Assembly: GCA_002352465.1 (NCBI GenBank)
Contig: DEIN01000008.1
Coordinates: 64,564-128,563, forward strand
Direction of reading: 5' to 3'
Origin: Patescibacteria group bacterium UBA2773
GTDB lineage: Bacteria; Patescibacteriota; Minisyncoccia; Moranbacterales; DUUL01
DNA: 64,000 bases
Positions 1 through 64,000 of the stretch are shown one piece after another; positions within the stretch are counted from its first letter, which is position 1, and each line of letters opens with the position of its first letter. A model generated the notes under the pieces. The model was not told the origin of the DNA and made no database searches. It was given only the letters and a program-made list of their open reading frames with translations. Made by a program: the position numbers and the translations under genes.

Positions 1-5
1 GTGGC

Positions 6-668
6 TTGATTAAACAAAATCTCAAGAAAAATATTTGGCTTTTATTGGCATTTCTAGTTCCATTTTTATCAGCCGTTTTCATTTGGAATCGTTCCGCTGG
101 TGCTCAATATATTTATTTAGTTCAAACTTTTCAAACTATTATAGTAGCTGCTGGAATTTATTTTATAGCACAAAAAATAACCGAGATTTTTTCTCAAAAA
201 AAATGGTATCAATTTTTCAAAAATAATAATCTTCAAAAAACATTACTGATGGGAGGCTCTATTTTGTATTTATTTTTAATTCTTTATAATTTTAATTATT
301 TTTCTGGACCCAACGGTTTCTATCAAGACAAAACCAAATGGGACCATGCTAATTACAAAGAAGTTTTTACTTATTATTTAAAACATCGAGAAAAAAATGC
401 CTTGTTAATAACGAGAAACTTTAGAAATTATTATTATGCCGATAAAAATATTCCAGTTTTTGATTTTGGTGGTGAACATCAACCAGAGAAAAAATTGGAT
501 TTAAAAAAACTTAAATCGTTAGAATCACAGAACAATTCAATCTGGATTGTTATTAGTGATAATGATTTTGATTATACTAATGGTGAAGTTCGTCATTACA
601 TCAGAGAAACTTATCAGCCGATAGAGACTAAGTATACTAGTAGTTCGATGGAGATTTGGAGGAAATAG
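6..668 (+). CDS. hypothetical membrane protein (N-terminal TM; may begin upstream of window)
   Basis: ORF track; hydrophobic N-terminus; followed by hairpin+T-run terminator at 694-724. Confidence 0.4.
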   Translation: MIKQNLKKNIWLLLAFLVPFLSAVFIWNRSAGAQYIYLVQTFQTIIVAAGIYFIAQKITEIFSQKKWYQFFKNNNLQKTLLMGGSILYLFLILYNFNYFSGPNGFYQDKTKWDHANYKEVFTYYLKHREKNALLITRNFRNYYYADKNIPVFDFGGEHQPEKKLDLKKLKSLESQNNSIWIVISDNDFDYTNGEVRHYIRETYQPIETKYTSSSMEIWRK

Positions 669-693
669 TATTTAGTATGAAGTATAAAGTATG

Positions 694-724
694 AAAAACT
701 CGCCTTCCAGCGAGTTTTTTAATT
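694..724 (+). terminator. Rho-independent terminator (ACTCGC-loop-GCGAGT + T-run)
   Basis: GC stem followed by TTTTTTAATTTT directly after stop of 6..668. Confidence 0.55.
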
Positions 725-807
725 TTAATTTTAAATTTAGATTTCATTTGGAATAATTTGAAACAATTTGGATTTTGAAATAATTTTTTAAAATAGCATC
801 TGCTATT

Positions 808-1884
808 TTAAAGATATTTTTTCCCTCGGACTTCTAGCTCTTTGATAACTTTTTTGATATCTTGAACTTTAGCTTTAGAACAAACCAACAAAGCATCTTC
901 AGTATCAACTATTACAACGTCGTCCAAGCCAACAGTTGCAATCACTTTGCCTTCTTTCCCGTAAATAATAGAATTAGAGGTTGCGATGTTCAATCGCTCT
1001 CCTTGAACTAAATTTCTTTTTTCATCAGTTTTGGTCATTAAATTTTCATGTAAAGTGTCCCAGCCTCCAATATCTTTCCAATCAAAATCACCTTTTATAA
1101 TCAAAACGTTCTCTGGCGACATTTTTTCCATAATAGCGTAGTCAATTGAAATTTTTTCCATTTTGCCATAGATTTTATCAATCTCCACTTTGTCATTTTT
1201 TCTGATGGCCTCTTTAATTTTCATTAAATAAGCGTGCAGTTGGGGTGCATATTTCTTATAAGCTTCTAGAAATAATTTAGGTGTCCACATATAATAATTA
1301 GCGTGCCAAAGATAATGACCAGTCTCTAGGTATTTTTGAGCTGTTTTAAAATCTGGTTTTTCGGTATGACCTTCAAATTGATAAAATTCAACATCATCTT
1401 TTTCTAAGACTTTTTTGCCAACTTTGGTGTAGCCAAGAGCCGTATTAGGACTAGTTGGGTAGATAGAAATATCTAATAATTTTCCAGTTTCATTGATGAC
1501 TTCTTCGGCTTTCTTGATTGCTTTGACGAATTTATCAAGTTGTCCAATATAGTGATCAGAAGGGATAAAAGCGATTGGCTCATTTTCATCTTCCAAGGAA
1601 AGTTTTACTGCCGAATAGCCCATCGCTGGAGCAGTATCTCTTTTGTCTGGTTCAATTATGATATTTTTTTCTGGAAAATCTGGTAGAATTTCTTTCAACG
1701 GTTCAACTAGACTTTCAGTTGTTGCAATATAAATTTTATCAGCAGGCCAATCTTTAAATCTAGCAAGAGTTTCTTCTAGAATAGTTTTATCAGAAGTAAG
1801 TTTGCAAAATTGTTTGGGTTTATTCTTTCTGCTCATTGGCCATAATCTTGTTCCTCCTCCTCCGGCTAAAACTACTATTTTCAT
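808..1884 (-). CDS. manC: mannose-1-phosphate guanylyltransferase (GDP-mannose pyrophosphorylase, nucleotidyltransferase)
   Basis: N-terminal LAGGGGTRLWP nucleotide-binding signature; length 358 aa. Confidence 0.7.
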   Translation of the reverse strand: MKIVVLAGGGGTRLWPMSRKNKPKQFCKLTSDKTILEETLARFKDWPADKIYIATTESLVEPLKEILPDFPEKNIIIEPDKRDTAPAMGYSAVKLSLEDENEPIAFIPSDHYIGQLDKFVKAIKKAEEVINETGKLLDISIYPTSPNTALGYTKVGKKVLEKDDVEFYQFEGHTEKPDFKTAQKYLETGHYLWHANYYMWTPKLFLEAYKKYAPQLHAYLMKIKEAIRKNDKVEIDKIYGKMEKISIDYAIMEKMSPENVLIIKGDFDWKDIGGWDTLHENLMTKTDEKRNLVQGERLNIATSNSIIYGKEGKVIATVGLDDVVIVDTEDALLVCSKAKVQDIKKVIKELEVRGKKYL

Positions 1885-2059
1885 GATGTTAATTCTTAAA
1901 GTTAAAAATCTTAAAATGTGAATAATTATTTTTTTGAGTAAAGTTCGAGGTAAAATTGATAATTTTAGTGAGATGTACTGATATTGATACGACGAACTGG
2001 AATTATTAATTTCAATCTATCTACCAGCAAACAGGCAAAGAAATTTATTAAAAATATAA

Positions 2060-2488
2060 TCATTCTCTTTCGTCCATGGCTTTATTGGCCATTGCATCAG
2101 CTTCCTTGTTTTTTTCTCTGGGAATATGAAAAAACTCAACATTTTTAAAATTAAGCATTAAATTCCAAATTTCAAGAAACATTTGTTGGATATTTTCGTT
2201 GCTGAGTTTGTATTGATGGTTTAACTGTTTGACCATTAACTCAGAATCAGCATAACATTTCAAATTTGCATTTTTTGCCTTTGCTTTTCCAATTAATTGT
2301 TTGATTTTTTTAAGCGCCAAAATTAAAGCTCGATATTCAGCTTCGTTATTGGTAATCTTATCACCTAAAAATTGGCTATATTTTTTAGTTTCATTTTTAA
2401 ATTTTACTACTGCTCCTGCACCTGCTATGCCTGGGTTGCCTCTTGATCCACCATCGGTGAAAACGTTTATGATATAATCTTCTATCAT
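2060..2488 (-). CDS. rnhA: ribonuclease HI
   Basis: DGGSRGNPG motif, NNEAEYRAL and ADSELMV catalytic-residue motifs; 142 aa. Confidence 0.75.
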   Translation of the reverse strand: MIEDYIINVFTDGGSRGNPGIAGAGAVVKFKNETKKYSQFLGDKITNNEAEYRALILALKKIKQLIGKAKAKNANLKCYADSELMVKQLNHQYKLSNENIQQMFLEIWNLMLNFKNVEFFHIPREKNKEADAMANKAMDERE

Positions 2489-2901
2489 TGTTCTTTGATT
2501 ATTGTTTTAAATCCACAAATAGTTTCTGGAATTCTATTCTTTTTATTGATATCTTTTTCGAAAATAATTTCAATTTCAGGAATTTTTTGATTATTGTTGA
2601 GAATTAGTCTAGCTTTAATAAAACCAGTTAACTTTTCAATTGATTTTAAATGGTCTTTTAGTGCATTATTCGCTTTTTCTTGAATTATTTTATTGTTGTC
2701 GCTTTTAGTGTACCGGTTGGAATAGAAACATTTTTGTTTAATTTTGCCTTTTTCCAAAGCGACTGCAAAATCATTATCAACTGCCCAAATAACAGTTAAT
2801 AATAAAATTAAAAACAAGAAAAGTGCTCTGGCTCTAGTATTTACATTTTTTTTAGCAGTTTTTTTTAATTTAAATTCCTTTTCAGGCTCGAAAAATTGCA
2901 T
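2485..2901 (-). CDS. hypothetical membrane-anchored protein
   Basis: ORF track; single TM segment; overlaps rnhA start by 4 nt (operon-like). Confidence 0.4.
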   Translation of the reverse strand: MQFFEPEKEFKLKKTAKKNVNTRARALFLFLILLLTVIWAVDNDFAVALEKGKIKQKCFYSNRYTKSDNNKIIQEKANNALKDHLKSIEKLTGFIKARLILNNNQKIPEIEIIFEKDINKKNRIPETICGFKTIIKEQ

Positions 2902-2909
2902 TATTTTTT

Positions 2910-3863
2910 CTATGAAATTAATTTATTAAATAAATTACCAAACTCTTCTTCTGAATAATAATTTAAAATAAATTTTCCACCTTTCTGCCCTTTTTTTATG
3001 CTGACTTTTGTCCCAAGTGCTTGACTGATTTTATCTTCAAATTCCAATATTTCCGGAGTTTGATTTAAACTATTTTTTTCAACTGAATTTGGATTATTAA
3101 TTTTCTTTACTCTTTTTTCTGTTTCTCGAACGCTAAGTTTGGAATTAATAATCTGATTAACCATCGTTTCCCTTTGATTTCGGTCTTCAAGGCTCAACAA
3201 AACTCGTCCGTGACCTTCACTAATTTCACCCGTTCTGATTTTTCGTTTTATATTAGAAGATAAATCCAAAAGTCTTAAAGTGTTAGCGATGGTTGATCTG
3301 TTTTTCCCTACTTGTTGAGCAATTTCTACTTGAGTATAATTAAAATTATCAGCCAATCTTTGGTAAGCTTTGGCTTCTTCAATAGCATTTAAATCATGTC
3401 TTTGGATATTTTCAATCAAAGCCCATTCTAATTTTTCTTTGTCACTGATTTTTTTAACGATTGCTGGAACTGTGCTCAAACCATTTTTTTGAGAAGCTTT
3501 GAAGCGTCTTTCTCCTGCCACTAAATCAAAACCACCAACAGAATTTTTTGTCACCACTAATGGTTGAATAATTCCATGTTTACGAATAGAAGTAGCTAAT
3601 TCTTCTAATTTATTTTCATCAAAATATTGTCGAGGTTGGAAAGGATTGGCTTTTATTTGACCAACTTCAATTTCTAAAATTGAATTTTTCGAAGATTCAT
3701 CTTTTCCATCTCTAATTAAATCTTTGCTTACTATTTCACTGTCCAAATCGCTAGATGCAAAGTTGGTTTTTTTGGTTTTTTTATTAAGAGCTGGATTATT
3801 ATTTGATTTTCTTTGAGGAATTAATGAAGATAGCCCTTTCCCCAAACCTCCTTCTCTAGACAT
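2910..3863 (-). CDS. parB: chromosome partitioning protein ParB/Spo0J
   Basis: N-terminal GLGKGLSSLIP, ParB box QPRQYFDENKLEELATSIRKHGIIQPLVV, HTH region. Confidence 0.9.
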   Translation of the reverse strand: MSREGGLGKGLSSLIPQRKSNNNPALNKKTKKTNFASSDLDSEIVSKDLIRDGKDESSKNSILEIEVGQIKANPFQPRQYFDENKLEELATSIRKHGIIQPLVVTKNSVGGFDLVAGERRFKASQKNGLSTVPAIVKKISDKEKLEWALIENIQRHDLNAIEEAKAYQRLADNFNYTQVEIAQQVGKNRSTIANTLRLLDLSSNIKRKIRTGEISEGHGRVLLSLEDRNQRETMVNQIINSKLSVRETEKRVKKINNPNSVEKNSLNQTPEILEFEDKISQALGTKVSIKKGQKGGKFILNYYSEEEFGNLFNKLIS

Positions 3864-3961
3864 TTTTATTTTTATTACTTATTACGGAACCGTTTTTATA
3901 AGTTTTTCCGCCATAGGCGGGTTCGCCTATGGCGAAAATTTTATAAACTTTGAAAATGAAT

Positions 3962-4720
3962 TTATCTAGCGATGACTTCATCAGCCAATTGACGATAAGC
4001 CTGAGCACCTTTATTAAATCGGTCAAAATGCAAAATCGACTTTCCAAAGCTTGGGGCCTCTGCCAATCGAACTGTTCGAGGAATTACTGAATCAAAAACA
4101 TTTTCTGGAAAATACTTTTTAACTTCCTTGACGACTTGTCGGGCTAGCCGGTTTCTTTTGTCATACATAGTCAAAACTATCCCAGTGATGACTAATTCGG
4201 GCTTTAGATTTTCTCGGACTAAATCAATGGTGTTGAGTAATTGCCCTAGTCCCTCCAATGCAAAATATTCAGTTTGGACCGGAATTATTACCTCATTAGA
4301 AGCAACCAGTCCATTGATTGTCAAAAGACCCAAACTTGGTGGTGAATCGATGATTATAAAATCATAATCTTTCTCGACTTGTTTTAAAACTTGTTTTAAT
4401 TGGAATTCTCGTTTTTCCACGCCCACTAATTCGACGGCTGCTCCGGAAAGTTCTTGGTTGGAAGGAAGTAAAGCTAATCCCTTAGAATCGACTGTTAAAA
4501 TAATTTCTTTAGGATGGATCTTCGAAACAAGACTGTCATAAAGACTTTTTTTAAGATTTTGAGTATCAGTTCCTAATCCGCTGGAAGCATTACCTTGTGG
4601 ATCCAAGTCAACTAATAATACACTTTTTCCTGCTGAAACCAGATAGGTCGCTAAATTTACAGCAGTAGTAGTTTTACCAACACCACCTTTTTGATTGACC
4701 AATGATATTATTCTTGCCAT
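3962..4720 (-). CDS. parA: chromosome partitioning ATPase ParA/Soj (start adjusted to MARIISL)
   Basis: Deviant Walker A NQKGGVGKTTTAVNLA; ParA family length. Confidence 0.9.
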   Translation of the reverse strand: MARIISLVNQKGGVGKTTTAVNLATYLVSAGKSVLLVDLDPQGNASSGLGTDTQNLKKSLYDSLVSKIHPKEIILTVDSKGLALLPSNQELSGAAVELVGVEKREFQLKQVLKQVEKDYDFIIIDSPPSLGLLTINGLVASNEVIIPVQTEYFALEGLGQLLNTIDLVRENLKPELVITGIVLTMYDKRNRLARQVVKEVKKYFPENVFDSVIPRTVRLAEAPSFGKSILHFDRFNKGAQAYRQLADEVIAR

Positions 4721-4968
4721 AAAAAAATAGTTAGAAATAGTTCTAAAGAGACTGTTTACAGTCATAATTTTGCCTACCTCGTCAAAGCTTTAGTATCGGC
4801 GGGTTGCGAAATTTGTTAATTTTGAGGTAAATTATTTTAAAATTTTTGAGGCATTAGCCGAAGCTAAGTTGAAAGAATTTTTAAAGAATTTAACCAAAAT
4901 TGGAAAATTGCAATAAAAAGAATGATTGAAAATAATTCTTTACTTTAGTATATCAGAATTTTGATTTA

Positions 4969-8858
<3,890 letters not shown>

Positions 8859-8972
8859 TTTATTTTTGTTAGTTATTTGTTAGAATTATAACAAAGTAAG
8901 TATGGATAAACAAGCTTTTATCTCAAGGCGTGTTTAATCTACTAGAATAAACGCTATAGCTAATAAAAATAT

Positions 8973-10433
8973 TTGAAAAATAAAAAAAATAAATTTAAAA
9001 TAATTTGGCCTCATTTTTTATTGAGATTGTTTTTATTGATTATTTTATTTGCTCTAATCTGGGGAGGATGTTTATTTATAAAAATCTATTCTTTTGAGAA
9101 AATTACAATCTTGAGTAATAATCAAGAACAATCTTCTACAATAATTTCTGCTACTAAAAATTTGATTAGTAATAAATCTAAAAAATTAAAAGGTGAAGAG
9201 AGAAAAAGAATTAACATCCTCTTATTGGGAATGGGAGGCGAAGGCCATAAGGGAGCCGATCTTACTGACACTATAATTTTAGCCTCCGTCGACCCTACAA
9301 ATTATGATACATCTTTAATTTCTATTCCAAGAGATTTATATGTTGAAATTTCTGATACTCAGATTTACACAAAGATCAACGCTGTTTACGCTTATGGTAA
9401 AAAAAATCCTAAAAAGAACGAAAATCCTATCGATTCAATTAAGGAAACTGTTGAAAAAATCACCGGTCAACCAATTGATTATTATTTAACTATTAATTTC
9501 GAAGGATTTAAGCAGGTTATTGATGAACTTAACGGAATTATTATTCAAGTCGAGAAAGATATAATCGACACTCATTATCCTGGACAGGGCACTTCTTATG
9601 AAACTTTCAGAATCAACCAAGGAACCCACTTGGTGAATGGTGACGTGGCTTTGAAGTATGCTCGAGTTAGACACGTAGCTGGCGGTGATTTTGCTCGACT
9701 CAAAAGACAACAAGAGATTATTTCATCTGCCAAAAGAAGGGCTTTATCAATTGAAAATTTTGTTAATCCAATTAAATTTACTAGTTTATTAAATATTGCT
9801 GGAGAAAATATTGAAACAAACATTCAGTTAGATGAAATTCCATCTTTCATCAAGCTTTTCAACAATATTAATACTTATGAAATGAATACCAAAGTTTTAG
9901 ATGCTTGGAGTTCAGATTCTTTATTGGCAGTTTCTCATGTTCTTTTGGGTAACGTAAATGCCTTTATTTTAGTTCCTCGAACTGGTAATTATAAAGAAAT
10001 TCAAAAATTGGTTGATAATATTTTTGATTTAGAGAAACAAGAAAAAGAAAAAGTGGAAATTAAGAAAGAAGCAGCTAATATAGTCATAATGTCAGAAAAT
10101 TATCAAAATAAAAATCAAATCAAAAATTTGTTTAAAAAAATGGGCTATGAAGTTACACTTGAAGAAAATCTTGAAATTACTAAAAAATGTCAAAATGAAA
10201 TTAAAATTCTAACTTCAATGAATGATAAATATTACACGTTGAATGATTTAACAAATAAATTTAATGCTAGAATCGAAGATCTTTATAATTTTATTTATCC
10301 AGGAGATATTATTCTTTGTTTTCCTAGTAAAGAATTAGAAAAACTAGAAAAACAAATCGATCAAATTAATGTTGATGAATTTGAAGGTGGACTAATCTTG
10401 GATGATGATGGTAATATACTTTACAACAATTAA
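8973..10433 (+). CDS. LytR-CpsA-Psr (LCP) family protein with C-terminal extension
   Basis: N-terminal TM; LCP core INILLLGMGGEG...ISIPRDLYV; 486 aa. Confidence 0.8.
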   Translation: MKNKKNKFKIIWPHFLLRLFLLIILFALIWGGCLFIKIYSFEKITILSNNQEQSSTIISATKNLISNKSKKLKGEERKRINILLLGMGGEGHKGADLTDTIILASVDPTNYDTSLISIPRDLYVEISDTQIYTKINAVYAYGKKNPKKNENPIDSIKETVEKITGQPIDYYLTINFEGFKQVIDELNGIIIQVEKDIIDTHYPGQGTSYETFRINQGTHLVNGDVALKYARVRHVAGGDFARLKRQQEIISSAKRRALSIENFVNPIKFTSLLNIAGENIETNIQLDEIPSFIKLFNNINTYEMNTKVLDAWSSDSLLAVSHVLLGNVNAFILVPRTGNYKEIQKLVDNIFDLEKQEKEKVEIKKEAANIVIMSENYQNKNQIKNLFKKMGYEVTLEENLEITKKCQNEIKILTSMNDKYYTLNDLTNKFNARIEDLYNFIYPGDIILCFPSKELEKLEKQIDQINVDEFEGGLILDDDGNILYNN

Positions 10434-10436
10434 GGC

Positions 10437-10612
10437 TTGCTTGTTCGACTCATTTCTTTACTTGTCTCGCTGTAGCACTACCTACCAGTAGGCAGGTTCA
10501 GTGAAAGCGGGTCAAATCCTCTATTGCTTTTCAATGTACCAACTAAGTAAATTTCATGCGCTATTCAGATTTTTCTCGAACTGTGTTCAAACATGCAAGC
10601 CTAGGTGTGAAA
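10437..10612 (+). ncRNA. candidate structured small RNA (ends GGCUUGC...GCAAGCC pair; 6S-like size) - unverified
   Basis: Non-coding 220-nt gap upstream of pth; 5' GGCTTGCTTGTTCGA pairs with 3' TCGAAC...CATGCAAGCC; internal CCTACcaGTAGG hairpin; strand not established. Confidence 0.25.
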
Positions 10613-10652
10613 AAAATGAAAAAATTTAATAACAATTAATTTTAATAATTTT

Positions 10653-11168
10653 ATGAAAATTATATTCGGTCTAGGTAATCCTGGCAAAAAATATCAAAAA
10701 ACTCGTCATAATATTGGTTTTATGATTTTAGATTTATTGGCAAAAGAATATTCAGTTCTTTTTAAATCGGATTCTAAAACCAATTCAGAAATAGCCGAGA
10801 TTGTTTATGCTGGAGAAAAAATTCTGCTTTGCAAACCGCAAACTTTTATGAATAATTCTGGACAAGTAGTTAGCAGTTTGACAAATTATTACAAACTTGA
10901 GTCTCAGGATATTTTGATTATTCAAGATGAAATTGATTTACCTTTCGGCCAAATCAAGTTTTCTGAAAATTCTGGTTCGGCTGGACACAAAGGAATTCAA
11001 TCAATTATTGATCATTTAAAAACAAAAGATTTTAAAAGATTACGCTTTGGCATAGAAAAAGAAGAAAATAAATTGGCTACAGAAATATTTGTTTTGAAAA
11101 ATTTTTCTAAAGAAGAATTTAAAATTATCGAAAAAATAAATTTAGAAAAGTTCCTAGTTACACTTTAA
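10653..11168 (+). CDS. pth: peptidyl-tRNA hydrolase
   Basis: MKIIFGLGNPGKKYQKTRHNIGF signature; 171 aa. Confidence 0.9.
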   Translation: MKIIFGLGNPGKKYQKTRHNIGFMILDLLAKEYSVLFKSDSKTNSEIAEIVYAGEKILLCKPQTFMNNSGQVVSSLTNYYKLESQDILIIQDEIDLPFGQIKFSENSGSAGHKGIQSIIDHLKTKDFKRLRFGIEKEENKLATEIFVLKNFSKEEFKIIEKINLEKFLVTL

Positions 11169-11366
11169 TCTTAATTTTTGTTCCATCAGTCAAATCAATT
11201 CATTTGTTCAGTTGACTAAACTTAACAAAAAACAACTTGGAGTCGTTCATAAAATTTAGGTAAAGCTAGGAGGGAAATTGCTTTACACTGAACCTATGAA
11301 CGACACCGAGTTGTTCTTCTAAAATAAATAGTTTATCATTCTACCAGAATATTTATAAAAGTCAAT

Positions 11367-11394
11367 AAAAACAAACCTCAAAAGGTTTGTTTTT
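11367..11394. terminator. bidirectional Rho-independent terminator (AAACAAACC-tcaaaa-GGTTTGTTTTT) between convergent pth and dsbD-like gene
   Basis: A-run/stem/T-run symmetric hairpin. Confidence 0.7.
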
Positions 11395-11452
11395 ATGAAA
11401 AATATTCTTATTGTTTTGTTATTGAACTATTAACGCTAGATTAAAAAAGTGT

Positions 11453-12634
11453 CTATAGCCAATTATTCCAAATTGCAATCGATAGTAAAATTAGGAGAAT
11501 TCCGGCCACTAAGCGCATATATTTTTTTGACTTCTCTCTCCATTCTTCAACTTTTTCAACTTTTTTCCAAACGAAAATAGTTCCAAATACAATTATCAAA
11601 AGAGGCAAAACAAAAAATATATTATACAAAATTAGATAGCCAAAGGCAAAAACTTCCTTAGTGCTTAAAATCGAAACATAAGCCAAGGGAATTCCAGAAG
11701 TGCAAGGTAGTTCAACCAAACTAGAAAGTAAGGCTAGAATTATTGCGCTTAGCACAGTTCCCTTTTTAGTTAATTTTTCCAACAGAGGTTTTGTTTTTTT
11801 AGAAATTTCAAAAGAAAACCATCTTCCATAGAAAAAATAATCTTTAATCATTACTAGCCCTACAAATAAAGCGAATATGGAGATTATAATCCGAACTTCT
11901 CTAGCAATTTGTAAAACAGAAATAATTTTAATTAGACCAAACATAAAAAATAAATAAAACAAAAAAGTGGTAATAACAAAGGCAATTCCAGCTTTTAATG
12001 CTTTTCGACTGGAACCGATTCCCATTAGGTAGACCAACAAAAACATTAAAACTGAGAACATACAAGGATTAACTCCATCCGCCAACCCTAAAACTCCGCC
12101 CAAAAAACAAAGCGATCCATTTTCTTCCAAGCAAATTTCCTTGCCAAAAACCTGAATTGTTTTATGAGAGCTATGATCATCTTTTTCGGTTTGTTTAGAT
12201 TGAAATTTTTCGTTTGAAAATCCACCTACTATCGGTTCTAAACCAAGTTCTTCATCCAAAAATGAAGAACAAGTTTGAGTGGAACATTCTTCAATTCGCT
12301 TTTTAATTTTTCTTCCAATTCCTACCTCATTATTATATCCGACAATTACTTCTCCTCCAATCACAGTGGCTGGAACACCACCAGATAATCCAAATTTATC
12401 AACAACTTTTTCGAAAATAAGATAATTTTCTCTTTTATCTATTAGTAAATCCTTAATCTCTAAACTAGGATAATCGCTTCTAATTTCATTTAAAAACTTA
12501 ATCTCAGCTGCGCAATGAGGACAACCTGACATATGAAAAATATACAATCGAACCTTGTTTAATTCTAATGCTTTAACTTGGGCAGTAAAAAAAATACTAC
12601 TAAAAATTAATATCAAAAAAAATATTTTTTTCAT
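11453..12634 (-). CDS. thiol-disulfide oxidoreductase fusion: signal peptide + thioredoxin-like domain (CPHC) fused to CcdA/DsbD-type transmembrane electron-transfer domain
   Basis: CPHC redox motif at N-terminus; TM domain with NPC (LADGVNPCMF) and PCT (VELPCTSG) cysteines typical of CcdA/DsbD beta domain. Confidence 0.7.
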   Translation of the reverse strand: MKKIFFLILIFSSIFFTAQVKALELNKVRLYIFHMSGCPHCAAEIKFLNEIRSDYPSLEIKDLLIDKRENYLIFEKVVDKFGLSGGVPATVIGGEVIVGYNNEVGIGRKIKKRIEECSTQTCSSFLDEELGLEPIVGGFSNEKFQSKQTEKDDHSSHKTIQVFGKEICLEENGSLCFLGGVLGLADGVNPCMFSVLMFLLVYLMGIGSSRKALKAGIAFVITTFLFYLFFMFGLIKIISVLQIAREVRIIISIFALFVGLVMIKDYFFYGRWFSFEISKKTKPLLEKLTKKGTVLSAIILALLSSLVELPCTSGIPLAYVSILSTKEVFAFGYLILYNIFFVLPLLIIVFGTIFVWKKVEKVEEWREKSKKYMRLVAGILLILLSIAIWNNWL

Positions 12635-12688
12635 TTTTTAAAACTAATTATTTAAATAAAAAGTATTATCGATAATTTCTAAATTTAA

Positions 12689-13798
12689 TCAATAATAATC
12701 TTCCAAAATCATTTTTCTTTTTTTGCTCCAAATATTTTGACACAATCCAAAGCTTATCATGGTTGCAATCAAAAAACTACCTCCGTAACTTAAAAATGGC
12801 AATGAAATTCCAGTAACAGGAACAATCCCAATATTCATTCCTATGTTTATCGCTGTCTGATAAAAAAACATTATTAAAATTCCGCCAACAATCAATTGTC
12901 CAAATCTATCTCGAGCTTTTTTAATAATACAAAAAAGTCGATAAAATAAGAACCAATAAAAACCAATAACCGAAGAAGATCCGATCATTCCAAATTCTTC
13001 ATTAATAGAGGCAAAAATAAAATCGGTATGTCGTTCTGGTAAAAAATTCAACTGACTCTGAGAGCCATTGCCAATTCCTTTACCTGTTATTCCACCTGAG
13101 CCAATTGCAATCATTGATTGAATAACATTATAACCGCTTCCCAGTGGATCTCTATCGGGATTTAAAAAGGTTTGAATTCGTTCTTTTTGATAATCCTTTA
13201 GTACAACATTCCAACTCAAAAAAAATCCAACTATTATCATTAAGAATAATAGAAAAAGATATCGCTTGTCAACACCCGCCAGAAAAGACATTCCTAACCA
13301 AATCACAATTAAAACTGAAGCTGAGCCTAAATCAGGTTGTTTTAACGTCAAAAAAATTGGTAAAAACATTATTAAAAAAGAACCAAAAAATTCTTTAAAT
13401 CCAATTTTTAGATGACCAATTTTCATAAAATAACTAGCCAAAAAAATTATAGAAAAAATTTTCACGAGTTCAACTGGTTGTAGGTTAAAAAAACCTAGTC
13501 TAAACCAGCCTGAAGTTCCACGAATATTACTACCTAAGAAAAGAACTGCTACTAACAAAATAAGACTTAAAAAATACAAGAAATTACTATATTTTTTCCA
13601 GGTTCGATAATCATAAAAACTAAAAAATAGAAAAAATAATGAACCTATCCCCAAGAAAATAATTTGTTTATAAAAAATATTTACTTCTCCTCTTTCAGTT
13701 CCAATAGAACAGGAGTAGACAGTAATTAAACCTGAAATCAAAAGAAAACAAACAGCCCAGATACTTTTCCATTCTAATTTTAGAAATTTCTTTATCAT
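12689..13798 (-). CDS. SEDS family peptidoglycan glycosyltransferase (FtsW/RodA)
   Basis: GSGGITGKGIGNGSQSQLNFLPERHTDFIFASINEEFG signature; 10 TM; 369 aa. Confidence 0.85.
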   Translation of the reverse strand: MIKKFLKLEWKSIWAVCFLLISGLITVYSCSIGTERGEVNIFYKQIIFLGIGSLFFLFFSFYDYRTWKKYSNFLYFLSLILLVAVLFLGSNIRGTSGWFRLGFFNLQPVELVKIFSIIFLASYFMKIGHLKIGFKEFFGSFLIMFLPIFLTLKQPDLGSASVLIVIWLGMSFLAGVDKRYLFLLFLMIIVGFFLSWNVVLKDYQKERIQTFLNPDRDPLGSGYNVIQSMIAIGSGGITGKGIGNGSQSQLNFLPERHTDFIFASINEEFGMIGSSSVIGFYWFLFYRLFCIIKKARDRFGQLIVGGILIMFFYQTAINIGMNIGIVPVTGISLPFLSYGGSFLIATMISFGLCQNIWSKKRKMILEDYY

Positions 13799-14850
13799 AA
13801 ACCATGTTTATATTTATTGATATTATGTTCTTCTAGCGTTTCAGAAAAAACTGTCTCGCCAGTCTTGAAATCACTTAAGAAAAAATAGTAATCAGATTTT
13901 TCAGGCAAAATTGTGGCTTCGATTGATTTTAGTCCTGGGTTGCTAACTGGTCCTGGAGGTAGACCAGTGTTTTGATAGGTGTTGAAAGGTGAATCTATTT
14001 TCGTGTCTTCGATTGTATATTGTTTTTTGTCTTCACCTAAGATATAAGCCAAAGTAGCACAACTTTGCAAAAAATAATCATCATCTACTCGTTTCCAAAA
14101 AATCCCAGCTACAATCTTTTTATCTTGATCAGAACGAACCTCCTTCTCAACTACGGAAGCCATTGTTAAAATTTCGTGCAAAGTTTTATTTTGATTTTTA
14201 ATGGACTTCATCATTGTTGGAGTTACTTTATCTTCAAAATTATTTAAAAATTTATTAAATAATTTGACGGCATTATCTTCCGGATAAACATAATAAGTAT
14301 CTGGAAAAAGATAACCCTCTAAATCAACTCCGGCTGGAATTTCCTTTAAAAAATCATATTTGTTTCTAATCTCCATACAAGCACATTCGACTCCAGTTTG
14401 ACATCGACAATTAATAATTTCTGCAAAATTTTTGGCTAATGACGGATTAAGTTTTTCTATTTCTTGAATAATTTTAGCATTAGTGAATCCTTCGGGAATT
14501 ATTAATTTCTTATAGGCTTCTTTTATTTCCCCCTCTACTATTTTTTTGGTTATTTCCTGAATGGTCATATTCGGACTTAGCTCATAATTTCCAGCTTGAA
14601 TTTTTTGAGCTAAATCTTCTAAACGTAAATAATAATAGAAATAATATTTGCTTTCAATTAGGTTTGCTTCAACTAAATTAAGACCGATTGTTTTGGCGTC
14701 TTCATTCTTTTTTATTTCAAAAATTTGAGCAACATTAGAATCATTGACCTGACTATCCAAGGCTTTTGAACGAAAAATAAGAAAAGAACTCATTCCAATT
14801 AATATCAAAAAAATAGTTACCAATAATCCCGCTTTTAAAACTCTATTCAT
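13795..14850 (-). CDS. mltG: endolytic murein transglycosylase MltG (YceG-like)
   Basis: N-terminal TM; YceG motif LEGYLFPDTYYV; 351 aa. Confidence 0.8.
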   Translation of the reverse strand: MNRVLKAGLLVTIFLILIGMSSFLIFRSKALDSQVNDSNVAQIFEIKKNEDAKTIGLNLVEANLIESKYYFYYYLRLEDLAQKIQAGNYELSPNMTIQEITKKIVEGEIKEAYKKLIIPEGFTNAKIIQEIEKLNPSLAKNFAEIINCRCQTGVECACMEIRNKYDFLKEIPAGVDLEGYLFPDTYYVYPEDNAVKLFNKFLNNFEDKVTPTMMKSIKNQNKTLHEILTMASVVEKEVRSDQDKKIVAGIFWKRVDDDYFLQSCATLAYILGEDKKQYTIEDTKIDSPFNTYQNTGLPPGPVSNPGLKSIEATILPEKSDYYFFLSDFKTGETVFSETLEEHNINKYKHGL

Positions 14851-14879
14851 ACTAAATTTTATTAAATTATATTTTTAAA

Positions 14880-16214
14880 TTAGGATTCGTCTTCAAGATA
14901 AAAAATTTCTTCTCCCTCCCTTAAGCCTTCTAAGATTTCAACAAAGCCATTATCCCCAGCCAGTCCAGTTTTGATTTCCCTCTTACTCAATTCTGCTCTC
15001 TCTGTTGTTTGAACCATAACTATCTCCTTGCCTTCTTCTTCAAAAATAAATTGTTCTGAAATTTTTAACACATTCTCTTTGGCATTCACTAAAATATCAA
15101 TGTCTGCACTCATTCCTTCTTTAAATTTCAAATTAGAATTTTTTATTTTTAATTTAGCTTTATAATAAATAACATCTTGAATTTTTGTTGAAGCTGGTTC
15201 AATTTCAATTATTTTTGCTATAAATTTTTCACTAAAATCAAAGGCATCAAAAGTAATTTCTGCCACTTGACCTAATTTCAATTCTGAGATATCAGATTCA
15301 GGAATATCTGCTTCTAAAATAAAATCATTAGTTATCATTTCTCCAAAAGATTCTCCCAAGCTAGCACTGCCAATTACCTCTCCTGGTTCATAATTGATTT
15401 TAGAAATTATTCCATTTAGTGGAGTCTTGAGAGAGGAATTTTCTAAAGATTCTAAAGCAATTTGATAGTCGGCTTGAGCTGCAATAACGGCAGAATTACG
15501 ACTAGATTCAGCGTAATCAGATTCTATTGTTTCCAAACTTTCTTCCGCAGTATCCAGCGAATTTTCAGCAGCAATAATATTGAGGTCTCGACTTTTTCGA
15601 GCGGTCGTTAAGGCCTCTTCTGCACTTTCCTTAGAATTAGTAGCGGCGGTAAAAGTCAATAATGCGCTCTTGGCTTCTTTACTGTCAACTCCAGAGTCAG
15701 AAGCGACTTGATTGTAATAGCTTTCAGCATCATCTTCATAATTAACCGCATTGTCATAGGCAACTTCGGCTGCATCTACTAACTGATCATAATAATCCTC
15801 TACGGCTTCCAGATAATCTTCTGCATTATCAACTCCTTCCAGTGCTTCTCTGGCTGAATCACTATTCATTTTTTCACTTAAGATTGCTTTATTTAAAGTA
15901 GCCTTAGCTTTTCTGACTTGCTCACTTAAGACATTGTTATCTAGGATTGCCACCACATCACCCTCAATAACTTCGGCTCCGATTTTGACATTAATAAACT
16001 GCACTCTTCCTGCACTTTCAAAATTCAAGGCAATTGGACTTTCGGAAAGTAAAGAACCTGTGACGGAAATAGTTTTTTTCAAATTGCTTTTTTCGACCAC
16101 TTCTTTTTGCAGATCTTTGACTCCATCGTCTTTTCCAAACCAAATAACTACTCCAATAATTATTACTACGCCAATAGTCCCAAAGGATATCCACTTTTTT
16201 GTTTTCGTCATCAT
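14880..16214 (-). CDS. HlyD-family membrane fusion / periplasmic adaptor protein (coiled-coil rich)
   Basis: N-terminal TM, long alpha-helical coiled coil, beta-barrel/lipoyl-like ends; no cognate transporter adjacent. Confidence 0.6.
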   Translation of the reverse strand: MMTKTKKWISFGTIGVVIIIGVVIWFGKDDGVKDLQKEVVEKSNLKKTISVTGSLLSESPIALNFESAGRVQFINVKIGAEVIEGDVVAILDNNVLSEQVRKAKATLNKAILSEKMNSDSAREALEGVDNAEDYLEAVEDYYDQLVDAAEVAYDNAVNYEDDAESYYNQVASDSGVDSKEAKSALLTFTAATNSKESAEEALTTARKSRDLNIIAAENSLDTAEESLETIESDYAESSRNSAVIAAQADYQIALESLENSSLKTPLNGIISKINYEPGEVIGSASLGESFGEMITNDFILEADIPESDISELKLGQVAEITFDAFDFSEKFIAKIIEIEPASTKIQDVIYYKAKLKIKNSNLKFKEGMSADIDILVNAKENVLKISEQFIFEEEGKEIVMVQTTERAELSKREIKTGLAGDNGFVEILEGLREGEEIFYLEDES

Positions 16215-16237
16215 TATTTTTTAAATATTTTTTTGCC

Positions 16238-17092
16238 TTACTTTTTTCTCAGCTTAAATAATTCCAAAGTATTTCTCAATAAAATCGCCACCGTAATTGG
16301 GCCAACTCCTCCTGGAACTGGCGTGTAGAAACTGTCTTTATTGTCAAAATCCTGAGGATTAAAATCTCCTTTTATTTTTTTACCATCCCGAGAAATTCCT
16401 ATATCAATAATTCCAACTGCTTTTTTAAGCATTGATTTTTCGATAAAATGAGGCTTTCCCATTGCTGAAATTAACAAATCAGCTTCAGAAATTTCTTTCA
16501 ATAGATTAGAATTGCCAGAAACGATTCCTTTTACTTTTGCTCCTTTTTGTTCTAAAATATTTTTTAGATTTTTTCCAAAAATTTCAGAGTTATAAATTAT
16601 TAAAACATTTTTCCCTTCAAGTTGATATTCAACTTCGGCTAAAATTTCCAAAACTGCTCCGTGCACTGGAGCGATTATTTTATCAATTTTTCGCTTTTGA
16701 TTAACTGGATGAAAGCAATCAACATCTTTTTTTGGATCGATTGTTTCGATTATTTTGTCAGTATCAAATTTTTGAGCCAATGGTAATTGTATTAAAATAG
16801 CATCTATTTCATCATCTTGATTTAGCATTTCTATCGTCTTGATAATATTCGACTGTTCGTCTTCATCGCAAAAACGATACAAATGAGTGTCGATGCCAAC
16901 CTTTTTAGCTTCCTCGACTTTTTTGCTAACATAGATTTCTGATTCTTCATTAGAACCTATTAGTATCACTGCCAAATTAGGACGCACTTCTGCATTTTGA
17001 ACCTTATTTCTATTCAAAGTTAAGACATTTTCAACGATTTGATCTTTTATCCTTTCGGCAATAATCTTTCCACTAATAATCTTACATTTCAT
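16238..17092 (-). CDS. folD: bifunctional methylenetetrahydrofolate dehydrogenase/cyclohydrolase
   Basis: FolD motifs NLAVILIGSNEESEIYVSKK and PVPGGVGPITVAILL; 284 aa. Confidence 0.9.
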   Translation of the reverse strand: MKCKIISGKIIAERIKDQIVENVLTLNRNKVQNAEVRPNLAVILIGSNEESEIYVSKKVEEAKKVGIDTHLYRFCDEDEQSNIIKTIEMLNQDDEIDAILIQLPLAQKFDTDKIIETIDPKKDVDCFHPVNQKRKIDKIIAPVHGAVLEILAEVEYQLEGKNVLIIYNSEIFGKNLKNILEQKGAKVKGIVSGNSNLLKEISEADLLISAMGKPHFIEKSMLKKAVGIIDIGISRDGKKIKGDFNPQDFDNKDSFYTPVPGGVGPITVAILLRNTLELFKLRKK

Positions 17093-17285
17093 ATTTCATT
17101 CTTTAAACTAGATATTATCCACAAATCAATCTTCATTTTACGGTATTTTATTTTCGATTTCGATACGAAATAATCCTTAAAATTTTTAATATTCATTTTA
17201 TAAACATTCTAACTTTATAGACTCTTTAATTTTGTAACTTTCTAACTTGTTCAAATCCAGCTGAATAAATTGCACATTTAACGAG

Positions 17286-18530
17286 TCAGGCACTTGGAAT
17301 TGGAAAATCCTTAGAAAATTCTTTAACTTCATTTTTAATCTCTTTTAAAGTCTTCTCATTATTCCTATTTTTAATCGCTTTGTCAATCCATTCTACTATT
17401 TTTTTTATTTCCGCTTCTTTCATTCCTCGCGTTGTCACAGCCGGAGTTCCAAATCGAACACCAGAAGGTTTCATTGGTGGATTAGGATCATTTGGAATAG
17501 TGGAACGGCTAACAGAAATGCCACATTTTTCCAAGGCAATTTCAGCCGTTTTACCATCGATTTCTTTACTAGTCATATCAACTACTAACAAATGATTATC
17601 TGTTCCGTTAGAAATCACTCGGTAGTCTTTGGCTTCAAATTCATCTGCCATTGTTTGGGCATTTTTAATGACTTGTTCTCCATATTCAATAAATTCTGGT
17701 CTCAAAGCTTCTCCAAAAGCTACGGCTTTAGCGGCGTTAATATGATCATGCGGACCACCTTGCATTCCAGGAAAAACTGCTCGGTCAACTTGTTTGGCAA
17801 ATTTTTCTTTGCACATTATCATTGCTCCCCGAGGTCCTCTCAAGGTTTTATGAGTGGTCGTTGAAACTACATCAAAAAAAGGCACTGGATTATTCATTTT
17901 TTTAGCGGCAATCAATCCAGCGGTGTGAGCAATATCAGCAAAAGTATAGGCGCCAATTTCATCAGCAATTTCCTTGAATTTATCCCATTCAATCTCTCGA
18001 GAATAAGCACTGTATCCAGCTACAATCATTTTAGGTTTTTCTTTTAACGCCACTTTTCGTACTTCTTCCATATCAATTTTGCCAGTTTTTGAATCAACTT
18101 CATATTGAACAAAATCATATAACATTCCAGAAAAATTTACCGGATGACCATGAGAAAGGTGGCCACCATGATCCAATTTCAAGCCCATTACTTTATCTCC
18201 TGGTTTCAAAAAAGCAAAATAAACTGCTGCATTAGCCGGTGAACCAGAAAGGGGTTGAACGTTGACGTGTTCGGCGTCGAAAAGCTGCTTAGCTCTTTCA
18301 ATGGCCACATTTTCCGCTTTATCAATCATCTGATTTCCACCATAATAGCGATGTCCCGGATAGCCTTCACTATATTTATTCGTCAAAACAGAACCCATTG
18401 CCTCCAAAACAGATTTGGAAACATAGTTCTCCGAAGCAATCAATTCAATTTCATTGATTTGTCGTTCTTTCTCTTGTTCAATAATATCAAAAATAGCTTG
18501 GTCTTCTTTTTTTAAATTTTCGTAATTCAT
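17286..18530 (-). CDS. glyA: serine hydroxymethyltransferase
   Basis: LIASENYVSKSVLEA, PLP-lysine motif TTTHKTLRGPRG; 414 aa. Confidence 0.95.
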   Translation of the reverse strand: MNYENLKKEDQAIFDIIEQEKERQINEIELIASENYVSKSVLEAMGSVLTNKYSEGYPGHRYYGGNQMIDKAENVAIERAKQLFDAEHVNVQPLSGSPANAAVYFAFLKPGDKVMGLKLDHGGHLSHGHPVNFSGMLYDFVQYEVDSKTGKIDMEEVRKVALKEKPKMIVAGYSAYSREIEWDKFKEIADEIGAYTFADIAHTAGLIAAKKMNNPVPFFDVVSTTTHKTLRGPRGAMIMCKEKFAKQVDRAVFPGMQGGPHDHINAAKAVAFGEALRPEFIEYGEQVIKNAQTMADEFEAKDYRVISNGTDNHLLVVDMTSKEIDGKTAEIALEKCGISVSRSTIPNDPNPPMKPSGVRFGTPAVTTRGMKEAEIKKIVEWIDKAIKNRNNEKTLKEIKNEVKEFSKDFPIPSA

Positions 18531-18788
18531 GTTGATATCTTAATGGTTATTTAAGTTTTTCCCTAACATTCCTGTTTTAAGATAAACAAAATTATGTCAT
18601 GATAGTTTAATTTAATTTTAAATCTTAAATTTTGAATCAATTTTGAATGACTGAATCACTTAATGTATAATTTTAGATCACTAGTCATTGGTAATCAGTA
18701 ATCATTGATTGCTGTTCTTGCTTATTGATGACCATTGACTAATTACAGATGATTTATATTTATTCCAATAATTCAAAATCTGCCTCCT

Positions 18789-19244
18789 CTATTTTTCATA
18801 AGATTTAGCAGACGTTACTTCTGGCTTTTCTATCCCAAAAAAATAATGCCACCACCAGTAATAATTTGGTCGATCAATTTTCACTTCTGGTTTCACATTT
18901 TCTTCAACTTGAACGGTTTTTTCAATTTCATCTTTCTTGACAATCACTACTTTTTCTCCTTTTTTAATTAAATTTAATTTTTGCTTGGCTTTCAATTCTT
19001 TAGACTCATCAGTTTTCAAATAATCCGAAAGTTGTTCTAAATTTTTATTCTTTTTTTCAAAGTCATCAATTTGATTTTGTAAATCAAGGACTTCTTGATT
19101 GATTTCTTTTTGTTTATATTTTGTTTGCAAAAAATGATAACCCGAAAAACCGATTAGCGCTAATAAAATTATGACCAAAGATTTAATCTTAATGGACTGC
19201 AAACCGTTCTCTCTGTTTTTAGAATATTTATTTCTATTAAACAA
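18789..19244 (-). CDS. hypothetical TM + coiled-coil protein (FtsB/DivIC-like architecture)
   Basis: ORF track; one TM then coiled coil; no catalytic motif. Confidence 0.35.
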   Translation of the reverse strand: MFNRNKYSKNRENGLQSIKIKSLVIILLALIGFSGYHFLQTKYKQKEINQEVLDLQNQIDDFEKKNKNLEQLSDYLKTDESKELKAKQKLNLIKKGEKVVIVKKDEIEKTVQVEENVKPEVKIDRPNYYWWWHYFFGIEKPEVTSAKSYEK

Positions 19245-19490
19245 TTTTGTTTTTTAAAAAATTAGGCTATTTTTTTTGAAAATCGCTTCTTATCAAATAT
19301 CTTAAATAGCGCTACATTGATTGGAACAATGGAATAATAGTAAAGCCTACCATTCCAATGATCCCTAAAATTCCTACAAAAATCCAAATAATTTTGATTA
19401 TTTTTTTTCTTCTGTTTATTAGCATTTTTATATAAATATAAATTAATTAACTGGTTAAGTCGGGGATAACAAAAATTTTCATCACCCCCT

Positions 19491-19655
19491 TCTCAATGAT
19501 CTTTCTTTATAAATGTTAGAATTGAAGAAAATAAGGAACTTACTATTATTACAAAAATAAAAATAATCACCAAACCAATTGCTAATTCTTGACAAACCAA
19601 TTCAAGAATTCCAATTATTGCTACCATTCCCAATAAAAAAAATAATAGCATAATC
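19491..19655 (-). CDS. unannotated small hydrophobic peptide (54 aa, 2 TM)
   Basis: ATG...TGA frame read from sequence (MIMLLFFLLGMVAIIGILELV...); below ORF-track length cutoff. Confidence 0.25.
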
Positions 19656-20021
19656 ATCCCTCCTTTATAAACGTTTATTCAAAAAATCGAAAAAGAACTA
19701 AACTTTTTTCTTAAATTAATTATATAATAATATTTTATGAAATCAAATAGAAGTTTTTGTCCGTAATTCGTAATTAGCAACTAGTAATTGGTAATTAGCT
19801 TTTGTTTTTTTGACAACGTTCATTAAACATTCTTTTTTTATTTTCCTCTAAATTTAATTCTCTAAATTTTATTTGCGGATCAATAAGTAATCTTTTGTCA
19901 AAACAAAAGCCACTCTTTCAAGTGGTTTTTGCTTATTATAAAACTTCAAATTTAAATTTAAAATCTTAATAATACGGAGGGCTTTTAGAAATTTCTAAAC
20001 CCTCCTACTGTTTTACTTTTA

Positions 20022-20327
20022 TTAACTCCTCATAACTTTTCTGGTTTTGAAATTAAATTGACTTTTATCCCAGAAAATTAATCTATCATCTTTTTTTTCG
20101 GCCGATAAAACATTCTGGTCTAAAAGATAGACTATATTGTCCATCTTTTTAATGTTTAAAATTTCAAACATTTTTAAATGGAATTGAGCTATATTAATTC
20201 TGTTCTTAATTCCAGCAAACTTTACTGCCGTAAATTTTGTTGAAATATCCTTATTTTTCAAAACTTTGGCGAGGACCAAAGTTCTGATTTTTTCAGAAGT
20301 GAACCAATTAAAAATTTTTATTAACAC
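20022..20327 (-). CDS. hypothetical protein
   Basis: ORF track only. Confidence 0.3.
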   Translation of the reverse strand: MLIKIFNWFTSEKIRTLVLAKVLKNKDISTKFTAVKFAGIKNRINIAQFHLKMFEILNIKKMDNIVYLLDQNVLSAEKKDDRLIFWDKSQFNFKTRKVMRS

Positions 20328-20935
20328 TTTTTCTCCTTCTCCTCCTCAACTTTGCCGGTTATTCAATTGGCTTTAGTTTGGTGCGGATAAATTCACGCAT
20401 TAATCCAAAACTTTGAAGTTGATTTAGAAATTTAAAATTAAAATTTAATTACCATTTAAAGTTTTCTAGATTCCCGCCCGCTTCGCCTAAGTTCCAGCAA
20501 AGCGAGCCTCTGCGAGAATGACAAATAAAGCTAAAACCTTAAAAGGTAATTAAATTAAATTTTTGGGGAAAAATTTCTTTATTCAATTTTCAAAGTTCTT
20601 TTGCTCTTTGCGTTTCCAATTTCTGATTTTAATGTTTAAACATAGCATATTTTGTCACTTTTGTCAATAGAATCGATGGAGTGGTTTTTAATAATGCTTC
20701 GAAAAACTTTGTTTTGAGATTTTATTCATGGTTTCCCGAGGTTCGACCGCTGTCCGTATAGCGGTCGAACTTCGGGAAAGAGGATTTTCATAAATTAAAT
20801 CGCTTAATACTTTATACACAGTACTAACATAATATCAGATATTATATTATTGACTATCTTCAAATACTCTGGTAAACTCTCTTTAGTTGTTGAAACGCAA
20901 TCTTTATTTTATTGAATAATTTTTATTTAAATATA

Positions 20936-21073
20936 ATGCCAAAACGAACCTATCAACCTAAGAAAAAAAAACGAGCTCGAACTCATGGTTTCTTGAAACG
21001 AAGTCAAACTGAAGACGGGAAAAACGTGCTTTTGCGACGAAGACGAAAAGGTCGAGCGAAACTAACAGTTTAG
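20936..21073 (+). CDS. rpmH: 50S ribosomal protein L34
   Basis: Translated by hand: [45 protein letters not shown]; canonical position before rnpA. Confidence 0.9.
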
Positions 21074-21113
21074 TTGACTTTTGTTGGAAGATATTTAACA
21101 TTGAAAATTAAAA

Positions 21114-21458
21114 ATGTTAGCTAAAAAATACAAATTAAAAAGCAATTCTGAAATAACTCAAGTCTTCAAAAATGGAAAAACTGTAAAAAGCAGTTTTTTA
21201 TTTTTAAGATATTGTGCCACTCAAGCCGAAAAAACCAAGGTGGCTTTTTCGATTGGTTTGAAATATTCAAAGAAAGCCGTTGACCGAAATCAGGCAAAAA
21301 GAGTGCTTCGACAAACTTTCGTCGAATTTACTGATCAAATAAAGCCAGGTTTCGATTTAGTTTTCTATTTTGATAAAAATTTCCACGAAAGAGCTGGACT
21401 AAAAAATACTCAAGAAAATATGAAAGCTTGTCTTTTGTCAGCAAATTTATTAAGATAA
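21114..21458 (+). CDS. rnpA: ribonuclease P protein component
   Basis: 114 aa basic protein immediately after rpmH; KKAVDRNQAKRVLRQ RNR-like motif. Confidence 0.75.
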   Translation: MLAKKYKLKSNSEITQVFKNGKTVKSSFLFLRYCATQAEKTKVAFSIGLKYSKKAVDRNQAKRVLRQTFVEFTDQIKPGFDLVFYFDKNFHERAGLKNTQENMKACLLSANLLR

Positions 21459-21546
21459 TTGAGTTAGTTAGAAAGTTCTTAAAGTTTATAAAGTTTCCGC
21501 CTATGGCGGAAAAAGTTTGTAAAATTAAAAATTAATAAAGAATGAA

Positions 21547-22296
21547 ATGTCAATGATTACCGCTTTTTTTTCTGCCACAATCTATCAACCGTTATTTAAT
21601 ATTTTAATCGGAATCTATAATTTAATTCCTGATTTAGGCGTTAGTATTATACTAGTGACTGTGCTAATCCGAGTTTTGCTTTTACCACTTTCCAAAAAAT
21701 CAATTGAATCGCAAAAACAAATGCAAGAAATTCAGCCTCAAATTAAGGCTATTCAGGCAAAGTTCAAACATGATAAACAAAAACAAGGTGAAGCGATAAT
21801 GAAATTCTATAAAGAAAAAAAAGTCAATCCAGCCAGTGGATGTTTGCCATTGATTATTCAGCTGATTATATTAATTGCACTTTACCGAGTCTTCTTGGCG
21901 GTTATTGATTATGATTCAGCTACGACCCTTCTTTATAGCTTTGTTCATAACCCAATGGAAATTAAAAATATTTCTTTCGGATTTTTAGACGTCACAGCCA
22001 AAGGCAAAATCAATCTTCCGCTAGCCTTGATTACGGCTGGACTTCAATATTGGCAAGGGAAAATGATGATGCAACGAGTTGAAAAAAATAAACCAGTTGA
22101 AGCAAAAGATCCTAAGAAAGAACCTGAATTTGGTGAAATTATGCAGAAACAGATGCTTTATATGGGTCCAGTCTTGACGCTAGTGATTGGATTGAGCTTC
22201 CCCGCTGGTTTGCTTCTTTATTGGTTTGTGACAACCTTGTTTATGGTAATACAACAATATTGGATTTTAAACAAAGAAAAAATCACGGCCAAATAA
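21547..22296 (+). CDS. yidC: membrane protein insertase YidC (short form)
   Basis: YidC core LLPLSKKSIESQKQMQEIQPQIKAIQAKFK...NPASGCLPLIIQLIIL; 249 aa. Confidence 0.85.
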   Translation: MSMITAFFSATIYQPLFNILIGIYNLIPDLGVSIILVTVLIRVLLLPLSKKSIESQKQMQEIQPQIKAIQAKFKHDKQKQGEAIMKFYKEKKVNPASGCLPLIIQLIILIALYRVFLAVIDYDSATTLLYSFVHNPMEIKNISFGFLDVTAKGKINLPLALITAGLQYWQGKMMMQRVEKNKPVEAKDPKKEPEFGEIMQKQMLYMGPVLTLVIGLSFPAGLLLYWFVTTLFMVIQQYWILNKEKITAK

Positions 22297-22385
22297 GTCC
22301 TTTCTCTTGGCAATTTTTAAGAATTAGTTTAAAATAAGACTACTTTCGAAGTAATTAATTAGTCTGATAAAAATAATCAATTAAT

Positions 22386-22868
22386 TTGAATAAAATGATA
22401 ACTGACGAACAAAAAAAAGTTTTAGAAAAAGTGACAAAGGAAATTCTTGAAAAACTTAATGCAAAAGGCAATGTTTTTATTGTCACTAATGCGATGCCAG
22501 AAGATGATGATTCAGTTTGCGTTCAAATTCAAAGCAAAGATTCAGGCTTTCTGATTGGAAAATCGGGCAATAATCTTTTTGCCCTTCAACATTTAATTCG
22601 AATTATTGTTTCTAAAAGATTAGAGGATAAACTTAATTTCATTGTCGATGTTAATAGCTACATCGAAAATCAACGAGAAGATATCATCGATAAAGCAGCT
22701 AATGTCATTGCTGACGTAGAAAAAACTGGCCAAGCCATTGAACTCAATCCAATGAATAGCTATGAACGAAGGTTGGTACACATGAAAGTTGCTCGAAAAA
22801 ATTTAGTTGAAAGCGAAAGTGTTGGCGAAGGCTTGGAACGTCGAGTACTTATCAAACCTGCAGAATAG
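22386..22868 (+). CDS. jag: Jag/KhpB RNA-binding protein (KH + R3H)
   Basis: C-terminal R3H motif NPMNSYERRLVHMKV; canonical position after yidC. Confidence 0.8.
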   Translation: MNKMITDEQKKVLEKVTKEILEKLNAKGNVFIVTNAMPEDDDSVCVQIQSKDSGFLIGKSGNNLFALQHLIRIIVSKRLEDKLNFIVDVNSYIENQREDIIDKAANVIADVEKTGQAIELNPMNSYERRLVHMKVARKNLVESESVGEGLERRVLIKPAE

Positions 22869-22895
22869 AAAAAATTTCAAAAAATAAAAAAAACA

Positions 22896-24323
22896 ATGTC
22901 AGTTTCAAGAAGAATTACTTATAATGTGATATTTTCTTCCGTCACCAAAGTTTTAAGCACTGCTACAGCCTTGGTTGGAATCGGATTAATCACTAGATAT
23001 CTTGGCCAAGACGGATTCGGACTCTATGCCACTGCCTTGGCTTTTCTACCATTATTTGGAGCATTAGGAGATTGGGGTTTGCCTCAAACGACTGCAATGA
23101 AAATTGCTAAACCTGATGCCAACGAGAAAAAAATCGTAGCCAACGTGGTTGGTCTGCGACTTTTTATTTCCATCGCAATTTTAATTATCACCCCTTTTGT
23201 TGTTCCTTTTCTTCCCTATCCATATGAACTAAAAATCGCCATAGTGATTGTGGCTGCCTCCCATACTCTTTCTTCTCTTTATCAAATATTAATTGGAATG
23301 TTTCAAAAAAGACTGATTATGGATCGAGTGACAGGTGCAGAACTGGTCGGAAAAATAATTCAAGTTGGATTAATTTTCTTAGGCGTTTATTTCAAATGGA
23401 ATTTCTATTTAATTGTCGGAACTCTTTTTGTCAATATGTTATTGAATTTCATCTTTGTTCTGTTGCTTTCTCGAAAATTCATCAAATTCAAACCAGCTTT
23501 TGATTTCAATTATTGGAAAATTATTTTAAGACAATCAATTCCCTTAGGGATGGCAACTGCGTTAACCTTTGTTTATTTTAGATCTAATACAATTTTGCTT
23601 TCAGTCTTACGACCACCAGAAGACGTTGGAATATTCAGCGCCGCTCAAAAAGTCATTGAAAATATTAGTTTTTTTCCAGCAATGATTGTTGGCTTAACAA
23701 TGCCGTTATTTTCCTATTATCTAGCTAAAGACAAGGTTAAATTTAAATTTCTAGTCAATGAAAACTACAAAATATTTTTCATTCTGACCATTCCATTGGT
23801 GATTGGAGGATTATTGCTTTCCGATAAAATGATTGCTTTGATTGCTGGTCCTGATTTTTTTGAATCAATCTTAGTGCTTCAAATCGGATTGTTTACTTTG
23901 GCTTTGATTTTTTTCGGCACTCTTTTTATGAATATCATGATTGCGGCTGGACTTCAAAAATCAATTTTTTGGGCACTTTTGGTTTGTGCTATTTTTAGTG
24001 TTTTAAGTAATCTTTATTTTATTCCTCAGTTTCCCGATAATGCCTATCTAGTCCCGGCTATTGTTTCGGTTATTACTGAAGTTCTAGTCGTTCTTTTGAC
24101 TGGATATTTTATTTGGAAAAAACTGCATTTTTTTCCTCGAGTAGAAAAACTTCCTCAAATATTATCAGCTGGATTTTTAATGGGAGCTGTGATTTATTTC
24201 TTTCAAGAATTAAACTTCTTTATTTTAATTTTAATTGGAATGGTTATTTATACTTCTGGCTTGTTGGTTTTTAAAATAATTTCTCGAAAAGAAATTATGG
24301 AATTACTTAGAAAACCAGCTTAA
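22896..24323 (+). CDS. polysaccharide/oligosaccharide flippase (MOP superfamily, Wzx-like)
   Basis: 12-14 TM, N-terminal VIFSSVTKVLSTATALVGIGLITRYLGQDGFGLY typical of Wzx/polysaccharide biosynthesis proteins. Confidence 0.75.
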   Translation: MSVSRRITYNVIFSSVTKVLSTATALVGIGLITRYLGQDGFGLYATALAFLPLFGALGDWGLPQTTAMKIAKPDANEKKIVANVVGLRLFISIAILIITPFVVPFLPYPYELKIAIVIVAASHTLSSLYQILIGMFQKRLIMDRVTGAELVGKIIQVGLIFLGVYFKWNFYLIVGTLFVNMLLNFIFVLLLSRKFIKFKPAFDFNYWKIILRQSIPLGMATALTFVYFRSNTILLSVLRPPEDVGIFSAAQKVIENISFFPAMIVGLTMPLFSYYLAKDKVKFKFLVNENYKIFFILTIPLVIGGLLLSDKMIALIAGPDFFESILVLQIGLFTLALIFFGTLFMNIMIAAGLQKSIFWALLVCAIFSVLSNLYFIPQFPDNAYLVPAIVSVITEVLVVLLTGYFIWKKLHFFPRVEKLPQILSAGFLMGAVIYFFQELNFFILILIGMVIYTSGLLVFKIISRKEIMELLRKPA

Positions 24324-24559
24324 ACAAAATATTTTATGCTTTTTAATTAAGCTTGAATCGAAGATTGGAAATTGCAAATTAAAAAGGTTTTTATAATTTT
24401 AAATTTCGAATTTTAAATTTCGATTCAATGTTTTAATTTTCTAATTTCTAAACGACAAGCTTCGCTTGCAGTCATTTTAAAAATTAAAACATTAAAATGT
24501 TTTAAATTGAATCGAAATTTATAATGCCCCTTGGGTGTAAAATTGAAGAATATTTCTCA

Positions 24560-25396
24560 ATGAAAACCAAAAAGATTCTTACAATCATAATAATCACTTA
24601 CAACTCTCAAAATTGCATTGAGAGTTGTTTGCAATCGATTAAAGTGCAAAATGTTCCAACGAATATTTTGATTATCGATAATAATTCGACTGATAAGACT
24701 TGGAGGAAACTGCAAACACTTAAAGCCTCTAATATTGATTTGATTAAGAACAAAGTTAATAGTGGATTTGCTCGAGCGGTTAATCAAGGCTTTAAATATT
24801 CTAATAAAAATTTTAAAAATTCTTTATTTTTATTGTTGAATCCTGATGCTGTTCTCGATGATTTTTGTCTAGCCAGGTTGATCGAGGCAATTGATTCAAA
24901 TCCAAAACTAGGACTTTGTTCACCAATCATTAAAAATCCTACAAATAATCAACTTATTTTTCAACAAGGCAAAATTGATTGGTGGCAGATGAGAACTCTC
25001 CATGTTGCCGCTAAAAGTCTCTCCTCGGATTATCTCACCGGTTGTTGTTTATTGATAAAAAAAGCTGTCATTGACAAAATAGATGGCTTTGATGAAAGAT
25101 TTTTTCTTTATTATGAAGACGCTGATTTTTGTTTAAGAGCTCGTCAAAATGGTTTCCAATTAAAAACTGTCTCGAAAGCAATTTGCTTTCACCAAGAATC
25201 TCAATCTTCTGATTCCGATACTAAAACTTATTATCTCGTCAAAAACGGCTTAATCTTTTTCCATAAACATTTTTCGCTACTAACCAAGCTTCTCTACTTC
25301 TGGCCGATTTTCTTCTTGCGTTTAATCTATCATCTGTTGATATCTCGCAAAAAAAACATTGTCCAAGCGTTCAAAGACTTCTATTTTAATAAATAA
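24560..25396 (+). CDS. family 2 glycosyltransferase (start adjusted to MKTKK)
   Basis: ILTIIIITYNSQNCIESCL, DNNSTD (DXD-like), YYEDADFCLRAR motifs of GT2 rhamnosyl/glycosyl transferases. Confidence 0.8.
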   Translation: MKTKKILTIIIITYNSQNCIESCLQSIKVQNVPTNILIIDNNSTDKTWRKLQTLKASNIDLIKNKVNSGFARAVNQGFKYSNKNFKNSLFLLLNPDAVLDDFCLARLIEAIDSNPKLGLCSPIIKNPTNNQLIFQQGKIDWWQMRTLHVAAKSLSSDYLTGCCLLIKKAVIDKIDGFDERFFLYYEDADFCLRARQNGFQLKTVSKAICFHQESQSSDSDTKTYYLVKNGLIFFHKHFSLLTKLLYFWPIFFLRLIYHLLISRKKNIVQAFKDFYFNK

Positions 25397-25411
25397 TTTC
25401 ATTTTTAAACG

Positions 25412-25448
25412 TAAAAAACCGGTGATGTATATCGAATACATCACCGGT
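25412..25448 (-). terminator. Rho-independent terminator (13-bp perfect stem ACCGGTGATGTAT/ATACATCACCGGT, T-run on minus strand)
   Basis: Perfect hairpin followed on the minus strand by TTTTTTACG, directly 3' of minus-strand gene 25457..25708. Confidence 0.65.
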
Positions 25449-25456
25449 GGTTAAAA

Positions 25457-25708
25457 TCAAAAACAAATCAATTCTTCTGATTCGTTTTTCAAAAGTTTCG
25501 ATCCGTCGGAAAATCCAATGGCCATTGAATTTCCTTTCTCGTCCAAAATCCGCCACTTATCTTTAAGCGGCAAAAAATTTAAAAAATCTTCGATTGACAT
25601 TTCGCCAAGATTTTCTTTTCCCTGACGATAGAGAGACTTAACAGCCTCCGCAATATTATTTAATCCTGCTACCTTAGCTATCAATTCTTTCGCAAAATAT
25701 TTTTTCAT
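25457..25708 (-). CDS. hypothetical protein (start adjusted to MKKYF with GGGAGG SD)
   Basis: ORF track; strong SD GGGAGG 6 nt upstream of internal ATG. Confidence 0.45.
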   Translation of the reverse strand: MKKYFAKELIAKVAGLNNIAEAVKSLYRQGKENLGEMSIEDFLNFLPLKDKWRILDEKGNSMAIGFSDGSKLLKNESEELICF

Positions 25709-25956
25709 TTTTCCTCCCAAAAAAATTAAAGTTAAGTGCCATTTGAAACTATTTATATAAATAACTAGACTCAAACGGCAATTAAATTATTTTCAGAAGA
25801 AAAAACAAATTTATAAAGAACTTTTAAGTAATTAAAATTAAAACATAGTTTTTCTATTTTGTCCAAAGCATTTTGATATTTTGGTTTTGTATTGCTTTTT
25901 AAATAAAATAAAAAATTAAAATTATCCAATTTTTTATTATGATAACCCAACAACTT

Positions 25957-26406
25957 TTATCGCATTCGGCGGCTGCCTCGACTTCTGAATTTTTTGGCTA
26001 GTTTAACTCGGGCTGATTGTTTATCAAGTTGAGAAAGCATCATTGCAAATTGATTTTCATCCATTGATTTTCGTTCGGATTGTTTGGCTTCAACTGCTCG
26101 TTTTCGAGCTTTTTCAGCTCGCTCAAGGTTGATTTCTTCGGCTCTTTCCGCGGTGTCAGCCAAAACAGTTAATTGATTAGCATGCAATTCCAAAAAACCT
26201 CCCGAGACCACCATTTCGGTTATTTTTCCTTTTTCTTTGGTAATTTCTAAAACACCTGGTGCTAAAGTCGTAATCAACGGAATATGATCGGGCAAAATTG
26301 TAATTACCCCACTTTCAGTTGGAATAGTAATTTTATCAATCTCCTTTTCCGCCACTAATTTTTCTTGGGTGGCAATCTTCAATTTAATCTTCTTTTGAAT
26401 GCTCAT
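25957..26406 (-). CDS. atpC: F1 ATP synthase epsilon subunit
   Basis: N-terminal beta-sandwich ITIPTESGVITILPDHIPLITTL; 149 aa; separated from atpD by 1.2 kb. Confidence 0.85.
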   Translation of the reverse strand: MSIQKKIKLKIATQEKLVAEKEIDKITIPTESGVITILPDHIPLITTLAPGVLEITKEKGKITEMVVSGGFLELHANQLTVLADTAERAEEINLERAEKARKRAVEAKQSERKSMDENQFAMMLSQLDKQSARVKLAKKFRSRGSRRMR

Positions 26407-26831
26407 ATAAATATATAAATAATATTTTAAGTTTTTTATTTATCTGTGTTCTTCTATTAATTTTCAGATTAAATAAATTTTGAATTTTAAATTTTAAATT
26501 TTAATTCAATGATTTAATTTATTAATTTTTAAACAACAAGCTTTGCTTGTGTTTTTTAAGAATTAAATAATTCAAAATTGATTCAAAATTCAAAATTTAA
26601 AATTCAAAATTAATCCCTCAATCTCACAATCAAAACTTAATGGTTTAAGTTTTGAAGAATGGTATTGATAAATTTTAAAATTTAAACTTTCTGGATTCCC
26701 GCCTCCGCGGGAATAACAAGATTAAATGCAAAATGAAAATCATAAAATATTGACAATCTAATCAAAATGTACTATGGTATAGTTTGAATTAATGAACAGC
26801 ACTTTAATTTAAAATTTAAAAGGAGAACTTC

Positions 26832-27116
26832 ATGGACAAGGTTAAAAAAAATACTGTAATCGAAGAAAAAAAAGCGGATCAAATCAAGAGCTCAAGGAAA
26901 AGATTTAGGATAGGAGTTTTTCTTTTGATTATAGGTCTTGCCTCAATATTCATCGTTTTATTAGGTTTAGGTTTGCACCCGATAAAACCTGAAGAATTCA
27001 CAACATTATTTCAAATAACCTTGTATTTATCAGCTTATATCGCCTCTTTAATCGCTGCTTGTTTATGCGTCTATTTAGGAGTTATTATTATCTCGGAAGA
27101 GATAATAAAGAAATAA
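26832..27116 (+). CDS. small 2-TM membrane protein inserted between atpD and atpC on the opposite strand
   Basis: Own promoter TTGACA-17-TATGGTAT, strong SD AAAAGGAGAA, followed by 13-bp hairpin terminator at 27199-27250. Confidence 0.5.
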   Translation: MDKVKKNTVIEEKKADQIKSSRKRFRIGVFLLIIGLASIFIVLLGLGLHPIKPEEFTTLFQITLYLSAYIASLIAACLCVYLGVIIISEEIIKK

Positions 27117-27198
27117 TTGTTGAAAAGCCTGCAACCGAAACTTGGTTGCACGGCTTTTCTTTTTGTTAAATTTTGAATGTTCAAGATTTTTTTTCGTG

Positions 27199-27250
27199 GT
27201 TTCCCGAGGTTTGACCGCCGTTCCACTGCGGTCGGACCTCTGTTTTTCTG
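27199..27250 (+). terminator. hairpin terminator, member of TTTCCCGAGGTT(C/T)GACCGC repeat family
   Basis: GAGGUUUGACCGC/GCGGUCGGACCUC stem with G-U wobbles valid only on plus-strand RNA, followed by TGTTTTTCTG. Confidence 0.55.
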
Positions 27251-27591
27251 AGTGTTTTTGTTATTACAAATGTATGTACATGTATACTTACTTTTATAAA
27301 TATGATTAATTTTGCACCCCCCCAAGGGCATCTTAAATTTCAAATTTTGAATTTCAATTCAATTTTAAATTATCTATTTTTAATTTCTGGATTCCCGCCA
27401 TACACCGTCGCTAAAGCTATGGCACACACGGCGCGGGAATGACAACACAAACAGAACATCTTTAGAGATTTTATTATTCAGATGCAGTTCGAGGCGAAAT
27501 TAATAATTTCGACGAGATGTATTAAGTTGATACATCGAGTCGGAATTATTGATTTCAACAAAGAAATGCGCTGAATAAAAAATCTCAACGG

Positions 27592-29001
<1,410 letters not shown>

Positions 29002-29163
29002 TTATTTAGAGACTAGTGATCGCCGTCAAGGCGTTAAACAAAATTTTTAATTTTTGAATTTTATAAATAAATTCAAAACCTTAATTTTTAAACATTCTCG
29101 TCCGAAGCGTTTTGAATTTAAAAATTGAGATTTATTTAAAAATTATAAAATTAAAAATTATTT

Positions 29164-30150
29164 CTATTCCTCCATCGTCATCTTCCCCGACGTGATTTCT
29201 GCAATTTCTTGGGTAATTCCCATCTGACGTAGCTGATTATATGAATATTGCAGTTGTTCCATCATATCATTGGCAGTGTCAGTGGCATTTTTCATTGCTA
29301 ACATTCGAGCCGATTCTTTGGAGGCGTTTGATTCCAAAATTGCGTGATATAACTGCATCTCAATCAAACGAGGTAAAATATGGTCAATTACTTGCTTGGG
29401 TTCTGGTTCAATCTTATAATTAATTCCGTGCCATCGACTTTCAAGTTTTTCGATTCGCTCTTTCGGTGTGCCTTTTCTTTGTTCTTCAATTTCTTCAATT
29501 TGCTTTTCAATATCAACACTAGAAACTGGCAATAACTGTCTTAATCGAGGAATTTGCTTGATAGTATTAACATAATCAGTATAAGCCACTACTACTTTGT
29601 CGTATTTGCCCAAAGTGTAATCATCCATCACAATTTTGGCTAAAGACCGGACATTCTCCAAGCTTGGATTATAATTAAATTTTTCAAATAAAGCTGAAAC
29701 TTCATAATCCCTACAATTTAGAAAATCAAATCCTTTTTTTCCAACAGTGATAAATTCAAAATTTAAATCCTTGTTGTTCACTTTGGATGGGATTTTTTTA
29801 TCTTTAATTCGATTGACTTTGATTAAATCAGGATTTTTAACCTGCTCCATTACTTTCTTGATTAGCTGAGAATTAAAACTTCCGCACAGACCTCGATTGG
29901 AAGTAATCATCACCACTAAAATATTTTTGACTTCCCTGACTTCTAATAAACCATGTCGAGACCGTTTCAAACTCTTTGACAAGTTCATCAAAACATTCCA
30001 AGCCGATTGAGCATAGTTTCTGATCGCTAAGACATTAGCAATTTCTTTTTTCATTTTCGCAGCTGACACCATTTCCATTGCTCGAGTGATTTTTCGAGTA
30101 TTATTAATGGATTTGATTCGTCTTTGAATTTCTTTGGTTCCTTTGGCCAT
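29164..30150 (-). CDS. atpG: F1 ATP synthase gamma subunit (with ~40 aa internal expansion)
   Basis: N-terminal MAKGTKEIQRRIKSINNTRKITRAMEMVSAAKM and C-terminal ITQEIAEITSG signatures. Confidence 0.9.
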   Translation of the reverse strand: MAKGTKEIQRRIKSINNTRKITRAMEMVSAAKMKKEIANVLAIRNYAQSAWNVLMNLSKSLKRSRHGLLEVREVKNILVVMITSNRGLCGSFNSQLIKKVMEQVKNPDLIKVNRIKDKKIPSKVNNKDLNFEFITVGKKGFDFLNCRDYEVSALFEKFNYNPSLENVRSLAKIVMDDYTLGKYDKVVVAYTDYVNTIKQIPRLRQLLPVSSVDIEKQIEEIEEQRKGTPKERIEKLESRWHGINYKIEPEPKQVIDHILPRLIEMQLYHAILESNASKESARMLAMKNATDTANDMMEQLQYSYNQLRQMGITQEIAEITSGKMTMEE

Positions 30151-30388
30151 AACAATTACATGTTAAATAAAAAAATTTAAATTAAACGATATTTCTCTTG
30201 TCAATCAAAATTAAAATCATTGAATAATTTCCAAGACACAAGAGACAATATACAAACAAATCTCAAATTATAAATTAAAAATCTCAAGTTTCAAAAGCCG
30301 CAGGCTTTTATTTTTTAATTTAACTTTTTTAATTTTTAATTTGTTTGTTTCTTGCGTCCTTATTTCTTGTATCTTATGCCTTTTCTAA

Positions 30389-31924
30389 CTATTTTTCATC
30401 ACTTTCGGACTCAATTGTTCCTTTAAAGTCTTCTACGATTTTCTTGATTTTCTTTTCTAAGGCTTCATCGAAGTCTTTTTTCTTGGATAATTCTTTCAAA
30501 ATATCGCTACCAACATCTTTGAAATATTTCAACAAATCGGTTTCTATTTTTCGGATACAATTAACTTCAACATTATCGAAATAACCATTATTCAAAGACC
30601 ACATTGAAACTACTTGTTCTTCCATCGATAACGGTGAATATTGATCTTGTTTCAAAATTTCTCGAGTTCTAAAGCCTCGATTGATTTTTTGTTGAGTTTG
30701 TTCGTCCAATTCTGAGCCAAACTTCGTGAATGCTTCAAGCTCCCTGAATTGGGCTAATTCCAATTTGACTTTTCCAGCCACTTTTTTAATCGCTTTGGTT
30801 TGAGCAGATGACCCAACTCGAGAAACTGAAAGCCCCACATTAATGGCTGGTTTAATTCCTTGATAGAAAAGATCGGCTTCCAAAAAGATTTGTCCATCCG
30901 TAATTGAAATCACGTTGGTTGGGATGTAGGCGGAAAGGTCACCAGCTTGAGTTTCAATTATCGGCAAAGCAGTCATTGATCCATTTCCGTAATCCTTATT
31001 TAATTTAGCTGCTCGTTCCAAAAGTCTGGAATGGAGATAGAAAACATCTCCAGGATAGGCTTCTCGTCCTGGCGGTCGTTTCAATAAAAGTGAAATTTGT
31101 CGATAAGAAACCGCGTGTTTTGATAAATCATCGAAAACAATCAGAACGTCTTTGCCTTGATCCATAAAATATTCTCCGATTGTGCATCCCGCATAAGGAG
31201 CAATGAATGAATAAGCCACTGGATCGGAAGCCCCCGCCACAATCACAATAGTGTGTTTCATTGCGTTATGTTCTTCTAATTTTTTCACGATTTGAGCAAT
31301 TTTAGATTTCTTTTGGCCAATTGCCACATAAATACAAATCATATCTTGTCCTTTTTGATTGATAATGGCATCAATTGCAATAGCGGTTTTTCCAGTTTGT
31401 CGATCGCCAATAATCAGCTCTCGTTGTCCTCTCCCGACTGGAATCATAGCATCAAGAGCTTTTATCCCGGTTTGAACTGGTTCATTTACTCCTGCCCTAG
31501 TAATCACTCCTGGAGCAATTTTTTCAATTGGATAGGTTTCAGTAACTTCAAAAGCGTCTTTTCCGTCGATGGCTTCTCCAATTGGATTAATTACTCGTCC
31601 AATCATTTTTTCACTAGCTGGAACTGAAAGCACTTTTCCCAAAGAAACTGCTGTATCGCCTTCTCGAACTTTCTCGATATTTCCAATCACGATTGCTCCG
31701 ACATTGCCTTCTTCTAGATTCATAATCACTCCATAAACATCAGAATCTTTTCCGTCAGTGCTTTCAAATTTAATCATTTCCGACATCATCGCTTCGTCCA
31801 AACCAATGATTTTAGCTACTCCATCGCCAACTTCAATCACTCGACCAATTTTTTTGGTTTCAAGATCAACGTCAGCATTTAAAATTTGTTTTTTTAAATT
31901 TTCAATAATGTAATCTTTATTCAT
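30389..31924 (-). CDS. atpA: F1 ATP synthase alpha subunit (start adjusted to MNKDYII)
   Basis: Walker A GDRQTGKT; alpha-subunit signature; ORF-track start is 19 codons upstream of likely start. Confidence 0.95.
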   Translation of the reverse strand: MNKDYIIENLKKQILNADVDLETKKIGRVIEVGDGVAKIIGLDEAMMSEMIKFESTDGKDSDVYGVIMNLEEGNVGAIVIGNIEKVREGDTAVSLGKVLSVPASEKMIGRVINPIGEAIDGKDAFEVTETYPIEKIAPGVITRAGVNEPVQTGIKALDAMIPVGRGQRELIIGDRQTGKTAIAIDAIINQKGQDMICIYVAIGQKKSKIAQIVKKLEEHNAMKHTIVIVAGASDPVAYSFIAPYAGCTIGEYFMDQGKDVLIVFDDLSKHAVSYRQISLLLKRPPGREAYPGDVFYLHSRLLERAAKLNKDYGNGSMTALPIIETQAGDLSAYIPTNVISITDGQIFLEADLFYQGIKPAINVGLSVSRVGSSAQTKAIKKVAGKVKLELAQFRELEAFTKFGSELDEQTQQKINRGFRTREILKQDQYSPLSMEEQVVSMWSLNNGYFDNVEVNCIRKIETDLLKYFKDVGSDILKELSKKKDFDEALEKKIKKIVEDFKGTIESESDEK

Positions 31925-32455
31925 AGATTTAATTAAAAGCTTAAAGTATAAAGTTAAAAGTTTAGGAATTTTACTACGCAAAATCTTTCTAATCTAGTCT
32001 TATTCAAAACACTCAATGTTAAACTCAATATTTACAAACATTTTGAAAATTATCTTAGGAAAATTGGGGAGAAAAACATTGATTTCTCCTCTTGTTAAAT
32101 TATTTGTTCTTTTTAATGTTCCCAAGGTTTCTTCACTGGAATATAAAAAAGAATAAAGATATAAACCAATGAACCAAATAACCACAATAAAAATAAAACA
32201 TCTTTTATATTTGACCTCCTCTCAAAAATGAAATATTAGCTTTCCTAAAATAATTTTTCAAAAAACTGCTGGAAAATAATCAATCTTCAATATTCAATAT
32301 TCATTCAATAAACAATAAACTAATATTCAATTTACTATTTACTATTTAATGAATGTTTTGAAATTGAAAATTCTATATCAAAGATTAATTTAAACAACTA
32401 CGTTGAATTTATAATTTGTAATTTGTAAACAATTTATAAATTATAAATTTTTGGG

Positions 32456-32863
32456 TTACCCAACAAGCGCTTTTTTAACACGATTAATTCGACTATCCAA
32501 ACTTCCGTCATATATTTCATTCTCAAATTTCACTATAAATCCGCCTTTTAAATTGTCGTCAATTTCATTTTTTAAATTAATTAATTTCTTTGAAACGTCC
32601 TTTTTGACTGCAATCGCTTGTTGAATTTCTTTTAATTCTTTTTCTTCTAATTTCCAAGCGCTACAAATCACGCCTTCCAATTTTCCAGATTCTCTTTTCT
32701 TGATAATTTGATATCGAGCCTCAATGTCTGCCATTTTTGCCGTAGCGCCATTTTGTTTAATCAAAGTAGCAATGCCTTTGATTAAGGCCTTTCGCTCGTT
32801 TTCGCTCGAAGTTTTGAAAGCTTCGTGTAATAATTTGGCATATTGTTCGCTAGTTGCTTTCAT
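32456..32863 (-). CDS. atpH: F1 ATP synthase delta (OSCP) subunit, short form
   Basis: Position between atpF and atpA; alpha-helical 135 aa; weak sequence signature. Confidence 0.55.
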   Translation of the reverse strand: MKATSEQYAKLLHEAFKTSSENERKALIKGIATLIKQNGATAKMADIEARYQIIKKRESGKLEGVICSAWKLEEKELKEIQQAIAVKKDVSKKLINLKNEIDDNLKGGFIVKFENEIYDGSLDSRINRVKKALVG

Positions 32864-33029
32864 ATATATTATATCTCTAGTTAATTTGATTGATTACATT
32901 CCAGTATATAGAAGTTTCTTTTTTTGAGTGCAATTCGAGAAAAACCTGAGCAACGAGCAAGATGTATTAAATGAAACATCGAGCGAGTGGTAGAAGGTTC
33001 GACAAAGGAATGCACCAGAAATGGAAATT

Positions 33030-33533
33030 CTAACTTTTCTTAATTTTGGAGATAGCGTTGTTAATTATTTTTTTGTCGGTTTCCTTGTCTTGCTTTTTAT
33101 CTAAAACTTTTTCCAAAGCCAAGCCAGTTAATTCCCCAATTTCCTGTCTGACTTCTTTAATCATTTTTTCTTTTTCAATTTCAATCGTTTTTTTGGTTTC
33201 AATCATAATGTCATCGGCTTCATGTTTAGCCTTTTCCAGAATAATTGCCTTATTCTTCTCTGCCATTTTTTGCATTTTTTCCAAAATCTCCCGAGCTTCC
33301 TTTTTGGCTTCTTTGATTTTTTCATTTCTAGTTTTTTCGGCTTTTTCCAATTGCTCTTGGGAGGATTGAGCATCCTTCAAACCTTTTTCAATTTTTCCAG
33401 TCCGCTCATTCATCGTTTTCAAAAGTGGTTTATAAACCAATTTATATAGAACAACTAGTACGATAGTGAAATTTATCAACTGAGCAATCAGCAATTTAAT
33501 ATCTAAATGAAAAGCTTCGATTATTCCATCCAT
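33030..33533 (-). CDS. atpF: Fo ATP synthase subunit b
   Basis: Single N-terminal TM then long charged coiled coil (KE-rich); operon position. Confidence 0.75.
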   Translation of the reverse strand: MDGIIEAFHLDIKLLIAQLINFTIVLVVLYKLVYKPLLKTMNERTGKIEKGLKDAQSSQEQLEKAEKTRNEKIKEAKKEAREILEKMQKMAEKNKAIILEKAKHEADDIMIETKKTIEIEKEKMIKEVRQEIGELTGLALEKVLDKKQDKETDKKIINNAISKIKKS

Positions 33534-33750
33534 AACAATTTTTTTAAAAAAATTAATTTTGAATTTTAAATTTTAAATTTTAATTCAATTTAGAATGTTT
33601 TAATTTTTCAATTTTTAAACATTCTCTAATGGAACATTCTAAACTTGAAAATTAGGATTTATTCAAAATTTAAAATTATCAATTCTCTCTAAGCTCTACC
33701 TTTAGAAAAGATAAAGCCTAAGAAAATTCAAATAATTGCCTTACGACAAA

Positions 33751-33996
<246 letters not shown>

Positions 33997-34314
33997 TTAT
34001 TAATTAGTTATTAGTTAGAAAGTCTTTAAAGTTTGTAAAGTTGAAAGTTTTTTAGATTCAAGAACAACTTGCAATTAAAAAACTTTATGAACTTTATAAA
34101 CTTTATGAACCTTTCAACCAAATGACTTATCCTAGATTTCTATTTTTGAGTGCAGTCCGAGGAAAATCTTAAATCATAAATCTTTGGACTTCAGAAATTT
34201 AAAATTTAGTACAATTCAAGGAAAACTTGAGCAACGAGCGAGATGTATTAGATAATACATCGAGCGAGTGGCAGAAAATTTGACGAAGAAATGGGCTGAA
34301 TTTTAAATTCCTGA

Positions 34315-35190
34315 CTAGTGTTCGGCAGTGACGGACATAGAAAGGAAGACGAGAGTAAGTATCGAAAAAACCGCTGCCTGCACCACTCCCACTAGAACTT
34401 CTAAAAAGAAAAATGGGATTGGTAGGATGAACGCAAAAATCATGGCCATCGAGGCCAGCAAAACTTCTCCAGCAAAAATATTTCCAAAAAGTCGTAGCGA
34501 CAGAGACATTATTTTGGCAATCTCACCCACAATTTCCATAAATCCTACAAAAAATTTTACCGGATTGATAAACGCGACATTTTTGTCTTCTTTGAATTTT
34601 CTAGGAATTTCCAAAAGAGTTTCAATGTTGATAAATTTGTTAAAATGTTTCCAAGCGCCAATCGTGAAAACCCCGATAAAGTGGCTAAAAAACACGGCGA
34701 ACAAAGCTAAAGCCAAAGTCATATTCAAATCAGCGGTTCCACCTCTGAAAAATGGAATAAAAGCATTGTGTCCTTCGTGCATTTCATAGAAACCGATTGT
34801 TCCGATTATTGGTAAAAGACCAAACCAATTATTGAGTAAGATAAAAAGAAAAAAGGCCAAAGCAACTGGCAATAATTTTTCAGAAGTTTTTCGGTCTCTG
34901 GTAATGGTATCGGCAAAATTCAAACCACCCTCTAAAATCATTTCAGCAAAATTTTGCAAACCTTTTGGAATTTGTCGTATTTTTTTTCTGACTAAAATAA
35001 AAGCGACAACTAAAAATAGTGTCACTGAAAGACTACTAAAGAACGCATTAGTTATTTTAAAATTCCCTATTTGAAAAATTGGTTCAGCGTAGATAGTTGG
35101 TTCATGAGCAACTTCGGTTTGAGTTTCTTGATGAACGTTTGATGGTTGGGTTTGAGTTTCAACTGCTTGAGTCGTTTTGACTTCTGACAT
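34315..35190 (-). CDS. atpB: Fo ATP synthase subunit a
   Basis: Conserved Arg motif LSLRLFGNIFAGEVLL; 291 aa. Confidence 0.9.
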   Translation of the reverse strand: MSEVKTTQAVETQTQPSNVHQETQTEVAHEPTIYAEPIFQIGNFKITNAFFSSLSVTLFLVVAFILVRKKIRQIPKGLQNFAEMILEGGLNFADTITRDRKTSEKLLPVALAFFLFILLNNWFGLLPIIGTIGFYEMHEGHNAFIPFFRGGTADLNMTLALALFAVFFSHFIGVFTIGAWKHFNKFINIETLLEIPRKFKEDKNVAFINPVKFFVGFMEIVGEIAKIMSLSLRLFGNIFAGEVLLASMAMIFAFILPIPFFFLEVLVGVVQAAVFSILTLVFLSMSVTAEH

Positions 35191-35294
35191 TTTTGTTGAT
35201 TATCTTTATAGGTAATTTAAATTATCCAAACACCAAAAGCAATCCTACTCCCATTTTAGGAAAAAGAAATTAATTAGTATTCGGAAACAATCTT

Positions 35295-35534
35295 TTACTT
35301 TAACTTTTTGATGGCTCCAAGAGCCTCTCTAACTATTCCAACGCAAGTAATTATAAACGCAATTCCTACGGAAGTCAAGACGAAAAAAAAGCCGGTCTGA
35401 AACTTCTCGTCCAGCCAACTTCCAAACAATAAAGCCAAAATAATTGGTCCAACAATCCAACCAGAGACGATGGTGAACATTTTGGTGGCTTTGGCCCAAT
35501 CTTGGGTCAGCTCTTTGTTATTCTTGTCTGGCAT
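35295..35534 (-). CDS. AtpZ/AtpI-like small membrane protein preceding atpB
   Basis: 79 aa, 2 TM, canonical position upstream of atpB. Confidence 0.5.
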   Translation of the reverse strand: MPDKNNKELTQDWAKATKMFTIVSGWIVGPIILALLFGSWLDEKFQTGFFFVLTSVGIAFIITCVGIVREALGAIKKLK

Positions 35535-35676
35535 ATTTTTTTAAATTTTATAATTTTATAATTTTATAAATAATTTTTAATCTCTAATTTTCAAACAACA
35601 AGCTTCGCTTGTATTTTTTAAAAAAATTAAAATTGAGCTCCTGGATTCCCGCCTCCCCGGGAATGACAATGTAAAA

Positions 35677-36273
35677 TTATATTATCTTATTCTCCTCCAA
35701 ACAATTTTTAACTTTTTGGAAAATCTTTTCGTGGCCTTGGGCGTTGGGATGAACTCCATCAAAAAGTTCATTTTTCTTTAATAATCCTTGTATTGGAATA
35801 AAAATTATGTTTTTTTCTTGACAAAAAATTTTTATCGCTGTGTCGTATTTTTTCAATTCCTTATTGTAATAATAAAGATTTTCGTTCCATTCAACTGGGG
35901 TGGAATATTTTTCGTCGACATCCAAACAGCCGAGAAAAACAATTTCGGAAGTGAATTTTTCAGATATTTTAAAAATAGCTTCTATGTTTTTTCTAAAGAT
36001 TTTAATCTCAATCCTAGATTCTCCATTTTCAATTCCAGCATCGTTGACACCAATACTAAAAATTATGACCTTTACTTTTCTTAATTTAACCTCGTTTTCA
36101 ATTCTTTCTAACAAATCAAAGCTGGTATCGCCCGAAATACCTAAATTAAAAATTGGCTTGTCTTCATCTTTTCTCAAAGAAAAAAGATTCAGCCTATTCG
36201 CCCAACCACCTTTTTCGAGGTCATAATATCCTTGAGCGATGCTATCTCCGAAAATACAAATTTTTTTAGACAT
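35677..36273 (-). CDS. SGNH/GDSL-family hydrolase
   Basis: Block I IFGDSIAQG, block III GVNDAG, block V DGVHPNAQGH. Confidence 0.75.
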   Translation of the reverse strand: MSKKICIFGDSIAQGYYDLEKGGWANRLNLFSLRKDEDKPIFNLGISGDTSFDLLERIENEVKLRKVKVIIFSIGVNDAGIENGESRIEIKIFRKNIEAIFKISEKFTSEIVFLGCLDVDEKYSTPVEWNENLYYYNKELKKYDTAIKIFCQEKNIIFIPIQGLLKKNELFDGVHPNAQGHEKIFQKVKNCLEENKII

Positions 36274-36429
36274 ACGAAATTTTATAAATAAAATTTAATT
36301 TTCAATTCGCAATTTTCAATTTACATTGAATTTTCAATGATTTAATTTTCAAACTCAAACAAGCGAAGCTTGTCATTGAAAATTTTTAAATTGAAAATTG
36401 ATTAAAAATTGTAAATTGAAAATTGAAAA

Positions 36430-38328
36430 TTACTTCTTAAGTACTTCCAAAAACGCTTGTTGCGGAATTTCTACTCTTCCTGATTGCTTGGCTCGACTTT
36501 TCCCCTTCTTTTGTTTTTCTAAGAGTTTTCGCTTTCGGGTAATATCGCCTCCATACATTCCAGCCGTGACGTCTTTTCTGAAAGGCCTGATGTTTTCTCT
36601 GGCCAAAATTTTTCCACCAATCGCGGCTTGAATCTTGATTAAAAAATTCTGTCGAGGAATAACGTCTTTTAGTTTTTTGACAATTTTGTTTCCAATCGCC
36701 AAAGTATTATCTCGGTGAATAATTTGAGAGAAAGAATCCACTTTTTCATCAGCTACATAGATGTCTAATTTTACCAAATCAGCTGGTTGATAGTCAACAA
36801 ATTCATAGCTGAACGAAGCATAACCTGAAGTGACAGATTTTAAATTGTCATTAAAATTAACAATAATATCGGCCAAGGACGAATTGAAAGACAAAATTAA
36901 TCTTTCAGCATCCAAATATTCAGTGGCAAGATAGTCCGACCGAGTACTTCGCTGAATCAATTCCATTACATCTCCCAAAAACTTAGAAGGCATTAAAACA
37001 TCCAACTTCACTCTAGGCTCTTTTATTTCTTCTATTTGACTAGGATCAGGCAAATCAGCGGCTGAATAAATTTTGAATGTTTCACCAGTGGTTTTCTCAA
37101 TTTCATACACCACGCTAGGAGTGGTTATGACTGGTTCAAAATTAAATTCTCTTGAAAGTCGTTCTTTAATAATTTCTAAGTGCAAAACTCCCAAAAAACC
37201 GATTCGAAACCCTCGCCCCAAGGCTGGAGAACTTTCTCCCTCGAAAACTAAGGCGGCATCATTCAGTTTTAATTTATCCAAAGCGTCTCGCATTTGGTTA
37301 TAGTCTTCTCCTTCAGTTGGATAGAAACTGGCATACATCATGGGTTCAACTTCTTTGTAGCCGGATAATGGCTCCACTTTGTTTTTTTCAAAATCTGCTT
37401 TCGAAGTGACAGTATCTCCTACTCGACATTCATCAACACTTTTAAGTCCTGTTGCAATATAGCCGATGTCTCCGGCTTTTAAAAATTCAGTCGCTTGCAA
37501 ATCGGGAGAGAATTTTCCGACTTCGATGGAGTGGGCTTTTTTGCTACTTCCGATTAAATAGATATCGTCTTCTCTTTTGGTTTTTCCTTCAAAAATTCGA
37601 ACAAATGCCAAAACTCCTTTATATGAATCATATTTAGAATCAAAAATCAAAGCTTTCAAAGGCGCATTTTCTTTTTCTGCTGGAGCGGGAATTCGTTCGA
37701 TTACCGCTTGCATCAAAGCGTCAACACCTTCTCCAGTTTTTCCGCTGACCGCTAGAATTTCTTCTTTTTTACAACCCAATAAATTTATTATTTCAATTTT
37801 AGTTTTTTCTGGATCGGCGTTGGGTAAATCAATTTTATTTACGACTGGAATAATTTCTAAATCTTGTTCAATGGCTTGATAAAGATTGGCTAAAGTTTGA
37901 GCTTGAACACCTTGAGTGCAATCCACTAACAAAATTGCACCCTCAACGGCTTTTAGAGATCTTGAAACTTCGTAGCCGAAGTCCACGTGACCAGGAGTGT
38001 CGATGAGATTCAAGGTGAACTCATCTTTGATTTTGAATTTTGAATTTCGAATGTTCAAATCATTAGTGATTTGAGATTTTGAATTTTGGTTTTGACTTGG
38101 ATTAATTTGAAATAATTTGGATTTTTGATTTTTATAAACATACTTCATCGTCACAGGTTGGAGTTTGATAGTAATTCCTCGTTCTCGTTCCAAATCCATA
38201 GTATCTAAAAGTTGTTCTTTCATATCTCGACCTTCAATCGTTTTGGTCATTTCCAACATTCTATCGGCCAAGGTTGATTTTCCGTGATCGATGTGAGCGA
38301 TTATACAAAAATTTCTGGTTTTGTTCAT
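36430..38328 (-). CDS. lepA: elongation factor 4 (LepA) with ~30-aa low-complexity insertion in the G domain
   Basis: AHIDHGKST, DTPGHVDF, NKID G-motifs; LepA C-terminal domain; insertion YVYKNQKSKLFQINPSQNQNSKSQITNDLNIRNSKFKIK between switch regions. Confidence 0.95.
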   Translation of the reverse strand: MNKTRNFCIIAHIDHGKSTLADRMLEMTKTIEGRDMKEQLLDTMDLERERGITIKLQPVTMKYVYKNQKSKLFQINPSQNQNSKSQITNDLNIRNSKFKIKDEFTLNLIDTPGHVDFGYEVSRSLKAVEGAILLVDCTQGVQAQTLANLYQAIEQDLEIIPVVNKIDLPNADPEKTKIEIINLLGCKKEEILAVSGKTGEGVDALMQAVIERIPAPAEKENAPLKALIFDSKYDSYKGVLAFVRIFEGKTKREDDIYLIGSSKKAHSIEVGKFSPDLQATEFLKAGDIGYIATGLKSVDECRVGDTVTSKADFEKNKVEPLSGYKEVEPMMYASFYPTEGEDYNQMRDALDKLKLNDAALVFEGESSPALGRGFRIGFLGVLHLEIIKERLSREFNFEPVITTPSVVYEIEKTTGETFKIYSAADLPDPSQIEEIKEPRVKLDVLMPSKFLGDVMELIQRSTRSDYLATEYLDAERLILSFNSSLADIIVNFNDNLKSVTSGYASFSYEFVDYQPADLVKLDIYVADEKVDSFSQIIHRDNTLAIGNKIVKKLKDVIPRQNFLIKIQAAIGGKILARENIRPFRKDVTAGMYGGDITRKRKLLEKQKKGKSRAKQSGRVEIPQQAFLEVLKK

Positions 38329-38538
38329 AAAATTCCTTTCAGTTTTTAACTAAGCTTATTATTTTCTTAATCACTTTACCACAACAAAGGGATTTTTCAA
38401 TGGAAAATTTATTGATTTTGGATTAGTTTTTTATAATTGATATGATAAATTTTCAATTTGTTTTGGAAATTAGTGTATGTTATTATTGAGATGTTTAATG
38501 GAATATTTTAAAAAATTTTATTCAAAGGAGGGTTTACC

Positions 38539-38691
38539 ATGTCCGAAAAGACTGAAGAAGCTAAACGACCTAGAAAGTTAAAGAAAAAACGTTGGAATGA
38601 TAAGCTTTTGTTATTAAATGCAAGTTCTGATCATTCCTCGAAAAACATCGAGGCTTTGAAAAGACGAGATGGAGTTTTAATCAGTAGATAA
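38539..38691 (+). CDS. small basic protein (50 aa) with consensus SD AAAGGAGGG
   Basis: Hand-translated MSEKTEEAKRPRKLKKKRWNDKLLLLNASSDHSSKNIEALKRRDGVLISR; strong RBS 7 nt upstream. Confidence 0.35.
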   Translation: MSEKTEEAKRPRKLKKKRWNDKLLLLNASSDHSSKNIEALKRRDGVLISR

Positions 38692-38709
38692 TGCAAAAAG
38701 GAGGTTGAG

Positions 38710-38880
38710 ATGTCTGAAAACAGAATAGAAATCAATAATCCTTTAAGTATCCAGAAAAAGGAAAAAGCATGGAAGGGGAAAACTTTTAACGAAAGATGCA
38801 AAGATGCAAAAAAAATGGTTGACTCACTTAAGAAAAAACCTATTTCAGAAAGGATATGGAGAATGAAATTTGACATTTAA
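38710..38880 (+). CDS. small protein (56 aa) with consensus SD AAAAGGAGG
   Basis: Hand-translated MSENRIEINNPLSIQKKEKAWKGKTFNERCKDAKKMVDSLKKKPISERIWRMKFDI; followed by terminator 38903-38938. Confidence 0.35.
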   Translation: MSENRIEINNPLSIQKKEKAWKGKTFNERCKDAKKMVDSLKKKPISERIWRMKFDI

Positions 38881-38902
38881 AAAAACAGTTAACCATTCCA
38901 AC

Positions 38903-38938
38903 CGGGGAAACGAACCAGTTTCCCCGCTTGATTAATTT
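38903..38938 (+). terminator. Rho-independent terminator (CGGGGAAAC/GTTTCCCCG)
   Basis: 9-bp GC-rich stem followed by CTTGATTAATTT. Confidence 0.55.
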
Positions 38939-39008
38939 AGTAATGTTTATAAAATATAAATTTAAATTAATTCAAATTTTAATATTATATTTTTATTTAA
39001 AATAGATT

Positions 39009-39257
39009 ATGAAAAACAAAATACTACCTCCAACTTATTTTTGGATTATATTATTAGCGTCGATTATTGTTAATTATATTTTTGAAATTAAAACAATAAT
39101 AAAATTTCCTTATAATTTAATTGGCTTTATTCCAATTATTTTTGGTATTGTTATCAATATAATCACCGATAATATTTTTAAAACTGAAAAAACTACGGTT
39201 AAACCAAACATCCTGAAGAAAAAAATCTTGAAAAAATATTTGGCAAAAAATATTTAG
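39009..39257 (+). CDS. small membrane protein
   Basis: ORF track; 2 TM. Confidence 0.35.
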   Translation: MKNKILPPTYFWIILLASIIVNYIFEIKTIIKFPYNLIGFIPIIFGIVINIITDNIFKTEKTTVKPNILKKKILKKYLAKNI

Positions 39258-39327
39258 ATTATAAAAAATCAAAGAAGATGGTTTTAATTTTTGAAAAGAT
39301 ATAAATATAAAATTTAAAAATATAATT

Positions 39328-39498
39328 ATGATCAATATTATAAATTTATTAAAACAAAAAAAGTCTTTTATCTTTTATTTTTTTGGATCTTTTGTTGTTA
39401 TTTTTTTATTTGGCCAATATTTTTTTAATAGCTTGATTCTTCTTTTGATGGTTTGTCTATTTTTTTTTATGTTTTTCACAATTAGTGCCTTTTTTTAA
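39328..39498 (+). CDS. small membrane protein (56 aa), unannotated
   Basis: Hand-translated MINIINLLKQKKSFIFYFFGSFVVIFLFGQYFFNSLILLLMVCLFFFMFFTISAFF. Confidence 0.3.
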   Translation: MINIINLLKQKKSFIFYFFGSFVVIFLFGQYFFNSLILLLMVCLFFFMFFTISAFF

Positions 39499-39507
39499 AA
39501 ATCTAAT

Positions 39508-40023
39508 TTGACTTTATTGTTTGTATTTTTATTAACAATTATTCCGTTACAATTGCCAAGTGCTTATATTACGAAGAAATACTTATTTTCATATCTTTCA
39601 AATCCATTTTATTATTATCTAGTAAATTGGTTACTAATAATTTCATCAGGAATTTTAATTACGATTTTGTATTTTTTAATAAAAAGAACGATAAAATATA
39701 AAAAAATATTTGCTTCATTGTTTTTCGTTTTAATTATCATTATTAATTTATTTGGTACTTATTTTTATATTGTATTAGCAGGAACATTTTACAGCCCGAA
39801 TTATGACGGATGTGGATCAAAATTCAACAAAGCTTTTCTAGAGGGAGCTGAAAATAATGACAATTATTTTTGCTCAAATCTAGAAATATTGATAAATAAA
39901 ACTGATTACCATTCAACCTGGGGTGGTGGTAAATATTGTCGAACTCCTAATAATATTATTATTGAAAAACACAACAAAGAAAAAAATTGTTTCAAAGCAT
40001 TTTCTATGTTTGAACAAAATTAA
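39508..40023 (+). CDS. membrane protein with Cys-rich extracytoplasmic C-terminal domain
   Basis: ORF track; 3 TM then CGSKF...FCSNLE...YCRTP...NCFKAF cysteines. Confidence 0.4.
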   Translation: MTLLFVFLLTIIPLQLPSAYITKKYLFSYLSNPFYYYLVNWLLIISSGILITILYFLIKRTIKYKKIFASLFFVLIIIINLFGTYFYIVLAGTFYSPNYDGCGSKFNKAFLEGAENNDNYFCSNLEILINKTDYHSTWGGGKYCRTPNNIIIEKHNKEKNCFKAFSMFEQN

Positions 40024-40062
40024 TTTATTTATTTAAAACAAAAAACATACTTTAAAAAACAT

Positions 40063-40099
40063 AAAAACGGGTCGGTGTGTTTGAACCGAACCCGTTTTT
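40063..40099. terminator. bidirectional terminator (ACGGGTCGG...CCGAACCCGT flanked by A-run and T-run)
   Basis: Hairpin between convergent 39508..40023(+) and 40105..40470(-). Confidence 0.6.
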
Positions 40100-40104
40100 A
40101 GAAT

Positions 40105-40470
40105 TTACTTGAAAAAAGAATGAGAAATTCGTAGTGCAAAGCCGAATCCTCCAACGATAAAAGTTAAAATTCCGGCGACTGAAGATATTTTAGAGAAAAT
40201 GTCAGTTGTAAGAGTACAAGTTTTTTCTCCACAAAAATATTTATCTTCTTTTCGATAAATTTTAATCATAAATACACCCATAACCATACCAACGGTATAA
40301 ATAAAAAATTCATCAACGAGAAAATCAAAAAGTTTAATACTACCAAAAACATCAAAAGTAAATTTTTGCCAAAAATTTAGCAACATTATTCCAGCAGAAC
40401 GAATACCCAAGCCAAATACTAAAAGGCCTAAAAATGAAACTGTTAGTTTAAAACGATCGTTCATCGTCAT
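40105..40470 (-). CDS. hypothetical 4-TM membrane protein
   Basis: ORF track. Confidence 0.4.
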   Translation of the reverse strand: MTMNDRFKLTVSFLGLLVFGLGIRSAGIMLLNFWQKFTFDVFGSIKLFDFLVDEFFIYTVGMVMGVFMIKIYRKEDKYFCGEKTCTLTTDIFSKISSVAGILTFIVGGFGFALRISHSFFK

Positions 40471-40657
40471 TGAACCTACTCCTTTCTTTTATTATTTTCA
40501 AATAGCTCAAAATCTAATTATAGCTTTTTTAAATAATTTGTCTAGATTTTAGAACATTAAAAATCTATTGAAAAATTATATCGTTTGTTCTAAATTTAAG
40601 TTGTATTCAAAAAGTATTCTCCTAAAATATAATCATATTCCAAAAAAGGAGCTTAAT

Positions 40658-40858
40658 ATGTCTAATTTTGAAAAAATTTCCGAAATATTAGCCGATAATA
40701 TGAGAAATTTGGAAAATAGTATGGGATTTGCCTGCCATCAATCAACAATAAAAATTATTCGTGTTGTTGACGAATGGGGACGAATAACTTTTGATAAAAT
40801 TACATTAATCAAAAATATTCCAATTTGGAAAGGAAAAGTAAATGATTTCAAAAATTGA
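40658..40858 (+). CDS. small hypothetical protein (66 aa; start adjusted to MSNFEK with AAAAGGAG SD)
   Basis: SD 8 nt upstream of ATG; hairpin GGGACAGC/GCTGTCCC downstream. Confidence 0.35.
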   Translation: MSNFEKISEILADNMRNLENSMGFACHQSTIKIIRVVDEWGRITFDKITLIKNIPIWKGKVNDFKN

Positions 40859-40978
40859 ATCAAATTTTTCAGGGACAGCTATAAATTTCGCTGTCCCTTA
40901 AATTCTGCTTAATTTTGACCTAAAAATTTTCTTAAATTATCGTTAAGACAATTAAATAATTATTAATATTAAAACAAA

Positions 40979-41224
40979 ATGAACAAAAATAAATATTGGT
41001 TTAAACCGAAAAAATATGGTTATGACTTCACTCCGATTTCTTGGGAAAGTTAGATTTTAACTTTAATTTTTGTGACTTTAATTTTTATTTCAGCTTATGC
41101 TAATAATGTTTTTTAGCCTTTCATTAAATTAAAAAACGGTTGTCGATTTTTGTTGGATATAATTATTTTGACTTCTCTGTTTTCTTTGATTTCAAAAAAC
41201 AGATTAAGAAACGGCTTAGCTTGA
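40979..41224 (+). pseudogene. small membrane protein gene (MNKNKYWFKPKKYGY...) interrupted by two in-frame TAG codons
   Basis: Hand translation: MNKNKYWFKPKKYGYDFTPISWES*ILTLIFVTLIFISAYANNVF*PFIKLKNGCRFLLDIIILTSLFSLISKNRLRNGLA*; no frameshift. Confidence 0.4.
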
Positions 41225-41383
41225 AGCTGGGAAAACAAAAAATAAGATTTAATTTTTCTACCATTCTTCAGTAAATAGTAGAAAATAATTTTATTTTATT
41301 TGTCGAAAAAGTGAACAAAAAATATTTTAAAAGCGGACTCATTTTTTACAAGCCCGCTTTTCTTTTGATTTTTTTATCAATTT

Positions 41384-41695
41384 TTATCCAAATTGATTCC
41401 CGATTTCGATGAAATCAACCTCGAGTGCACCAGTTGGAATCTCTAGTCGAGGTTTTTCTCCTTCGGCTATCCAATAACAATCGGCGCTCAATCCACCATT
41501 AACCATAAAAACTGTTTCCAGTAAAATACCGTCTTTGTTATAACGAGTTTTTTCAAAACCCTGCATAATTATAACCGAACGATATACGCCACCATCTTTC
41601 GAAAAAAGCATAAATGGTACTTTACTTTTCAATTCATCTTTATCAAATTGTCCCATTAAAAATGATTGAACTGGATTTATTCCCTTTGTTTCCAT
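41384..41695 (-). CDS. hypothetical small protein, paralog of adjacent gene
   Basis: Shares LLE(T/I)VF...G..AD.YW(I/L).EG..PR core with 41728..42045; strong SD AAAGGAG. Confidence 0.5.
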   Translation of the reverse strand: METKGINPVQSFLMGQFDKDELKSKVPFMLFSKDGGVYRSVIIMQGFEKTRYNKDGILLETVFMVNGGLSADCYWIAEGEKPRLEIPTGALEVDFIEIGNQFG

Positions 41696-41727
41696 AATCT
41701 TACTCCTTTGATTTAAACAATCTTTTT

Positions 41728-42045
41728 TTAACTTAATATATTTTCTTTAATTTTAATCCTATCAATCCATAATGGTTTATAATAAGAACGAAATTTAATT
41801 CGAGGCAATTGACCTTCTGTCAACCAATAAAAATCAGCATCATAAACACCATGAGTTGAAAAAACAATCTCCAGAAGTTCTCCATTTGGTCCTTGCTCAA
41901 ATTTTACCGAATCACTGTTAACGATAACTGAATTATATAAAGCGTGACCAGAAACGATGCTTAAATATGTTGAATAACCAAAATTATTCTTTAGAAAAAT
42001 CTGAGTTAAAACTGCTTGAACTTCATTTGATTTTTTCATAGTCAA
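41728..42045 (-). CDS. hypothetical small protein, tandem paralog
   Basis: Strong SD AAAGGGAGGAA; similarity to 41384..41695. Confidence 0.5.
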   Translation of the reverse strand: MTMKKSNEVQAVLTQIFLKNNFGYSTYLSIVSGHALYNSVIVNSDSVKFEQGPNGELLEIVFSTHGVYDADFYWLTEGQLPRIKFRSYYKPLWIDRIKIKENILS

Positions 42046-42307
42046 TTCCTCCCTTTAAAATTGAAAAAATAGTTATTTTTGTCAAAGTTCTTTAACTTGA
42101 TAAAAAATTCTAGAATTTAAAAATGTTTTTGTCAACTAACTAAATAATTTTTAATTATTCATTCTTTCTGTTATTCTTAATGTAATAATAAAATTTTTAG
42201 ACTTGATTCAATTTTTGAATTAGATTTTATTGAGATCAAAAAAAATAAAATTCTCTATTTTTATCTAATTCTTTGCTTAATAATATTTTTTAATTTTAAA
42301 AAATAAT

Positions 42308-42835
42308 ATGAAAAAAATCATTGTTAGTTCAAAAAATCCAGTTAAATTGGAAGCTTCCAGAAAAGGTTTTGAAAAAATGTTTCCTGAAGATAAATTTGAA
42401 TTTGTCAGCCTAGACTCATCTTCTGAAGTTCCCGACTAACCAATAGGAAATGAATAAACTTTTCAAGGCGCTCAAAATAGAATCAAAAACGCTCAAAGAG
42501 AAATTCCAAACGCTGATTTTTATATTGGAATTGAGGGTGGAATAAATTTAAAAGAAAAAGACACGGAAATTTTTGCTTGGATAATAATTGAATCAAAAAA
42601 TCAAATTGGAAAATCCAGAACTGCGACTTTTTATCTTCCAGAAAAAATGAATAAATTTTTAAAAAAAGGCGAGGAAGTTGGAATTGTGACGGATTTAGTT
42701 TTCAAAACTAATAATTCGAAGCAGAAAGGTGGCGCAGTCGGAATTTTAACCGATGGCATTGTTAATCGAACTAAATGTTATGAAGATTCAGTTGTTTTAG
42801 CCCTGATTCCGTTTAAAAATTCAGATTTATATTAA
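42308..42835 (+). pseudogene. inosine/xanthosine triphosphatase (YjjX/Maf-Ham1-like) with two in-frame TAA codons
   Basis: Hand translation aligns along its length with E. coli YjjX (SSEVPD*PIGNE*TFQGAQNR vs [33 protein letters not shown]); stops replace conserved Q and E codons. Confidence 0.6.
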
Positions 42836-42920
42836 TAGTACCATTTCCAATCATAAACCAAAATATCCAATTCAAATTTACGTAATTAATTACGTAAACG
42901 ATTACGTAATCCAAAAAAAA

Positions 42921-43796
42921 TTATACTTTATTTTTTAAATATTCAGCTAAAGCTTCGGTATAATTTCGAAGTTTTGGAAAACGAGTATTTTGCAAGATTG
43001 AAGACATTGGACGTTTGGCTGGCCGAGGAAATTTGTCACTACCGACTGGATTAACTTTGATTTCAATATTCTGAATCTTGAATAATTCGATAACACTCTC
43101 GTACCAGCTGACAGCTCCATCATTAACAATATGATAAATTCCCGAATTATAGTTTTTCTTTAAAATAGTTTTTGTCGCTTGGGCTAAATCGAAAGTATAA
43201 GTAAAACAACTCCATTCTTCATTGACTACATCCAACTGATCTTTAGTTTTTGCCAAATTCAGCATCACATCAAAAAAGCTTGCTTTAGCAAATTCGCTTT
43301 CGCCTTTTGGTCCAAATAACTTTGAAGTTCTGATGAGGAAATATTTTAAGTTTTTATTCTTTACTTTTATTCGAGCGATTTCTTTTTCTCCAGCATATTT
43401 TGTTTCTCCGTAGCTTTGAATTGGACTAGGGCTATCTTTTTCGTTGTAGAATTTTTGGTCGACCTCTCCGCCAAAAACATAGTCAGTGGAAAAATGAACT
43501 AATTTTGCTTTTATTCCAACGGCAATTTGAGCTAAATTTTTAGGTAAATCTCGATTCAATTTATAAGCTAAATCCAATTCTTTGATATCTTCTTCACAAG
43601 CATCAACATTGTTATAGGCCACTGCATTGATAATAATTTCCGGCTTCTCCGCTCTGATTTTTTTCGCCAATTTTTCAAAATTCAGAAAATCTAGTTCTTC
43701 TCTATCCCAAGCCAAAACTTGATAATTGTTCTGAAAAACTTTTACTAACTGTGTTCCTAAGTTCCCTTTTGCTCCCAAAATTAAAACTTTTTTCAT
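42921..43796 (-). CDS. rmlD: dTDP-4-dehydrorhamnose reductase
   Basis: N-terminal Rossmann VLILGAKGNLG; RmlD length 291 aa; cluster with rmlB/rmlC. Confidence 0.85.
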   Translation of the reverse strand: MKKVLILGAKGNLGTQLVKVFQNNYQVLAWDREELDFLNFEKLAKKIRAEKPEIIINAVAYNNVDACEEDIKELDLAYKLNRDLPKNLAQIAVGIKAKLVHFSTDYVFGGEVDQKFYNEKDSPSPIQSYGETKYAGEKEIARIKVKNKNLKYFLIRTSKLFGPKGESEFAKASFFDVMLNLAKTKDQLDVVNEEWSCFTYTFDLAQATKTILKKNYNSGIYHIVNDGAVSWYESVIELFKIQNIEIKVNPVGSDKFPRPAKRPMSSILQNTRFPKLRNYTEALAEYLKNKV

Positions 43797-43853
43797 ATTA
43801 TTTTATTAAGTTAAAATTATTATTTAATATTTATACTTTAATAAGTATTTTTT

Positions 43854-43881
43854 TAATCCCATTAACTGAACAATGGGATTA
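43854..43881. promoter_or_regulatory. 28-bp palindrome TAATCCCATTAACTGAACAATGGGATTA upstream of rmlD (candidate operator)
   Basis: 10-bp perfect arms; second near-identical copy at 44317-44344. Confidence 0.45.
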
Positions 43882-43890
43882 TAAATATTT

Positions 43891-44307
43891 TTATTTTTTA
43901 AATTTATCTAATAAATTAAAAATAAGGAAATGAGCTGGATATTTCTTCTTTATCGCCTCCCACTCATTAGTAGGAATAACCTTTTTTCTCTTTTTTTGGC
44001 TTTCTGCTTTTTTTAGCTCTTCCATATATCCGCCAAAACCACTATACAACCATTTATTAACATTATTAACCGTGCTAGAACCAACTTTCAATTTTTTCTT
44101 AATATCATCATAACCGAATCCCTCTAACAGCATTTTTGCAATTTCAATTCGATAAGCAATCATGATTGATTCACCTGGAGTCAATAGGTCTTTTAAAAAT
44201 TTTTGAGCATTTTCCTTGTTCTTAATTTGAGATATTATTTGATAAAAATTTCCCAAAAGTTGAGCTCTAATTTTTGGTTCTATTTCATGAAATTTCTTTT
44301 TTGACAT
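43891..44307 (-). CDS. TrpR-like YerC/YecD family DNA-binding protein (start probably at MSKKKF)
   Basis: LLTPGESIMIAYRIEIAKMLLEGFGYDDI...GSSTVNNVNKWL matches YerC/YecD TrpR-like fold; ORF-track ATG lies inside the palindrome. Confidence 0.65.
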   Translation of the reverse strand: MSKKKFHEIEPKIRAQLLGNFYQIISQIKNKENAQKFLKDLLTPGESIMIAYRIEIAKMLLEGFGYDDIKKKLKVGSSTVNNVNKWLYSGFGGYMEELKKAESQKKRKKVIPTNEWEAIKKKYPAHFLIFNLLDKFKK

Positions 44308-44316
44308 TTTTTTTGA

Positions 44317-44344
44317 TAATCCCATTGACTGAACAATGGGATTA
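44317..44344. promoter_or_regulatory. 28-bp palindrome TAATCCCATTGACTGAACAATGGGATTA overlapping yerC-like start region
   Basis: Perfect 10-bp arms, same sequence as 43854-43881. Confidence 0.45.
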
Positions 44345-44422
44345 ATTTTAATTTTTAATTTTGATTCTTTTGTTTTTATTGTTTATTATTTTTTTATTCT
44401 TTATTGTATATCATATCTTTTT

Positions 44423-44986
44423 TTATAAATAATTGTCTAATTTGCCTTGGAAAAATGCCATAGAAAAAGCAGAAATCAAAGGGCTGTCAATCAGCTCGTT
44501 ATTGATAATCATTTTTTTAATTTGATTTATTGAATATTTTTCTACTTCAAAAACATCCTTATCGAGAGGATCTTGTCGAGGATTTTTCGTTTTTTTGACA
44601 TCATACGCAATAAAAACATAGGCTTTGGCTTCCGCTAAGCCATTAGCTTCGTAAAACTCTCCCAACCTTTCCCAATTGCTAGAAATCAAAGAGGCTTCTT
44701 CTTCTAGTTCTCTTTTAGCCGCGAACAAAGGATTTTCTCCATCTAATCCCCCCGAGGGTAATTCTAAAGTAATTTTATCAATGGGATAACGATGTTGTTT
44801 CACCATCCAAATATCACCGTTTTTATCAATCGGGACAACAACTGCAAAAGAAGCTCCTCTTACTACTGAATATTGGCCAGTTTTTCCGCCAGGAGTGACT
44901 ACTTCATCTTTTTCAACTCGGTAATAACCGTTATAATCATGAATTTCAATGGTTTTGACTTTTTTCCATTTTTTCATAATATCCAA
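44423..44986 (-). CDS. NUDIX hydrolase
   Basis: Nudix box GGLDGENPLFAAKRELEEEASL. Confidence 0.8.
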   Translation of the reverse strand: MDIMKKWKKVKTIEIHDYNGYYRVEKDEVVTPGGKTGQYSVVRGASFAVVVPIDKNGDIWMVKQHRYPIDKITLELPSGGLDGENPLFAAKRELEEEASLISSNWERLGEFYEANGLAEAKAYVFIAYDVKKTKNPRQDPLDKDVFEVEKYSINQIKKMIINNELIDSPLISAFSMAFFQGKLDNYL

Positions 44987-44989
44987 TTA

Positions 44990-46006
44990 TTATTGATATT
45001 GTTTTTTATAATATTCTTGGTATTCACCAGATTTTATATTTTTCCACCAAGTTTGATTGTTTTCATACCATTCGATTGTTTTCTTTAGTCCATCTTCAAA
45101 TTCTATTTCTGGTTCCCAGCCTAATTCGTTTTTAATTTTCGAAGCGTTAATTCCATATCGCAAGTCGTGCCCTTTTCGATCAGCTACGTATTCAATTTGA
45201 TCTTCTCCCTTACCCATAAATTCTAAAATTTTTCCAGTAATTTCCAGATTGGTTTTTTCACCGTCTGCTCCTAAACAATAGGTTTCGCCGATTTTTCCCT
45301 TCTCAATAATCATCATTACTCCTCGATTATGATCATCAACATAAATCCAATCTCGAACCGCTTCTCCAGTGCCATAGATTGGAATTTTTTTGCCTTCCAT
45401 TAGATTTGTAGTAAATAATGGAATAATTTTTTCGGGAAATTGATAAGGTCCGTAGTTATTAGAACAATTTGAAATTGTAATTGGTAATTGATGGGTATAG
45501 AAATAAGCTCGCACCAAATGATCAGAGGCAGCTTTAGAAGCACTGTACGGACTGCGAGGATTATAGGAGGTAAGTTCATCGAAAGGCTTATCATTCCCTC
45601 CTAGATGGCCAAATACTTCGTCAGTAGAAACATGATGAAAACGAATTTTTCCATTTTTTAAAGCCACGTCCAAAAGCACTCTCGTGCCTTCAACATTGGT
45701 TTTTATAAAATCCTTACTATCCAAAACTGATCGATCAACATGAGATTCAGCTGCGAAATGAACAATTAAATCAATTTTGTTTTCTTTGACGATTTTATCA
45801 ACCAACGCTTCATTGCAAATATCACCTTGAATAAATTTATAATTTTCATTATTTTCTATTTCTTTCAGATTTTCTAAATTCCCAGCGTAGGTCAAGGCAT
45901 CCAAATTAATAATTTTGGTTTCTGGATATTTTTTGATTATATAATGAATAAAATTTGAACCGATAAAGCCTGCCCCACCGGTCACTAAAATATTTTTATA
46001 TTTCAT
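44990..46006 (-). CDS. rmlB: dTDP-glucose 4,6-dehydratase
   Basis: VTGGAGFIGSNF, catalytic YSASKA motif; 338 aa. Confidence 0.95.
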   Translation of the reverse strand: MKYKNILVTGGAGFIGSNFIHYIIKKYPETKIINLDALTYAGNLENLKEIENNENYKFIQGDICNEALVDKIVKENKIDLIVHFAAESHVDRSVLDSKDFIKTNVEGTRVLLDVALKNGKIRFHHVSTDEVFGHLGGNDKPFDELTSYNPRSPYSASKAASDHLVRAYFYTHQLPITISNCSNNYGPYQFPEKIIPLFTTNLMEGKKIPIYGTGEAVRDWIYVDDHNRGVMMIIEKGKIGETYCLGADGEKTNLEITGKILEFMGKGEDQIEYVADRKGHDLRYGINASKIKNELGWEPEIEFEDGLKKTIEWYENNQTWWKNIKSGEYQEYYKKQYQ

Positions 46007-46007
46007 A

Positions 46008-46553
46008 TTAAAAGTTTAATTTTAAGTCCTTCAATTTTTTAAGCTGGCTGTCTTTCTCTGATAAAATTGGATTTTTAATCGGCCAGTTGATGTTTAATTC
46101 AAGATCATTCCAAATAATTCCAGAGTCACATTCTGGTGCATAAAAATCATCAACCTTATACATAAATTCAGTATTTTCTTCTAAAGTGCAAAAAGCGTGA
46201 GCAAATCCTTGCGGAACAAAAAGCATTAAACCATTTTCTGCACTCAATTCAAAACCTTGCCATTGCTTATAGGTCGAAGAATTTTTTCTTAAATCAACAA
46301 TAATGTCATAAACCTTGCCTTTTGTCACTCGAATTAATTTTGACTGAGAATGTGGCGCTTCTTGAAAATGAAGACCCCTCAAAACCCCTTTTTCAGTTGA
46401 TAATGAATGGTTGTCTTGAACAAATTCAACGTCTATACCGTTTTCTTTAAAAATCTTTTTAGAATAAGATTCCACAAAAAAACCTCTTTCATCTTTAAAA
46501 AATTTTGGTTCAATTAAAATTGCGTCTTGAAGTTTCGTTTTTTTAAATTCCAT
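46008..46553 (-). CDS. rmlC: dTDP-4-dehydrorhamnose 3,5-epimerase
   Basis: Cupin RmlC motifs ERGFFVESY, RGLHFQ; 181 aa. Confidence 0.9.
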   Translation of the reverse strand: MEFKKTKLQDAILIEPKFFKDERGFFVESYSKKIFKENGIDVEFVQDNHSLSTEKGVLRGLHFQEAPHSQSKLIRVTKGKVYDIIVDLRKNSSTYKQWQGFELSAENGLMLFVPQGFAHAFCTLEENTEFMYKVDDFYAPECDSGIIWNDLELNINWPIKNPILSEKDSQLKKLKDLKLNF

Positions 46554-46570
46554 AAATATTTTTATTAAAA

Positions 46571-48247
46571 TTATTTTAAATGATCCAACTCAACGTTTTC
46601 ATATTTAGCTAGTCTTTTGAAGGAAAAAATTTTCTTTTTAAGTAGATTAATAAAATAATCGAGTTCTTTGATTTTAAGAATTCTACTCGCTAGATAAAAC
46701 AGCACAAACCCTGCCATTAATGATAACAAAGTTTGAATCAAAACTCCAATTAAAGTGTACATATTTATCACTTGTCCAAAAACATTAAAGTCAAAAATTT
46801 CAAAGAGAAAAGCTACTAGATATTTAGTGGTTTGAATCCCGATTACCATCGCCACCGAAGCACTCATTACTTTCCAGGTTTTTTCAATTATTGATTTTTC
46901 GTTAAGATTGCCGACTTTTTTTCGAAGTACTATTAATAATAAAAACATATTAACAATGGTCGCAATTGAAAAAGCCCAAACCAAACCGATTATTTCATAT
47001 TTTTGGATTAAAACTAGAGCCAAAAACAGATTAATAGCTTCGGAAAAAAGGCCAATAAAAAACGGGGTTTTGGTGTTGTGAATGGCATAGAAAGACCTGG
47101 TAAGAAGCGGAATTAGAGTTTGAGCAAATAAAGATAAAGAAAAGATCCCTAAGGCTTGAAAAGTTAAGATAGTGTCGTGCCAATCAAAACGGCCAGAACC
47201 AAGAATTATTCGAACTAATTGAGCTCGTAAGGTAATAAAAATTATGGAAGTCGGAATTATAAAAAAAACGATTTTTTCAAAAACGGTTGAGAAATTGTCA
47301 ACAAATTCTTTTTTTCTATTTCTAGCCCAAGCACAAGACAAAGTCGGAAAAGCCACAATTGCAAACGAAACTCCAATCAAACCAAGAGGAACACTTTGAA
47401 TGTTATTGGCCAAACTAAAAATTGCCAAACTTCCCGATTCAAGAGTTGAGGCTAAAATTGTGACGATTAGGAAGTTTACCTGAACGACCGCCAAGCCCAT
47501 TGTTCGAGGAACCATAAGGATTAAAACTTTTTTTAAGTTACTGTCCTTGAAATTAAAGTCCGGTTTAAATCTAAGTCCGCACCTGACTACTTCTGGAATT
47601 TGAATCAAAAGGTGCATCAACGCTCCCAAAATAACACCATATCCCAAACCAGCAATTCCGAACATTTCAACAAAGAAAACCACTCCGATTATTATTCCAA
47701 TATTGTAAAACACTGGAGCTAATGAATAAAAAAAGAATTTTTTATGAGAGTTTAAAATTCCGCCTAAAATGCTTGAAAACCCTAGAAGCAAAGGGCTAAA
47801 TAACATTATTTTCGTTAAGCCTATAACGGCCAATTGTTTTTCAGCGCTAAATCCGAAAGTAATTAAGCTGACAAGAACAGGCACTAAAAAAAACAAAATT
47901 GTTATAACTAGAAATAAAACAATTCCTGCTAAAGATATGAATTTATTGACTAAATCCCAGGCTTCTTTTTTCCTTTTATTAGAAATTAATGAGGTAAAAA
48001 CGGGAATAAAAGCCGCCGAAAGTGCTCCAAGAATTAATAAATTAAAGATTAAATCTGGAATTTTGAAAGCGGCGTAATAAATATCAAGAGTATCTCCTGC
48101 ACCAAATTTAGAAGCTAGTATTCTATCTCTTATTAGTCCTAAAAAACGGCTGACTAGACCAAGACTGGCCACTAAAAAAGCGGCGTTTAAAATAGACTTG
48201 GAAGAATTTTCTCCTTTTTTAAAACATCCAATAATTCTTTTTATCAT
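46571..48247 (-). CDS. murJ: lipid II flippase MurJ (MviN)
   Basis: N-terminal SILNAAFLVASLGLVSRFLGLIRDRILASKFGAG...DIYYAAFKIPD MurJ signature; 14 TM. Confidence 0.85.
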   Translation of the reverse strand: MIKRIIGCFKKGENSSKSILNAAFLVASLGLVSRFLGLIRDRILASKFGAGDTLDIYYAAFKIPDLIFNLLILGALSAAFIPVFTSLISNKRKKEAWDLVNKFISLAGIVLFLVITILFFLVPVLVSLITFGFSAEKQLAVIGLTKIMLFSPLLLGFSSILGGILNSHKKFFFYSLAPVFYNIGIIIGVVFFVEMFGIAGLGYGVILGALMHLLIQIPEVVRCGLRFKPDFNFKDSNLKKVLILMVPRTMGLAVVQVNFLIVTILASTLESGSLAIFSLANNIQSVPLGLIGVSFAIVAFPTLSCAWARNRKKEFVDNFSTVFEKIVFFIIPTSIIFITLRAQLVRIILGSGRFDWHDTILTFQALGIFSLSLFAQTLIPLLTRSFYAIHNTKTPFFIGLFSEAINLFLALVLIQKYEIIGLVWAFSIATIVNMFLLLIVLRKKVGNLNEKSIIEKTWKVMSASVAMVIGIQTTKYLVAFLFEIFDFNVFGQVINMYTLIGVLIQTLLSLMAGFVLFYLASRILKIKELDYFINLLKKKIFSFKRLAKYENVELDHLK

Positions 48248-48396
48248 TTTATTTTTTTGTTATAACGCTAGATGTAAAAAAGTTTTTATTTTTGAGTATA
48301 ATTTGAGGAAAATTTAAGTACCGAGCGAGGCATATTGAATGATACGGTGAGCAAATAACGAAAAATTTGACGAAAAAGTACACCGAAAATGAAGAC

Positions 48397-48717
48397 TTAT
48401 TTAGTCAATTTTTTGCCGTAATCAAGCCACTCAATAGTTCCCATCTCTAGATTAAAAATATTTTTGTATCCCAATTGACTTAATTGCTCTGCGATAAAAT
48501 GGCTTCGGCTTCCACTGCGACAATAAAGAGCGACTTTATCAGTTTTTTTAATTTTTGATTTTTCTAATTCGTCCGAAAAATGAGTTGAAGGAAAGAGCTT
48601 AGCACCTTTGATAAATCCTTGTTGAAACTCAAAAAGCTCCCGAACATCAATGAGATGAACTTTTTTATCTTTTATTAGTTCTTCAAAATCATCAGAAGAT
48701 AATTGCTTAACCGACAT
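48397..48717 (-). CDS. rhodanese-domain sulfurtransferase
   Basis: Active-site loop YCRSGSRS; 106 aa. Confidence 0.8.
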   Translation of the reverse strand: MSVKQLSSDDFEELIKDKKVHLIDVRELFEFQQGFIKGAKLFPSTHFSDELEKSKIKKTDKVALYCRSGSRSHFIAEQLSQLGYKNIFNLEMGTIEWLDYGKKLTK

Positions 48718-48725
48718 TTTAGAAT

Positions 48726-48935
48726 TTATTTCTTAGACACTTTTAAATCTTCTATTAATTTATCCAAATCAATTCCAAATTCCTCAACCACATCAGAAAG
48801 TTTCTCAAATCGAGCAGCCGCACAACCAAGGCAAGGCAAACCATGTTTAACAAAAATCTCAGCAGAAACTGGATAATTTTCAATTGTTTCTAGAATATTT
48901 GAGTCTTTATTTAATTCAAATTTTTTATTAGACAT
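48726..48935 (-). CDS. DUF1858-like redox disulfide small protein
   Basis: HGLPCLGCAAARFEKL motif; 69 aa. Confidence 0.55.
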   Translation of the reverse strand: MSNKKFELNKDSNILETIENYPVSAEIFVKHGLPCLGCAAARFEKLSDVVEEFGIDLDKLIEDLKVSKK

Positions 48936-49109
48936 TTTATTCTATTATTTATTACGACTTCTTTGAATAAGACTTTAATTAAAAATAGTCCCTAAATACA
49001 TTCTAACACAATACTACTATTTTTCACTAAAATAATCAATTATCTATTGAAAAAATCCGCCCAGACTTTTTTTGATAAAATTTCCGGCTTTTGGCTTTGC
49101 TTCTTATTT

Positions 49110-50078
49110 TTATTTCATTAAAGCTTTTATTATAAGTTCGGTAGCTTGGTTTTCATTTAAACCACGGGTCATTAGGGTTTCTAGTTCTTTTTGGTTGATT
49201 TTTCCCACTGAAGCCTCGTGGGTGACGCGAGCTTGATCATTGGTCACCTCAACGATTGGAACGGCTTTAGCAACTGAATTTTTGCCGATTACAATCTCTT
49301 GGCAATCGATATGACCGAAAGCACCAGGAGCTTTGGCAAAAGTTTCTCCTTGCATCCAAACTTGTCCACCATTTTTGGCAGCCGCTCTCATCGTCACGAG
49401 ACTTTTGCTATTTTCTCCTTCCAAATGAATGATGTCGGTTATTCTGACTTCATCTTTTTTGTTAGTTCCAAAAACTTTGGTTCTAATTTCCGCTCTGGCA
49501 TTTTTCTTCAAAAAAGCTTCTAGGACGATTTCGACTTTTCCAACGGTCCCTTTAGTTAAATTAAAATCACTTTCAAATTGCCCGTCTTCGTCAATTTCAA
49601 TTTTCAATTTCGGTGTCACAGTTGCTCCAGATTTTTCACCGTGATAGTGTTGCTCAATATAAGAAAATTTAGCATTTTTTCCAATCTTAAAAACACCTTC
49701 CATATTGTGATGATTGTCTTTGGAATTAGGAAAAGTGCAATGCGAATGAATAACGACTTCAGAATTTTCTTCTAAAATAATTTCTGGATAAATTGCCTGG
49801 GTTTCTTTTCCTCCTTTTAACCCAAAACAAAAAAACAATGGCTCTTTGATTTTTTGATTTTTTTGAACAATAATTTTGGCTTTTACTCCACTCTCAAGTT
49901 CTTCATAAATAGCTTTAATTCCTTTCGAAAATGTTTGAATTAAAACTTCATTTCCTTCTACGAAAAATTTGTTCTTACTTTTTAGAAGCTCTCTCATTCC
50001 GCACATTTTAGCAGTTTTGATGAAAGCTTCTGGCAATTTTTTATTATTCTTTATTTGAGGTTTTTTATTAAAAAACAT
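49110..50078 (-). CDS. SufB/SufD-family Fe-S assembly protein (short, stand-alone)
   Basis: C-terminal beta-helix and THEASVGKINQKELETLMTRGLNENQATELIIKAL SufBD signature; no sufC/sufS nearby. Confidence 0.55.
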   Translation of the reverse strand: MFFNKKPQIKNNKKLPEAFIKTAKMCGMRELLKSKNKFFVEGNEVLIQTFSKGIKAIYEELESGVKAKIIVQKNQKIKEPLFFCFGLKGGKETQAIYPEIILEENSEVVIHSHCTFPNSKDNHHNMEGVFKIGKNAKFSYIEQHYHGEKSGATVTPKLKIEIDEDGQFESDFNLTKGTVGKVEIVLEAFLKKNARAEIRTKVFGTNKKDEVRITDIIHLEGENSKSLVTMRAAAKNGGQVWMQGETFAKAPGAFGHIDCQEIVIGKNSVAKAVPIVEVTNDQARVTHEASVGKINQKELETLMTRGLNENQATELIIKALMK

Positions 50079-53000
50079 TAAATTACAATATTTATTAATT
50101 TTCCTTTAATATAAATCATTTTTTTAATAGTTTGCCCTTTAAGATGTTTTTTAATTTTTTCAGATTCTTGAGCAATTTTTTTGATTTCATCTTCTTCGAC
50201 TCCGATTGAAACTGTTATTTTATTTCGAACTTTTCCATTGATTTGAATCACTAGTTCAAATTGGTCATCTTCCAAATTTTCCTCATTATAAGCTGGCCAT
50301 TTTTCAAGAAAAATTGATTTATCGTTCTTTAATTTGGTCCAAAATTCTTCAGCAATGTGAGGTGCCATTGGAGCTAAAACTAACGCCATTGTTCTTTTGA
50401 TTTTTTGAGTTTGTCCTAAATTAAAGTTCGCAGAATTTTCTCGAATCCAATTAATAAATTCCATATATCGAGCAATGGCCGTGTTGAAAGAAAGTTTTTC
50501 CAAATCCTCTCCAATCGCCTTGATAGTTTTATCAATCATCTGAGTTTTTTCTACGCCTTCTCCTGCCCCCTCTAAATCAAAAAAAGTTTGCCAAAGTTTT
50601 TTCATGAATCTCGCCATTCCGGCTGCTCCATCATCTCGCCAATCGCCACCTTGAGAAAAATCTCCCAAAAATCTGAGATAAAGCCGAACTGCATCCACTC
50701 CATATTTTTCGATCATCTCATCAGGATTAATGACATTACCTTTAGATTTGCTCATCTTGGCACCATCTTTGGTAATCAAACCGTGACCAAAAAATTTCTT
50801 GTAAGGTTCTTCAAAATCGATAAAGCCCAAGTCGTTCAAAACCATTGTGATAAACCGAGAATACAACAGATGTAAAACGGTATGTTCTTTTCCGCCAATA
50901 TAGCTGTCAACCGGCAACCATTTTTTGGCTCGGTCTTTATTGATAGCCTCGTTATCAAACTCGGTTGAAGAATATCTCAAGAAATACCAAGAAGAATCTA
51001 CAAATGGATCAGAAACGTCCGTTTCTCTTTTAGCTGGTTTACCGCAAACAGGACAAACGGTATTCACAAATTCTACGTTTTTAGCCAACGGCCCTTTGCC
51101 TTTTCCTTCTGGCAAAAAATCAATCATATCTGGCAATTCTACTGGCAAATCTTTTTCTGGCACTGGCACCGCTCCACATTTTTCGCAGTGAATGATTGGA
51201 ATTGGAGGTCCCCAATAACGTTGTCTTGAAACACACCAATCCCTGAGTTTATAGTCGATTGATTTTTCGCCTAGTTTTTTCTCTTCCAGCCATTTGATCA
51301 TTTTTTGCTTGGCTTTTTCCGTTTTTAAACCATCTAAAAATTCAGAGTTGATAGATTTTCCAATCATAGAAGAACAAATTTTTCCTTCTTTTAAGTCTTT
51401 TATAAATTCATCATACGCAATACCACTATTTTGACCTTCAAAAATAATTGGTCCACCTATGGGCTCAACAACGCATTTAATTTCAATCCCAAACTTTTTG
51501 GCGAATTCAAAATCGCGTTCGTCGTGGGCGGGAACGGCCATAATGGCGCCAGTTCCGTAGCCAGACAAAACATAGTCAGCTACCCAAATTGGGATTTCCG
51601 CTTGGTTGACTGGGTTAATAGCTTTGATTCCTTTTATTTCAACGCCAGTTTTTTCTTTTTCTTCTTCTTTCCGTTCTTGTTCAGATTTTCCTTTAGCCGT
51701 ATCAATATATTTCTGCACTTCTTCCCAATTTTTTATTTCATCTTTCATTTTTTCAATCAATTTGTGCTCTGGTGCCAAAACCATATAAGTTGCACCAAAA
51801 AGCGTATCCGGCCTGGTCGTAAAAACTTCAATTTGATTTTCTTTTTTCTCTTCCAATATCTCACTAAGAAGCTCCGGAAATTCCTCTGTTTTCATATCTT
51901 GAATAGTAAAATGTCCATGATTTTTTAAATTAATAACCTTAGCAGGAAGCTCTTTTTTGTATTCTTCTGCTCCTTGAATATGCTTTGGTATATCATCATT
52001 GGAAGTAAAAATAACGATTTTATTTTTCACATATAAATCAATATTTTTAATGATTTTACCTCCATAAAAACTAGATAAAACTTCTCTGCTTTGTTTTCCA
52101 GATTTTCCTGGAGAAACTAAAATTAATTTTTTAATTTTAGTTTTTGTTTCATTTAACCAACGAACCAAGAAAGCTCCGCCAGCAGAATGTCCAATTAAAA
52201 TAGAGTCTTCATTGATATCAATTTTGTCAAAAATCTTTTTCCAATCTGAATATTTTGGTGCCCAATCTTTAGGATATATTTCATTAGAAACTTTTATTCC
52301 TTTTTCTTTTAATTTATTATTTAGCCACAATTTCCAATGTCTTAAATTTTCTGGACCGCTCTCCTTATTCTCTGAGCCTTCTTTAGTAGAATTACTTCCA
52401 TGAACAATCACCACATTTGATATTTGATATTTTGAATTTGTTTGTTTCTTGTTTCTTGTTTCTTGTTTCTTGATTGAAATTTCAAATTTCACCCTTGCAC
52501 CTTCAGATTTTCCAATCCAGTTGCGTTGATTGATTTTGACATCTTCTGACCAGTCAATCCACTCAAGGTTTTTTAAAAGTTTTTCAGCGTAGTCAGTGAT
52601 TTTAAAAAACCATTGCTTAAGTTCTTTTTTCTCAACTTGTGACTCACAACGCTCACACTTCCCTTGAATAACTTGTTCATCAGACAAAACTGTTTTACAC
52701 CACGGACACCAATTGACCTTGGCTTTTTTTTGGTAGGCTAGACCCCTTTTAAAAAGTTGCAAAAATAGCCACTGGGTCCATTTGTAGTATTCTGGTTTAT
52801 AAGTCTCCACAGTTCTGGACCAGTCATACATATTTCCAATAGAAGACAATTGTCTATAAAAATTTTTCTCAGTTCGTTCAGAAACTGTTTTGATGTGCTC
52901 TCCGATTTTCATCGCATAATTTTCGCTATGAATTCCAAAACCGTCCAAGCCAATTGGTTCAAAAATATCAAAGCCTTGCATTTTTTTGTATCGGCCATAG

Positions 53001-53197
53001 GTGTCCACTCCAGTGAAAGTGTAAACTCCGCCGATGTGCAATCCTTCGGCGCTAGGATAAGGAAACATCATTAAATTATGAAATGGTTTTTCAGCTTTAT
53101 CTAAATCGGGTTGATAAAGTTTATCCGTTTCCCATTTATCCTTCCATTTTTTTTCGATTTTTTTGAAATTATATTCTGGAATTTTTTGCTCTGGCAT
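50078..53197 (-). CDS. leuS: leucyl-tRNA synthetase with inserted RBBP9/YdeN-type alpha/beta serine hydrolase domain and shortened CP1 editing domain
   Basis: LeuS N-terminus MFPYPSAEGLHIGG (HIGH variant), WIGKSEGARVKFE, TTRPDTLFGATY, GTGAIMAVPAHDERDF, AKMSKSKGN; insertion VVIVHGSNS...HW / IGHSAGG / TSNDDIP / NHGHF between WIGKSEG and TTRPDT. Confidence 0.9.
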   Translation of the reverse strand: MPEQKIPEYNFKKIEKKWKDKWETDKLYQPDLDKAEKPFHNLMMFPYPSAEGLHIGGVYTFTGVDTYGRYKKMQGFDIFEPIGLDGFGIHSENYAMKIGEHIKTVSERTEKNFYRQLSSIGNMYDWSRTVETYKPEYYKWTQWLFLQLFKRGLAYQKKAKVNWCPWCKTVLSDEQVIQGKCERCESQVEKKELKQWFFKITDYAEKLLKNLEWIDWSEDVKINQRNWIGKSEGARVKFEISIKKQETRNKKQTNSKYQISNVVIVHGSNSTKEGSENKESGPENLRHWKLWLNNKLKEKGIKVSNEIYPKDWAPKYSDWKKIFDKIDINEDSILIGHSAGGAFLVRWLNETKTKIKKLILVSPGKSGKQSREVLSSFYGGKIIKNIDLYVKNKIVIFTSNDDIPKHIQGAEEYKKELPAKVINLKNHGHFTIQDMKTEEFPELLSEILEEKKENQIEVFTTRPDTLFGATYMVLAPEHKLIEKMKDEIKNWEEVQKYIDTAKGKSEQERKEEEKEKTGVEIKGIKAINPVNQAEIPIWVADYVLSGYGTGAIMAVPAHDERDFEFAKKFGIEIKCVVEPIGGPIIFEGQNSGIAYDEFIKDLKEGKICSSMIGKSINSEFLDGLKTEKAKQKMIKWLEEKKLGEKSIDYKLRDWCVSRQRYWGPPIPIIHCEKCGAVPVPEKDLPVELPDMIDFLPEGKGKGPLAKNVEFVNTVCPVCGKPAKRETDVSDPFVDSSWYFLRYSSTEFDNEAINKDRAKKWLPVDSYIGGKEHTVLHLLYSRFITMVLNDLGFIDFEEPYKKFFGHGLITKDGAKMSKSKGNVINPDEMIEKYGVDAVRLYLRFLGDFSQGGDWRDDGAAGMARFMKKLWQTFFDLEGAGEGVEKTQMIDKTIKAIGEDLEKLSFNTAIARYMEFINWIRENSANFNLGQTQKIKRTMALVLAPMAPHIAEEFWTKLKNDKSIFLEKWPAYNEENLEDDQFELVIQINGKVRNKITVSIGVEEDEIKKIAQESEKIKKHLKGQTIKKMIYIKGKLINIVI

Positions 53198-53284
53198 AAG
53201 TATTTAAATTAAAATGAAGCTAATTAAACAGATAGCTTGATTTTAGCTCAATAAATATTTTTATTCAAGGTTTTTGTTTTGGCT

Positions 53285-53324
53285 TCAGGAACGTTCAATG
53301 AATGTTCATTGAACGTTCCTGAAA
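53285..53324. promoter_or_regulatory. 40-bp near-perfect palindrome (19-bp arms TTCAGGAACGTTCAATGAA, 2-nt spacer) ~90 bp upstream of leuS
   Basis: Arms are exact reverse complements; no flanking U-run in either orientation, so more likely operator/structured leader than terminator. Confidence 0.4.
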
Positions 53325-53801
53325 AAATACTGAATAAATTGATTTTTTAAAAAATTTTTAATTGACAATTGAAGAAAATTTTACTTGATTAAATGAAATT
53401 AGTGCATGCACCTTCAACATATTAAAAGAGGAGACTCTGAAGGCAAACAAGATTGAAGAATTAAGGAAAGAATGCAAAAAGACAGGGGAAGAAATTTCTA
53501 ATCAGCTAGAACAAAAAAGGATTGAAACGATTAGCTGGTATGTCATTGCCCGAGAAAAATGTCAAAAAAAATTTTCTTTAATGATGATATTACCTTTCGA
53601 TAAAAAAAACAAAAAACACTGCTTGCCCACCACTAGCAAAAAAGGATTCCGGGTCGAATATGAACATGGAAATCAACCCGAAATTGCTTCATTTTAAAAA
53701 TTTTGAAAACACTGTAAAAATAATTCGGCTTTTCAGAACATGAAAAGCCGTTTTTATTTAGAATAAATTAAAAATAAAATCGAAATTATAAAGATTATTA
53801 A

Positions 53802-54368
53802 TTACGACAAACAATCAAGATCTTTAGCATAGCTAGTAGCATAATCAAATTCCCTCCCTCTGTTTTCGGTTGGAAGATATGGACTTAATTCTTTTAAAGC
53901 TTCTTTCGCTAATTTTATCATACTACTATCATCTTCCTTTTCTTTTTTGATAACGTTAATCACAATTGTCATTATGTCTTTTGCATAACTACCCGCATAA
54001 TCAAATGATCTTTCACCTCGACTTTCTGGAAAATATTCACGAAGAGAAAGAAATATTTCTATCATAGACTTAATTTTGTTGAAATCCGCTGAATCTGTCT
54101 TTGCAGTATTAATAGAAAGATCCATAATTTCTTTTGCATAACTACCCGCATAATCAAATGATTCTTCGCCTCTATTTTTTGGTAATTTTTCATTTAGTTG
54201 CAAGAACGCTCCTAATGCCAAATCTACATCCCCTGTCTTAATGGCATTTTCCATTTCTTCTTTTAATAACCCATTTTCTTTTTCGTTTGGAATTTTTTCA
54301 ACCTTATTTTCATTCCTTTCTGAAAGCGAATCATTAGAACCTGATTTTTTAAATTCTTCAAATGACAT
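53802..54368 (-). CDS. hypothetical protein with three ~45-aa tandem repeats (RGE.SFDYAGSYAK.IM)
   Basis: Internal repeats LPKNRGEESFDYAGSYAKEIM / FPESRGERSFDYAGSYAKDIM / LPTENRGREFDYATSYAKDL. Confidence 0.45.
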   Translation of the reverse strand: MSFEEFKKSGSNDSLSERNENKVEKIPNEKENGLLKEEMENAIKTGDVDLALGAFLQLNEKLPKNRGEESFDYAGSYAKEIMDLSINTAKTDSADFNKIKSMIEIFLSLREYFPESRGERSFDYAGSYAKDIMTIVINVIKKEKEDDSSMIKLAKEALKELSPYLPTENRGREFDYATSYAKDLDCLS

Positions 54369-54709
54369 AAATTCTAATATTAATTAGTTAAAAGCATCTC
54401 ACACTATGTTAAAAAAACTTAATTATTTCGCTTGATTAATTTTTATATAATTTTTTAACAAAAATACTGTTTTTATTATGTGAATTTTTAAAATAATTTT
54501 ATTATTAAATTTAATATAGCATAATTTTTAAGTACTGGCAATTATTTAATTGAAAATAGACATACAGGATTGGTCATAAGTATTTTCCCTGACGAAAAAA
54601 TCTTTCGACCCCGCATCGCGGTGTTCGCCTTGGTTCGCTTCGATCACCAAACTCACACAACGCTTTGGCTTTCAAGTCCTGACAGAAGCAAAGCAGTTTG
54701 CTTCTTTCT

Positions 54710-54748
54710 GGTTCGCGAAAATAAAAAATCGCTTTCGCGATTTTTGAT
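54710..54748. terminator. hairpin terminator 3' of tRNA-Ala (AAAATCGC-TTTC-GCGATTTT)
   Basis: Palindrome flanked by A- and T-runs. Confidence 0.5.
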
Positions 54749-54751
54749 TTG

Positions 54752-54824
54752 TGGACCAGACAGGACTTGAACCCGCTACCTCCTCAGTGCAAATGAGGTG
54801 CTCTACCAGGTGAGCTACTGGCCC
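54752..54824 (-). tRNA. tRNA-Ala (anticodon UGC)
   Basis: Hand-folded cloverleaf: acceptor GGGCCAG with G3:U70 wobble, D-arm GCTC/GAGC, anticodon loop TTTGCAC; no encoded CCA. Confidence 0.8.
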
Positions 54825-55019
54825 ATCACAAATTACTGTTAAACTATAAATTTAAGCAATCTTAAACAAGTAAAATTTCTTTACGAAAATTAAAATTTTT
54901 AAGTTAAATTATTTGAAATATTTCCGATACCTATATTCATAGGTTGAGAAAATTTTCAGATAATTTAACTAAAAATTTGAATTTGCAGTAGAAAAAGTGC
55001 TCGACAATAATTCCTCCTG

Positions 55020-55093
55020 TGGGCATATCAAGATTCGAACTTGAGACCTCAACATTATCAGTGTTGCGCTCTAACCAACTGAGCTATATGCCC
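55020..55093 (-). tRNA. tRNA-Ile (anticodon GAU)
   Basis: GGGCATATAGCTCAGTTGGTTAGAGCGCAACACTGATAATGTTGAGGTCTCAAGTTCGAATCTTGATATGCCCA folds as cloverleaf; loop CTGATAA. Confidence 0.85.
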
Positions 55094-55461
55094 TTAAAAA
55101 AATAAAAAAGATATTTGGAATATCTGATTAGAACGCATCTTTAAGCGGAAAATCATGATATCTACAAAAAAACTTATTACTTTACGATAACAAGAGAAAT
55201 TATAACAAAAAACAACTTTTTGTCCAGAGCTTCATTGATTTTTGTTGTTTTTCGCTGTTTTAAAGATATTTTAACACGTCCCTGCTGCTTCTTAAACTAA
55301 CCCTCGGTAGTTTAAATTTTAAAAAATATTTTCCATGATAAATCCTTTAATATTATTGGGCAATGAATTGACAATTTAGTAAATAAAAAATATAATAATG
55401 TCAATATAATAGATTTATTAAAAAGCTTAAATAATTTCGAAAAAATTAAATACAAATCAAA

Positions 55462-55860
55462 ATGAAATTTAAAGTAACCGCTAAGTTAACTCATTCACCC
55501 GAAAATATCCTTAGGAATTGCGGTTATTTTTCAATTTTTGATCCCAAAACTCAAAAAGGAAGTTTTGTTCGAAAAATCACTGGCAATCATTATCCTCGCT
55601 TTCATCTTTATCTTAAAGAAGTAAATAATGAATTAATTTTTGATTTACACTTAGACCAAAGCAAAACGGTCTATGCCAGAGCCAAAGCTCACAATGCTGA
55701 TTATGAAAGCCCCGAAGTCAAGCAAGAATTAGTTCGAATTTTCCAAGAAGTTAAAAAAGCGATTCCGATTCCCAAGGAAGAAAAACCTCTCAACGAAAAT
55801 AACGCCTCTTCAACCGAAACTCACCCCAATTGGCTTTCGAAACTTTTTAAGAAAAACTAA
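55462..55860 (+). CDS. hypothetical protein
   Basis: ORF track only. Confidence 0.35.
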   Translation: MKFKVTAKLTHSPENILRNCGYFSIFDPKTQKGSFVRKITGNHYPRFHLYLKEVNNELIFDLHLDQSKTVYARAKAHNADYESPEVKQELVRIFQEVKKAIPIPKEEKPLNENNASSTETHPNWLSKLFKKN

Positions 55861-55916
55861 ATTTCCAAACTTAAAATAACCGCTAGGTTAGTTATTTATT
55901 TTATGATTCTTTTTGA

Positions 55917-57050
55917 CTACTTTATGGCTCTTGCAATTGCCTTTACAGCCTCTTTGCTAGTCACATTAGGAAGAATTTTATTTTTACTAGATTTTTTAAC
56001 CACATAAGCCAAGGCAATGGCCGCTTTTAATTTCATTTTTTGGGTAACAGTTTTGACTTTATTATCAATGAATCCTTTGAAAATTCCAGGAAAAACCAAG
56101 GCGTTATTAATTTGATTTGGAAAATCAGACCTTCCGGTTCCAACTACTGACGCCCCAGCCTTAAGCGCAATCTCCGGCATTACTTCTGGCACAGGATTGG
56201 CCATTGCAAAAATTATTGGACCAGCACTCATAGATTTAATCATCTTAGCATTCACCAACCCTGGTTTCGAAAGTCCAATAAAAACATCCGCTCCAATCAT
56301 TGCTTCAACCAATCCTCCTTTCAAATTTTGCCGATTGGTTTTCAAGGCAATTTCTTTTTTAAATTTATTCAAACCTTTTCGAGTTCGATAAATCACACCT
56401 TGACTATCCAACAAAACAATATCGCCAACTCCTTGAGCCAATAAAAGTCTGGCCGTGGCAATTCCAGCCGCTCCAGCACCATTGATTACAACTTTCAAAT
56501 CATTCATCGCTTTTCCACTTACTCGACAAGCATTGATCAAACCCGCCAAAACCACAATCGCCGTCCCATCTTGGTCATCGTGAAAAACTGGAATAGAAAG
56601 TTCTTTTTCTAAAACCTCCAAAATCTCAAAACATCGAGGAGCCGAAATATCTTCCAAATTTATTCCGCCAAAACTCGGCTCAATTTGTTTACAAAATTCT
56701 ATAATCTCCTTAGTATCTTGGGTATTAATACAAAGCGGAACAGCATCCACATCAGCAAAAGCTTTAAAAATCGCTGATTTCCCTTCCATCACTGGCATTC
56801 CCGCTTCCGGACCAATATCCCCCAATCCCAAAACCGCCGTTCCGTCACACACAATCGCCACCGAATTTTTCCGATTAGTTAGCTCAAAACTTTTCTTTTT
56901 ATCTTTGGCGATCTCCTGACAAACCGCTCCCACGCCAGGAGTATAAGCCATTGATAAATCATCAATTGTTTTTAAGGGAATTTTCAAACCAATTTCAACT
57001 TTCCCCTTGTGTTTTTTATGCAAAGCAATAGCCTTTTTTGAATAATCCAT
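55917..57050 (-). CDS. NAD(P)-dependent malic enzyme (short form)
   Basis: Malic enzyme signatures YTPGVGAVC, VCDGTAVLGLGDIGPEAGMPVMEGKS, GAGAAGIA Rossmann. Confidence 0.85.
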   Translation of the reverse strand: MDYSKKAIALHKKHKGKVEIGLKIPLKTIDDLSMAYTPGVGAVCQEIAKDKKKSFELTNRKNSVAIVCDGTAVLGLGDIGPEAGMPVMEGKSAIFKAFADVDAVPLCINTQDTKEIIEFCKQIEPSFGGINLEDISAPRCFEILEVLEKELSIPVFHDDQDGTAIVVLAGLINACRVSGKAMNDLKVVINGAGAAGIATARLLLAQGVGDIVLLDSQGVIYRTRKGLNKFKKEIALKTNRQNLKGGLVEAMIGADVFIGLSKPGLVNAKMIKSMSAGPIIFAMANPVPEVMPEIALKAGASVVGTGRSDFPNQINNALVFPGIFKGFIDNKVKTVTQKMKLKAAIALAYVVKKSSKNKILPNVTSKEAVKAIARAIK

Positions 57051-57120
57051 AGATTTATTTTATTAATATTTATATATTTAATTCAATAATTATATCAGTT
57101 TAAGAAAAATAAGCAAAATA

Positions 57121-57150
57121 AAAACCCCAGCCGAAGCGTGGGGTTTTTGT
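57121..57150. terminator. bidirectional terminator (AAAACCCCAGC-CGAA-GCGTGGGGTTTTT)
   Basis: GC-rich hairpin flanked by A-run and T-run between cspA and malic enzyme. Confidence 0.65.
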
Positions 57151-57171
57151 AAACTATGTTCTAAAGCTATA

Positions 57172-57375
57172 TTATTCAGTAACTAAAGTAACATTGGAAG
57201 CATTCAAGCCTCGTGGTGTTTCAGTCAATTCAAATTCAACTTTATCACCTTCATTTAGATCATTGTAATCTACTCCTTCTAAAGAAGTAGCGTGGAAAAA
57301 GATACCTTTTTCGTGATCCTCATGTTTGATAAAACCAAACCCTTTGTCTGTTATTTTTTCAACAATACCTTGCAT
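57172..57375 (-). CDS. cold-shock protein CspA family (start adjusted to MQGIVEK)
   Basis: RNP1 KGFGFI and RNP2-like FFHAT motifs; 67 aa core; ORF-track N-terminal extension unlikely. Confidence 0.85.
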   Translation of the reverse strand: MQGIVEKITDKGFGFIKHEDHEKGIFFHATSLEGVDYNDLNEGDKVEFELTETPRGLNASNVTLVTE

Positions 57376-57795
57376 AACTTTTGCATTATTAAATTTAAAC
57401 AACTCCAACAGAAATCGACTTGAATCCATTAAAAATTGTGAGAACTCATTTTTAAAGCCCATTAGAAACAGACCTTTCCAATAAATTCATTATTAGTATT
57501 GTTGCATACAGACCAATAATTGTCAATAGAATTACTCTTTTATCCCTTTTTAAGCGTTTAAAAAAGCCTCGTAAAGTTTCTTATTCGGCTTTTTTATTTT
57601 TCAAATTAATAAAATAGTTGATTAAATCAAAGACTTAAAACCATTTCCAGTCCCGTTGATTTTTTTTCAAAATTTTATTCGGTTTTTTTTGATTGCGATA
57701 TCTCAGCCAAATCACGACGATCTTTTTGAATTCCTCCCATTGAGCTTCTTTCAGCCCAGCTTCTTCAGCTGCCGCTTCGATCTGACGCCAAATAT

Positions 57796-58155
57796 TCAAA
57801 GTTGATTTTTCAAATCAACTCCTTTCTCAAGAATTCGCATGGCTTTCCCAATCGAGTTTAACGCTTTTATATCTCTTGTAATTTCTAAGATATCAAATTT
57901 CCAGCAAAGAATACCAAAAAAAGGAAATACAAAATGAAGATAGCAATACCAAAAAAAATTGATAAACCAAAAATCTTTAACAACCTTTTCATAGAAATCA
58001 CCATCTAATTTTTTGTTTTTCGCAGCATCTATAAGTATTGCTGAAAATACAAGAAGTTCGGCATATACGAAGAACAACACTCCTCCTGCCATAAAAATAT
58101 TAGAGAAAGTATTGCAAAAAAAAGTATTGAATACCAAAATCAAATTGAAATCCAA
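57796..58155 (-). CDS. hypothetical membrane protein
   Basis: ORF track. Confidence 0.35.
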   Translation of the reverse strand: MDFNLILVFNTFFCNTFSNIFMAGGVLFFVYAELLVFSAILIDAAKNKKLDGDFYEKVVKDFWFINFFWYCYLHFVFPFFGILCWKFDILEITRDIKALNSIGKAMRILEKGVDLKNQL

Positions 58156-58478
58156 CCTATAATCGCTCCCATCAAAACTTCCATGGATACTTTAAACATT
58201 TTTTTCTTTGTCATAACACTTCCCTCCCCAAAAAGTTTACCTTAAATTACCCCTAAATTTTCAAAGAAACTATAGTCTAGCAGATTTCCGCCATAAAATT
58301 AACTCTTTTCTTCCCAAATCACTTTTTTTAAATTTTACTATCATGCGACGTAGTATGGTAGTATTTTATTTTTTCATTGATTGATCTCTATAGTCTTCTA
58401 TTTCAATTTACAGTCGATAATAAATCTTAAAATCTTTTCAATCTTATTTTTTTCAGGTAAGCTATTTAGGAATTACCA

Positions 58479-58549
58479 TCGAGAATCGTCTAATGGTAGG
58501 ACAACAGGTTCTGATCCTGTCAATTGGGGTTCGAATCCCTATTCTCGAA
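58479..58549 (+). tRNA. tRNA-Gln (anticodon CUG)
   Basis: Hand-folded: acceptor TCGAGAA/TTCTCGA with U1:A72, D-arm GTCT/GGAC, anticodon stem ACAGG/CCTGT loop TTCTGAT, T-arm TGGGG-TTCGAAT-CCCTA. Confidence 0.8.
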
Positions 58550-58555
58550 CAAAAC

Positions 58556-58583
58556 AAGCCTGCAAGGGCTTTTCTTTATTTTG
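58556..58583 (+). terminator. Rho-independent terminator after tRNA-Gln
   Basis: AAGCC-TGCAAG-GGCTT followed by TTCTTTATTTTG. Confidence 0.5.
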
Positions 58584-58765
58584 TCTAAAAACCCTTGAAA
58601 AGGGTAAAACTCCCTCAATTTTACCGTAATGGTTAATTTTTATTTTTCATTACTAAATATTGAATAGTTACTTACTTAATGATAACATATCCTTTCAATG
58701 ATAATCCTGTTTTGGGATATTCCAAAATAGGTTTTAAACTAAACTATAATCTATCATTAAAAAAT

Positions 58766-58987
58766 ATGTCAAAAAATATTTATACAAAGGAATATAAGAG
58801 ATTATTAGAGAAATTAAAACAAGCGAGAAAAGATTCTGGATTAACTCAACTAGAAATTTCTCAAAAAATAGACAAGCCTCAATCTTTTATTTCCAAATGT
58901 GAATTAGGCGAAAGAAGAATCGACCCCATTGAATTATCGAAATTTGCAAAAATTTACAAAAAGGATATTAATTTTTTTATTAAATAA
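58766..58987 (+). CDS. XRE-family HTH protein, candidate R-M controller (C) protein (start adjusted to MSKNIY)
   Basis: HTH LTQLEISQKIDKPQSFISKCELGERRIDPIELSKFAKIY; 73 aa; immediately precedes endonuclease gene; TATAAT ~18 nt upstream of ATG. Confidence 0.7.
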   Translation: MSKNIYTKEYKRLLEKLKQARKDSGLTQLEISQKIDKPQSFISKCELGERRIDPIELSKFAKIYKKDINFFIK

Positions 58988-58996
58988 ATTAGAATT

Positions 58997-59560
58997 ATGA
59001 AAATCAAGCAACACAAAGCAAAAGTTTTTAATCAAGATTGTATATTAGAGCTAATGACTTTTAATAAAAGTGACGGCAAAAAATGGAAAAGACTTTTTGA
59101 TATGTGGAAAAAATTAAAATTAAGTTTGCGTGATTATAAGTCTCGAGAGCCAAATTTTCCTGAAGGATTATCAGAAGTGGCTTTTTGTTTGTTTTCTGGA
59201 TCAAAAAGATTCATATCTTTGAAGGGAAAATCAGCAGCTTCTTTTGATACTTTTAACACTGAAACTGGAAAGGCAGAGCAAATTAAAGCTTGTAGTGTAA
59301 AATCTGATCTAACTTCTTTCGGCCCTAATTCAAAATGGAACGATTTATATTTTTTAGATTTCTACAACGAAGGAAAGCTTGATGGGACTTTTAATGTTTA
59401 TAAAATTCCTTCAGAATCAATTTACAACATGAAAGTTAACAAAAAACAGACAATGAAACAGCAACAAAATCAAGGCAAACGACCAAGATTTAGCATTACT
59501 GACAAAATAATAAAAGATAAAAAGCTAAAACCAATCGCAGAAAACGTAAAAGTTTGGTAA
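58997..59560 (+). CDS. putative type II restriction endonuclease (small, PD-(D/E)xK-like; Bsp6I-like size)
   Basis: 187 aa; candidate catalytic block SFDTFNTETGKAEQIK; convergent and 8 bp from a C5-MTase; downstream of C-protein gene. Confidence 0.55.
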   Translation: MKIKQHKAKVFNQDCILELMTFNKSDGKKWKRLFDMWKKLKLSLRDYKSREPNFPEGLSEVAFCLFSGSKRFISLKGKSAASFDTFNTETGKAEQIKACSVKSDLTSFGPNSKWNDLYFLDFYNEGKLDGTFNVYKIPSESIYNMKVNKKQTMKQQQNQGKRPRFSITDKIIKDKKLKPIAENVKVW

Positions 59561-59568
59561 ATAGAAAA

Positions 59569-61143
59569 TTATTCGATTGCCTTTATCATTTTTTTAGCCA
59601 CAGCTTCCAAAACAGTTACTGTCACGGAATTTCCAGCTTGTTTATATAAAGCAGAATCAGAAAGATCTTTCGGCAAGATGAAGCTTTTAGGAAAACCTTG
59701 TATTCTAAAACATTCCAAAGGGGTTAATTTCCTGATGCCTTTGTTGTCTTTTATAATTGGTACATTATGTCCACCCATTCCCATATTAGCCGTTAAGGTT
59801 GGACAAACACATTTTTTATTTTCTCTAACATATTTTCGTCTCCATTGATAAACAGTGTTTTTATCAACAACAAAATCTTTTATTTTTTCATACAAAGGTT
59901 TACCTTCATAATAATATTTTTTATCAATATTCTTTTCTAATAAATCTTGCACGCTTACATTTAGTTTTACTGGATCAGGAAACTCAAAATTTTCTAAATG
60001 TTTTTTGTCTTTGAATCCAACAATGTAAATTCTTTCTCTATTTTGAGGAACATTTCCAAATTCCATACTATTTAAAACTTTGGCATCTGTGTGATAACCA
60101 AGATCTTTAAGTTTTTTCATTATTATTTTAAATGTTTTTCCTCCATCATGACCTTTCAAATTTTTTACATTTTCTAGTAAAAATCCTTTCGGCTCTCTGG
60201 ATTCGATAATTCTAGCAACATCAAAAAACAAATTCCCTCTTCCTTTTTCGTCTTTGAATCCATGTCTGTGACCAGCGATTGAAAATGCTTGACAAGGAAA
60301 TCCGCCCAAAAGAAAATCAAATTCTGGCAAATCATCAATTCCAATTTCTCTTATATCTTCAACGATTAATTTGGATCTTTTAAAATTTAAATCATAAGTT
60401 TTTTTACAATGTTCATCAAAATCATTAGCAAAAACAGTTTTGAATCCAGTTTTTTCAAATCCTAATCTTATTCCGCCCACTCCAGCAAATAAATCAATAG
60501 TTCTTAGTTTTTTTTGATTGGTGGGTTTAATGTCATTTTTAAAGCTTCTAACAATTTTAACTACAACGCCTCTGATTTCAACTTCTTCTCTGTAAAAGGG
60601 CAACATTGTTTGATTGGCTGGTTGTAATCTAAAGCAATTTTTCTCTCGGTAGATTTTTTTTAAAGTTGTTTCATTATCATCTATTATTGCAACAACAGTT
60701 TGACCATTTTCGGCAGATGATTGTTTTTTTATTACCACAATATCACCATCGAATATTCCTTCCTCAATCATACTTTCTCCTTTTACCTGTAAAGCATAAT
60801 ATTCTTGATTTTTTTGAATTTCTTTTTGCAAAATAGGAATTGTTCCTCTTTCAACTTCAATCGCTTCGATTGGTTTTCCGGCCGTAATAATACCAACAAT
60901 AGGAATATTGATTATTTTTTTTATTTTATTTTTTATTACCGGAACAATGCCTCTAGCAGAACTCCCTTCTTTATTTAGAAAACCTTTTTCTGATAAAGTT
61001 TGAATATGCTGATGCACTGTAGAAATAGCAGAAAGTTTAAAATGTTTTTTTATTTCTTCAAAAGTAGGAGATATTTTATTCTTTTTTATGTAACTTTTAA
61101 TGTAGTCCAAAATTTGTTTTTGTCTTTTTGTCAGAGTTGGCAT
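59569..61143 (-). CDS. LexA (wHTH + S24 autopeptidase) fused in-frame to DNA (cytosine-5)-methyltransferase
   Basis: Residues 1-200 align with LexA along its length (LTKRQKQILDYI...SARGI; cleavage-site AG in VGIITAGKP; Ser in KGESM; Lys in TTLKKIYR); residues ~205-524 carry C5-MTase motifs I FAGVGG, IV GFPCQAFS, VI ENV, VIII QNRERIYIVG, X QAGNSV. Confidence 0.85.
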   Translation of the reverse strand: MPTLTKRQKQILDYIKSYIKKNKISPTFEEIKKHFKLSAISTVHQHIQTLSEKGFLNKEGSSARGIVPVIKNKIKKIINIPIVGIITAGKPIEAIEVERGTIPILQKEIQKNQEYYALQVKGESMIEEGIFDGDIVVIKKQSSAENGQTVVAIIDDNETTLKKIYREKNCFRLQPANQTMLPFYREEVEIRGVVVKIVRSFKNDIKPTNQKKLRTIDLFAGVGGIRLGFEKTGFKTVFANDFDEHCKKTYDLNFKRSKLIVEDIREIGIDDLPEFDFLLGGFPCQAFSIAGHRHGFKDEKGRGNLFFDVARIIESREPKGFLLENVKNLKGHDGGKTFKIIMKKLKDLGYHTDAKVLNSMEFGNVPQNRERIYIVGFKDKKHLENFEFPDPVKLNVSVQDLLEKNIDKKYYYEGKPLYEKIKDFVVDKNTVYQWRRKYVRENKKCVCPTLTANMGMGGHNVPIIKDNKGIRKLTPLECFRIQGFPKSFILPKDLSDSALYKQAGNSVTVTVLEAVAKKMIKAIE

Positions 61144-61295
61144 TTTTGTATTTGATTTATTTTTTATTAAGCGTATAATTTCATTATAACCGAAAATTTA
61201 CCGAAGTGCAAATTGAATTTTAACGATTATTAAAAATTAAATAAACTATATGAAAAAAAGTGGTTGTCAAACTTCGAGAAGAATAATTTAAAAAT

Positions 61296-62156
61296 ATGAA
61301 TTATTTACCTCAACCGATAAAAGACTTAGCAACAGCAAAATTATCAAAAGTCGCAGATAAGTTTGTTGATTTTGTTATTTTGAAATACACAGGAAAATCG
61401 ATTAAAGTTTTTGAAGCTGAAAGTGATATTGAGGCTGACAAAGTTAAGTCAAGATGGGAAGTACTAGAAAAGCCTTTTTGGTTACAAGCAGAGGCAACGA
61501 AAATGGGACGACAATATTCTAATTTTGGAAATACTTTATCAAAAAGTTCAAAAATGATTATTACATCAGAAAATAAAATTGCTGATGACAATGATGTTTT
61601 CTGGGGGTTACTAGAACACTCAAAAGAGATTTCAAACGATGAAATGCAGGAATTAATAGCAAAGATTATTGCAGGAGAATATAACGCACCAGGTACTTAT
61701 TCAATGAGCATGCTCCAAATTATTAAAATGCTCGGCAAAAGCGAGCTAGAATTGTTTGAAAAAATTTGTAGCTTATTGATAAATAGCGATCAAATACCAC
61801 AAGATTTATTTTCTTTACCTGAAAATGCTAAAGAATTTATGAATGAACTCGGATTAGATTTTAGGAGCCTTCAGTTACTGCAAAGTCTTGCCTTATTTTT
61901 GCCAAATGATATGACCAGATCAATGAAAAATCATGAGAAGAAAAATTTTAAAATTGTTTATTTTAATAAAAATATTTTATTTTCACCGATTACACCGGGA
62001 GATGTAAATACATTAAAAATTAGCATACCTGGATTCTTTGGACTTTCTCCCGTTGGTAAACAGTTATTAAAACACTTGAATCCCAAGCCTAATGACCATT
62101 ATTTTAATTGGCTGAAGGATAACTATAAAATTTCTAACTATAAAATTCTTGAATAA
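61296..62156 (+). CDS. hypothetical protein in R-M island (possible abortive-infection/defence accessory)
   Basis: ORF track; no confident motif; location divergent from MTase. Confidence 0.35.
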   Translation: MNYLPQPIKDLATAKLSKVADKFVDFVILKYTGKSIKVFEAESDIEADKVKSRWEVLEKPFWLQAEATKMGRQYSNFGNTLSKSSKMIITSENKIADDNDVFWGLLEHSKEISNDEMQELIAKIIAGEYNAPGTYSMSMLQIIKMLGKSELELFEKICSLLINSDQIPQDLFSLPENAKEFMNELGLDFRSLQLLQSLALFLPNDMTRSMKNHEKKNFKIVYFNKNILFSPITPGDVNTLKISIPGFFGLSPVGKQLLKHLNPKPNDHYFNWLKDNYKISNYKILE

Positions 62157-62253
62157 TTACATATGAAGATATTTGATAAATTCTTGTTATTAATAATTTA
62201 AAATATTTTGCAGATAAGATTAAAATACACGAAATAATATGCAATAATAATCC

Positions 62254-62382
62254 CATGAATATATTATGGAAGTTGAATGATTTAAGAAACGATATAAGCC
62301 ACAATCGAATTGATGATCTGAAATATAATGGTCAGAGCTTATTTCCAAAAGAAAAAAAGGGAAAGATTATTGGATTATTTTA
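62254..62382 (+). CDS. short ORF with HEPN-like Rx4H motif (LRNDISHN), possible gene remnant
   Basis: Hand-translated MNILWKLNDLRNDISHNRIDDLKYNGQSLFPKEKKGKIIGLF. Confidence 0.2.
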
Positions 62383-62421
62383 AAGCTCAAGAAATTTACG
62401 AACAAAAAATCAAAGACGCAA

Positions 62422-62919
62422 TTGATAAAATTTAAGAAAAATATTATGGGACGAATAGAAATACTAGAAAAACTAAACATAGAATTAAAAAAAGATATTC
62501 ATACTGAATGTCAGGTGGTTTATATTTTATCTAAGATTAGGAAATGTCTTGAGATCAATAATCAAAAAAGTGAATATAAATATTTAAACTTTTATTGTAA
62601 TTGGGCTTTACATTCAAAAATTAATAGAGCTGAACCAGTGGCAGATATTATAAGAGAATTTATAAACGACAAGGATAATGGAAAATTTTTGCAATTTGAT
62701 TATTTAATAAAAGATTTAAGAAGATTTTTTAAAGATAATTCACTTTCGAAAAAATTATTTGAAACTGAAAATTATTTAAGATTCGCTAATTTATTAGTCG
62801 AAATTTATTCGGATACTCCGCTGGAGATTTACTGTGAAAGAAAAAGAATAATTACAATAAAAAAACCACTCAAAAAGTTAACAGAAAGTGTCTTTTCTAT
62901 TGCCTATGAAATTAAATAG
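62422..62919 (+). CDS. hypothetical protein
   Basis: ORF track. Confidence 0.35.
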   Translation: MIKFKKNIMGRIEILEKLNIELKKDIHTECQVVYILSKIRKCLEINNQKSEYKYLNFYCNWALHSKINRAEPVADIIREFINDKDNGKFLQFDYLIKDLRRFFKDNSLSKKLFETENYLRFANLLVEIYSDTPLEIYCERKRIITIKKPLKKLTESVFSIAYEIK

Positions 62920-63451
62920 TTATGTAAATTTAAAGTTCAATATAAAAACCCGATTGTTAAATTTTGAAAATAATAAAGTCTATGATAAATGAAAAAATAG
63001 AAAAATTTTTAAGAAATTTAATTTTAATAAGCATAAATTTAAAAATCAGGCTTTTTATACAGACGGTAGTCTAGGTTTCAGCGTTAGAAAAGATTCATTT
63101 AATAACGATGGAAACGCCACACAACTATCTGTTTATGTTTATGAAAATGATACAAGCAACAAAGATTCCAATAGAAAACCTCTTGTTATAAATACAACTT
63201 ATGGGATAGTAACTTCGGATGGTGGTATCAGAATTCGCTCCAATCCGAAACTTAGTGATCCTGTTGATTTTGAATCACACGGTTCATATTTCTATGATAT
63301 TAAAACAGAAAAATTTTATAAGAAAAATAAAAAAATTAATGCCGATAAAATCATTGAAGAAATTTATAATAAACATATAAAATCAACCAGATTTTTTGGA
63401 GGTTTTTGGCTTAGATCAAAAATATTTTTTTGGAAATTCTTTCTGCGGTTA

Positions 63452-63904
63452 TTGTTCTGGTCTATATCAAAAATATTTTATTTATTGCTTTATATTATTT
63501 CGGGGGATAAATATTCCTATGAACCATTTTTCGAAGAAGAAACTTTGAATGGAAAAATATTTAAATCTCGACTTAGACCGCCAATTGAAAATGTAAAAAA
63601 TGATGAAAAATTAAAAGAAGATCTAAAGAAAAGCGCAAAAATTAGTTTTTTTAATCATGAAGTTAGACATTGGCCAATAGTATTTTACTCAATATCGCAC
63701 GGATTATTTTATGTACTATTTATGTTAAAAAATTATAAACCTATTATTTTAATAACAGTATTTAAAAACAACTTTTTAACAATAATATACGTAATCTTGT
63801 CACTTTGGCTTGTTGAGACAATTACACCAAAATGTTTAATATTTTTGATTAAAATTTTTTCTAGATTGTCATTTACATCTCAATATAAATCTATAAATAT
63901 TTAG
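63452..63904 (+). CDS. membrane protein; reading frame is open ~440 nt further upstream without canonical start
   Basis: ORF track gives TTG start at 63452; same frame open back to a TGA near 62995 with no ATG/GTG/TTG. Confidence 0.35.
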   Translation: MFWSISKIFYLLLYIISGDKYSYEPFFEEETLNGKIFKSRLRPPIENVKNDEKLKEDLKKSAKISFFNHEVRHWPIVFYSISHGLFYVLFMLKNYKPIILITVFKNNFLTIIYVILSLWLVETITPKCLIFLIKIFSRLSFTSQYKSINI

Positions 63905-64000
63905 TTTTTTATTTTCCTATATTTTCCATTTGAATATAAAAAATACAAAGCTAAATTCGTCTATTGTTGAATTTTAGTTATTCAATATTCATCAACCTCC

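Follow-up and report, generated by a model that had tools for sequence, protein, structure and literature searches.

A predicted mobile restriction-modification cassette with a LexA-methyltransferase fusion beside a tRNA-Gln gene of an uncultured Patescibacteria genome

A type II restriction-modification (R-M) system that directly follows a tRNA-Gln gene raises two questions: whether the region has been inserted as an island, and why its methyltransferase carries a LexA repressor at the N-terminus. R-M systems must balance the killing of invaders against cutting of their own host, and the SOS response is a known consequence of self-restriction. In our study, 64 kb of DNA from an uncultured Patescibacteria (CPR) genome was analysed; this whole stretch is called the window, and the contig ends at 64161, i.e. 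161 nt beyond the window end. The best explanation found, to which we assign a probability of roughly 0.65, is a mosaic defence islet at the tRNA-Gln, with a mobile R-M cassette, a self-repressing and cleavable LexA-methyltransferase, and downstream genes which were separately acquired or have decayed.

The restriction-modification cassette and its LexA-methyltransferase

The tRNA-Gln gene (anticodon CUG) occupies positions 58479-58549 of the forward strand according to Rfam (RF00005, 60.9 bits) or 58479-58550 according to ARAGORN (ctg), and its 3' end points toward the islet. It is followed by an intrinsic-terminator-like hairpin with a T-run (58556-58571, forward strand). The controller (C) protein of 73 amino acids is encoded on the same strand and belongs to the HTH_3 family (Pfam 4.3e-10; PADLOC Control_protein 1.2e-3). 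An open reading frame starting at 58679 was rejected as over-extended; the C-gene homologues measure 72-73 amino acids and the conserved C-box falls within the long frame, therefore the gene was assigned to 58766-58987. This C-box-like palindrome, CCTGTTTTGG-N6-CCAAAATAGG (58706-58731, forward strand), lies 35 nt upstream of the C gene and has no second copy in the window, and an equivalent palindrome is present upstream of every C gene in the related loci (16 or more). The C-protein homologues were found at the same position in 16 loci.

The next gene on the forward strand (58997-59560) encodes a type II restriction endonuclease of the Bsp6I family (Pfam RE_Bsp6I 9.2e-13; PADLOC REase_II 7.8e-30), the prototype of which cleaves GCNGC. 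The methyltransferase gene is adjacent and convergent, with the two stop codons 8 nt apart, and 20-21 of 80 loci have a Bsp6I-family homologue in this convergent position. None of the 16 XYNY'X' palindromes is as strongly depleted in the window as GCNGC, with 47 sites where 76 would be expected (ratio 0.62), and the methyltransferase target is probably of the GCNGC type. The C protein with its C-box would time the expression of the endonuclease, and the convergent C5-methyltransferase would protect the host DNA. The tRNA-Gln, terminator, C gene, endonuclease and LexA-methyltransferase had all been described in an earlier note made on this DNA, and each was found at or near the place given there.

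This organization resembles the C-controlled type II R-M systems of PvuII, AhdI and Esp1396I type, and the Bsp6I endonuclease family, in its small HTH C protein directly upstream of, and co-directional with, the endonuclease, in its palindromic C-box before the C gene and in its convergent layout with a separate methyltransferase promoter. It differs from them in that the methyltransferase has a second regulatory layer in the form of a full LexA, that at least 8 unrelated endonuclease families are found as partners of this one methyltransferase family, and that the C protein is missing from most copies (64 of 80).

The methyltransferase is a fusion protein of 524 amino acids encoded on the reverse strand (59569-61143). 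It consists of a winged helix-turn-helix (residues 1-65, nt 61143-60949), a putative cleavage site at Ala88-Gly89 (nt 60882-60877), an S24 domain (residues 81-195) with Ser124 and Lys162, and a C5-cytosine methyltransferase domain (residues 214-521) with Cys284. Pfam matches were obtained for LexA_DNA_bind (8.7e-15), Peptidase_S24 (5.4e-28) and DNA_methylase (1.7e-93), and PDB matches for M.HhaI (1.4e-60) and LexA 3k2z (2.4e-31); the LexA structures of E. coli and T. maritima were matched over the whole of their own length. The NCBIfam lexA equivalog TIGR00498 scored 169 bits against a cutoff of 111, with residues 1-201 aligned to positions 1-202 of the 203-position model. At least 120 clusters of 67-100% identity carry the identical set of three Pfam domains, and 290 confirmed matches were found among GTDB species representatives, so that the family extends to at least 290 species-representative genomes. 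The TRD region of the methyltransferase is highly conserved among the related loci. In 78 of 80 loci a neighbour gene begins a few nucleotides past the methyltransferase stop codon, convergent in 75, and these neighbour genes fall into at least eight unrelated clusters, including Bsp6I-like, NgoFVII-like and PD-(D/E)XK types. The fusion is the unusual element of the locus and part of a large conserved family, and no published description of it was found.

Predicted self-repression and response to DNA damage

A sigma-70-type promoter of the methyltransferase was recognized on the reverse strand (61183-61212), with a -35 box TTGCAC (61211-61206) and a -10 box TATAAT (61188-61183); across 62 loci, the consensus reads ttga.t-TTCGGTttaTtTTCGGT-tatAat. 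The 17-bp spacer of this promoter is filled by a predicted operator on the same strand (61189-61205), a tandem direct repeat TTCGGT-N5-TTCGGT with an 11-bp period, which has one exact copy in the window. The operator lies within the methyltransferase promoter spacer at 60 loci, with a period of exactly 11 bp in 53 of them, and no exact copy away from methyltransferase promoters was found in 2 Mb of fetched related-locus DNA. Each recognition-helix class was found with one class of operator unit only: STVH[QE]H with TTCGGT (56 loci), SGVYQH with TTCWGT (7), STAH[YH]Y with TTTCTA (8) and STAHHH with ATCGAAA (3), with 0 off-diagonal cases in 74 loci, a covariation which amounts to only 4-6 independent lineages. 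This comparative evidence argues that the fusion binds the operator in its own promoter, and the pairs offer a ready set of four LexA specificity variants for studies of recognition evolution. A symmetric LexA dimer on a direct repeat is unusual, though with precedent: LexA direct-repeat boxes with an 11-bp period, GTTC-N7-GTTC, have been described (PMC8565304).

In the proposed mechanism, the LexA winged helix would bind TTCGGT-N5-TTCGGT between the -35 and -10 boxes, and a fusion held in its own promoter spacer would thereby repress its own synthesis; the comparative evidence shows the methyltransferase as a predicted self-repressor in this sense. RecA filaments formed on damaged DNA, among it host sites that lack methylation and have been cut by the partner endonuclease, would set off self-cleavage of the fusion. 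This would split off the DNA-binding domain and derepress the promoter, so that the methyltransferase level, and possibly the expression of the divergent neighbour, would go up. The net effect would be a private SOS-like feedback which limits self-restriction. RecA-stimulated cleavage that relieves the self-repression is considered the most likely course, and the fusion probably ties self-protection to DNA damage; recA itself was not located in the available sequence. A cleavable LexA-methyltransferase would close the loop in one polypeptide: damage in, more protection out.

The step from domain content to RecA response is drawn from residue conservation, as the invariance of the Ala-Gly site and the S24 Ser/Lys dyad suggests that RecA filaments should trigger self-cleavage. 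Ser124 and Lys162 are invariant in 201 of 201 sequences (81 locus sequences and 120 database clusters), Ala88 in 200 of 201 (the exception being Thr in one database cluster), and of the 81 locus sequences at least 95% have Gly89. The same domain could serve as a dimerisation module only, in a self-repressing methyltransferase comparable to those with the SsoII-type N-terminal HTH and with no response to DNA damage. The LexA C-terminal domain does form the dimer interface, and autoregulatory HTH-methyltransferases such as SsoII and Ecl18kI work without cleavage. However, Ser124, Lys162 and Ala88 are retained across lineages in which the linker and much of the HTH vary, and such invariance is hard to explain without selection for proteolysis; dimerisation alone is thus regarded as unlikely.

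The methyltransferases of SsoII, Ecl18kI, EcoRII and MspI type are similar to the fusion in having a DNA-binding domain N-terminal to a C5-methyltransferase and an operator (predicted in our case) in their own promoter region, beside an opposing promoter. Instead of their short Xre-type HTH, which is absent here, the N-terminus of the fusion consists of LexA_DNA_bind and Peptidase_S24, i.e. a LexA winged helix and a self-cleaving protease of S24 type. Moreover, the predicted operator is a direct repeat whereas theirs is inverted, the cleavage site predicts a signal-dependent release, and the opposing promoter is directed toward a defence gene of variable type or a Vsr gene rather than toward the endonuclease. 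The LexA-methyltransferase R-M system is the known R-M/self-repressing principle with a different regulatory domain family.

Cassette mobility and the downstream genes

The C protein, endonuclease and methyltransferase genes lie in a 2.6-kb block of nucleotide homology (58659-61255) that begins about 110 nt past the tRNA-Gln. In blastn comparisons, this span showed 86% nucleotide identity to one related locus (L170) and 81% to another (L166), with unrelated flanks, and the tRNA-Gln is 96% identical to the tRNA-Gln which flanks the closest related cassette (L166). Judged from these alignments, the block is a discrete mobile cassette. On the endonuclease side, 19 of 56 loci have a tRNA gene no more than 3 kb away, against a background of 11-14%, and the tRNA 3' end is directed toward the cassette in 20 loci and away from it in 3 (p = 5e-4). 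In three relatives, direct repeats of the tRNA 3' end, 17-26 nt in length, flank the cassette on both sides, and 10 other loci have large serine recombinases at a distance of up to 10 kb from it. The tRNA-flanked islets of 4-6 kb show the movement of the cassette. The promoter-side defence neighbours in other loci include Gabija, AbiTii, Shedu, Mrr, PDC-S42 and Vsr.

Directly beyond the cassette, a forward-strand gene (61296-62156) encodes a DUF2806 protein of 286 amino acids (Pfam 2.3e-19; 70.5 bits against a cutoff of 24.5). The earlier note had taken it for an orphan; it has 341 homologue clusters, among them copies from other phyla with 60-67% identity. Belisama, whose role in abortive infection has been validated by experiment (bioRxiv 10.1101/2024.07.02.601686), has DUF2806 as its domain, and the protein is a candidate Belisama-like abortive-infection gene. 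It resembles Belisama, a single-gene Abi system of Vibrio cholerae integron cassettes, in the domain match above the Pfam threshold, the single-gene form, the similar size and the defence context. On the other hand, the sequence is distant, with 62 bits for the related NCBIfam family TIGR03899, whose cutoff is 156; no PADLOC model matched the protein, and in place of V. cholerae the host is a CPR bacterium.

It is followed on the forward strand by a HEPN-like pseudogene (62180-62435) of a family of about 200 amino acids, truncated by the N-terminal ~90-130 residues and frameshifted at an A7 run near 62350. A 42-residue open frame within it had been read previously as a HEPN-like fragment, and this agrees with the Rx4H motif of the family, in which R36 and H41 are invariant in an alignment of 31 sequences and N37 and S40 are kept in at least 90%; among HEPN profiles, the only match was a sub-threshold HEPN_Apea (Pfam, 5.6e-3) in one family member. 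The 157-amino acid accessory protein encoded next (62446-62919, forward strand; open frame from 62422) belongs to a sporadic family of 47 clusters with genomic contexts unrelated to one another; it gave no Pfam or PADLOC match, and its confident AF2 model (pLDDT 89) gave no PDB fold match. Thus, of the two reading frames proposed earlier for homology searches against abortive-infection and toxin families, the one at 61296-62156 yielded the DUF2806/Belisama domain, but that at 62422-62919 led only to the 47-cluster family without annotation. The last forward-strand frame (62954-63904, about 300 codons) encodes a membrane protein for which Pfam, PADLOC and PHROG gave no match. It lacks a usable start upstream of 63452, and the candidate ATG at 62982 belongs to a different frame, so the gene is probably frameshifted. 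The suggestion that the orphan genes are abortive-infection or toxin components is partly supported by the Belisama domain and the HEPN-like remnant, but two of these genes are pseudogenes. The downstream genes are most likely separately acquired accessory or decayed genes.

The region could also be a long-standing, vertically inherited part of the chromosome, with the tRNA proximity being coincidental. No repeat of the tRNA-Gln 3' end of 12 nt or longer was found in the window or in the last 161 nt of the contig, which ends at 64161, where the earlier note had advised to look, and profile searches detected no integrase or recombinase in 58551-64161. The cassette GC content (28-30%) is no different from that of the genome (about 31%), and the DUF2806 gene is present in 5 of 5 assemblies of the organism, where each contig read ends in the region. 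Against this, the homology of the cassette is sharply bounded and its contexts differ, the link to tRNA 3' ends throughout the family, like the att repeats of the three relatives, argues for insertion, and the downstream genes are sporadic across phyla or pseudogenes, all of which makes vertical inheritance rather improbable. The upstream CspA and malic enzyme genes, named as core neighbours before, are syntenic with 91-96% amino acid identity in the only two close relatives found (91% in malic enzyme), and both contigs of these relatives stop just past cspA. The contig that holds the window ends inside or just after the islet.

The island reading of the window is partly supported: the accessory and defence genes, the mobile cassette and the tRNA bias of the family speak for an islet at the tRNA, but neither an att repeat nor an integrase was found at this copy. 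A mosaic defence islet at the tRNA-Gln 3' end, with a mobile type II R-M cassette as its core, is most likely. Like known tRNA-associated genomic and defence islands, it abuts a tRNA 3' end and holds accessory, defence and decayed genes, and members of the cassette family are flanked by direct repeats of the tRNA 3' end. It is distinguished from them by the very small size of the islets (3.7-6.3 kb in relatives) and by repeat-flanked copies without an internal integrase.

Opposing promoters and a possible damage switch

A promoter-like site TTGATT-16-TATAAT was found on the opposite (forward) strand at 61152-61179, which we infer acts as a promoter and would read through the operator toward the DUF2806 gene. 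Of the 56 operator-bearing loci, 24 have a corresponding site, whereas shuffled sequences gave 2.0. As the predicted operator would thus stand between two opposing promoters, RecA-triggered cleavage would both raise methylation and switch on the neighbouring cargo, which would differ by locus (DUF2806/Belisama, Gabija, AbiTii, Shedu or Vsr). A perfect DnaA box beside the -35 box in half of the loci would add a replication-cycle input. The LexA-methyltransferase as a private, element-encoded damage switch for a family of CPR mini defence islands is a tentative proposal, with the odds against it; if true, damage or infection would be able to induce defence genes that are otherwise toxic, and the R-M system would correct itself against autoimmunity. 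Patescibacteria are largely without CRISPR and reliant on R-M, and the fusion, with its at least 290 species representatives, may therefore represent a major way of regulating defence, which may matter in a big and poorly studied part of the bacterial tree.

After cleavage, the S24-methyltransferase fragment could be stable or degraded, and degradation would reverse the predicted outcome. Damage-triggered cleavage would then inactivate or destabilise the methyltransferase and leave the endonuclease to kill the cell, as an abortive-infection or addiction switch in place of a protective feedback. In E. coli, ClpXP and Lon degrade the fragments of cleaved LexA, and abortive-infection-type genes surround the cassette in the window and in relatives. 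Nevertheless, no more than the 88 residues of the DNA-binding part are lost on cleavage and the methyltransferase domain stays intact, and a derepressed promoter would mean more synthesis, not less; a killing switch is accordingly very doubtful. That the fusion is instead the housekeeping LexA, a global SOS repressor carrying a methyltransferase in a core-genome locus and not a mobile defence module, is the least credible alternative: it passes the lexA equivalog cutoff over the full model length, NCBI names its homologues 'transcriptional repressor LexA' and no second LexA occurs in the 64-kb window, whereas exact operator copies were confined to the gene's own promoter in the 2 Mb of related DNA, flanks are unrelated even between copies of 82-89% identity, the gene is always paired with an endonuclease, separate LexA/S24 genes (~30% identity) lie nearby in five loci, and copies from different CPR classes are 63-76% identical, as fits horizontal spread.

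The self-repressing LexA-methyltransferase favoured here resembles LexA, lambda CI and SetR of SXT in its full-length LexA match, including the winged helix, Ala-Gly site and Ser/Lys dyad, and in a predicted operator that overlaps its own promoter; with lambda CI and SetR it also shares a repressor encoded by a mobile element. It differs from all three in that its C-terminus is fused to an enzyme, no regulon outside its own locus was detected in the window or in the 2 Mb of related loci, and its operator variants are private to the cassette. The membership of the fusion in this large family had been overlooked in the earlier note.

The restriction-modification cassette and its LexA-methyltransferase

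The R-M/defence islet described in the earlier note is real. Every feature named there was recovered: tRNA-Gln(CUG) at 58479-58549/50, a terminator-like hairpin with a T-run on its 3' side (58556-58571), an HTH_3 protein (the C gene, starting at 58766 and having 73 amino acids as in its homologues), an endonuclease of the Bsp6I family (Pfam 9.2e-13; PADLOC REase_II 7.8e-30) and, convergent with the latter, a 524-aa protein (59569-61143, minus strand) with LexA_DNA_bind, Peptidase_S24 and C5 DNA methylase domains. A conserved palindrome, CCTGTTTTGG-N6-CCAAAATAGG, is found at 58706-58731 and represents the C-box upstream of the C gene. The cassette belongs with the type II R-M systems that are under C-protein control. 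A tRNA-Ala(UGC) and tRNA-Ile(GAU) pair is also present at 54751-55093 (minus strand); no rRNA gene was detected anywhere within the 64-kb window, so that this spacer-type pair is unlinked from rRNA in the window.

The LexA part of the 524-aa fusion reached 169 bits with the NCBI lexA equivalog, whose cutoff is 111, covering the whole model, and solved LexA structures align with it end to end. The C-terminal part was matched to M.HhaI (1.4e-60). The three-domain architecture occurs in at least 120 database clusters with 67-100% identity, and 290 matches were confirmed among GTDB species representatives, from many Patescibacteria classes. In 78 of the 80 related loci fetched for comparison a gene starts a few nucleotides past the methyltransferase stop, convergently in 75, and these neighbours form at least eight unrelated clusters (Bsp6I-like, NgoFVII-like, PD-(D/E)XK and several unannotated ones). 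The target-recognition region of the methyltransferase is highly conserved across the fetched loci. A GCNGC-type target agrees with the composition of the window, where GCNGC is the most depleted of 16 comparable palindromes (47 observed vs 76 expected). Phage carriage of the fusion was rejected, as IMG/VR viral contigs contain only LexA-less relatives of the methyltransferase. One locus, L018, has a second LexA-like N-terminal region (1629-2222, 58% identity to query residues 2-202) 6 kb from its LexA-methyltransferase on the same contig, possibly part of another such fusion or of a paralogue. No description of LexA/S24 methyltransferase fusions or of R-M regulation in Patescibacteria (CPR) was found in full-text searches; a 2017 paper on SOS in Patescibacteria reportedly gives a LexA motif. 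The LexA-fused methyltransferase is the unusual element of the islet; it is widespread and apparently undescribed, with a co-evolving private operator.

Operator and proposed regulation

The LexA domain is predicted to bind a tandem repeat and to repress its own promoter, and the main evidence is the covariation of helix and operator. Across the loci the methyltransferase promoters share the consensus ttga.t-TTCGGTttaTtTTCGGT-tatAat, in which the 17-bp spacer consists entirely of the tandem repeat, with an 11-bp period. The window operator (TTCGGT-N5-TTCGGT, 61189-61205) is exact and unique in the window. Sixty such repeats were located at methyltransferase promoters, and the ~2 Mb of CPR DNA fetched for comparison contains no exact copy at any other place. 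Where the recognition helix of the LexA domain differs, the repeat unit differs too, in the same place and with the same period: STVH[QE]H is paired with TTCGGT (56 loci), SGVYQH with TTCWGT (7 loci), STAH[YH]Y with TTTCTA (8 loci) and STAHHH with ATCGAAA (3 loci), without exception among the loci of these four helix classes. LexA boxes built as direct repeats with a period of 11 bp are also known from Alphaproteobacteria (PMC8565304).

All sequences checked have Ser124, Lys162 and, in the methyltransferase part, Cys284; Ala88 is present in 200 of 201. From the invariant Ser124 and Lys162 and the near-invariant Ala88 we infer that the S24 dyad and Ala88 are under selection for self-cleavage. 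If so, RecA filaments would cause the DNA-binding domain to be cut off and repression of the promoter to be lifted, and cutting by the endonuclease at unmethylated host sites would provide the RecA-filament signal. Negative feedback against self-restriction appears to be the simplest reading. A rival reading is that the S24 domain serves dimerisation only, without a damage response; another would keep the damage signal and make it the trigger of suicide. A third takes the fusion for the housekeeping LexA. Judged by sequence, the N-terminal half qualifies as a genuine LexA, but no regulon beyond the fusion's own promoter was detected in the window and ~2 Mb of CPR DNA. The fusion would work like the self-repressing methyltransferases of SsoII type; however, it falls outside that group, since its regulatory domain comes from another family.

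Two further elements were observed at these promoters. An opposite-direction sigma-70-like promoter lies at 61152-61179 (plus strand) and has an equivalent in 24 of 56 loci, mostly TTGnnn-17-TACAAT between the methyltransferase start codon and the operator (2.0 sites expected from shuffled sequences); transcription from it would cross the operator in the direction of the divergent neighbour. A perfect DnaA-box 9-mer, TGTGGATAA (reverse complement of TTATCCACA), is present in 35 LexA-methyltransferase promoters within L003-L082 (e.g. L003, L004, L008). It precedes the first operator repeat by 19-24 nt and the methyltransferase start by ~80 nt, and this position holds 35 of the 75 occurrences of the 9-mer in 2.04 Mb of fetched DNA. 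The box may link the methyltransferase to the replication cycle; it is absent at window positions 61213-61250.

Mobility of the cassette and the tRNA-Gln site

Insertion of the islet at tRNA-Gln, as the earlier note had proposed, is likely for this copy and very plausible by analogy with the related loci. The proposal is graded as partly supported: it found no backing in the window itself, and the indirect evidence, a mobile block and a family-wide tRNA bias, is strong. The source contig (ENA ERZ27237539 k141_1597638, 128,655 bp) extends past the window by only 161 nt, and the remaining assemblies of the same organism have given no further flank past the contig end. The expected direct repeat of the tRNA-Gln 3' end (...GGTTCGAATCCCTATTCTCGAA) does not recur in the window or in the 161 nt after it, either with up to 3 mismatches in 24 nt or as an exact match of at least 12 nt, and no integrase or recombinase was found there. 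Comparison of the malic enzyme neighbour with metagenome contigs, meant to reveal an empty site, gave 80 loci, with synteny lost below ~76% identity; the only close relatives (91% identity in malic enzyme, 96% in CspA) are two contigs which both stop just past cspA.

In blastn comparisons 58659-61255 behaves as a discrete block, with 86% nucleotide identity to L170 and 81% to L166, and the flanks are otherwise unrelated in both. The closest protein relatives of the fusion (82-89% identity) have different neighbourhoods. One of these relatives is that of L166, whose cassette likewise adjoins a tRNA-Gln(CUG), 96% identical to that of the window, and a complete Gabija pair (GajA 8e-120, GajB 3e-157) lies on its far side. 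A tRNA is present within 3 kb on the endonuclease side in 19 of 56 independent loci with enough flank, against a background of 11-14%, and on the opposite side in 1 of 58 loci. The nearest tRNA has its 3' end toward the cassette in 20 loci and away from it in 3 (p = 5e-4). Exact 17-26-nt direct repeats of a tRNA 3' end enclose the cassette and a few genes (3.7-6.3 kb) in L005 (6690-6710 and 10441-10461), L080 (30-55 and 6343-6368) and L024 (7056-7072 and 12863-12879); in L033 (12249-12274 and 12363-12388) the repeat is only ~90 nt from the tRNA. Between them, the repeats of these four loci derive from tRNAs for Trp, Gly, Glu and Gln. No recombinase was found inside the bracketed 3.7-6.3-kb islets, and no tyrosine integrase among the ~300-aa cassette neighbours of ten loci, which are Mrr, AbiTii, SduA, DUF3800 or unannotated. 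In 10 loci large serine recombinases lie no more than 10 kb from the cassette, and 5 of these have terminase-like genes alongside. A conserved block beside the cassette in L013, L033, L034, L037 and L057 (e.g. L033 4229-9921) comprises an N6/N4 methylase, a small-terminase-like HTH protein and a large serine recombinase, in L033 additionally a Terminase_6C protein, and looks like a prophage or satellite-like element.

A 13-codon ORF (MKKSGCQTSRRII) is present at 61249-61290. Its start is the exact point at which the divergent cargo begins in L170 (GIY-YIG) and L166 (GajA). The cassette homology with both loci also stops at this start codon, which suggests a fixed junction where one cargo gene can be exchanged for another. 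The promoter-side neighbour of the LexA-methyltransferase is often a defence gene, such as Gabija GajA/GajB, AbiTii (2e-43), Shedu SduA_C, Mrr, PDC-S42 or DUF3644 (L166 6269-9965; L028 8967-9869; L053 8605-9585; L061 8528-9439; L024 8306-9259; L163 9069-9902), and is Vsr in 10-11 loci.

Genes downstream of the cassette

The gene at 61296-62156, which had been regarded as an orphan, is not one: it encodes a DUF2806 protein (70.5 bits) with 341 homologue clusters, and MAGs of Brocadiaceae and Alphaproteobacteria are among those with copies of 60-67% identity. The same domain is that of Belisama, whose single gene has been shown in Vibrio cholerae to stop phage through lysis or arrested growth (bioRxiv 10.1101/2024.07.02.601686). 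The gene in the window is a candidate Belisama-like abortive-infection gene. The 42-aa ORF with an Rx4H motif lies in a frame (62180-62380) that aligns, with a best E-value of 4e-13, to residues ~90-190 of proteins 180-240 aa in length, and the motif is invariant in this family (LRNDxSHNR). Between a third and a half of the protein is missing at the N-terminus of the window copy, which changes frame after an A7 run, so that the region is a HEPN-like pseudogene; the match to the HEPN profile is weak.

The protein at 62446-62919 (157 aa) belongs to a 47-cluster family from several phyla, with no domain found and mutually unrelated genomic contexts. Pfam, PADLOC, NCBIfam and PHROG scans gave nothing significant for this or the 139/300-aa ORFs. 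Its AF2 model (pLDDT 89) reached a best E-value of only 1 in a fold search of the PDB, and hence no fold was assigned. The open frame of a membrane protein at 62954-63904 (~300 codons) has no ATG, GTG or TTG ahead of 63452, and a plausible ATG at 62982 sits in a different frame across A-rich runs. The frame is probably shifted, either by mutation or because a homopolymer was misassembled. UGA recoding was ruled out for this start-less ORF, since TGA terminates 3 of 32 long ORFs and long genes are intact under code 11.

Homologues of the DUF2806 and 157-aa proteins were both seen immediately 3' of Eco57I/MmeI-like type IIG methylase-specificity genes (L183 2574-5864, L172 1-2505), and in L181 DUF2806 lies 4 kb from another LexA-methyltransferase/Bsp6I/C cassette.

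What the first reader, a model, noticed from the sequence alone, without database searches (positions are those of the whole stretch)
59569..61143. Complete LexA repressor fused to the N-terminus of a C5-cytosine methyltransferase inside a C-protein-controlled type II R-M cassette
The 524-aa minus-strand ORF is colinear, across its first ~200 residues, with full-length LexA. The wHTH DNA-binding domain, the linker with the Ala-Gly self-cleavage site (VGIITAGKP), the Ser nucleophile (KGESM) and the general-base Lys (TTLKKIYR) are all present. A 16-residue linker then runs directly into a complete Dcm-type MTase: motifs I FAGVGG, IV GFPCQAFS, VI ENV, VIII QNRERIYIVG, a ~100-aa target-recognition domain, and X GNSV. 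The gene is convergent with, and 8 bp from, a small putative restriction endonuclease (58997-59560). That endonuclease is preceded by an XRE-type C protein (58766-58987). This is the classical C-R / M convergent layout. N-terminal HTH autoregulatory extensions on MTases are established (M.SsoII/M.EcoRII/M.MspI-type). A whole LexA with an intact autoproteolysis module in that position is not something I can place in known families. It would couple methylase autoregulation (LexA dimer on an operator) to RecA-stimulated self-cleavage. R-M balance would then respond to DNA damage, for example derepression or release of the MTase during SOS. The seamless junction argues against a trivial lost stop codon between two genes.
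Basis: partly seen in the sequence, partly recalled or inferred. Interest (0 to 1): 0.88.

Follow-up and report, generated by a model that had tools for sequence, protein, structure and literature searches.

The report
LexA-fused methylase of a restriction-modification cassette
A DNA-protecting methylase of a bacterial restriction system is permanently fused to a complete copy of the DNA-damage sensor/repressor LexA. The design is common in Patescibacteria, I found no published description of it, and it probably lets the restriction system switch its own protection on when DNA is damaged.

Summary
ORF 59569-61143(-) encodes one 524-aa protein: a full-length LexA (wHTH, Ala88-Gly89 site, Ser124/Lys162 dyad), a ~15-aa linker, then a complete C5 cytosine methylase. 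It converges, 8 bp apart, on a Bsp6I-family nuclease preceded by an XRE C-like gene.

It is not an artefact or a one-off. All 120 listed database relatives and 85 fetched loci, mostly labelled Patescibacteria, carry the intact fusion with invariant cleavage and catalytic residues.

New findings:
- The fusion promoter carries a direct repeat, TTCGGT-N5-TTCGGT. It fills the 17-nt spacer between -35 and -10.
- The repeat's half-site covaries with the LexA recognition helix in 157 non-redundant loci.
- The same LexA-plus-promoter module is fused to methylases of every major class. In a few loci it is a separate gene just upstream of a methylase.
- Stand-alone lexA genes of this clade carry the same operator layout.
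- One methylase specificity is partnered with at least seven unrelated families of putative nucleases; three have restriction-enzyme family matches.

Best reading: a self-cleaving autorepressor that makes methylase expression respond to DNA damage. Operator binding is supported only in silico. RecA-stimulated cleavage and its physiological outcome are inferred. No paper describing this was found.

The parts
59569..61143 (-). Single gene for the 524-aa LexA-C5 methyltransferase fusion
   Evidence: ORF. Three Pfam domains and two NCBIfam full-length matches. The ORF is intact in all 85 related loci.
60949..61143 (-). LexA winged-helix DNA-binding domain (aa 1-65). The recognition helix is S41-T-V-H-Q-H46.
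   Evidence: PF01726, 8.7e-15. Helix position 5 (Q45) covaries with the operator half-site.
60877..60882 (-). Codons of Ala88-Gly89, the predicted self-cleavage bond
   Evidence: Invariant in 84 C5 fusions, 51 mixed-class fusions and 54 metagenome fusions. Aligns with the E. coli LexA cleavage region in full-length PDB matches.
60559..60903 (-). Peptidase S24 (LexA C-terminal) domain, aa 81-195, with Ser124 and Lys162
   Evidence: PF00717, 5.4e-28. Ser and Lys are invariant.
60505..60543 (-). Inter-domain linker (about aa 201-213)
   Evidence: Least conserved segment of the protein, with mean column consensus 0.41.
59581..60504 (-). C5 cytosine methyltransferase domain (aa 214-521) with motifs I, IV, VI, VIII, TRD and X
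   Evidence: PF00145, 1.7e-93. TIGR00675, 342 bits. M.HhaI, 1.4e-60. The TRD is the most conserved segment, 0.87.
61183..61211 (-). Promoter with embedded operator. -35 TTGCAC at 61211-61206. Direct repeat TTCGGTaaattTTCGGT at 61205-61189, filling the 17-nt spacer. -10 TATAAT at 61188-61183.
   Evidence: Sequence and promoter scan. It is the only exact copy in the 64-kb window. 69 promoter hits by a strict pattern (identical 5-mers) across the 84 loci, and the TTCGG-type repeat never occurs elsewhere in 677 kb.
58997..59560 (+). Putative type II restriction endonuclease, Bsp6I family, convergent with the methylase gene (8-bp gap)
   Evidence: PF09504, 9.2e-13. PADLOC REase_II, 7.8e-30. Same family in 21 of 82 related cassettes.
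58767..58987 (+). XRE-type controller (C)-like gene, 73 aa, immediately upstream of the nuclease gene
   Evidence: HTH_3, 4.3e-10. Homologues (1e-20 to 1e-27) precede five different nuclease families in 16 other loci.
58710..58735 (+). C-box-like element (ttttGGGATATTCCaaaatAGG) upstream of the C gene. Low confidence.
   Evidence: Related tandem GGAATAT/GGGATAT motifs lie at the same place upstream of the C-like genes in other loci. Not tested further.

Best explanation
The gene encodes one polypeptide. A complete, cleavage-competent LexA repressor serves as the built-in transcriptional regulator of a type II restriction-modification methylase.

Proposed mechanism:
1. The LexA winged helix binds an 11-bp-spaced direct repeat (TTCGGT-N5-TTCGGT). 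The repeat occupies the whole spacer between the -35 and -10 of the fusion's own promoter, so accumulated methylase shuts off its own synthesis (negative autoregulation).
2. This is the logic of SsoII/Ecl18kI-type methylases, achieved here with a different DNA-binding module.
3. The S24 domain keeps the Ala-Gly bond and the Ser/Lys dyad. DNA damage (RecA on single-stranded DNA) is therefore predicted to trigger self-cleavage between the DNA-binding domain and the rest of the protein.
4. Cleavage would release the promoter and give a burst of methylase. The nuclease gene has no such operator and is controlled separately (here by a C-like protein), so it would not be induced.
5. The net effect would be a damage-triggered shift toward protection. 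This is a type II analogue of the 'restriction alleviation' known for type I systems. It would protect unmethylated repair and recombination products, or counter self-restriction.

The methylase probably modifies GCNGC.

Status of each step:
- Shown: the architecture, residue invariance, operator position, operator/helix covariation, portability of the module, and absence of the operator at the nuclease gene.
- Inferred: actual DNA binding, RecA-dependent cleavage, activity of the cleaved methylase, and the direction of the physiological effect.
For: Architecture.

Real and selected:
- 120 of 120 listed homologues have all three domains.
- 85 of 85 loci are intact.
- Ala-Gly, Ser and Lys are invariant in three independent alignments.

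Operator:
- The direct repeat exactly fills the -35/-10 spacer.
- A strict pattern requiring identical 5-mers gives 69 hits at the promoters of the 84 loci. The TTCGG-type repeat never occurs elsewhere in 677 kb, and never upstream of the nuclease gene.
- It is the only copy in the window.

The binder is the LexA helix:
- In 157 non-redundant promoter/helix pairs, helix position 5 = Q/E goes with a CGG half-site in 71 of 76 cases.
- Other residues go with CTA, CGA and similar in 76 of 77 cases (Fisher p = 2.6e-36, not phylogeny-corrected).

Regulator role rather than enzymatic add-on:
- The same promoter-plus-LexA module is fused to D12, N4/N6, Eco57I/MmeI-type, TaqI-type and C5 methylases.
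- It also occurs as a separate gene directly upstream of methylase genes.

R-M setting: a convergent ORF is present in 82 of 82 and 43 of 52 cassettes. Matches include Bsp6I-, NgoFVII- and Alw26I-family nucleases.

Origin: stand-alone lexA genes of the clade have the same direct-repeat-in-spacer promoter.
Against: - No experiment. DNA binding and cleavage are predictions.
- LexA dimers normally bind inverted repeats, and a head-to-tail repeat is unexpected.
- Invariant Ser/Lys could in principle be kept for folding or dimerisation.
- After cleavage the S24 domain stays attached to the methylase. In E. coli, LexA fragments are degraded by ClpXP (my own knowledge), so damage might lower rather than raise methylase activity.
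- The covariation statistic is not corrected for shared ancestry.
- I could not show that these genomes encode RecA, or whether they also keep a stand-alone LexA.
- The AlphaFold model of the S24 part was poor, with pLDDT about 30, and adds nothing.
- GCNGC specificity rests only on the family of two partner nucleases and a weak site depletion (z = -2.9).
Confidence: 0.55

Rival explanations
1. The LexA part is only a DNA-binding and dimerisation module used for plain autoregulation, which sets timing when the cassette enters a new cell. Self-cleavage plays no physiological role and there is no link to DNA damage.
For: Autoregulation alone explains the operator. It also matches known SsoII/Ecl18kI/EcoRII-type methylases (review PMC12707154). 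The LexA C-terminal domain is the dimerisation domain (established knowledge).
Against: The Ala-Gly bond, Ser and Lys are invariant in every one of about 190 aligned fusions. These span proteins as little as 28-40% identical overall. A mere dimerisation role would not require the scissile bond or the dyad.
Confidence: 0.2
2. Damage-triggered suicide. Cleavage destabilises or inactivates the methylase, so DNA damage or phage-induced RecA activation lowers protection. The nuclease then kills the cell, as in abortive infection or post-segregational killing.
For: The S24 fragment stays on the methylase after cleavage. LexA cleavage fragments are protease substrates in E. coli (my own knowledge). 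R-M cassettes behave as addiction modules. The contexts are mobile and variable.
Against: Cleavage also removes the repressor from the promoter, which should increase synthesis. The methylase domain is complete and separated from S24 by a flexible, poorly conserved linker. Nothing suggests it needs the DNA-binding domain for activity.
Confidence: 0.12
3. The fusion is the cell's general SOS repressor, the organism's only LexA. The methylase is a passenger, and the main role is control of a DNA-repair regulon.
For: NCBI annotation names these proteins 'transcriptional repressor LexA'. The lexA equivalog model is exceeded. The operator has the same layout as in stand-alone lexA promoters of the clade. 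No other LexA or S24 ORF is in the 64-kb window.
Against: The gene always sits in a variable, mobile R-M cassette rather than in conserved synteny. No second operator exists in 64 kb of chromosome or in 677 kb of related loci. The same module is attached to many different methylases, which suggests it belongs to the cassettes. Stand-alone lexA genes exist in lineages labelled Patescibacteria (Cand. Shapirobacteria), the class label also given to fusion loci L056 and L074.
Confidence: 0.1
4. Artefact: two adjacent genes (lexA and a methylase gene) joined by a sequencing or assembly error or a recent lost stop codon.
For: Unfused lexA-methylase gene pairs do exist elsewhere.
Against: The intact fusion is found in 85 of 85 independent loci and in all 120 listed database clusters, at 63-100% identity. 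The junction is in frame in all of them.
Confidence: 0.01

Closest known systems
Dual-function methyltransferase-repressors of type II R-M systems (M.SsoII, M.Ecl18kI, M.EcoRII, M.MspI type)
   Same: A C5 methylase carries an N-terminal DNA-binding extension. [quoted passage not shown]
   Different: Those extensions are about 70-aa simple HTH regions with no protease domain. They usually act on divergent or overlapping R and M promoters. Here the extension is a 200-aa complete LexA with a self-cleavage module. The genes are convergent, no operator lies at the nuclease gene, and the module is shared among all methylase classes.
LexA, the SOS repressor (TIGR00498; PDB 1jhh, 3jso, 3k2z)
   Same: Full-length colinear match above the equivalog cutoff. 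It has the wHTH, Ala-Gly site and Ser/Lys dyad, and an operator in its own promoter with the same layout as stand-alone lexA of the clade.
   Different: It is covalently joined to a 320-aa enzyme and resides in a mobile R-M cassette. No regulon beyond its own promoter was detected. The operator is a direct repeat, not an inverted one.
C-protein-controlled type II R-M systems (PvuII, AhdI, Esp1396I type)
   Same: A small XRE-type HTH gene lies directly upstream of, and co-oriented with, the nuclease gene. A conserved repeat motif lies upstream of it. The layout is convergent C-R / M (PMC2175313 abstract).
   Different: The C gene is present in only 17 of 82 related cassettes. The constant regulatory feature is the LexA module on the methylase.
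Restriction alleviation of type I R-M systems after DNA damage (ClpXP degradation of HsdR)
   Same: The proposed outcome is the same: after DNA damage the balance shifts from restriction to protection (PMC12707154; PMC4231737 and PMC11109961 abstracts).
   Different: That mechanism is post-translational proteolysis of the nuclease subunit by a host protease. Here the proposed mechanism is self-cleavage of a repressor fused to the methylase, which is transcriptional, and it is unproven.
Phage CI/LexA-like S24 repressors and UmuD
   Same: The same S24 self-cleaving fold, used as a DNA-damage-sensitive switch (NF007621 UmuD-type match 2.6e-17).
   Different: None of these is fused to a DNA-modifying enzyme. 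The viral contig scan found only methylase-only relatives, with no fusion.

Membership tests
LexA (TIGR00498 equivalog) | Full-length match to the LexA model above its curated cutoff | tested here: met
   169 bits against a cutoff of 110.95. aa 1-201 match model positions 1-202 of 203.
LexA (TIGR00498 equivalog) | N-terminal winged-helix DNA-binding domain | tested here: met
   PF01726, aa 1-65, full model, 8.7e-15.
LexA (TIGR00498 equivalog) | Ala-Gly scissile bond plus Ser/Lys catalytic dyad in an S24 domain | tested here: met
   Ala88-Gly89, Ser124 and Lys162 are present. They are invariant in 84, 51 and 54 relatives.
LexA (TIGR00498 equivalog) | Operator in its own promoter (autoregulation) | tested here: met
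   The direct repeat fills the -35/-10 spacer and covaries with the recognition helix. This is in silico only.
LexA (TIGR00498 equivalog) | RecA*-stimulated self-cleavage | not testable with these tools
   Needs biochemistry.
LexA (TIGR00498 equivalog) | Represses a multi-gene DNA-damage regulon | tested here: inconclusive
   No second box in the 64-kb window or in 677 kb of related loci. Whole genomes were not available.
LexA (TIGR00498 equivalog) | Stand-alone protein of about 200 aa | tested here: not met
   524 aa, with a 320-aa methylase attached.
C5 cytosine DNA methyltransferase (PF00145 / TIGR00675) | Conserved motifs I (FxGxG), IV (PCQ), VI (ENV), VIII (QxRxR), X (GNSV) and a target-recognition domain | tested here: met
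   All are present and invariant. PF00145, 1.7e-93. TIGR00675, 342 bits. M.HhaI, 1.4e-60 over 313 aa.
Dual-function methylase-repressors (SsoII/Ecl18kI/EcoRII type) | DNA-binding extension N-terminal to a C5 methylase, with an operator in the methylase promoter | tested here: met
   (binding inferred).
Dual-function methylase-repressors (SsoII/Ecl18kI/EcoRII type) | Extension is a short (about 70-aa) simple HTH region homologous to that of M.SsoII | tested here: not met
   The extension is a 200-aa LexA wHTH plus S24. No XRE/HTH_3 hit in the fusion.
Dual-function methylase-repressors (SsoII/Ecl18kI/EcoRII type) | The same operator also controls the nuclease gene through divergent or overlapping promoters | tested here: not met
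   The genes are convergent. No operator upstream of the nuclease gene in any of 82 loci.
C-protein-controlled type II R-M system | Small HTH C gene directly upstream of, and co-oriented with, the nuclease gene | tested here: met
   58767-58987(+), HTH_3. It ends 9 nt before the R start at 58997.
C-protein-controlled type II R-M system | C-box operator upstream of the C gene | tested here: inconclusive
   A conserved GGAATAT/GGGATAT tandem lies upstream of the C-like genes. The window copy is partly degenerate.
C-protein-controlled type II R-M system | Nuclease partner belongs to a restriction endonuclease family | tested here: met
   PF09504 RE_Bsp6I, 9.2e-13. PADLOC REase_II, 7.8e-30.

The most novel reading that the evidence does not exclude
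Patescibacteria R-M cassettes carry a portable 'lexA promoter plus LexA' module. It wires the protective methylase directly into the RecA/LexA DNA-damage circuit. This would be the first type II restriction systems with a built-in damage sensor. Because the module uses the same type of box as the host's own LexA, the mobile cassettes and the host SOS network would cross-regulate each other. In genomes without a separate lexA, the cassette might even supply the only LexA.
Probability: 0.35. Interest if true: 0.88.

Novelty: new variant of a known kind. Interest (0 to 1): 0.78.

Why it matters
How restriction systems avoid killing their own host is a central question in R-M biology, especially when repair and recombination create unmethylated DNA. 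A damage-responsive safeguard is known only for type I systems (restriction alleviation).

This family would supply a simple, genetically encoded safeguard for type II systems. The methylase represses itself and is released by the universal DNA-damage signal.

The family is large. The search found 290 relatives among species-representative genomes, of which the best 80 were kept; 502 or more relatives in metagenomes; and members in every methylase class. It is concentrated in Patescibacteria, a poorly understood, largely uncultured group.

It also offers a clean natural data set for the LexA recognition code, because one helix position tracks two operator bases. The head-to-tail LexA operator is unexpected for this repressor family.

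The prediction is directly testable with one purified protein and one promoter fragment.

Tried and rejected
1. Lost-stop or assembly artefact: rejected.

2. Palindromic LexA box upstream: none. The conserved element is a direct repeat.

3. Operator upstream of the nuclease or C gene, or other boxes in the window: none.

4. Second LexA/S24 or Dcm gene in the window: none.

5. AlphaFold2 model from a 51-sequence alignment: overall pLDDT 75, but the S24 region scored 28-37. It was not usable and no fold search was run.

6. Viral contigs: only methylase-only relatives (63% identity or less). There is no fusion, so this is not evidently a phage device.

7. Island boundaries: no att-like repeat of the adjacent tRNA-Gln within 57-64 kb.

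8. Recognition sequence from site avoidance: GCNGC is the most depleted of 17 palindromes tested, but only at z = -2.9. That is suggestive, not decisive.

9. Literature: six full-text searches and a 2025 R-M review with no mention of LexA turned up no description of LexA-methylase fusions. The one paper on the Patescibacteria SOS system (Sanchez-Osuna, Barbe and Erill 2017, PMID 28618189) is not held. I could not check whether it reports the direct-repeat motif or the fusions.

11. The first run of the representative search was lost and was re-run.
Full report
OBSERVATION

The minus-strand ORF 59569-61143 exists and encodes 524 aa.

- Pfam finds LexA_DNA_bind (aa 1-65), Peptidase_S24 (aa 81-195) and DNA_methylase (aa 214-521), all essentially full-length.
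- The NCBIfam lexA equivalog model matches aa 1-201 end to end. It scores 169 bits against a cutoff of 111. The dcm model scores 342 bits.
- Sequence search of the PDB gives full-length alignments to Thermotoga and E. coli LexA, and to M.HhaI at 1.4e-60.
- The cleavage bond is Ala88-Gly89, the nucleophile is Ser124 and the general base is Lys162. The spacings are within one residue of those in E. coli LexA (Ala84, Ser119, Lys156; my own knowledge).

The neighbours are as described. A Bsp6I-family nuclease gene (58997-59560, +) ends 8 bp from the methylase gene. A 73-aa XRE-type gene (58767-58987, +) precedes it.

The window is chromosomal, at about 30% G+C, and carries ParB, FtsW/RodA, ATP synthase gamma, LeuRS and similar genes.

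IS IT REAL AND IS IT COMMON?

- The 120 best database relatives are all 513-542 aa, all carry the three domains, and are 67-100% identical. The sources that name an organism say Patescibacteria, Moranbacteria or Paceibacterota.
- A scan of one genome per species found 290 relatives. The best 80 are all full-length fusions at 63-76% identity. Most named titles point to Patescibacteria lineages: Moran-, Pacei-/Parcu-, Magasanik-, Uhr-, Shapiro-, Giovannoni-, Staskawicz- and Nomurabacteria.
- Many records carry automated 'uncultured Candidatus Saccharibacteria', Bdellovibrionales or Gammaproteobacteria labels. A few are titled Promethearchaeota, Rhabdochlamydiaceae or Eubacteriales. I did not check any of these.
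- Every one of the 85 loci has an uninterrupted ORF.
- In an alignment of 84 sequences, the Ala-Gly bond, Ser124, Lys162 and the methylase motifs are invariant. The junction (aa 201-215) is the least conserved part, and the target-recognition domain is the most conserved.

A lost stop codon or misassembly is excluded.

THE OPERATOR

The upstream regions of the 84 loci share a promoter. A direct repeat with an 11-bp period (consensus TTCGGT-N5-TTCGGT) lies between the -35 and the -10.

In the window, on the minus strand, the layout is as follows:

| Element | Sequence | Coordinates |
|---|---|---|
| -35 | TTGCAC | 61211-61206 |
| Operator | TTCGGTaaattTTCGGT | 61205-61189 (the whole 17-nt spacer) |
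| -10 | TATAAT | 61188-61183 |

- This is the only exact copy in the 64 kb. It is also the only relaxed-pattern match in an intergenic region.
- A strict pattern requiring identical 5-mers gives 69 hits at the fusion promoters of the 84 loci.
- In 677 kb of related loci, the TTCGG-type repeat is found nowhere else. In particular it never lies upstream of the nuclease gene.

The half-site varies between loci and tracks the LexA recognition helix:

| Half-site | Helix |
|---|---|
| TTCGG | S-T-[VI]-H-[QE]-H |
| TTCTA | S-T-A-H-[YHF]-[YH] |
| TTCGA | His or Tyr at helix position 5 |
| TTCAG/TTCTG | S-G-V-Y-Q-H |

Adding 80 further loci from metagenomes gave 157 non-redundant promoter/helix pairs. 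The split by helix position 5 is 71 (Q/E with CGG), 5 (Q/E with another core), 1 (other residue with CGG) and 76 (other with other). Fisher p = 2.6e-36. This figure is not corrected for shared ancestry. However, the same association recurs in fusions to unrelated methylases. This is the strongest available evidence that the fused LexA domain binds this repeat. A repressor bound across the spacer would block RNA polymerase.

A PORTABLE MODULE

I searched the LexA part alone (aa 1-205) against 1.8 billion cluster representatives. The closest relatives (42-63% identity) are mostly long proteins with the LexA part at their N-terminus. Stand-alone LexA proteins of about 200 aa start to appear only at 46% identity or below.

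- All 51 long representatives scanned carry LexA_DNA_bind and S24, and the other recurrent domain hits are DNA methylase or generic methyltransferase families. Counts: N6_N4_Mtase 30, D12 7, Eco57I 7, N6_Mtase 5, MmeI 4, C5 3, TaqI_C 2. The scissile bond and dyad are invariant.
- Named members are labelled Patescibacteria or Nealsonbacteria.
All 54 complete long ORFs among the best 80 carry the LexA and S24 domains and, by the family counts, a DNA methylase domain. 43 of 52 have a tightly convergent downstream ORF.

Three examples read by eye have the same promoter/operator:

- a gamma-class N6A fusion;
- an Eco57I-type fusion followed by a C5 methylase and an Alw26I-family type IIS nuclease;
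- a Dam-like fusion with a C gene.

In a few loci the LexA module is a separate 196-221-aa gene directly in front of a methylase gene. Two independent loci show it in front of an 845-aa C5+N6A double methylase. The functional unit is therefore 'lexA-type repressor controlling a methylase gene', and fusion is its commonest form.

ORIGIN

Three stand-alone lexA genes of the same clade have the same promoter layout. One is from a genome labelled Candidatus Shapirobacteria. In each, an 11-bp-period direct repeat of T[TA]CG(G) lies between -35 and -10 or over the -10.

The fusions thus appear to have taken over a lexA gene together with its autoregulated promoter. This also means that host LexA and cassette LexA probably recognise each other's boxes.

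THE R-M CASSETTE

In all 82 loci with downstream sequence, a convergent ORF ends within a few bases of the fusion, most often at -4 to +10 nt. These ORFs fall into seven unrelated families:

| Family | Loci | Annotation |
|---|---|---|
| 1 | 21 | Bsp6I-like (includes the window) |
| 2 | 11 | NgoFVII-like, with a full-length PADLOC REase_II match |
| 3 | 10 | weak REase_II match |
| 4 | 9 | PD-(D/E)XK |
| 5-7 | 13, 11, 7 | no annotation |

The methylase TRD does not segregate with the partner. Identity is 0.816 within partner families and 0.816 between them. The nearest fusion has the same partner family in 22 of 82 cases, against about 12 expected by chance. One methylase specificity has therefore exchanged nuclease partners repeatedly.

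Bsp6I cuts GCNGC and NgoFVII cuts GCSGC (my own knowledge of these enzymes). I therefore infer a GCNGC-type methylase. GCNGC is the most depleted of 17 palindromes in the window (47 observed against 75 expected, z = -2.9), which is weak support.

The C-like gene is present in only 17 of 82 cassettes, in front of five different nuclease families. It has a conserved GGAATAT-type tandem upstream. It is an optional accessory. The LexA module is the constant feature.

MECHANISM

Best-supported reading: negative autoregulation of the methylase by its own LexA domain, made reversible by DNA damage through S24 self-cleavage at Ala88-Gly89.

- Cleavage would detach the DNA-binding domain. The S24-methylase part would remain in one piece.
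- The promoter would be derepressed, while the nuclease gene, which has no operator, would not be.
- The predicted result is more methylase relative to nuclease when RecA is activated. That could happen through general damage, through repair synthesis that creates unmethylated sites, or through self-restriction.
- This would be a type II counterpart of type I restriction alleviation (described in PMC12707154).

I rate the steps separately:

| Step | Probability |
|---|---|
| Architecture is real | about 0.99 |
| Operator binding and autoregulation | about 0.8 |
| Physiologically used self-cleavage | about 0.6 |
| Outcome is increased protection | about 0.4-0.5 |

Rivals:

- The S24 domain is kept only for dimerisation. 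This is hard to square with the invariant scissile bond and dyad.
- Damage-triggered loss of methylase, leading to nuclease-mediated suicide.
- The fusion is the cell's general SOS repressor.

None is excluded by sequence alone.

COMPARISON WITH KNOWN SYSTEMS

It works like the SsoII/Ecl18kI/EcoRII class of methylase-repressors, but it is not a member of that class. The DNA-binding part is a different, larger, self-cleaving module, the genes are convergent, and the nuclease promoter is not a target.

It passes every sequence-level test for LexA except being a stand-alone protein. Its regulon, beyond itself, is undetected.

A 2025 comprehensive review of R-M biology discusses methylase-repressors and restriction alleviation but never mentions LexA. 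Six literature searches found no description of such fusions. The 2017 paper on the Patescibacteria SOS network could not be read. Databases annotate these proteins as either 'LexA repressor' or 'cytosine methyltransferase'.

VERDICT

The damage link is plausible but untested.

I class it as a new variant of known kinds (methylase-repressors and LexA-type switches). It represents a large undescribed family rather than a single curiosity.

Unexplained:

- the head-to-tail operator for a normally symmetric dimer;
- a perfect DnaA-box-like motif next to most of these promoters;
- the repeated exchange of nuclease partners.

Noticed in passing
L001-L085 and L092-L180, about 21-23 nt upstream of the operator (e.g. 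L095 3919-3928). Absent from the window copy (61212-61295).: TGTGGATAA(C) is the exact complement of the DnaA-box consensus TTATCCACA. It sits just upstream of the -35 in 37 of 83 C5-fusion promoters (52 of 83 with one mismatch or less). A looser match to the box occurs in 49 of 79 metagenome fusions, across methylase classes. Only 15 exact copies occur elsewhere in 667 kb. It is not seen in the three stand-alone lexA promoters read. It could couple methylase expression to replication initiation, or mark the edge of the mobile module.
   Followed up: partly
Downstream of the fusion in L001-L085 (window: 58997-59560): One methylase with a near-constant target-recognition domain is paired with seven unrelated families of convergent putative nucleases. 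There is no correlation between methylase relatedness and partner family. This implies frequent exchange of isospecific nucleases.
   Followed up: partly
L171 773-1363 plus 1350-3884; L173 (same layout); L151: Unfused versions exist. A 196-221-aa LexA gene with the same operator is directly followed by a methylase gene. In two independent samples that gene is an 845-aa C5+N6A double methylase.
   Followed up: partly
L096 4960-5000; L099 2965-2995; L100 2950-2980: Stand-alone lexA genes of this clade carry an 11-bp-period direct repeat of T[TA]CG(G) inside their own promoter. The LexA box of these lineages appears to be a head-to-tail repeat rather than a palindrome.
   Followed up: partly
12 of 84 loci, e.g. 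L001 4508-4909(-), L007 3491-3901(-): A Vsr (very-short-patch repair) endonuclease gene lies divergently, right next to the fusion promoter. Its start codon is a few bases from the DnaA-box-like motif, so it may share the LexA-controlled region. There is no Vsr in the window.
   Followed up: no
window 58479-58550 (+) and 57800-64000: tRNA-Gln(CTG) lies 216 bp upstream of the C gene. The region beyond the cassette has 24-28% G+C and reversed GC skew. It encodes a DUF2806 protein (61296-62156) and ORFs with no family match. This looks like a small island next to a tRNA gene, but no att-like repeat was found within the window.
   Followed up: partly
5' UTRs of many fusions, e.g. L116, L136, L142; window 61150-61160 has a weaker 'aatcaaat': A short GTCAA(T) motif recurs 8-20 nt upstream of the start codon, where a Shine-Dalgarno sequence would be expected.
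   Followed up: no
window protein aa 155-523: The best PADLOC type II methylase model (PDLC03272, 421 bits) aligns from aa 155. That is about 60 residues into the S24 domain. Its seed sequences may therefore include truncated or full fusions of this kind.
   Followed up: no
record titles (e.g. L006, L016, L069, L080): Some fusion-bearing contigs are titled Bdellovibrionales, Gammaproteobacteria, Promethearchaeota, Rhabdochlamydiaceae or Eubacteriales. These may be mis-binned Patescibacteria contigs or real transfers. Not examined.
   Followed up: no
window 58743-58772 (-): An 11-of-12 sigma-70-like promoter match (TTGACA-18-TATAGT) lies on the minus strand, overlapping the C gene start and pointing away from the cassette. 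It may be chance or an antisense promoter.
   Followed up: no
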